From positions 139,256-203,255 of the forward strand of contig NIVC01000729.1 of assembly GCA_002269645.1 (NCBI GenBank): a stretch of 64,000 nucleotides of DNA. The letters run 5' to 3'. The notes under the pieces are model-generated. The model did not search any database, was not told the DNA's origin, and saw only the letters and a program-made list of their open reading frames with translations. Each line of letters starts with the position of its first letter. Positions within the stretch are counted from its first letter, which is position 1. The translations under genes and the position numbers were made by a program. Positions 1 through 64,000 of the stretch are shown here, one piece after another. The stretch is from Macrostomum lignano (Eukaryota).

Positions 1-1104
1 CCCTTCAACTCTTCATAGTTAATGCGCCAACCCCACTGTAAATGTGACGTTGAAATCCTCAATTTAAATGTGCCTCTTGTCTCTTCCTAACGGACTCAAA
101 AAGGGTTTCACATCTTGCAAAATGTGTGAAAATCCAAAAGGAAATTGGATTTTCCGTTGTCTTTTAAAGAAACAGCAAGCATTGCCCAGGTATTTTGAGC
201 GGGGATGATCTGAGTGGCCTTTGATTAGCTAGTGGATAATTGGATCTCAAATTTGAGCAGTTTAATGAGTCCCTTGGTCATAATAACTTCTACTAGGCGT
301 TGAAACTAGCTAATTCGAAAAAGTAAACAGTTGGAATATTGTTGCGCATATTTGTATTCTACGAAGGCTCCGATTCCAAACATGGAATTTGGATGTGAAT
401 TATGATGCAGCAGCCACCTTCCGTGCAGCTGTGTTGCGAGGTCCCTATGGGAGTCGGACGCACACTGAATGGGCGTTTTATATTGTGCCAAAATTAGACA
501 AATTAGCTGGTGTTGCACACACATGCATACAAGCCTGCCATTCTGCACTAATGTTGTTTTATGCGTTCCTATTTGTATCGCAGCTCCACTGGAAATAATA
601 TAATCATATTTTATTCTAATTAATAATTTATTAGCCTGAAAAGAAGTCGCAACCACCTGATGTTCGCTCGCATTGTATGGTTCTGTTGGACAAGCCTCTC
701 TTGGGTAGTTGCTATGGGAGAGCGGAAAAGTCTCAAAGATCTTTGGTAGTTTGTTCAAATATCGATAACTTGTGTGACCTTTCCATCAACTAGTCCTAGG
801 TGAATAAGATAGATAACTAGATGTATAAATTTCTGTATCTGTGTGTGCGTTCTGTAGCCTTGTGAATAATTTAAATTGAGTGTGCCCTAATGTTGACTGC
901 CAAGTAGAGATGTGGAGTCTCATATCATGTATCAGTTTGATAATCAGTTTGCTCCACTGCTCTCGCTTCTCTGCATGCCAACTTAACTTGGTCTCAGCCC
1001 TGAGAAATAGTAAAGGAAGGATTATATAGTTTACAGTAGACATGACTAAGCTTTTGTAATGCAAGTGTACATGTAACTTACAGGGTAGAAGGGAGGGCCA
1101 GCTA

Positions 1105-1570
1105 TGGAGGGTAAAGAGATGGCAAGATACTGAGGGTAAATAGAGGGTAAGATATTGATGGTAAAGAGAGGGTAAGATATTGATGGTAAAGAGAGGGTAA
1201 GATATTGATGGTAAAGAGAGGGTAAGATATTGATGGTAAAGAGAGGGTAAGATATTGATGGTAAAGAGAGGGTAAGATATTGATGGTAAAGAGAGTAGAC
1301 ACTGAGCGTGTAAAGAGGGTAGACACGGATGGTGTAAAGAGAGTAGACGCGGGGGTGTAAAGATGGTATACACGGAGGGTGTAAAGAGAGTAGACGCGGG
1401 GGTGTAAAGATGGTATACACGGAGGGTGTAAAGAGGGTAGATACGGAGGGTGTAAAGAAGGTAGACACGGAGGGTGTAAAGAAGGTAGACACGGAGGGTG
1501 TGAAGAGGGTAGACACGGAGGGTGTAAAGAGAGTAGACACGGGGGTGTAAAGATGGTATATACGGAGGGT
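1105..1570. repeat. Minisatellite, 25-nt unit (gagggtaagatattgatggtaaaga) grading into a related 24-nt unit
   Basis: Direct inspection of periodicity. Confidence 0.9.
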
Positions 1571-3262
1571 GTAGTGTCTCAGAGTGTAGACTTAAAACTG
1601 AGCTTGAAGAAGCTAGAGATGTAGATAGAAAATCATTCTTTAAATAATGAACAATAATTAATCCATTTTTCCTAGAAAATCTGCAATTTCTGCCACAATC
1701 AATTTTAAAATTGACTTCCATTGGTTAGTCAGATTTGCAAGACAATGAAATTTACTCTTCAAATTGTCAATGGAATTATCTTAAACATGCGGGACCTGTT
1801 CGACCCGTATGTGAGCTTTGATAAATTATACAATAATTCTAAATATTGGGCAATTTTCCAGTATTTCTCTCTCTTTCAAAAGTCCCTCCCTCCCAAATCC
1901 GTCCCCTTATAGAAGCAGATATTCGAGCAATAACGGGATAACAGGCCTATCTGTTCTACCCCGCATTGCAGGGCGGATAATTTGCCGAGAAAATCTATCT
2001 ATCGCCATCAGCCAGCCTCTTTTTATCGTAGTAGACGAGTCTTCATGAGCTCTGCCTGTCTGTCTGTCTTCTGCTTCGGGCTTTAATCAATTCTCAGGCG
2101 ACTATGAGTCCTTTCTAGCCTTTCTTTCCACTTTCTACCCCACAGCAGGACCCTTTTGGACTGTATTATATAAAAAAGTTTCAAATTTGAGTATCGGCTT
2201 CTTTGGACAGGAGCTGAAATCGGATCTCGTTGACACTGAGCTGATTTTGAGCAAATGCTGCTTCATTCTGATTGATAAAAATCGTCTTTTTGGGAGGGGT
2301 GGGGGGGCTAAAGACACTGACTGATGCCTGAAAATGGGATTAATTTGATTTTTCTGAACTTTATTATTAAAGCTACTCTGTTCGGTGCTCTACCAGGTAA
2401 CTGAGTATTTTTTAATATTTCTATAAGTTTATGAGTTAATAGTTGACTTTATCCATGTTTTAACAGTTTTTAATATTTGTTTATGTTTTAATACACTTAG
2501 AATTGCCGTCGAAGCTTATTGCTATTAGCCCTGTTGAATAAAATGACACAGCGGCTTGCTCTGAGTCTGAAAAAGTGCTCAGCATTCACTGATTTCTCAT
2601 CGCCATGGAAACGTGTGCGTGTATGTTTAACATTTCGACGAATTCCATTGATTCTTGGTCACATTGTGCTGAAGTGAAATATTATTTTTGCTTCATTATC
2701 GGCGAAAAATGAAGATGATAATTTTTTAGGCCCTAATTGGGACAGCCGACAGAGAATCAGAACGCTTCCAGAGTTACGGTTTCCGGCCCTAATCAATCGA
2801 TTTTTGGATCGATATTTTTTGCCTATGGTTTTTTTCTTTTCGCCTGCAGATTAACTCATGCACTTTAAAGTTTCGGTTAGTTAGTTGGCAAATTATTACG
2901 AAATCATTAATTGGATTATTGTTACAGAATTTAGGTATTAATAAAACTACTTGGTGTCTTGAAGCTTGCTCTTGATGCAAGTTCCCTCGGTGACCAATAG
3001 ATCAGGAGGGCTCTGGCTTAAACAGCTCCTTTTTCTTCTCTTTCAAAACCGGCTGCTTCGTTAGCGCGCGAGTCAATGATGGTTGGGGGGTGGATGGGGC
3101 GGGAGGTGCCTGAGGATGCAGTGGAGATGCTGTGACCGGCAGTTCCTTTTACACGCGTTTCGCATCCGGCTGATTCTTAATGTCCGCGTCCTTGTAGTCA
3201 GCTGCGCCATGGAGTGCTGGAGCTAGAGCTTGGACTGTTTAAACTGTCATAGAGTATCTGTT

Positions 3263-3905
<643 letters not shown>

Positions 3906-4957
3906 TGTACGTTTGTCTTTGTGTCTGTCTATTTGTATATCTATCTAACAGAAGTTATGATTGTTCTAGTAGAGGATAGCACAGAGGCTGTACGCGGTAA
4001 GAGTTTCTAGTACTCCAAGCTCTGGTTCAAAGTCTTCCCTGGCTATGCTGTCCCCCAGACTCCTCCTCATCAGCTCTGAGTTGAATAGATTTTTTTCAGC
4101 TACTCTTCGGCAAGCGGCTACCAAAGCTTTTTATTCACGCGGACTAGAATAGACTTCTTCTTCTAGAGGCAGGGTGAAGGAGCCAAGGCGCATTTCGGTT
4201 TGTCGCTGCATCAGTGCCGGATTATTATTAGAAGCTTTTTGTTTTTCTTCTATTAAACTTGAGCAAACAGGGGTCCTCGTAAAGTGATTTAGTTCAACCT
4301 TGCTCAGGGACTGTTATGGCTGTTGGACTAGAAACCTAGACTGCCGGATTTCTCAAAGAATTGCTAACCATTCCATAAGGGTTGGTCCAAATTTTAAAGT
4401 AATTTGTAACGAAGAATTTTTTATTATAAGTTTTTTAAGGTTAAGCTAAGTTGGTAGGGGTTAGCACGCCACTGAATATGCGGGTTACTATCTATATGAG
4501 TCCCTATATGAATTCATAGTTGTCTAGGTAGTGGCCTCTCCCAGTCCATCGACCCGATCCAGAGGTCCACAGCCCAGACTTTGTGACCACTGGGCTTATA
4601 CTTTTTGCTACATATTTCTTATGCACATGGGATTGGATTGTTTTGCTTCTAAACAGACCTGGTTACCCCAGTGCCCAGCCTTGTGCCAATAAGTCCTCTC
4701 ATTCCCCTTGAGCTTGCAAGCTCAAATCTTTTGTTTGAATTTCAGTTTTGTTTGACTTGATCTGTTAGTTTTATTGAACCAGTTTGGGTGTCTTTGGATA
4801 AGTTGATTAGGTTTTGATTAAAATTCAAACTCATAACTTTATTATCCTGCCTCATGGTGCTGATGGAATTGCTATCCTGTATGCATTTTTTGTCCGCTTA
4901 TCCACCGGAAACTTCAGATCCTGAAGCCATACACTCCAGTATAACAGTGGCATTATT

Positions 4958-5566
4958 GCCTCTGAAACTTCAGGTCCTGAGGCTACCCGCTCCAGTATAA
5001 AAGCAACTAGAAGGCCTCTGAAACTTCAGGTCCTGAGGCTACCCGCTCCAGTATAAAAGCAACTAGAAGGCCTCGAAACTTCAGGGCCTGAGGCTACCCA
5101 CTCCAGTATAAAAGCAACTAGAAGGCCTCTGAAACTTCAGGGCCTGAGGCTACCCACTTCAGTATAAAAGTATAAAAAGGCCTCTGAATCTTTAAGGGCT
5201 GAGGCTACCCACTCCAGTATAAAAGCAACTAGAAGGCCTCTGAAACTTCAGGGCCTGAGGCTACCCACTCCAGTTTAAAAGGCCTCTGAAACTTCAGGGC
5301 CTGAGGCTACCCACTCCAGTTTAAAAGGCCTCTGAAACTTCAGGTCCTGAGGCTACCCACTCCAGTATAAAAGGCCTCTGAAACTTCAGGTCCTGAGGCT
5401 ACCCACTCCAGTATAAAAGTATACAAAAGGCCTCTGAAACTTCAGGTCCTGAGGCTACCCACTCCAGTATAAAAGTATACAAAAGGCCTCTGAAACTTCA
5501 GGTCCTGAGGCTACCCACTCCAGTATAAAAGTATACAAAAGGCCTCTGAAACTTTAGGGCCTGAGG
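4958..5566. repeat. Minisatellite, about 41-55-nt unit (ggcctctgaaacttcaggtcctgaggctacccactccagtataaaa...)
   Basis: About 12 copies with variable tail. Confidence 0.92.
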
Positions 5567-5646
5567 CTAATTACTCTAATTTATGAGCTTCGCAAAACTA
5601 GAAGCTTTATTAAAATGCTATTGTTTTCATTCCCACACATTGGCAG

Positions 5647-30513
<24,867 letters not shown>

Positions 30514-32073
30514 CGCTGCAGAAGGAGTTGAGGATGCATGCGTGAATTAATAATAATTTTTTCTTTCTGGGTTTGATGGGGGACAAAGTTTTTTTCACCC
30601 AAATTTCACTTAAACCGTTTCCTAGAACTATTATTAACCCCCAATATTACTGTTGTTTTGTGGTTTGGTCATAACTATATTTAACCTGCTCGTTTTGTAT
30701 TATTCCGAATTGTTAAATTGTCGTTTTAATTGGTCAGCTAATTAACAATTTAAACAACTTTTTCGAGAGAAAAACACTAATTTTATTGCTAGCCTACTTA
30801 CAGTAAAAAGCTATGAAAATTGCAGTAAAAAAACTAGCAGACTTTTAAAAACGGCAAAGAAATTCACGAGCGATTTTTTCGAAATCTACTGAATTACTCA
30901 ATCTATCTTATTTAATTTAAGACGTTTTTTCGCAGTTGTTGTGATTTACTAAACATTAAAATGATTTATTATTCGCCATATATTATTGCTGTTTCTGCCG
31001 CTACTCCTTTGTCTGCACTCTCATCGCACACAAACGCACTCGAGTGGAATCAAAAGCATATTTTTCTTAAGTTGTTTTTTTTCAAAAAATTCCAAGTTCT
31101 CATTGAGTCATCATTTTTCTATTTTAGTCATTATTGGTTATTCCGAATTTGATTGATTTTTTTCTATTGTTATTTCATTGAAAAAAATCAATTCACAATA
31201 TATAATTGAACCTTTCATTTCATTCATTCATCTTTATATATTCGTGAAACATAAATCTTAGTCTCAGTCTTATGTTTTTCATCTTGGTTAGCAGGAATCT
31301 TTTGGAGCATGAGCGGTAAAGTTCAAGTTTACTGCTGGCATGACCTGTGAGTCGTGACTGACCGCCATTTTATAACATTAATTATTATTTTAAGAACCAT
31401 TCCTATTCTTGAAAAATACACATTAAATTATAGAAACAGACATTGTTTGTTGTTTTAAAAAATATTAGACAACCTAGAAATGTTTTATTTTAATTACATC
31501 AATTATTGTATTTTAGGGCCTAGATAATACACTAATGTGGAATTAAAGCTGTTAGCGGTTTTATAGTGGTTTTGATTTTGTAGCGATTCGATTTTTATGG
31601 TCTCTCTAACTTTACGACTAATGTACATTTAGTCCTGTACATCTCTTCTCAGCCCAATATTCTCCGCTGGCAAGCCCAACTAGTTGTTAAATTGAGGAGG
31701 TGGGTTCTTTGCGTACATTCCCCGACCGTCGTCTTCTCGTCCTTTTCTTTATCATCGCCACCCCACCCCCCTCCCCCCTCTAGCCAGCCTGGCCTTTTTT
31801 CACACCCTCGCGCACCCCCCTCGTCGCCGCGTTCTCAATCTGCCTTCCACTCCGCTTTCTCTCTCGCCTCTCTCAGCGCTCACTGCCAGGGCCGAGGGTT
31901 AAGAGGAAAGCCAACCCCAGTTGTCATAACAACACTCTACCCGCCCGCCCCTTATATTTCTCTAAAGCGTCTTTCTGAGGCGCGCCAATTTAAACAGGCT
32001 ATTTTAGTTGGTATTTTTTTCCTGGTCTTAAAATTGAATTGAAATATACATACAGAAGTTGCTAAAAAGCCAA

Positions 32074-32718
32074 ATGACGGTAGAGAAACCGGAGGCCGAT
32101 GCGGCTGCGGAGGCAGCGGCCGCGCCCGTGGCAAAACTGCGCGTCAGCAATCCGAAAGAGGAGCTGCTCTGCCAGGCGGCCGAGGATGGCGATTGTAAAA
32201 CGATTGGCAAGCTGATCAGCGAAATTGAGAATGTTGAGCTCAAATGGCCCAGGCTAGAGAATGTAAACTGTTTGGACGCATTGGGTCGCACGGCGCTGAT
32301 GCGAGCTTCCCAAGCCGGTCACTACGAGGCCGTGAAACTGCTAGTTGCCAACGGAGCCGATGTGAATTATCGCGACTGGAACGGAGTCACCGCTCTGCAC
32401 TTGGCAGCCAAGCATCACCAATTGCAGGTGGTGAAGTTCCTCATCATGTCCGAGGCGAGGCTGGACGCGCTGACCCGAACCGGCCTGGCACCCATCGACT
32501 TGGCCAGGTACAACTCGGACACCTGGACAGTCCTTCGACAGGCAGCCACGGGCACCATGCCGACGGTGGACCATCTGGTGCAGACTATCGAGGTGCCCCT
32601 GGTGCCAGCCTACGCCATCCCGAAGCCGAAATCGGGCGACGGTAAGAAGAAAGGCAAGAAAGGCGGCAAGAAGAGCGGCAAGAAGGGCAAGAAGGGTGGA
32701 AAGAAGAAGAAGAAGTGA
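32074..32718 (+). CDS. Small ankyrin-repeat protein (about 3-4 repeats, 214 aa) with basic Lys/Gly C-terminal tail, intronless CDS
   Basis: Ankyrin consensus GRTALMRASQAGHYEAVKLLVANGADVN, GVTALHLAAKHHQLQVVKFLI, GLAPIDLA. First ATG at 32074 (the ORF track starts at an upstream TTG). Ends GKKKGKKGGKKSGKKGKKGGKKKKK*. Confidence 0.9.
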   Translation: MTVEKPEADAAAEAAAAPVAKLRVSNPKEELLCQAAEDGDCKTIGKLISEIENVELKWPRLENVNCLDALGRTALMRASQAGHYEAVKLLVANGADVNYRDWNGVTALHLAAKHHQLQVVKFLIMSEARLDALTRTGLAPIDLARYNSDTWTVLRQAATGTMPTVDHLVQTIEVPLVPAYAIPKPKSGDGKKKGKKGGKKSGKKGKKGGKKKKK

Positions 32719-33489
32719 AATGCGCACACGTTCGCCCGTTTTGGAATCGCTGTTGTTTTTGCTTGACAGCATTTTGTCTTTTCCTATCGTTTACTTGAGC
32801 AACTTCTTTCACTATGGCGGGAGATTATCATCTACCGGTATTTGCGAGCAACAGGTGAAAATAGCGGTTACTGGTTCTTGCGTTTTAATGTCATGTTCTC
32901 CAGTAAGCCGGCACTCCGAGCTGAAGGTTGTGACCTATTGCAGAAAATATAAGTTTTTTTACTCCCAGAAATAGTTAATTTGAAATTCTATCAAAAATCG
33001 TTTTGTTATATTGATAGGTTATTTTTGTACACAATTCAATTTTAAAGAGATTTATTATGCTAACCGCTATTGCAAATATAAAAATCAAAGCTAACTAAAA
33101 TTTTTGTAGCGAGCGGTTCATTATTTTAGTTGAATGACTTGTTGTCTTTTTTGTTTTGTTCACCGGTAATGTTTAAAAAGCTCACCTGTCTAATTTCGGT
33201 GAAAAAATAGGGCAAACGGCCCTTCTAATGCATCCTAATTGGCCCAAACTTCGTGCCTCTCCCCCGGGTCAAATGTCGATCAATCACGCTCCCTGCGCAA
33301 GCGGTTTAGTCCATCATTTATTACCTATTATTATTGGCCTGGAGTCCGACTGGGGACATCTGAAAATTAACCTGGACTGGAGGCTGTATGGCTGGCTCAA
33401 TTTAAATAGCATTTATCTGGGGAGCTTTCATATCTGCGAAATTTCCTGTCTCCGAAAGCACGTCTTTCACATCTCCAACATTTCATAAA

Positions 33490-35768
33490 TCCGACTTTTC
33501 ATATCCTCGACACTTCATGTCTCTGACGCTTCATATCTCCGACACTTCATGTCTCCGACGCTTCATATCTCCGACACGTCATGTCTCCGACGCTTCATAT
33601 CTCCGACACGTCATGTCTCCGACGCTTCATATCTCCGACACGTCATGTCTCCGACGCTTCATATCTCCGACACTTCATGTCTCCGACGCTTCATATCTCC
33701 GACACTTCATATCTCCGACACTTCATGTCTCCGACGCTTCATATCTCCGACACTTCATGTCTCCTACGCTTCATATCTCCGACACTTCATGTCTCCGACG
33801 CTTCATATCTCCGACACTTCATGTCTCCGACGCTTCATATCTCCGACACTTCATATCTCCGACACTTCATGTCTCCGACGCTTCATATCTCCGACACTTC
33901 ATGTCTCCGACGCTTCGTCTCTTCGACACTTCACATCTCCGGCATTATATCCCCGACACTACATATCACCGACACTTCATATCTCCGACACTTCATGTCT
34001 CCGACGCTTCATATCTCCGACACTTCATGTCTCCGACGCTTCATATCTCCGACACTTCATGTCTCTGACGCTTCATATCTCCGACACTTCATGTCTCCGA
34101 CGCTTCATATCTCCGACACTTCATGTCTCCGACGCTTCATATCTCCGACACGTCATGTCTCCGACGCTTCATATCTCCGACACGTCATGTCTCCGACGCT
34201 TCATATCTCCGACACTTCATGTCTCCGACGCTTCATATCTCCGACACTTCATATCTCCGACACTTCATGTCTCCGACGCTTCATATCTCCGACACTTCAT
34301 GTCTCCTACGCTTCATATCTCCGACACTTCATGTCTCCGACGCTTCATATCTCCGACACTTCATGTCTCCGACGCTTCATATCTCCGACACTTCATATCT
34401 CCGACACTTCATGTCTCCGACGCTTCATATCTCCGACACTTCATGTCTCCTACGCTTCATATCTCCGACACTTCATATCTCCGACACTTCATGTCTCCGA
34501 CGCTTCATATCTCCGACACTTCATGTCTCCGACGCTTCATATCTCCGACACTTCATATCTCCGACACTTCATGTCTCCGACGCTTCATATCTCCGACACT
34601 TCATGTCTCCTACGCTTCATATCTCCGACACTTCATGTCTCCGACGCTTCATATCTCCGACACTTCATGTCTCCGACGCTTCATATCTCCGACACTTCAT
34701 ATCTCCGACACTTCATGTCTCCGACGCTTCATATCTCCGACACTTCATGTCTCCGACGCTTCGTCTCTTCGACACTTCACATCTCCGGCATTATATCCCC
34801 GACACTACATATCACCGACACTTCATATCTCCGACACTTCATGTCTCCGACGCTTCATATCTCCGACACTTCATGTCTCCGACGCTTCATATCCCCGACA
34901 CTTCATGTCTCTGACGCTTCATATCTCCGACACTTCATGTCTCCGACGCTTCATATCTCCGACACTTCATGTCTCCGACGCTTCATATCTCCGACACTTC
35001 ATGTCTCCGACGCTTCATATCTCCGACACTTCATGTCTCCTACGCTTCATATCTCCGACACTTCATGTCTCCGACGCTTCATATCTCCGACACTTCATAT
35101 CTCCGACACTTCATGTCTCCGACGCTTCATATCTCCGACACTTCATGTCTCCTACGCTTCATATCTCCGACACTTCATGTCTCCGACGCTTCATATCTCC
35201 GACACTTCATGTCTCCGACGCTTCATATCTCCGACACTTCATATCTCCGACACTTCATGTCTCCGACGCTTCATATCTCCGACACTTCATGTCTCCGACG
35301 CTTCGTCTCTTCGACACTTCACATCTCCGGCATTATATCCCCGACACTACATATCACCGACACTTCATATCTCCGACACTTCATGTCTCCGACGCTTCAT
35401 ATCTCCGACACTTCATGTCTCCGACGCTTCATATCTCCGACACTTCATGTCTCCGACGCTTCATATCTCCGACACTTCATGTCTCCGACGCTTCGTCTCT
35501 TCGACACTTCACATCTCCGGCATTATATCCCCGACACTACATATCACCGACGCTTCATATCTCCGACACTTCATGTCTCCGACGCTTCATGTCTCCGACG
35601 CTTCATATCTCCGACACTTCATGTCTCCGACGCTTCATATCTCCGACACTTCACATCTTCGACACTTCACATCTCCGACACTAAATATCACCGACGCTTC
35701 ACACCACCGACGCTTCACATCTCCGACACTTCACATCTCCGACACTTTATGTCTCCGACGCTTCACAG
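33490..35768. repeat. 16-nt satellite (ctccgacacttcatgt / ctccgacgcttcatat) with higher-order structure
   Basis: About 140 units; a rare variant block (cttcgtctcttcgacacttcacatctccggcattatatcccc) recurs at about 33912, 34759, 35301 and 35491. Confidence 0.97.
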
Positions 35769-38619
35769 CTTAACCCTAGCGAAGATATGAAGCCTGAAGC
35801 GTCGAAGTTGCTTTTCGGAGATATGTAACCCTCCTGTTCATCTTTCTAGAAAGTTTTTTTATGCAGAATTTGTTATTGTTAAATCAATATTTCAAACTTT
35901 CTTACATCCTACGATCGTACGCACTGTATCTAACTGTAGGCTGCAGTCCTTTTAATGCCCTTCTTTATTTTGTTAAACCCAATCTGAACAACTGGCTCAA
36001 TGTAATGATTTGTAAATTCGCCCCGGCGGTCTCTTTCAAATTTTTTTTAATTCTTCTTTATTCTGACTTTTGGCTTCCAATCCATGCGCCATATCATGTG
36101 GCATACCATATAATGTGGGTATTTAGCGGTCCCTGCCAACTTCGATGACGATAGGAGAGAGAGAGGTGGAGAGCCAGAATCGCTCTGTGTTTGTTTTTCT
36201 ACTCCACAAGCTGGCGCGCGCGGGGCCCCCAGGGCGAGGCCCCCGGGGTGGAGCGACTTTGACAGGCGAGGTCGATATTCGTCAATTAAAACGGGGGTGG
36301 TGGGGGCGAAACCGCAGTCTCAGCAGCAGCCGCCGCCGCCGTTGGGAAAAACCTACAGATAACGAAAATTTCCCCATTTCTTCGAACAGAAATTGAAATT
36401 AGCCATCTATATTAGTCGGAATAAGAATTTTTGCTGATAGCGGAGAAAGCTTTCCGGAGGGTTTTGAAAGCGTTTGGCTGGGTTGTTGGAAAACAATGGA
36501 TTGGTTTAGTAGATGCAGTTTGACAGTCTGCAAGCCCAAGTTGAATATTGTGTGTGGGTTTGTCTGCCATGTTTTATCTCTATTTTTTCATGCCTTTGTG
36601 TGTTGACATTTTTATCATACCTTGGCCTTTGCCCTGTTTCCCACTTCATAAGCAGGAGTCTGCGATGCCCACTTGTTAGTTTTGGCCTCCAGTTTGACTT
36701 GATCTTGCTTGTCTGCTTTTAACTTGGCAGTGAAAAAAGTGTGTTTTCAGCTTTTTAATTTGCGCTAGTAGAATTTGCGGTTAGCAACCGCATCCCAGAC
36801 CAAACATTTGGTAGCACTTGTGAAAGTCACCGAATTCCATTACGGTTTTATCCGGCCTGACTTTATTGACAAGATAAATTTCACACGTTTAGGCTTCTTG
36901 TAGTATATTGGGTTGCTACCTAGCGACCAAATTGTTTTCAAAAATTGTATTTTTGTATAGCCTGGCTGATTCCCCAGAAATATCCCCATCTTAGTGGTCG
37001 ATTTCCGAGTCAGTTTGCTCGTAGTTAATAATCTTCCCTTTATAATAATTCTTTCAGGTCGGACTTTTCGGCTATTCGAAGTTTGTGGCCTGACTTGTTT
37101 TCTTCTGTCCCATATACAGTCAATTTGGCCTGGGATATATGAAAACGGGGAACAGTTTTGACAAAGTGGATCGAGGATGTAGAAGGAACCTTGGGGTCAG
37201 TGGATTTTAGAAGTTCATCAAGGAGATCAGTTAGATCTAAAGTCTGGAAGGTAAAAATCAAAAAATTATAGAGCATTCTTCATTTCTGCTTATTATTCCT
37301 GCAAAATCCAGATCCCATATTTGCGGCCTCCTTAACTCCGTGCACTGTCGGTCGGCCTCCTCCTGGGCTGCTTCCACTTTTCATTTTTCTGTGAAGCAAC
37401 CGCCGCAGCCGGGTATGGCATAAATTGGCAAATTTTGATGGGGGCCCAACCATCCCCCATCGGTTCCTTCCCGTATTTATTAGACAGAGATTTGACCACC
37501 GCTGCCTTGATGGGAATATTCTGTGTGACGTATTTATTAAGGACAGAAAAGGAAAGCATTATAGACTGACTCGAATAAGCTCGAGTGGCTTATACAGACT
37601 TCTGCCCTTATTGCTGCTTGCAGTTCGATGTCATGGTTACCTGGCTTTGCTGGGATGCTGGACCTTTGATGCTGGATAGAATCCCTCTGTATCACTGTCT
37701 CTCCTGCTGGACTTACCCTTATGTAATTCTGAGGGTTAATAAAACATGATGTGCCCCCCCCCCCAAAGGCATCATTTTGGATGACTTTTTGCCCCCCCCC
37801 CGCTGCCTGACAGGTGGCTGGAAGTCTCACACATTAAACTTGCGTAGCTAGGGCATTTCCCGTGAAATGTCGCGCCACCTATCTTATCCCTTCTACCTCT
37901 GCAGCCGCATCCCCCAGCTGGATTAATCCACAAATTTGTACACAATAACCACAATAAGCTAAACATACGTAGTTGGCATTTCCTAATCTGCAATTTTTAC
38001 GAGTCTATATAACATAATGTTAGAAAGTTTCCGCAATGTCACCCACTACTATATGCTGCAAACGATGCGTTGTTAATCTCGTGGTCACTTAGCCATGGTA
38101 ACGCTTTATTATTTGGCTGGTTATAAGCTGTAGCTTTTTAACTCGCTCTCTTAGCAAGCCATAAAATATCCCCATCTCGATTGGGACATTTTTGCTTCTC
38201 GGGGCAGCAACGGATTTTGTGCGTGTCTGTATGTTTTTTGCTTGTAAGATAAAGATTTATTAGCATTGGTTTTGATTACACTTTCCTATAGTACGAGATT
38301 TAGAATGCTTTGGCAAGATCTGTCCACCTGTTTATGCCTGTGTGTGCGGTTATAAAATTGATTTTTTTCACGCCGGATTATCAATTTGGAAAATCCCAAC
38401 TTCAAGCCGAGGGGGTTGGATACTACTTTATGAGATTGTAGTTCATGCCCGGTATTTCCGCTCTGAAATGTAAACTGAGTGTTCTGATTCAAGTAATCAC
38501 ACGGTTGCTTTTAATTTTCAACGGTGTTTTACACCTTCAGATAACCTATACAAAAGATTATTATTCTGTTGGTAAATTCATTGTCCTATTCCCAAAATCC
38601 ATTGTATTGTGCAGGGACA

Positions 38620-38630
38620 CGCAGACAGGC

Positions 38631-38663
<33 letters not shown>

Positions 38664-38673
38664 GGCAGCCAGG

Positions 38674-38719
<46 letters not shown>

Positions 38720-38770
38720 GGCAGGTAGGCAGACAAACAGACAGACAGACAGACAGATAGGCAGACAGGC

Positions 38771-38817
<47 letters not shown>

Positions 38818-38818
38818 T

Positions 38819-38851
<33 letters not shown>

Positions 38852-38852
38852 T

Positions 38853-38931
<79 letters not shown>

Positions 38932-38962
38932 TACAGACAGGCAGACAGACAGACAGACAGAT

Positions 38963-38993
<31 letters not shown>

Positions 38994-39080
38994 GGCAGGC
39001 AGACAGACAGGCAGACAGACAGGCAGACACGCAGGCAGGCAGACAGACAGACAGACAGACAGACAGATAGGCAGACAGGC

Positions 39081-39149
<69 letters not shown>

Positions 39150-39240
39150 TACAGACAGGCAGACAGACAGACAGACAGACAGATACAGACAGACAGACAG
39201 ACAGACGAGTAGGCAGAAAGGCAGACAGGCAGACAGAGGC
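38620..39240. repeat. (GACA)n microsatellite
   Basis: Direct inspection. Confidence 0.98.
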
Positions 39241-39535
39241 AACCAGATAAAAAAACTTGATGCGTAAGATTCAAAGATACTAGGGTTATCAGACACTAAG
39301 ACACTGGCATACCTAGGCAATTTAGAACACTATAAGATACTAAAAGTACTAACACTCTTTAAACAGTTAGACACTGAGACGGGCATGCCGACTTCAGAAG
39401 ATTAAGCACTGTTGTACACCCCTCCAATCATCCCATACCAAGAGCGCACCTGCAATGCGGCTTCTCTTGCGCATTCAAACAGTCAGTTATTGCGGCTATC
39501 AATTTCTTGTCTTCTGTTATCAAGATTGTTCAACG

Positions 39536-39579
<44 letters not shown>

Positions 39580-40575
39580 ATCCGAGTTTTCGCCATTAAT
39601 GTCGATTTCATTACATTGGTTTTGACTAATTTCTTTCGATAACAACAGCCGCGGCTGTAGGGGGGCATTGAAGGTAAGACGCACAAAGGCTGGCTAGTGT
39701 TGGGAAATATATCCTCACCCCCCATAATTGGCTATAGCGAAAGTTTTTGGCTCAGCTTTGTCTGCCACAAGCGGGAGGAGATAAGATCTTAACTGGCCCG
39801 GCATTCAGGCTGGGGTAAGTCAGGTTTAGTTAGGCTAACGGATATCCCCTAACTGCGGTATGCTTTAATTGACACAAGCGGCCTTGTTCTCGGCTTGAAC
39901 AGTGTGTAAATAACAGGCAGTTGCGTATTTATTACCCGGCTTTGCCTATTTTAAGCTTTTGGGGGGAAATTCGCATTTTTGGCACCTTGGTTTCTTGTTT
40001 TTAATTAGGACTTCGTCTAACGCCACACTTCCAGGGAAGAAAAAAACGATTGCACAAATTAGCCAGCCATCACTTGACTGACTGACTGAGGTACCGCCCC
40101 ATCCCCTAAGCTGCAAAGACAATATATTATTCTTAGTTGGAGTTGTAATCTTAATGGTTATCTAGCTATTGTGTTTTACAGTCTTGGTTACTTGGCCCGT
40201 GAAGCTAATAATTCATGGACAACTAAATTCGAATATGGACGAATATCAGTTGCAGCCGACTTTAGTTGCCAAACACATTAGCAAAAAAGCGTTTCTTAGT
40301 GCTACAGGTAAATTGACCAGCAAGAAAGCAAAAGTTAGTGTATACTTTTCTATACGGTTTTTTCTCCATCGAGATTGTCTATGGTGAAGCCTCTTTAACA
40401 CCGAAAAAAGTCTGCAACATCCGTCACAGAGAACACAATCATTGTATTTGACGCGTCGCAAGAATCTCGACCTCATGCAAAAGACACATCTGCTCCATTG
40501 ACTTGTAATACTTCAACTTCAACTTCAGAAATCAAATCAAAAACCCCTAAAAGTGAAAGTTAGAAAAGAAACAAA

Positions 40576-41898
40576 ATGTCTTCATCAACGAACAGCGTCA
40601 CTCTGGTACACTCTGCTAGCCAGCTGGTCCAGGTGGTTGCCGACGGTCGAACTCGACTAAGAGGCTCGGAGATGCGCCATCCAGTGGTACATGGCGAGCC
40701 CGGAATAAATTACGCCCTGGCATTCGACATGGCCTCAGGTCGCATTGTCGACCTCGGCCCCACAGCGGCAGTTGAGACGCGCCTACAGGCCAGCGGCTGC
40801 ACCGTCCAGACCCGGGTTGACGCCACCGATTGCGTCATCATGCCGGGCTTCGTTGACGCGCACACGCACCCGATCTGGGCCGGCGACCGAGTGCACGAGT
40901 TCGCCATGAAACTGGCCGGCGCCACCTACATGGACATCCACGCGGCTGGCGGTGGAATCCACTTCACGGTGCGCGAAACCGCCCGGGCCACCGATCGGGA
41001 GCTGGCTGACCTGCTGAGCAGTCGCCTGGCTTCAATGAGTCGCCATGGCACCACCCTGGCCGAAGTGAAGTCCGGCTACGGCCTCACGCTCGATGCCGAG
41101 CTGCGGCTGCTGCAGCTGCTGTGCGACGCCGCTGCAGATCCGCTCTGCCCGGTGCGGCTCTCCGTCACCTACCTGGCCGGCCACGCCGTACCACCGGGTC
41201 GCGACTCTGCTGAGTTCGCAGCCGAGGTGGCCTCGGAGCACGTGCCCCGCGTCCTGGCTGAGCGGAAGATCTCTGGCCGACTGTCCGCTGTCCGACAGAT
41301 TGACGTCTTCTGCGAGCGCGGCGTGCTCAACGCAGCTGAGTCGGCTCGGATTCTCGAGGCTGCTCTGCCCGATCTGCGCGGCAACGTCCACGCGGATGAG
41401 CTCAGCGATCAGGACGGCGCGGCGATGGCTTGCCGGTCCGGCGCAGCGGCCGCCTCGCACCTGGAGTTCGTCTCTGTGTCCGGCATCTCAGCGATGGCCT
41501 CGAACGACTGCGGCCCCGTAGCGGTGCTGCTGCCGACCACGGCTCGCCTGTTGCACCTGCCGGCTCCGCCGGCTCGTCGGATGATCGACAGCGGCTGCGC
41601 TGTGGGCCTCGGCAGCGACTTCAACCCGAACGCGCACTGCCTGAGCATGCCGCTGATTGGCCACATGGCCTGCGTGGACTTCGGCCTCAGCATGGAGGAA
41701 GCCCTGGCCGCCTGCACAATCAACGGTGCAGCGGCGCTGGGCCTGTCGGACCAGACAGGCAGCCTGGAGGTTGGCAAACTGGCCGACTTTGTTCTGCTGC
41801 GGGCGCCCCGGTGGGAGCACGCGTTCTACCAGGTGGGCGACTCTGACAGTCTGGTGAAGCTGGTGTGCTGCGGCGGACGGTTGGTGAAGAAGGGCTGA
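40576..41898 (+). CDS. amdhd1: Imidazolonepropionase (histidine catabolism, amidohydrolase family), intronless, 440 aa
   Basis: MPGFVDAHTHPIWAGDRVHEFAMKLAGATYMDIHAAGGGIHFTV, EVKSGYGL, DVFCERG, HADEL, SHLE, LLPTT, LGSDFNPNA, TINGAAALG, GSLEVGKLAD: hallmark HutI/AMDHD1 motifs, with the animal-type FAMKLAGATYM segment. Confidence 0.96.
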   Translation: MSSSTNSVTLVHSASQLVQVVADGRTRLRGSEMRHPVVHGEPGINYALAFDMASGRIVDLGPTAAVETRLQASGCTVQTRVDATDCVIMPGFVDAHTHPIWAGDRVHEFAMKLAGATYMDIHAAGGGIHFTVRETARATDRELADLLSSRLASMSRHGTTLAEVKSGYGLTLDAELRLLQLLCDAAADPLCPVRLSVTYLAGHAVPPGRDSAEFAAEVASEHVPRVLAERKISGRLSAVRQIDVFCERGVLNAAESARILEAALPDLRGNVHADELSDQDGAAMACRSGAAAASHLEFVSVSGISAMASNDCGPVAVLLPTTARLLHLPAPPARRMIDSGCAVGLGSDFNPNAHCLSMPLIGHMACVDFGLSMEEALAACTINGAAALGLSDQTGSLEVGKLADFVLLRAPRWEHAFYQVGDSDSLVKLVCCGGRLVKKG

Positions 41899-42295
41899 GC
41901 ATTGTTGGCTACCGATATGTTGTGTAAAATACATTTCGTATTTAAAACTTCAAGCCCTATCAGCAGGATGGAAATAATTATTGTTTCCTTACATTTAGTG
42001 ACTACCGATATGTATTGTAGTTAATTTTAATCTCTACTCGGAATCAGGTTTTCTCTTCAGATTTTTCTCGTTTAATTTTTTAGTTTCTCAGTTGCAATAT
42101 TTCGTATTATTGTTTTTCCTCAATTTTGTAGTTTTATGCAGTCTTCGCTCATTAATATTTTTTGATCATTTTTATTTCTGAGTGACATAATGACGGACAT
42201 TATTTTTTAGGATGTAAATGGTTTCCATTGGATGTTATAAGAGGCATTGAGGGATGTCAGAAGGTTTTATTTGTGTCAGTTTATAGTTGGGATGC

Positions 42296-43650
42296 CAAAA
42301 GAGGTCAAATGGCACACAGATGATGTCAAATGGCACACAGAGGAGGTCAAATGACACACAGATGATGTCAAATGACACACAGATGATGTCAAATGACACA
42401 CAGATGATGTCAAATGGCACACAGATGATGTCAAATGACACACAGATGATGTCAAATGGCACACAGAGGAGGTCAAATGGCACACAGATAATGTCAAATG
42501 GCACACAGAGGAGGTCAAATGGCACACAGATGATGTCAAATGGCACACAGAGGAGGTCAAATGGCACACAGATAATGTCAAATGGTACACAGAGGAGGTC
42601 AAATGGCACACAGATGATGTCAAATGGCACACAGATGATGTCAAATGGCACACAGATGATGTCAAATGGCACACAGATGATGTCAAATGGCACACAGAGG
42701 AGGTCAAATGGCACACAGATGATGTCAAATGGCACACAGATGATGTCAAATGGCACACAGATGATGTCAAATGGCACACAGAGGAGGTCAAATGGCACAC
42801 AGATGATGTCAAATGGCACACAGATGATGTCAAATGGCACACAGATGATGTCAAATGGCACACAGAGGAGGTCAAATGGCACACAGATGATGTCAAATGG
42901 CACACAGAGGAGGTCAAATGGCACACAGATGATGTCAAATGGCACACAGATGATGTCAAATGGCACACAGATGATGTCAAATGGCACACACAGGATGTCA
43001 AATGGCACACACAGGATGTCAAATGGCACACACAGGATGTCAAATGGCACACACAGGATGTCAAATGCCACCAGAGGATGTCAAATGGCACACAGATGAT
43101 GTCAAATGGCACACAGGATGTCAAATGGCACACAGAGGATGTCAAATGGCACACAGAGGATGTCAAATGGCACACAGAGGATGTCAAATGGCACTAGAGG
43201 ATTGTCAAATGGCACACAGAGGATGTAAAATGGCACACAGGATGTCAAATGGCACACAGAGGATGCCAAATGCCACTAGAGGATTGTCAAATGGCACAGA
43301 GGATGTCAAATGGCACACAGAGGATGTAAAATGTCACACAGGATGTCAAATGGCACACAGAGGATGTCAAATGGCACACAGAGGATGTCAAATGGCACAC
43401 AGAGGATGTCAAATGGCACACAGAGGATGTCAAATGGCACTAGAGGATTGTCAAATGGCACACAGAGGATGTCAAATGGCACACAGAGGATGCCAAATGC
43501 CACTAGAGGATTGTCAAATGGCACAGAGGATGTCAAATGGCACACAGAGGATGTAAAATGGCACACAGGATGTCAAATGGCACACAGAGGATGTCAAATG
43601 GCACACAGAGGATGTCAAATGGCACACAGATGATGTCAAATGGCACCAAG
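42296..43650. repeat. 21-nt minisatellite (gtcaaatggcacacagatgat / ...gagga)
   Basis: Direct inspection. Confidence 0.97.
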
Positions 43651-44620
43651 AGGTCAGTCATTAGGCGTCAGAGGATGCCAGGGTCACTGGCAGGTCAGCG
43701 GATGCTTAGAATTACGCCAAGGTGCTTAACTCGAACAGCCACTCAGCCTGATCCCAATAATCCCTCGCTGCATTGCACACCCAATTTCCCTCACAAAGAT
43801 GCAAAAAAGCGCACCGTAATTCCACATGCTGGAACCATGGGAAGGGTCAGTGAGCGAGGGAAGGAAGGGCGGCCATCCCACACACAGAGGGAATGCAAGC
43901 CCACAAAAGGGGGTTTGCTGGTAAAGTTATTTTAACAAGCCCCGCTCCAGTAACTCCCCTGTAGAGACATCCGTGGCCCTTCCAATATTCGGACACACCT
44001 TAACAACAAGTTGCCTCTTTCTGCTTAGTTTATAATGGGAAGAAACCGCGGTGTTTATCCCACAGGAAATCCATTACTTTTAGTGTCTTCCATTACGCTT
44101 CGTTTGACACGGAAAGCAAGAGGCTTGCAGTCGGTGCAGTCGCTATGTAGCGTGTGCAATCTTTTCATAATAAATATTCCGTTAACTGGTTTTACCGACT
44201 GTAATGCGTTCGAGTTTTGTTAATCTGTGACTTTGTAATTTTACATGCTTTTATTCTCTTTTTCAATTGGTGCTGTTGCTTTTATGGGCAAGGTTTTCTG
44301 CTAATTTTATCGGCTAATATACTAAATTGGACTTAGCACTATAGTTGAAATGTGCACTTCTGCTTGTGCAATGCAGTTTATTATATTGATGTTCAGACTC
44401 ATAATATCTTGGAGCATCAACTAAAATACAAACTGCCACACTGTGTAGTGTTTCTTTATTTAAATAGCGTATCTAAGAATCCGAGAATTCTTTTTAAGAC
44501 TGCCAATCATTTTACCAATGTGGTTACTTTCGTCTATGGCTAAAACACTGCTCATGGTCTGGGGCACAGGCACAGCCAGAGCATTGAGTTTGACACAGAG
44601 CATTTAAAGGGCCTGTCAAC

Positions 44621-44939
44621 TTAAGCTCATAAAGTGGAGACTGAGTAATCTAATACGTCATTCCACTCACAGTAGCAATAGGAAGCTGGATTTGGCTAAA
44701 AAGTGACCATGGACCATGAGATAGAAGTGAACAAGCAAGGGAATAATTAGGGACTTCATCTTATGAGCTTACATGTAAGTTTATATAATAGTCCCTAATT
44801 ATCATTTTGCTTGTTCTTTCCTATCACAGGTCCAATTTTTGTCGCCTTTTTGCCAAATCCAGCTTCCTGGTGTCGCTGTAAGCAGAATGACGTATTGTTT
44901 GTGTACATAGGTTACTCTGGCTCCACTTTATGAGCTTAA
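44621..44939. mobile_element. Palindromic MITE (about 135-bp arms, about 35-nt loop) bounded by TTAA
   Basis: ttaagctcataaagtggag... and ...ctccactttatgagcttaa; inner arms also pair (ggaagctggatttgg / ccaaatccagcttcc). Confidence 0.75.
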
Positions 44940-45415
44940 TCGCTGTGCAAATGAAGCTGGAGACTCCTACCAGATGAAATCAATCTACTTAAGGATTGGC
45001 GTTCCATGGTACTGCAGAGAATTGCGCGGAGTCGCCGGTGTGGATATCCAACCCCCGCTAGCTCTGGAAGTATCTCAATGGTCTTGATGACCGAATTCTC
45101 AAGTCAGCTGCTCCGCAGACCCCCATTTTGGGCCATAGACAATGAAAAAGCAAATCTTTCATTTAGCTTGACTTCTCCCGCTAAGGATTGAATAGCGTAA
45201 GTTGGCTTGGAAATTGCAGTAATATGAAAAACCCAGGTGATGATGAGGAGACTGCAAGGCGACATGCCACACAGACAGCGGAGCCAATGACAGACTCCGT
45301 AGCCCCAAAGTCACCATAGGAATCCAGCGAATGGATCCACCAGCCAATGGTGAAGCAGTGTTCAACCAGCAGCTTCAACGCATGGCTGATTGGAAAGACG
45401 CGCCATACTTATTAT

Positions 45416-45643
45416 AGATAGGAACCAGAAGATTGAATGGTGGAGTCAGGACTAAACCGGTAGGCAAAGGGTACTTCAGCGTTATCGCGGCGCGTTTCTG
45501 ATAACACAAGAGAGCCAAAGCAGCAGAGCGATCTGTTTAAATCCGTCTATCTGACCTGTCCGTGCTGTGACCCCCCAATTTTATCAGCTTGCCCCAACAA
45601 CTACTGCGGCGCTTTGCTATCTGTGAGGCCGCTTCCTCTATCA
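45416..45643. promoter_or_regulatory. Cluster of six WGATAR sites upstream of the GATA gene; three CCAAT boxes lie further upstream at about 45270-45395
   Basis: AGATAG 45416, TGATAA 45499, reverse-strand sites at 45547, 45581, 45617, 45638. Confidence 0.6.
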
Positions 45644-45719
45644 ATCTATAATCCATCTCTTACCCAGTCAAGCCCTCTCTCTTTTTCTCTCTCTCTCTTC
45701 CGGTATAATATCCGCCACA

Positions 45720-48700
45720 ATGGCATCCGCTTATTATCATCCTTGGTCAACTCGAATCGGCAGCCGCGACTATCCCCAGCAGCAACAGCAGCAGAGTTTT
45801 CAACGTCCGACCGATGGCTCTGAGAGTTCCTCGGGTGCTGCAACAGTGGCAACTAACGATCCATATGCTGGTTATCGAGCTGGTGAGTTCAAAAAGAGGC
45901 CTTATAAATTTGGCTTGAACCTGAATCCTAGTTTACTGACACCTGAATCCTTAGTTTACTGACACCTGAATCCCAGTTTACTGACACTTGAATCCTTAGT
46001 TTACTGACACCTGAATCCTTAGTTTACTGACACCTGAATCCCAGTTTACTGACACCTGAATCCCAGTTTACTGACACCTAGCTGAATCCCAGTTTTCTGA
46101 CACCTGAATCCCAGTTTAGTGACACCTGAATCCCTGTTTACTGACACCTGAATCCTTAGTTTACTGACACCTGAATTTTTAGTTTACTGACACCTGAATC
46201 CCAGTTTACTGACACCTGAATCCTTAGTTTACTGACACCTGAATCCCAATTTACTGGCACCTGAATCCCAGTTTACTGACACCTGAATCCTTAGTTTACT
46301 GACACCTGAATCCTTAGTTTACTGACACCTGAATCCCAGTTTACTGACACCTGCCTGAATCCCAGTTTACTGACACCTGAATCCTTAGTTTACTGACACC
46401 TGAATCCTTAGTTTACTGACACCTGAATCCCAGTTTACTGACACCTACCTGAATCTCAGTTTACTGACACCTGAATCCCAGTTTACTGACACCTGAATCC
46501 CAGTTTACTGACACCTGAATCCCAGTTTACTGACACCTGAATCCCAGTTTACTGACACCTGAATCCTTAGTTTACTGACACCTGAATTTTTAGTTTACTG
46601 ACACCTGTATCTCAGTTTACTGACACCTACCTGAATCTCAGTTTACTGACACCTGAATCCCAGTTTACTGACACCTGAATCCCAGTTTACTGACACCTGA
46701 ATCCCAGTTTACTGACACCTGAATCCTTAGTTTACTGACACTTGAATCCTTAGTTTACTGACACTTGAATCCTTAGTTTACTGACACCTGAATCCTTAGT
46801 TTACTGACACCTGAATCCTTAGTTTACTGACACTTGAATCCTTAGTTTACTGACACTTGAATCCTTAGTTTACTGACACCTGACTCCTTAGTTTACTGAC
46901 ACCTGACTCCTTAGTTTACTGACACCTGAATCCTTAGTTTACTGACACTTGAATCCTTAGTTTACTGACACTTGAATCCTTAGTTTACTGACACTTGAAT
47001 CCTTAGTTTACTGACACCTGAATCCTTAGTTTACTGACACTTGAATCCTTAGTTTACTGACACTTGAATCCTTAGTTTACTGACACCTGAATCCCAGTTT
47101 ACTGACACCTGAATCCCAGTTTACTGACACCTGAATCCTTAGTTTACTGACACCTGACTCCTTAGTTTACTGACACCTGACTCCTTAGTTTACTGACACC
47201 TGACTCCTTAGTTTACTGACACCTGAATCCTTAGTTTACTGACACCTGAATCCCAGTTTACTGACACCTGAATCCCAGTTTACTGACACCTGAATCCCAG
47301 TTTACTGACACCTGAATCCTAGTTTTTTATCATTGAAACGGTCGTCCAGATCTCTGAAAAATCTCATCGAACAAAACCAGCAGGTCATCACGAGCAGCAC
47401 CCAACATGGCCAAGCCATTGCGCGCTGCCCACAACTCCAGACTCAACCATCATGAACCAGCTTCATCAACATCAACAGCCCCAGCAACAGCATCATCAGC
47501 ACTACCAGCTGCACCAGACTCCAACTGCAGTTCATCCGTACCAGGCATGGACTGCAGGGGCCTACCAGCAGTGCGGGTCAACAGCCGTCTTCCCGCCCGA
47601 CTGTGAGCTGCACAGACACCCATGTTTTGCAGTCTTTCTATCTCTCACCATTCTATCTCTCACCATTCTATCTCTCACCATTCTATCTCTCACTATTCTA
47701 TCTCTCACCATTCTATCTCTCACTATTCTATCTCTCACTATTCTATCTCTCACTATTCTATCTCTCACCATTCTATCTCTCACTATTTTATCTCTCACCG
47801 TTTCTATCTCTCACCATTCTATCTCTCACTATTCTATCTCTCACCATTCTATCTCTCACCATTCTATCTCTCACCATTTCTATTTTTCTCACTCTCTCCA
47901 TCTCTCTCCTACTACATTTCTCTACCTTTCTGTACTCTTCATAACCCCTTTAACATGAAAAACGTATCAAAGTTTCCACATCCTCAACACCGCAGGGTAC
48001 AGCAGCATCTGCAGCCCAGCAGCAGGTCACCAGGTGGCTTCATCAACGAGTCACTGCTCCGCCACTGCTGCCGCTGCCGCCGTAGCGGCCGCAGCTGCTT
48101 CAACCAGACAACAACCAGAGTGCGCCTCTTGCGGCTCCCTGATCCCATTTCCCATGGCAACCGCCCAGAGACTGCGCTGTAGAGAGCAACAGCAACAGCG
48201 ACTTCACCCAGACAGTCCTTCAACCAGCTCTGCTGAGCACTTCCTCTGCTCCAACTGCTCACTGTACGCTGCTGGTGGCGGCGCTTCTCAACCAATGATG
48301 CAGTTTCCGCATCCTGTGCCTCATCAGCAGCATCAGCAGCAGCTATACCAGCAGCCTCATCATCAACCACAGCCACATCATCAGTTTCAATCCAGCCATA
48401 TTCAACATTCAAAAGCGATTAAAATGGAGGCCCGTTCGAACTCCAGCGCGACAACTGCGAATTTGCCTGGCAACCAAAATTCGAATCAGTCCACGAGGAG
48501 ACACGTGAGTTGAGTTGATTTGCTGAAGAAATTCTCTGCCCAGGTGTCATCGGGGTAGTTCCACATTCATGTTAGTAGTGCTTTTCGAGCATGGACCGAA
48601 AAAAGCAGAAAAAGTTTGTCTCGATGCGTAAAAAAAGCAATTTGTTTGAGGCTTCGAATTTTAACAGAATTTTCTGCAACGATTTTTCGTTTTTTGTTAA

Positions 48701-50383
48701 ACATATCGCTTGATACGTGAGCCTTCGAAAAAGGTGCCATTCTTGTATGAAGTTAACTCCTGAAAACAGCCTCTAAATTACCACTGTAAATGCCCCCTAA
48801 CAATGTGTCTGTGTCAATGCCCTCAGACCAAAAATACCCTGTTTGAAAATACCTTTCTGAAAGCACCCCTCTGAAAATAGCTCTTAAGAAAATACCGCTT
48901 CTATAAATACCCATTTCTAAAAATACCCTAATGAAAAGACCCTTCTGAAAATTCCCTTTCTGAAAATACTCCTAATGAACATACCTATAAAAATACCCCT
49001 TGAAAATGCCCCTTCTAAAAGTACCCCTTTCTAAAAAAACCCGTTCTGAAAATACCACCTTCCTCAAATACCCCTTCTGAAAATACCCCTTCTGAAAATA
49101 CCCATTCTGAAAATACCCATTTTGAAATTCCCCTTCTGAAAATACCCCTTCTAAAAATACCCCTTCTGAAAATACCCATTTCTGAAAATACCCTTCTGAA
49201 AATACCCATTTCTGAAAAAACCTTTCTACGAGCGTAAAAATACCCCTTCTGAAAATACCCATTTCTAATAACACCTTTCTAAAAATACCCCTTCTGAAAA
49301 TATCCCTTATGAAAATACCCATTTTGAAATTCCCCTTCTGAAAATACCCATTCTGAAAATACCCCTCTCTGAAAATACCCATTCTGAAAATACCCCTCTC
49401 TGAAAATACCCCTTCTGAAAATACCTCTTCTGAAAATACCCCTTATGAAAATTCCATCTCCAGCTATCCAGGCGGGTCGGCACCGTGTGCTCAAACTGCC
49501 AGACAGCTCAATCAACTCTCTGGCGTCGCAGCCCCCACGGTCTCACCGTCTGCAACGCCTGCGGCCTTTACGAGAAGCTGCACGGGGTAAGCGGGCTGGG
49601 GACTCGTTGAGGGGATCGGAGAACTCTGATTTATGGGAAAATACCTCAAATTCACATCAACTCACACTATCGTCTTGCTTCATACAGACTCCTCGCCCAG
49701 CATCGCTAAAGAAAGACGTCATTCAGACCAGAAAGCGAAAGTCAAAGAAGGTCAAATCGATTGCCAAAACTAACGGATTAGTGACAGGTGAGAACATTGC
49801 CATGTGATTCCTTCACTGTTCAATCGCTTCATCCCTACTGGCTCAAACCCTTCCCTGCTCAAACCCTTCCCTGCTCAAACCCTTCCCTGCTCAAACCCTT
49901 CCCTGCTCAAACCCTTCCCTGCTCAAACCCTTCCCTGCTAAACCCTTCCCTGCTCAAACCCTTCCCTGCTCAAACCCTTCCCTGCTCAAACCCTTCCCTG
50001 CTTAAACCCTTCCCTGCTCAAACCCTTCACTGCTCAAACCCTTCCCTGCTCAAACCCTTCACTGCTCAAACCCTTCCCTGCTCAAACCCTTCCCTGCTCC
50101 AACCCTTCCCTGCTCAAACTCTTCACTGCTCAAACCCTTCCCTGCTCAAACCCTTCCCTGCTCCAACCCTTCCCTGCTCAAACCCTTCCCTGCTCAAACC
50201 CTTCAACCCCTCTCTCACTCAACCCTCCTCCACTCAAACCCTCCAAAAATCTCTCCAAAATTTGCAGAGCCAACAAAATCGTCTCCAACCCAGGCCGTTG
50301 GCTGCAGTTTCGCCCCGCCGATCCTGACGCCAAATGGTTTCTCCCCGGACTCAAAGCTCTTCCACACTGAGAAGTTTGCGTAA
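45720..50383 (+). CDS. gata456: GATA4/5/6-class zinc-finger transcription factor, 6 exons
   Basis: Exons 45720-45882, (47381, 47384 or 47441; acceptor ambiguous)-47602, 47996-48504, 49464-49586, 49688-49787, 50268-50383. C-finger [41 protein letters not shown] (CX2CX17CX2C), then the conserved intron and [26 protein letters not shown] and TRKRK are GATA456-type signatures. Confidence 0.92.
45918..47322. repeat. 22-nt minisatellite (cctgaatcccagtttactgaca) filling GATA intron 1
   Basis: About 62 copies. Confidence 0.97.
47636..47880. repeat. 15-nt minisatellite (ttctatctctcacca) in GATA intron 2
   Basis: Direct inspection. Confidence 0.94.
48830..49445. repeat. 15-16-nt minisatellite (aaaataccc(c/a)ttctg) in GATA intron 3
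   Basis: Direct inspection. Confidence 0.9.
49843..50205. repeat. 16-nt minisatellite (ctcaaacccttccctg) in GATA intron 5
   Basis: Direct inspection. Confidence 0.95.
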
Positions 50384-50859
50384 CTGTCTCTTTAACTGCA
50401 GCTTGAACATGTGTGTTCTGTAACTATAATTTCGATACATCGTGCATCACTGCTTTGTTGTCTTCTTCTACGCAATCTAATTTTACAAGCGTAAATAATT
50501 GGTTACTCATAAATCTTAACTGGGTTTTAATCAACCGAACACGTCAGTGAATGAAATGTAACATAAATTTATTTTCCAAGTTTGTCTACTCGTGCTGATT
50601 ATTGTGTCAAAGTCATTTTCTAATAGTCATACTAGTCTTGTAAATTATTTAACTAACTTTTTTCAAAGCGCATGCTTATGTATAAAAATAAAAATATATG
50701 TACCTGTATTTATCGCGCAGTTACCAACATGCACCCTGCAATAAATACTACTGTTTAATTGAGTAGCTCAGTGAGAAACTTTCAAGCCATTTTGTAACAA
50801 CTTTACAATCTGATTTTACGCGCCGATGACCTGCGGATCCGTGAGAATAGCGGTAGGCC

Positions 50860-51512
50860 AGCAACTGGGAGTCTGAGAGGCTGGCCCAGCAACTGAGGAT
50901 CTGGGAGGCTGGCCCAGCAACTGAGGATCTGGGAGGCTGGCCCAGTAACTGGGGATCTGGGAGGCTGGCCCAGCAACTGAGGATCTGGGAGGCTGGCCCA
51001 GCAACTGAGGATCTGGGAGGCTGGCCCAGTAACTGAGGATCTGGGAGGCTGGCCCAGCAACTGAGGATCTGGGAGGCTGGCCCAGCAACTGAGGATCTGG
51101 GAGGCTGGCCCAGTAACTGAGGATCTGGGAGGCTGGCCCAGCAACTGAGGATCTGGGAGGCTGGCCCAGCAACTGAGGATCTGGGAGGCTGGCCCAGTAA
51201 CTGAGGATCTGGGAGGCTGGCCCAGCAACTGAGGATCTGGGAGGCTGGCCCAGCAACTGAGGATCTGGGAGGCTGGCCCAGCAACTGAGGATCTGGGAGG
51301 CTGGCCCAGTAACTGAGGATCTGGGAGGCTGGCCCAGCAACTGAGGATCTGGGAGGCTGGCCCAGCAACTGAGGATCTGGGAGGCTGGCCCAGCAACTGA
51401 GGATCTGGGAGGCTGGCCCAGCAACTGAGGATCTGGGAGGCTGGCCCAGCAACTGAGGATCTGGGAGGCTGGCCCAGCAACTGAGGATCTGGGAGGCTGG
51501 CCCAGCAACTGA
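50860..51512. repeat. 28-nt minisatellite (ctggcccagcaactgaggatctgggagg)
   Basis: About 23 near-identical copies. Confidence 0.97.
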
Positions 51513-52040
51513 TGCATGCGGAGGCAGCTTATCTTCAATTTGCAACGGGTAATTTTTCCCAAAAAATTTTCCCAGCCTTCTGAGTGCCAGACAAGCTGTC
51601 AGACATTTTTGCTTCACACGCTAAATTCTCAATATGATTCCACAGCTGTGCAGAACTTTGTTTGTCGAAAGTGAAGGATTTTTATCCAGATTTGCAGCTG
51701 CTCAACTTCCCATTTCATATTGCAATTAGCCCAGAAACTGCCAGCTTTTATCGCAAACCGGGGATGCTAAAAAACTCGATTAGCTGATATGAGTTGCTTG
51801 CTTGTCGCCCGAAAGTGGAGTGAGATCCGAGTGAAATTGGAACAAAACGTGAGTGAGATGAGAGTAGAATTCGGGTGAGAATGGAGTAAGACTTGGGTAC
51901 GATTGGAGTAAACATGAGTGAGATTGAAGTGAGTCCAGATCGAAGTTGGGTAGAGTTAGGTGAGATTGTGACATAAGTGAGATTAGAGTGAGACAGGAGT
52001 TAGATGAGTTGCTTGCAAGTGCCTGCTCAGGGGAGTCGGC

Positions 52041-52808
52041 GGAATGGGTAGTGTGACAATGTCGCTTAAAGTGCACCAGGGTTCGCACAGACCCCTCTGC
52101 CTCTGATAGAAAGATCTCACAAGATTCGGTGTGACCGAAAATACACCTGAGCCCAGGCCAGTCTGCATTCCTGTGCTACTATTCGTGCCCCTAGTTAATG
52201 ATGCAGTCATTCTTTTGTAACTTTTAAGGAGCAGATTAAAAGTACTTTTTTGAGGTCCACATCGTTTCCTCGCAGATTCCAACCGGAGTGCTTCTTACAA
52301 CATTTGCAGTCAGCAACTTGAGCTGGCAAACATTCAACAACCAGATGACAACAGCAAAGGGTTGCAGCTTAGAGGGAAATATGATATGAGAGCCTTCTGC
52401 AGAGAAACCAGCAAAACTTGTGTTTCAGTATCAGTTTAAGTTTTAGCAAACATGGAGCATTCTCCCGGCTTTCACTTGTTCAAATGTGTTTAGCTAATAT
52501 TTAACGTTTTGTTGAAAAGATTTCAAGAATTTTTAGCTTTCGCTAGCAAGAATTATAACTATTTGTTGTTAATAAGGCGAATGCGACTCGGGTTGATTGC
52601 TGGATGTGTGCTTTGTAATTGTTGGCAGTATCTCACCTGGAGTGCCGGATTCCAAATGAAGCGAGTATGCTAGACAGACTCAGGTGTATTCTGTTAAATT
52701 GAGGTCACTTTTTATCAACATCGAATTTCGTGAGATCTTTCTATAAGAGACAGGGGGTGTGTTTGAACCCTGGCGCACTTTAAGCGACATTGTCACACTA
52801 CCCATTCC
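52041..52808. mobile_element. Non-autonomous DNA transposon/MITE-like element with about 110-bp imperfect terminal inverted repeats
   Basis: ggaatgggtagtgtgacaatgtcgcttaaagtgc...gatagaaagatctcac at 52041 has its reverse complement ending at 52808. No TSD identified. Confidence 0.65.
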
Positions 52809-52912
52809 CTAAGTCACACACAGGCACACTCGCACAGGAGTGTACAGCGGCCCTAACTTTAATTTATCGTTAGGCATGTACACTTCAAGTCCCGTGCCTT
52901 GGGGGTTGGCCC

Positions 52913-53065
52913 ATAGCTGCTGGCGACACTGGGGGACCTCACTGGGCGGCGCCAACCCTTCGTCCATAGCGACGCGTCGGCCGTTCAGGGATTAGCGGAA
53001 TGGGCGTTCGCGCCTTCCCGCTGTGTCCACCCGGGATAGCCCTGCAGCTAAGTCAAGTAAGTCAA
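52913..53065 (+). mobile_element. Short retroposed insertion (related LINE tail or SINE) with a 12-bp target-site duplication
   Basis: GGGGGTTGGCCC at 52901-52912 and 53066-53077. Ends cctgcagctaagtcaagtaagtcaa, like the 58407 copy. Confidence 0.7.
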
Positions 53066-53184
53066 GGGGGTTGGCCCTCAAGGGCGTTTGATTGCACGAG
53101 CAGAGCCAAGCCGAGATTTTAATTTAGCACTTGGAATCGAGCCTTGGCCACTGGCATATCAGAGCTACTTTGGGCTACGACGCC

Positions 53185-53378
53185 TTCTCCTGAATAGGGT
53201 TCTGCAATAGGCAACTTCGCTGGAGAAAATCCGCACTAGGAAATAATCCTTCTCCTGAATAGGGTTCTGCAATAGGCAACTTCGCTGGAGAAAATCCGCA
53301 CTAGGAAATAATCCTTCTCCTGAATAGGGTTCTGCAATAGGCAACTTCGGTGGAGAAAATCCGCACTAGGAAATAATG
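53185..53378. repeat. Triplicated 65-nt unit
   Basis: ttctcctgaatagggttctgcaataggcaacttcg... starts at 53185, 53250 and 53315. Confidence 0.93.
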
Positions 53379-53572
53379 CACTAAAGAGACACTAAAGAGA
53401 ATTTCCTTTGAGCTTTTCTATAGCTTTTCTATCTCTGGTAGAATATTGTGGGGTAAAATGACTTGTCTAACAATACATTTAGCAGCGAACGCCGGTCTTC
53501 AAAGCGAAATTGAATCGGCAATTGTAATTCAGTTAATTCAGCCGCAGTTGCTATGAAGTGCCTCGCGCGCGC

Positions 53573-54451
53573 TCAGCCACGCTGGTAGAGAGTCCAGTCG
53601 GTTCCGGTCAGGCTGGCTGGCGGGTAGACGAACGCCAGCAGGTGGCAGGCGAGCAGCCGCTGGGAGAAAACGGCGGCCTGGCAGTCGGCTCTGGCGCTGC
53701 ACTGGAGCAGGCAGTCGGCGTCAGACTGGGCAGCGGCGGGCCAGACGGAAGTCGATTCGGATTTCACCGGAGGGCTGGACTGTCGCACCACCGTGTAGGT
53801 GTTCCTGTCTGACACTGTTTAATTTGAAGTCAGACTTGTTTAGCATTTTGATAGTTCTGTGCCCAGCAACTGCCAACCCGCTATCTGATGATGTCATTGG
53901 TGTTTTTGATGCTAGACTTCATAAAATCTATTCCGTAAGTTGATATTGACATTTTGATGCTTCGTTGTTCCGTTGACATTTGAAATTTTGAGCTAGCTGT
54001 TGCTGAGCAATATTCAAGAGTTTCATAGAAAGTTGAGCAACTTACCGAGATAAGTCAGAGCAAAAACCGAGTTTCGCCGCGACCCACCGCAATTCTGCAG
54101 CGTATTTCCTGGACACGAGTAGTGGCAGTCGGTCTCGTTGGCTTTACCATAGGAACCGAAAGAGTTGCCGCAAAAGCACTGTCTGTAGTACTGCAGGCCG
54201 AAGTACGCAAAGCTGCCTAACGAGCAGATGCCGCTGCAGAACTCGTGCGTTGCCTCCCTACCGGTTTGCACGAAGCCGCCGGCAGCCACGCTAAATTGGC
54301 CGAACGTGCAGCTGGCGTTGAGACCGTTCAAATCTCTAGCACTGATTCTGTCCACATAGCAGCCCAGGTAAGAAAATTGAACGGATCTGCCAGCAACGTT
54401 AATGGTGAGAAGAGCGGCAAAGAAAATAAGTGGCGGTTTCGGGCGAACCAT
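53573..54451 (-). CDS. Secreted WSC + PAN/apple domain protein, copy A (213 aa)
   Basis: Exon 1 54451-54046: signal peptide MVRPKPPLIFFAALLTINVAG plus 8-Cys WSC (YLGCYVD...FCSGIC...YFGLQYYRQCFCG...DCHYSCPG...NCGG...NSVF). Phase-1 intron (gtaag...tcag). Exon 2 53808-53573: PAN motif C-x3-C-x5-C-x11-C, ends YQRG*. Confidence 0.88.
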
Positions 54452-55389
54452 ATCTCTGAACACTGGGTGATTTGGTGATTAGAAGGTATCTTAGGGAAGT
54501 TGACATGTGCAGCTCACAGTTTTTTTGGTCCTACGTTTGCTTCTTTGGATCCAATAGTATTGAGTCAATTTTTCACAATGGCAAAATTTCTTTCAACCAA
54601 TAGAGGTTTAAGAGAACTTTCTCATTGGCCATATTTGATACGAAGAAATTTACTTATGTAGTGAGCCAATAGATTAGCCTGCTAGGTGAATCGGTAGTTG
54701 AACTCAAATTCGTGCGAAAATCTGTTATAAGTGACGAAACGTAACTGGAAAACAACAAACAAACGACGAAGGAGGAGTTAAAATGAGTCTAATAACTTTA
54801 GTCACTTGGACAGTTTCCAACAGGTATATTTACAGCTAATAGTACTCAATACAATACATGATGTTGCCAAACACATAATTTTTATATACTCACATGTATA
54901 CCATAGAAATTCGAAATGCGACTCATCCCTTTTAAATATCTCGTCCAGGGCCCCCTAGTTCGATTGGATGATCAATGAGTACTGATCAAGGAGAGTTTGT
55001 TTGTTTGCTTTCGCTTGTTGAGCAGCTTCTTTTTGAGCATGCTAAGGTTCGAAGCCTTAAACTATGTGTCCGCTTTGTCCCTCTCATTGATTGTTCTCGG
55101 CTTTAAAAGTGAGTTTTTTTACCTATATATAACGTGAAATAATTCCTGTGACAGTTTTTCGCCATTTTCCGTGTCCATTTTCAAACGCAGTAAGAATGTT
55201 TCACAGGAGTTATTACCTAAAACTACTTCCGGTGAAGCTCCTCAGACTATAAGTACGGACTCCCATAGGCTTGTTTCCGTCAGGCGCTTAATCCGAGCAA
55301 CACCTTTCGTTCTGACTAAGCTTCCATTTGATCCACTGTTGATCTGCACACTTCTGAAAATTTCTGCTTAGAAACTAAAAAAACATTTG

Positions 55390-55953
55390 CTCCCAACGCC
55401 ATTGTCACCACTCGGATCAACCAGTGGGTGGCGTCAAAGCACAGGGAGAGGTAGACTAACGCGCCCGACTGCCGGCAATTCCGCGCGGCTTTTCCCTGTC
55501 CTTCATCTGCCATGCGCAAGGCCCTGCTTGGACTCAACCGCAGGGACATCAGGGTGGTGACCATGGCCCTCTCGGGTCATGGATGTTTTGCTAGGCATCG
55601 TTACCTCAAGGGGAAAATCCGTAGCGAGAAATTCCCCTTCTGCCTCTGCGGTGCCTCTCCGGTGAATGCGGAGCACTTAACCTGAGAATGCCCCGCCTTT
55701 ACTCAGGACAGGCTCACCTACCTCGGCCCAAACCCGGACCTCTCCGACGTTTTCAGGCCCGACAATCTCTGCCAGCTCGTCCGCTACCTAAGGGCTACCG
55801 GACGAGCGACTATTCATCTCCTGGACTCTCCGAAGGGGGACCGCGCTGCGGACACCGGCACCACCGGATCTCCCTGCGCGACACCGCAGCACCAGCTCCC
55901 CGTGGTCGCCAGGGGTTAGCGAAATGGACGGTAACGTCTCCTCGCTGCATCCG
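55390..55953 (+). mobile_element. Decayed 3' end of a non-LTR retrotransposon (LOA/R1/I-like, post-RNase H CCHC region)
   Basis: Translates with two in-frame stops as ...[25 protein letters not shown]...(C>F)PFC...NAEHLT*ECPAF...RLTYLG, the typical C-terminal zinc-knuckle region of these clades. Confidence 0.75.
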
Positions 55954-56470
55954 ATAACTGCACGATGTGCGAACTTCCACAGGCACAACAGACCTGAAGG
56001 AACTGGTGGCAGGGCCAAACTACATCCCAAGCTTCAGCTTAGAACGAACTCATAAACAGGACGTTGAGTTAGGCGCCGAGCAAGCTTATAATTAGCCTAG
56101 ATTTTAAAAAGACACTGCTAACTATGCGTAGTGCCTTAAATGCGAGCGTAAAATAACGAAAAACACAACATAAAAATTTCTTAAATTCATAAACTTTGAT
56201 TATATACCCACTTTCAGTGATCTTTGTTCTCATTATTAATCATCCGGATCGTTTGATAGCAGAGCAATGAACTGACTACTGACTAACAACGACCATTGCT
56301 ACTGTGACTGCTAAAGTAGTATGTGTTGATCATACTTCAAATAGGTTTCATTTTCAAGATCCTGTGATGCCATGCACTTAGTAACTCAGAGTTTATTTTA
56401 GCAAAATGATTGTCCAAAGTTAGTTCGAATGTCTAAAACTCCAGCTCAAAACTCTAACATGTCGAGGCCA

Positions 56471-57205
56471 TCAGGCGCGGGGGAAGAACTCCCCAGTCAC
56501 GTTCGCCAGAGATGGCGGCACTCCAGCGAACGGCAGCAGGTAGCACAGGCGCTGATGCTGCGAGAACACCACAGCCTGACATTCGTCGGTTGAGGTGCAC
56601 TCAATCAGGCAGGTGACCAGCTGCTCAGATTTGATGCTGCGGTAAGCTTGTCGGGGGAAAGAATCTCCGACAGTGAAGCTGGCGCGATCCACAGGGATGT
56701 TGAAGCTTTTCATTGCTGAAAATTGATAGGAGCCATGACTTTTGTGCAGTGTTCTGGTAGTATTTAAAAAAATAAAGAGTCACTCACACAAATACGTCTG
56801 AGAGTAGACAGAGTTTCGATTTCGACTGCCGCAGATCTCGCTTGGTTGACCGGCGCAGGTCATGTTGCATTCGGCTTGGTTGGCCGCTCCTTGGGAGCCG
56901 TACGACAGCCCGCAGTAGCACTCCTTGCCGTACTGCAGGCCGAAGTACGGGAAGCCGCCCAGAGAGCAGATGCGGCTGCACAGCTCCAGCGTCATGGACA
57001 TCAAGGAGACGCAGCCAATGGAGAGCATGGAGAACTCGGCCAGGCTCTGCACTCCCCGCAGTCCGTGAAGGTCCCTAGTATCGTTCGTCGCGTCCACGTA
57101 GCATCCGCGATACTCAAAACGGGCGAGTCTCCCAGTAGCGCCCAGAAGCAAGAGGCTCAGGAACAGTGCCACAAAGATCAGTTGCCAGTTTCTCAATGCC
57201 TTCAT
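56471..57205 (-). CDS. Secreted WSC + PAN/apple domain protein, copy B (220 aa)
   Basis: Exon 1 57205-56788 (MKALRNWQLIFVALFLSLLLLGATG + WSC), 72-nt phase-1 intron gtgagt...ttcag, exon 2 56715-56471 (TCLIECTSTDECQAVVFSQHQRLCYLL...FFPRA*). Confidence 0.9.
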
Positions 57206-58406
57206 GGTCTCCAGTGACAAGCAGCAGCGCTGAGTTTTGTGCTGTTTTTCCGGAAAAGCTTCTGTCAAATCAGCTCGGCTATGATCAAGCGAATTTATCC
57301 CCAAAAGCCGAATGAGTGAAGTGCAGGACACGGTAAACAATTCAAGCTAACTGGCTGAGTTTGTGAAAGGCGATGGATGGATAGAAAATTCCGATAATGA
57401 AAAGCAAATAGTTCCAATCAACTCAACCTGACGTATATGCTAATGAAAGACTGATTAAAATATCTGCTGTATATTTGTAGTTGAGAGGCCTAAAAGCCAG
57501 ACTTGTGCAACCCACTCTATCAGCTCGAATGCTTGCTTCACACGTGTGTCAATATTTCTAAGTTGCCGGGACCTGATGCTAATGAATATTGAGTGTGGCA
57601 GTCATCACATTTAACTGATGTGCTGAAATAAATAATGTTGTACGATCCCCGATTCGCCTAAAAGCAAATTTGAATGAAAGGTCGCTTGATTTGCAAGATT
57701 AGTATAAAATGGACCTCGAGTATTCAGACTTTGAAGTCGCCGATGGGACACAGAGAAGCATGTCCCACCCCAGTAAATGCTGTGGGAGACATGCCATCAC
57801 TTTATTGACCGAAAACAACCTCTTAAACTTACACAGCCTAATGGAAATCTAACAACATTTTAGCACGGGGAGCCAAAAGCATCAAAGAAGTATTGAACGC
57901 TGTAGCAATCTGGCCTATAATGTATGATGCGGCAGCGGTAGGCCGGACTGAAGTTCTTCAAGGCGTCACTGAAGTCACTCAACAATCGGACTGCTTCACC
58001 GCTATGAGGGTGCTTCTGTATGAGACTGTTTTTTACCTGTAGTGGTGAGGTTCAATAGGTCATTCATTGTAGTTACTGTAGTTAGTTGACTTTACATGTG
58101 TATTTAAGCCAAAGGTCAACTTGGTCAAAACGCGTCAGTTACTTGATCTATATCAGTTGTCGGATTTTATTTGTAGTATCAAAAGAATACACGTTTAAGT
58201 GAGTTTTAGAGACATCATGACGCTGTAAAATGTAGCTGGGATTATACGGATATGGTTGCACATGCTAGATTGCGTGAGAAAGTACTCTGAAACTCGCCTA
58301 TCTATTCTGTGTACCCTCGTAAATGAAGAGATTGGATGCATGACACTAAACGTTTCGCATTAAAGACAAACAAATGGATTTGACCTGGGTGACGTCTGAG
58401 GATTCT

Positions 58407-58690
58407 TTGACTTGACTTAATTGAGTCAGCTGCAGGGGGTTCCGGGCATCCGGATGCAGCGAGGAGGCGCTGCCGCACATTCCGCTTACCCCTGGCGACC
58501 ACGGGCAGCTGGTGCTGCGGTGTCGCGCAGGGAGATCCGGTAGTGCCGGTGTTCGCAGCGCGGTCCTCCTCCGGCGAGTCCAAGAAGTGGATTGTCACTC
58601 GCCCGGTAGCCCTTAGGTAGCGGACTAGCTGGCAGAAGAGGTTCGGGTTTGGGCCGAGGTAGGTGAGCGTGTCTTCGGTGAATGCGCCGC
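58407..58690 (-). mobile_element. Second 5'-truncated copy of the same LINE 3' end with (AAGTC)-type tail
   Basis: Reverse complement aligns to about 55700-55953 (ctcacctacctcggcccaaacccg...gcgcgacaccgcagcaccagct...ctcgctgcatccg) and ends cctgcagctgactcaattaagtcaagtcaa. Confidence 0.8.
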
Positions 58691-58804
58691 TGTGAACTCT
58701 AACCTAAACCATAATCCTAATCGTAGAGTTACATCTACGAGCGTATAGACAAGTGCATAATTATATCGGGTTACTCATGAAAAGTGATCTGTAAATGGGT
58801 CGCC

Positions 58805-59002
58805 ATCATAAACCGAAATATCACTAACCCGAAATATCACTAACCCGAAATATCGCAAACTCGAAATATAACTCCAAAATTACTAGCAGGGCCCATCACA
58901 AACCCAAAATACCATAACTCTGAAAACCAAAATAGTATTGGGCATTGCTTGAACTTTCGGAGTTATGATATTTCGGGTTTGTGATATTTAGAGTTTATGA
59001 TG
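58805..59002. repeat. Small inverted-repeat element with internal AACCCGAAATATCACT repeats
   Basis: catcataaaccgaaatatcac...tataactcc at left; ggagttatgatatttcgggtttgtgatatt...tttatgatg at right. Confidence 0.55.
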
Positions 59003-61003
59003 TGCGTTGCTATTTGTTTTTGCTATTAGTTATTAGTTAGTTGCTATTAGTTAATAATATTTTGGGTTTATGATGAAAAGCGCTTTTCGGAGTTGTAAAT
59101 TTTCAACAACAACTCCCCCTGGAGTTGTAAATCACAGGGGGGTTTGTGATGCCCCTGTAAAATATGACTGTTGTAGTCATCGTATGTCCTTGAAATTTAA
59201 GCAAAAAGAACCCATGAGTACGTGAACAATTGCTTCTTTTGCATCTCTAAGACAAGTTTTGTGCGGAAGCAGTGGAAATTTGTCTATGGGTATTTGTCTT
59301 TATGCAATTGTCTATGGAAATTTGTCCATGGGTATTTATTTGTCCATAGGCCTTTGTCTATGAGTATTTGTCTGTAGGCAATTGTCTATGGAAATTTGTC
59401 AATAGGTGATGTTCATGTTACTGTGGCTTTTCCTCTTTGCGCCTACCAAAACTGAGCACAAAATTGAACAAATGAAATGAAGGCAGTCAGACAGGTAAAT
59501 ATACTCATTCAACTTGGTCCATCAAGGCTCCATTTTCATCACTAAAAATTACATTACCTATAGTAGTCTAAACAAGAAATGGTTTTCTAAAAATAAAAAA
59601 AATAAAAAATAAAAAAGTAAAATCAAAATATTTTACTACTCCACAGACCAGGGAGTTCTTCCATTGACTCAGCTATTTATCTGTAGCTGCAGTCTATCGA
59701 GTCAAGTAAGTGAATCGATTGAGGCGGCAATCAATGAAATGGGATTTTCTCTTTTTTCCAATTTCAAATTTCAAGGTCTTCCCACTTTCAGCTCAGCTCC
59801 TGACGTCTGTCTCTGAGACAGCAAAAACCTCTGAACTTCGGTGACTGTCGTGCGAGACAGGTTGGTCGTGCGATTCACACCAACGATAGGAAGGTCGGGG
59901 CCGCTTGTACACCTTGTGTGAGCGTGAGTATGAGTGCGTGTCTGCGTACAGTATTGATGCGTTTGTAAGCGCTCAGGAGACAGCGGAATGAGCAGAATTG
60001 TCGTCAGAGCAGCTTGCGGGACAATGTCTCCGAAGGCGCTGCGCCAGAATGTCCACGGCTATCCTGCAAATGTTTTTTAGCTGCAGCTTGCTTCGAGAAA
60101 CAGAATTTTCGAGCTACTCTTTGACAACCTATTTAAACAAAGGTTAGTTGACAAACTGCAAAGAGGTGATGCTTTTGATGCTTAAGTCTCACGATCTTAA
60201 GAAGGCTGCTCACTGCTGATTACACTCCGGAAACTGATTGACAGCAGAAAACTCTAAAGCACTACTTCACAATTCAAAGCAATTCTCAATTCCAGAGTCA
60301 AGTATCCATGTTACTAGATTATTGTTATAAAATAATTCAATTGAGCATTTCTCAATTGATTCGAATTAAAAGCTGAATTGAGTGAAATCGATTACCTAAC
60401 TGACGTTCGAATTTAACAGCAGTGAAATTATTGTTTCGAGGCATGGACTCCTAGATTCTCCTAGGTGCTTAAATATAGTCCTCCATGTTCTAGGGCGCAC
60501 TTGTTGAACCCGGCTTTCGGAGGAACAAAAAATTCCTAGTGAAATTAAATGGGCCGGTGTTTCGTCTGTCAGGCTGGAAGAAAAACAACCACCGGGGCCA
60601 GGGACCAACCACACTAATTAACTGGAATTGACCTCTACTTACACCCCTAAGCATATCTTATGCAGTTAGAAAATTGGTCAATATTTAATTTTTGAAAAAT
60701 CCCAACGTAGATGGGCACAGGCAAACAAAACAGCACACTGGAAAGTCCACCGGTTAATTAATTAACAATTATTTTAGGTAAAATATGCAGAAACTGACTC
60801 TGTAGAAGCTTTGGATCCAACAAACGCCGTTTTACTTAAATATGCACTGATCAAACACAGAACGCCAAAAAGCATTTTCCACCTGACTCTTGTCGAGTGG
60901 TGTGTTTCCGTATTGGTTGGTGAAAAACTCAAGCAAGCTGAAAGGGACTAGTGGCGCTTTGGAATGTTAGATTGATCGAAAACGAGACTGTTTCAAAGCG
61001 AGC

Positions 61004-61721
61004 TCAGCCGCGCTCAAAGAAGTCTCCATCGGTGCTGCTCAGACTGGCAGGCGGGTAGGCGAATCTCAGCAAGTGGCACAGGCGCTGCTGGCCAGAGTAA
61101 ATCACAGCCTGGCAGTCAGCTGAGGCCTCGCACAGCCCCATGCACTCGACGTCGGATCGGGTAGCGCTGGTCCAATAAGTGCTCTGGGTGGACTCCACCG
61201 TCTGGTTGGGCCTCTGCGACGGCTCAAAATACTTACTATCTACAAAATGTACATAAGATTTTACAAAATTGGCCGAACTTTGGTTTGAAAAGCCCAACAA
61301 AATGTCGTAATGAAGAAGGCAGACTCACTTGGATAGGTCAAAGCAAACACAGAGTTGCGCCACGTGCCACCGCATTTAGAAGCTCCGTTTCCAGCGCAGA
61401 CGCGGTTGCAGTCGCTCTCGCTAGCAGCTCCAGAGATCCGTAGGAGGTGCCGCAGAAGCACTCTCTACCGATTTGCACACCGAAGTACGGGAAGCCGCCC
61501 AGAGAGCAGAGGCTGCTGCAGAGCTCGTGCGTCATATTAGCACTGCTCAGCATGAGGCGGCCGGTGTTGAAATGCCCGATTCTGCTTACTCCGGTGAGTC
61601 CTCTCAGGTCTCGGCCTCCGTTGTCCACAAAGCAGCCAATGTAGGACACCTGAGTTACCCTACGGGCAGCACAAAGCACTGGGACGGCGAGACCCACAAT
61701 GCAGACGATTGTTTTGAGCAT
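61004..61721 (-). pseudogene. WSC + PAN/apple gene copy C with a 1-nt deletion frameshift at about 61432 (pseudogene or sequencing error)
   Basis: Exon 1 61721-61329, 89-nt phase-1 intron, exon 2 61239-61004. Spliced length is 629 nt, one short of a multiple of 3. WSC reads ...CFCGTSYGS in one frame and GAASESDCNRVCAG...KCGG in another. Confidence 0.8.
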
Positions 61722-61799
61722 AGTTACTTGGGTAGATGGGATTTCAGTTCTCCTGTTGCTCATAGGAGCGTAGGAAGAGATGAAAACTGCAGTGCTTGC

Positions 61800-61806
61800 T
61801 TTTATA
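61800..61806 (-). promoter_or_regulatory. Candidate TATA box (TATAAAA) of WSC-PAN copy C
   Basis: ttttata on + strand, about 80 nt upstream of the copy C ATG. Confidence 0.35.
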
Positions 61807-62039
61807 CCGATTTTTAAAAATGATCTGGTTGGATAAAAACCAGTGCACTAATGAGCGCAATGCATTAGTTCCAGTAGCTTATGTAGCTTCTAAGAGTAAT
61901 TTTAACTTTACTTGATGATATTTTCTGAGCAGCCAGCTGCTCCCAGACTCTAATTTAGATGCCAGCAAATAAAAAACAATTCTCATTTAATGTTTGCTTT
62001 CTCGAAATGCTTATTCAAGAAACCAACTCCCACTGTAAA

Positions 62040-62992
62040 GACCCTGTTGCTAAAGTCCCTGTTGCTAAAGACCCTGTTGCTAAAGCCCCTGGTACTAAAG
62101 ATCCCGACGCTAAAGCCCCGTTGCTAAAGATCCTGACGCTAAAGCCCCTTTTGCTAAAAACCCTGGCGCTGAAGCCCCTGTTTCTAAAGACCCTGGCGCT
62201 AAAGCCCCTGTTGTTAAGACCTGGCGCTAAAGCCCCTGTTGCTAAAGACCCTGACGCTAAAGCCCCTGGTACTAAAGATCCTGACGCTAAAGCCCCGTTG
62301 ATAAAGATCCTGGCGCTAAAGCCACTGTTGCCAAAGATCCTGGCGCTAAAACCCCGTTGCCAAAGATCCTGGCGCTAAAGCCCCTTCTGCTAAAGACCCT
62401 GGCGCTAAAGCCCCTGTTTCTAAAGACCCTGGCGCTAAAGCCCCTGTTGCTAAAGACTCTGGCGCCAAAGCCCCATTGATAAAGATCCTGGCGCTAAAGC
62501 CCCTGTTGCCAAAGATCCTGGCGCTAAAACCCTGTTGCTAAAGATCCTGGCGCTAAAGCCCCTGTTTCTAAAGACCCTGACGCTAAAGCCCCTGGTACTA
62601 AAGAACCTGGCGCTAAAGCCCCTGTTTCTAAAGATCCTGGCGCTAAAGCCCCTGTTGCCAAAGATCCTGGCGCTAAAACCCTGTTGCTAAAGATCCTGGC
62701 GCTAAAGCCCCTGTTTCTAAAGACCCTGGCGCTAAAGCCCCTGGTACTAAAGAACCTGGCGCTAAAGCCCCTGTTTCTAAAGACCCTGGCGCTAAAGCCC
62801 CTGTTTCTAAAGACCCTGGCGCTAAAGCCCCTGTTTCTAAAGACCCTGGCGCTAAAGCCCCTGTTTCTAAATACCCTGACGCTAAAGCCCCTGTTGCTAA
62901 GGTCCCTGGCACTAAAGCCCCTGTTGCTAAGGTCCCTGGCGCTAAAGCCCCTGTTGCTAAAGACCTAGGTGCTAAAGCCCCTGTTGCTGAGG
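62040..62992. repeat. 30-nt (2 x 15) minisatellite (ggcgctaaagcccctgtttctaaagaccct)
   Basis: Direct inspection. Confidence 0.95.
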
Positions 62993-63211
62993 CATTTTTG
63001 AATTAATCCAATAATTTTTCGATCGGGTACGCCAGAAGTTCGGCTCTGCTCACGGTACGGGCAATAAGTTACTAAGTAAACATAATTTACGTCAGCTTCT
63101 AGTTGTCCACGGGCTTGGCTATCTTGAAAAGAAAAGAGTCGAAGGTCAGCGGCGGAATGAACACCCAGTCAGGGAGATAGATATATTTACGTCAATTCAA
63201 ACTTAATTACG

Positions 63212-63250
<39 letters not shown>
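63212..63250. repeat. (GATT)n microsatellite
   Basis: Direct inspection. Confidence 0.9.
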
Positions 63251-63252
<2 letters not shown>

Positions 63253-63817
63253 AACAAAGGCCGGGTAAAAAAGTATCTTAGCTTACTATGGTGCAAGTCA
63301 ACCACTTTGTACTGAGCACTGTCAATAAGACTTCAATTCCGGATCACCCATTGAACATAATGCGTAGCTCGCAGGCTACCATTTTCTTGATTTCTTCAAG
63401 TGCAAGTCAGGGGCAGCGAGTAATAATAACGATAGAAAGTTAGAGTGCTACTTTACACTAACAAAACCACGGCAGGACGAAGAGAGGGCCCGTCAGAGGG
63501 TAATAACAGAGGAGAAAACAAAAATGACAGCAAACGATATCGAGACACGTTCAAGTCTCAACGTCAGCCAAAACCGACTCACAACATATGCAACTGACCA
63601 GTTAAGTATGTAGAAAAATGATAGAGCTGCCTAAAAGGCACTAGATTAGTCAGAATGCTATCTACTAAGATTTTCATATTTCGCCAATACATTGAATCAT
63701 GTCTTAGATTTCTCAATCAAAAAAGGTGAAAATATTATTTTCCAGAATTCAATTTTTCAAGGATTGACAGTACTTGCATCATCTGCTGCCATCCAGTTTC
63801 CATGCAGTGTCCCGCGT

Positions 63818-64000
63818 TTAGCCACGCTGGTAGAGAGTCCAGTCGGGTCCGGTCAGGCTGGCTGGTGGGTAAGCGAACGCCAGCAGGTGGCAGGCGAGCA
63901 GCCGCTTGGAGAAAACGGCGGCCTGGCAGTCGGCTCTGGCGCTGCACTGGAGCAGGCAGTCAGCGTCAGAATGGGCAGCGGTGGGCCAGACAGATGTCTT
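63818..64000 (-). CDS. WSC + PAN family copy D, exon 2 (PAN domain), truncated by window edge
   Basis: Near-identical to copy A exon 2: ...SVWPTAAHSDADCLLQCSARADCQAAVFSKRLLACHLLAFAYPPASLTGPDWTLYQRG* (TAA at 63820-63818). Confidence 0.85.
   Translation of the reverse strand, partial: KTSVWPTAAHSDADCLLQCSARADCQAAVFSKRLLACHLLAFAYPPASLTGPDWTLYQRG

Follow-up and report, generated by a model that had tools for sequence, protein, structure and literature searches.

Among the closest described systems to the genes reported here are the WSC-type prostate transcripts of Macrostomum lignano. Approximately 27 of 76 prostate-limited transcripts in this species have WSC-type proteins as their best hits (PMC5977470 Table S1; Weber et al. 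2018). RNA815_80.4 carries two WSC domains, and a prostate staining was lost upon its knock-down (PMC4490696; Arbore et al. 2015). The WSCD2-like Mlig-pro46 influences sperm competitiveness (PMC6953679; Patlar et al. 2019), and knock-down of Mlig-pro63 (RNA815_39357), for which the best hit bears the description "WSC domain-containing 2", alters the suck behavior of the partner (bioRxiv 10.1101/734301). These Mlig-pro transcripts (PMC5977470, PMC4490696, PMC6953679) resemble the genes studied here in coming from the same genus, in being small with WSC best hits, in belonging in many cases to multi-copy tandem gene sets such as Mlig024181.g1-g10, and in showing little conservation beyond the genus. 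However, a PAN/apple tail has never been reported for them.

Several other systems share individual features with this locus. The Kremen1/2 ectodomain (Kringle-WSC-CUB), in which the WSC domain participates in protein contacts, and yeast Wsc1 have the same WSC fold and eight-cysteine pattern, but they serve as receptors or sensors in the membrane and have a transmembrane helix alongside other domains, whereas the proteins described below are predicted to be soluble and to have an apple-like partner domain. Sarcocystis SML-2, Toxoplasma MIC4, and the N (PAN) domain of HGF/plasminogen share a four-cysteine core (C-x3-C...C...C) and a beta-sheet-plus-helix fold. Fungal copper radical oxidases (9n3u, 6stx/6ryv) bear N-terminal WSC or PAN modules, which we take to be accessory binding domains; to our knowledge, they never carry both together, and unlike the proteins described here, which lack an enzyme, their modules are joined to a catalytic domain. 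Conopeptide-type gene superfamilies reportedly have region-specific synonymous rates, with one segment frozen even at silent sites and a functional "business end" that is hyperdivergent among paralogues.

In the window, that is, the whole 64-kb stretch of DNA analyzed, we found four tandem paralogues (A to D), all on the minus strand, which bears out the positions of the four or more co-oriented genes proposed by an earlier sequence-only reading. No copies beyond these four were detected in the window by tblastn, and the E-values of the paralogue matches (1e-16 to 1e-35) indicate that they are not due to chance. Exon 1 of gene A (54046..54451) begins with a start codon at 54451, encodes a signal peptide (approximately residues 1-21) and a WSC domain with eight conserved cysteines, and is followed by a phase-1 GT donor, GTAAGT (54045-54040). 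After a 231-nt phase-1 GT..AG intron (53815..54045), exon 2 (53573..53814) encodes a linker, a four-cysteine PAN/apple-like domain, and the family tail, ending in a TGA stop codon (53575-53573). The reading frame is intact and the product has 215 residues. Gene B, also intact with a product of 220 residues, consists of exon 1 (56788..57205; signal peptide and WSC domain), a phase-1 GT-AG intron (56716-56787), and exon 2 (56471..56715), which encodes a divergent PAN-like module and a tail ending in CYLLPFAGVPPSLANVTGEFFPRA before the stop codon.

Gene C has the same organization, with a signal peptide and WSC domain in exon 1 (61329..61721), a phase-1 intron (61240-61328), and a PAN-like module in exon 2 (61004..61239) that ends in CHLLRFAYPPASLSSTDGDFFERG before the stop codon. 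Exon 1 contains a 1-nt deletion: the spliced length of 629 nt equals 2 modulo 3, leaving an orphan dinucleotide (61433-61432) and a frameshift in the gene as assembled. The window reads TCTCT-GGAG at this site, versus TCTCTCGGAA in the closest M. lignano paralogue. Either C became a pseudogene recently or the assembly has an indel at this site; the gene may be dead. The common plan previously read for A, B, and C therefore holds as an architecture, but not as an open frame in C as assembled. Gene D, as had been noted, is visible by exon 2 alone: the 3′ part (63818..64000) carries an A-type tail and a TAA stop codon, and its last 60 codons share 90% identity with A, the remainder lying past the window edge. 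The spacers of the cluster are occupied by transposon-derived fragments and satellites. Elsewhere in the window, hutI (imidazolonepropionase, histidine utilisation) shares 99% protein identity with the M. lignano copy, and syntenic DNA shows 97.7% nucleotide identity to M. lignano, so that the window derives from this species or from a sibling.

We examined the predicted domains using profiles and a structural model. The Pfam WSC profile (PF01822) scored 49.5, 58.0, and 54.6 bits for A, B, and C, each well above the gathering threshold of 27.8 bits and in agreement with the original assignment, and it matched all 15 family members. The WSC cysteines (C31, C72, C76, C92, C94, C109, C113, and C121 in A numbering) are invariant in the 15 sequences, and exon 1 of A and of B each contains one extra, non-conserved cysteine. 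An AlphaFold model built from 20 input sequences (overall pLDDT 79) reached a pLDDT of 81-93 over residues 21-130, the WSC part. In Foldseek, the best matches to the exon-1 part were Kremen (E = 5.7e-7) and the cysteine-rich domain of yeast Wsc1 (7pz2; TM 0.76-0.79), supporting a predicted WSC fold in exon 1.

For exon 2, the evidence consists of items that are weak one by one. The gathering threshold of Pfam PAN_1 (PF00024), 21.4 bits, was exceeded by A (23.5) and by C (26.1), while B (20.0) stayed below it, so that the proposed PAN assignment held at this cutoff for A and C only; the match spans approximately 43 of the 76 profile positions (positions 12-58). At E ≤ 0.1, 14 of the 15 members were matched, the best at 9.8e-7. 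The cysteine pattern read from the sequence, C170-x3-C174-x5-C180-x11-C192 in A numbering, is invariant across the 15 members and aligns, by profile alignment, with the cysteine core of SML-2, MIC4, and the HGF N domain. Against PDB chains, the exon-2 profile matched PAN/apple domains alone, namely SML-2 (E = 0.0035), the HGF N domain, and MIC4; a match of the same type lay in a fungal copper oxidase, over residues 42-72 of an entry whose deposited name is Kelch domain-containing protein. The model of residues 160-215 (pLDDT ~80) has the order beta-beta-beta-alpha-beta-beta-beta. After the WSC matches, nearly all Foldseek matches contained PAN/apple domains (FXI, prekallikrein, HGF, plasminogen, MIC4, and SML-2), and the rest were AMA1, which is akin to PAN. 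SML-2 was superposed with an rmsd of 1.8 Å over 56 columns at a probability of 1.0, with PAN-part E-values of just 0.01-0.07. SML-2, MIC4, and HGF/plasminogen N were thus the best matches by both profile and structure, and both module types of the fungal oxidases were also structural matches. Together, these results support a PAN/apple-like domain in exon 2. The likeness to the apicomplexan and HGF apple domains is limited to the core, however: the C-terminal part is a family-specific tail, LL.F.YPP.SL...D....RG, and each protein has one apple-like domain, fused to WSC. Within this tail, the previously noted motif LL.F..P..L is present and invariant or nearly so in the 15 members.

Signal peptides were predicted from an N-terminal hydrophobic core followed by small -3/-1 residues, with putative cleavage sites VAG|R (A), ATG|R (B), and CAA|R (C). 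By hydropathy (KD19 threshold ≥1.6), no segment of transmembrane strength follows the signal peptide, and the C-terminus is hydrophilic, without a hydrophobic tail. The position of the stop codon is conserved between copies while the codon itself varies (TGA, TAA, or TAG), and the sequence past it is unalignable; the retained stop position indicates that exon 2 is not spliced onward to a receptor. Both results agree with the earlier view that the proteins lack a transmembrane or GPI tail. Pfam detected no domains besides WSC and PAN, including no Kringle and no CUB. We also considered a Kremen-type receptor identity, which was rejected on this domain content and the missing transmembrane segment. 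The genes are thus predicted to encode secreted, disulfide-rich proteins of approximately 190-220 residues, with a WSC head, a PAN/apple-like tail, and no membrane anchor. Their predicted signal peptide and lack of an anchor are shared with the Mlig-pro candidates.

To place these genes in a wider context, we surveyed protein collections and the literature. At least 42 database proteins carry this module, all of them from M. lignano, and further tandem arrays occur in that species, with four copies at one locus (L001) and three at another (L002). No full-length relatives outside Macrostomum were found in collections of 5.8 billion and 1.84 billion proteins, indicating a large family restricted to Macrostomum in the databases searched. 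The sequence-only reading had proposed the family as a candidate undescribed system and knew of no described animal family with its minimal architecture. Our literature search found no paper describing a WSC-PAN family, although automatic annotation already labels the 42 or more proteins "WSC domain-containing protein" or "Apple domain-containing protein". Full-length relatives in the collections searched are confined to Macrostomum, but unrelated metagenomic proteins (P0178, P0361, and P0384) combine WSC with PAN as well.

Comparison of the paralogues revealed a marked contrast between the two ends of the coding sequence. Among A-type paralogues, the last ~170 nt (~57 codons) are 93-99% identical with a dS of 0-0.10, whereas synonymous sites in the WSC exon have reached saturation (dS 1.0-2.4). 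In gene A, this block (53573..53744) shows 93-95% nucleotide identity to M. lignano paralogues (dS 0-0.09), while exon 1 of those same paralogues is just ~60-70% identical to that of A. Third positions differ at 46-67 of ~110 sites in exon 1 but at 0-4 of 46 tail sites (Fisher p = 1e-5 to 8e-14), and GC3 is 0.85-0.87 in the tail versus 0.65-0.70 in exon 1. The linker of A clusters with the M. lignano paralogues L2b and L2c, and its tail with L1a and L5a. Similarly, L1c and L1d have exon 2 and the 3′ flank in common, yet their exon-1 dS is 1.2. These comparisons show mosaic evolution of the family, in which WSC heads and linkers diverged anciently and the tail has been kept near-identical within a subfamily.

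This contrast is compatible with segmental gene conversion, which is indicated by the GC3 enrichment together with the recombinant linker/tail combinations. GC-biased conversion between paralogues, along with purifying selection on the tail, may homogenize this segment. Like conopeptide-type superfamilies, these genes pair a segment frozen at silent sites with a hyperdivergent one, but the polarity is reversed, with the C-terminal module frozen, and the protein folds differ; the GC3 enrichment points to gene conversion rather than a targeted mutator. In every copy, the near-identical block finishes no more than a few nucleotides from the stop codon, a sharp edge that random conversion tracts alone would not predict. 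Such an edge, combined with synonymous sites frozen at dS 0-0.1, could instead mean that the ~170-nt tail is kept by a nucleic-acid function, such as a small-RNA target, an mRNA localization or translation element, or an overlapping frame. Long open frames do exist in an alternative sense frame (53538-53702, minus strand) and in antisense (53558-53812, plus strand), with a counterpart at 63735-63947 (minus strand), but they diverge past the main stop codon, and stop-free frames are expected anyway in GC-rich, codon-biased DNA. The block also shows no RNA-structure signal (z = +0.62 versus shuffles) and no Rfam match, and the GC3 and recombination patterns favor conversion, so we regard this explanation as improbable. 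Still less credible is the view that the array consists of non-functional duplicates in decay. The frameshift in C and the transposon-derived and satellite content of the spacers would fit decay, yet A and B have unbroken frames, retain each of the 12 conserved cysteines, and use canonical splice sites; the stop codon keeps its place between copies, and dN/dS is below 1 wherever dS is unsaturated (0.39 for C vs L2a; 0.64 for L2b vs L2c).

Regarding function, the best overall explanation, which we favor by a modest degree, is that this is a secreted WSC and apple family of Macrostomum, mosaic by conversion, whose members would act as lectin-like adaptors, with the prostate as the likeliest source. 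The prostate as source tissue, with the proteins passed to the mating partner in seminal fluid, is our leading guess, although a tentative one to which we give somewhat less than even weight; it is made because about a third of the prostate-limited transcripts of M. lignano match WSC-type proteins. Of the four settings named in the sequence-only reading (mucus, innate defence, adhesion, and mating secretions), it is mating secretions that the literature thereby backs indirectly. None of the 18 RNAi-tested prostate transcripts corresponds to the WSC-PAN subfamily: the M. lignano homologues (Mlig003751, 032201, 025595, 005479, 003588, 021789, 015848, and 025784) are absent from this set, and its primers match neither L001 nor L002. 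This comparison, based on published primers and gene identifiers, covered 18 among the 76 transcripts limited to the prostate. The "effector system" role and glycan recognition suggested previously are putative and purely inferential. As soluble lectin-like adaptors, the proteins could bind diverse glycan (or protein) targets through the variable WSC head, while the invariant apple-like tail might dock to one common partner or self-associate. A more specific and rather doubtful version is that of "variable head, constant tail" seminal lectins, in which sexual conflict or changing glycan targets would drive dozens of WSC heads apart, and one tail, held identical in dispersed paralogues by GC-biased conversion, would dock all of them to a single conserved partner, for example the sperm surface, an antrum receptor in the partner, or a secretory-granule sorting receptor.

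The sequence itself favors no tissue over another. Two other settings were weighed. The proteins might be mucosal or innate-immune lectins from gland cells of the epidermis, rhabdites, pharynx, or gut that bind microbial glycans (such as beta-glucan or chitin), in which case the diversified WSC heads would be pattern recognizers. Some members of both domain types bind carbohydrates: WSC or PAN modules occur in fungal copper radical oxidases (9n3u, 6stx), and SML-2 and MIC4, two apple lectins of apicomplexans, match closely in structure. Moreover, immune lectins typically show big tandem expansions that are specific to a lineage and have divergent binding domains. The crystal of SML-2 contains a galactose analogue (entry 2yip). 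Nevertheless, the prostate is the sole tissue to which publications on M. lignano assign small WSC proteins, and we consider an immune role unlikely. More unlikely again are structural or matrix proteins of antrum cement or shell glands, or of the duo-gland adhesive organs. Secreted, cysteine-rich, lectin-like modules would suit such a role, and Macrostomum tail organs express abundant lineage-specific secreted proteins (PMC4490696). However, the proteins described here are short, consist of two globular domains, and lack both repeats and low-complexity stretches, and literature searches gave no tie to published adhesive proteins.

Among hermaphrodites, M. lignano is the main model for the study of sexual selection and of the function of seminal fluid, and WSC-type proteins form the biggest recognizable class of its prostate transcripts, with a domain logic that was previously undescribed. 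The present analysis defines a WSC and apple subfamily with 42 or more members, arranged in tandem arrays and with sharply mosaic evolution. New here is the contrast between saturated WSC exons and near-identical tails, a clean natural case of segment-restricted concerted evolution within a coding exon. Because the tail is near-identical, probes, dsRNA, and short reads covering it are expected to cross-react among many paralogues, whereas exon-1 sequence would allow paralogue-specific detection. If the "variable head, constant tail" reading is true, the identical 170-nt tail would let one dsRNA silence an entire subfamily.

Between 53.5 and 64 kb of the window we identified four genes, all co-oriented on the minus strand. 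Gene A (exon 1, 54451..54046; exon 2, 53814..53573) contains a 231-nt phase-1 GT..AG intron and encodes an intact protein of 215 aa, and gene B (exon 1, 57205..56788; exon 2, 56715..56471) contains a 72-nt phase-1 intron and encodes an intact protein of 220 aa. Gene C (exon 1, 61721..61329; exon 2, 61239..61004) has an 89-nt phase-1 intron and a spliced length of 629 nt, and the last 60 codons of gene D (63818..64000) lie within the window. The paralogues matched one another with tblastn E-values of 1e-16 to 1e-35, and tblastn revealed no further family copies in the 64-kb window. The sequence-only reading had placed the four genes correctly, together with the phase-1 intron between exons 1 and 2 of A, B and C, but had missed a 1-nt frameshift in gene C. 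The frame of its exon 1 breaks at an orphan dinucleotide (61433-61432, minus strand) that corresponds to a 1-nt deletion: the window reads TCTCT-GGAG where its nearest M. lignano paralogue has TCTCTCGGAA or, in a shorter view of the same short CT repeat, TCTCT-GG against TCTCTCGG. Because of this break, gene C must either have become a pseudogene recently or contain an assembly indel within the repeat.

The WSC domain encoded by exon 1 exceeded the Pfam cutoff of 27.8 bits in A (49.5), B (58.0) and C (54.6), as had been predicted, and its eight cysteines were invariant across 15 family members. For the exon-2 module, the Pfam PAN_1 profile, matched over approximately 43 of its 76 positions, scored above the cutoff of 21.4 bits in A (23.5) and C (26.1) and below it in B (20.0), so that membership by Pfam's own criterion is borderline. 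PAN_1 was nevertheless detected at E<=0.1 in 14 of the 15 members, with a best E-value of 9.8e-7. An exon-2 profile searched against all PDB sequences matched PAN/apple domains only, namely those of Sarcocystis SML-2 (E 0.0035), the HGF N domain, Toxoplasma MIC4 and residues 42-72 of a fungal copper oxidase. An AlphaFold model from an 8-sequence alignment (pLDDT 48, with exon 2 below 35) was set aside for one from a 20-sequence alignment, which reached a pLDDT of 79, and about 80 over the exon-2 domain, and has the strand-helix order of apple domains. In Foldseek, the WSC part of this model matched Kremen, yeast Wsc1 and Fusarium glyoxal oxidase (E 5.7e-7 to 1.1e-5). Nearly all of the next-ranked matches contain PAN/apple domains, with AMA1 entries in addition, at E-values of only 0.01-0.07; SML-2 superposed on the model with an rmsd of 1.8 Å over 56 columns and a probability of 1.0. 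On the PAN_1, PDB-profile and AlphaFold/Foldseek matches, we accepted the module as a predicted divergent member of the PAN/apple domains, remodelled at its C-terminus, and the original WSC plus PAN/apple call was right.

Hydropathy indicated a signal-like core at the N-terminus and a hydrophilic C-terminus, and no segment of transmembrane strength followed the N-terminal core, in agreement with the earlier expectation. The aligned stop position is the same in every paralogue, although the codon varies (TGA, TAA or TAG), and past it the paralogue sequences become unalignable at once. Given this common stop and the unalignable sequence beyond it, exon 2 appears to end there and is not predicted to splice onward to a transmembrane receptor, the outcome that had been named as fatal to the soluble-protein proposal.

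Relatives were sought by single-sequence, profile and exhaustive HMM searches of protein databases, and full-length ones were recovered from M. lignano only. At least 42 M. lignano proteins carry the C-terminal cysteine/LL.F motif, under the automatic names "WSC domain-containing protein" or "Apple domain-containing protein", and they fall into subfamilies that each have their own tail type (A-type, C-type, "MQTLSIL" type and others). The highest identity of any database protein was 61% to A, 41% to B and 59% to C. All other listed matches cover the WSC half only, and a few metagenomic proteins (P0178, P0361 and P0384) join WSC to a PAN-like module in other arrangements, so the domain pair by itself is not unique. 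The proposal of an undescribed architecture therefore held in part: as judged from these searches, the family is confined to one flatworm genus and uncharacterised, yet already in databases. Long multi-unit matches, among them P0001 (330 aa), appear to be fused models of neighbouring copies; a polyprotein was rejected because the second unit of P0001 keeps its own signal peptide. The same fusion is the probable explanation for P0139 (2673 aa) and P0141 (1074 aa). Tandem arrays also occur elsewhere in M. lignano, with four copies at locus L001 and three at L002. The second L001 copy (6545-7235) has an exon 1 split across frames and a truncated exon 2, and is likely a pseudogene in an otherwise intact array.

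The relationship of the window to these loci was judged from its flanking genes. A single-exon hutI (imidazolonepropionase) gene at 40576-41898 (+) encodes 440 aa with 99% protein identity to BOX15_Mlig034260g1, and between about 28 and 52 kb the window is collinear with NIVC01000217.1 and NIVC01000622.1, on which the order of VPS13 exons, an ankyrin-repeat gene (32059-32718) and hutI is kept. These two contigs share 99.7% identity, and each is 97.7% identical to the window, in a comparison that reaches approximately 52 kb, short of genes A-D. From the hutI identity, the collinearity and the 97.7% value, the window is either another haplotype or homeologue of M. lignano or a sibling species. 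Since hutI places the window there, we treated comparisons with L001 and L002 as comparisons between paralogues and rejected a between-species reading. Elsewhere in the window, a 601-aa open frame at 25948-27753 (+) lies in a stretch of 59% GC. Long tandem arrays of short units are unusually abundant (3.4-9.8, 18.0-20.4, 33.5-35.8, 38.4-39.3, 42.2-43.9, 45.9-47.3 and 50.7-51.6 kb); they generate spurious long ORFs in all frames, and their lengths vary between the window and the two contigs.

Within the cluster, ten upstream regions shared no promoter motif, containing only generic TATA-like and CCAAT-like strings. Two spacers hold transposon-derived fragments, at 55512-55957 (+) and 58302-58598 (-), with a peptide in common, and the M. 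lignano gene model P0012 joins the same transposon-like element to a family member. A 65-nt unit repeated three times at 99% identity (53183-53377) starts about 200 nt downstream of the gene A stop codon, and between C and D a 30-nt satellite unit is repeated 32 times with 88% matches (62036-62988), with several frames open.

The C-terminal motif described earlier is present in all copies as part of the tail, the last part of exon 2; beyond that description, the tail proved nearly identical at the nucleotide level among A-type copies, while their WSC heads are saturated at synonymous sites. In the A-type set (window A and D; L001 a, c and d; L005 a), dS was 1.0-2.4 and dN 0.28-0.50 across the WSC exon; dS was 0.18-1.2 in the linker, and the final 46 codons had dS of 0-0.10 and dN of 0.01-0.07. 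The tail differed at 0-4 of 46 third positions, compared with 46-67 of about 110 in exon 1 (Fisher p 1e-5 to 8e-14). In nucleotide alignments the near-invariant block begins some 170 nt upstream of the stop codon and ends at it (window 53573-53744 and 63818-63989; L001 2819-2993, 10737-10910 and 15272-15445). Paralogues are 92-95% identical over this block, yet they are saturated at silent sites in exon 1 and cannot be aligned in the intron or 3' UTR.

Several features point to homogenisation of the tail by segmental, GC-biased gene conversion, and not to protein-level constraint alone. GC3 is 0.85-0.87 in the tail versus 0.65-0.70 in exon 1; the linker of gene A is nearest L2b and L2c, and its tail is nearest L1a and L5a; and L1c and L1d have exon 2 and the 3' flank in common with an exon 1 dS of 1.2. 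RNA structure is not supported as a cause of the block: its z was +0.62, and Rfam and tRNA searches of 52-64 kb returned no match. Retention of the block as a small-RNA target or an overlapping reading frame is possible but found no support. Long open frames, in an alternative sense frame and in antisense orientation, do cross the tail block (53538-53702 (-), 53558-53812 (+) and 63735-63947 (-)), and its antisense translation also forms the start of the M. lignano gene model P0014; these frames probably result from the GC-rich codon bias. With gene conversion as the favoured process, the abrupt end of the block at the stop suggests that the homology open to conversion would be limited by selection on the tail.

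The only published tissue context for WSC proteins in Macrostomum is the prostate. RNA815_80.4 encodes two WSC domains, and a prostate staining depends on it (PMC4490696); WSCD2-like Mlig-pro46 influences sperm competitiveness (PMC6953679), and knock-down of Mlig-pro63 alters suck behaviour in the partner (10.1101/734301). Many prostate-limited WSC-type transcripts map to multi-copy gene sets, and these proteins form a known class adjoining the WSC-PAN family. The WSC-PAN subfamily includes none of the 18 transcripts for which primers or gene identifiers have been published; primers of the 18 RNAi targets matched nothing in L001 or L002, and a full-text literature search returned no mention of eight Mlig gene identifiers of the family. 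"Plasminogen [C. gigas]" matches in Weber's table (PMC5977470 Table S1) were rejected as a PAN signal; they look WSC-type because the same oyster entry is also among the matches of a WSC transcript. A seminal-fluid role may be proposed tentatively for the family, a mucosal or immune lectin role seems rather unlikely, and a role in other glandular secretions would be improbable.

The WSC and PAN/apple folds both include members that bind carbohydrate and members that bind protein. For the A-D family of putatively secreted two-domain proteins, a soluble lectin-like adaptor would be the simplest model, in which a variable WSC head is joined to a constant apple-like tail and the tail would bind one common partner. 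The mosaic divergence of head and tail, absent from the sequence-only reading, is the most interesting property of the family.
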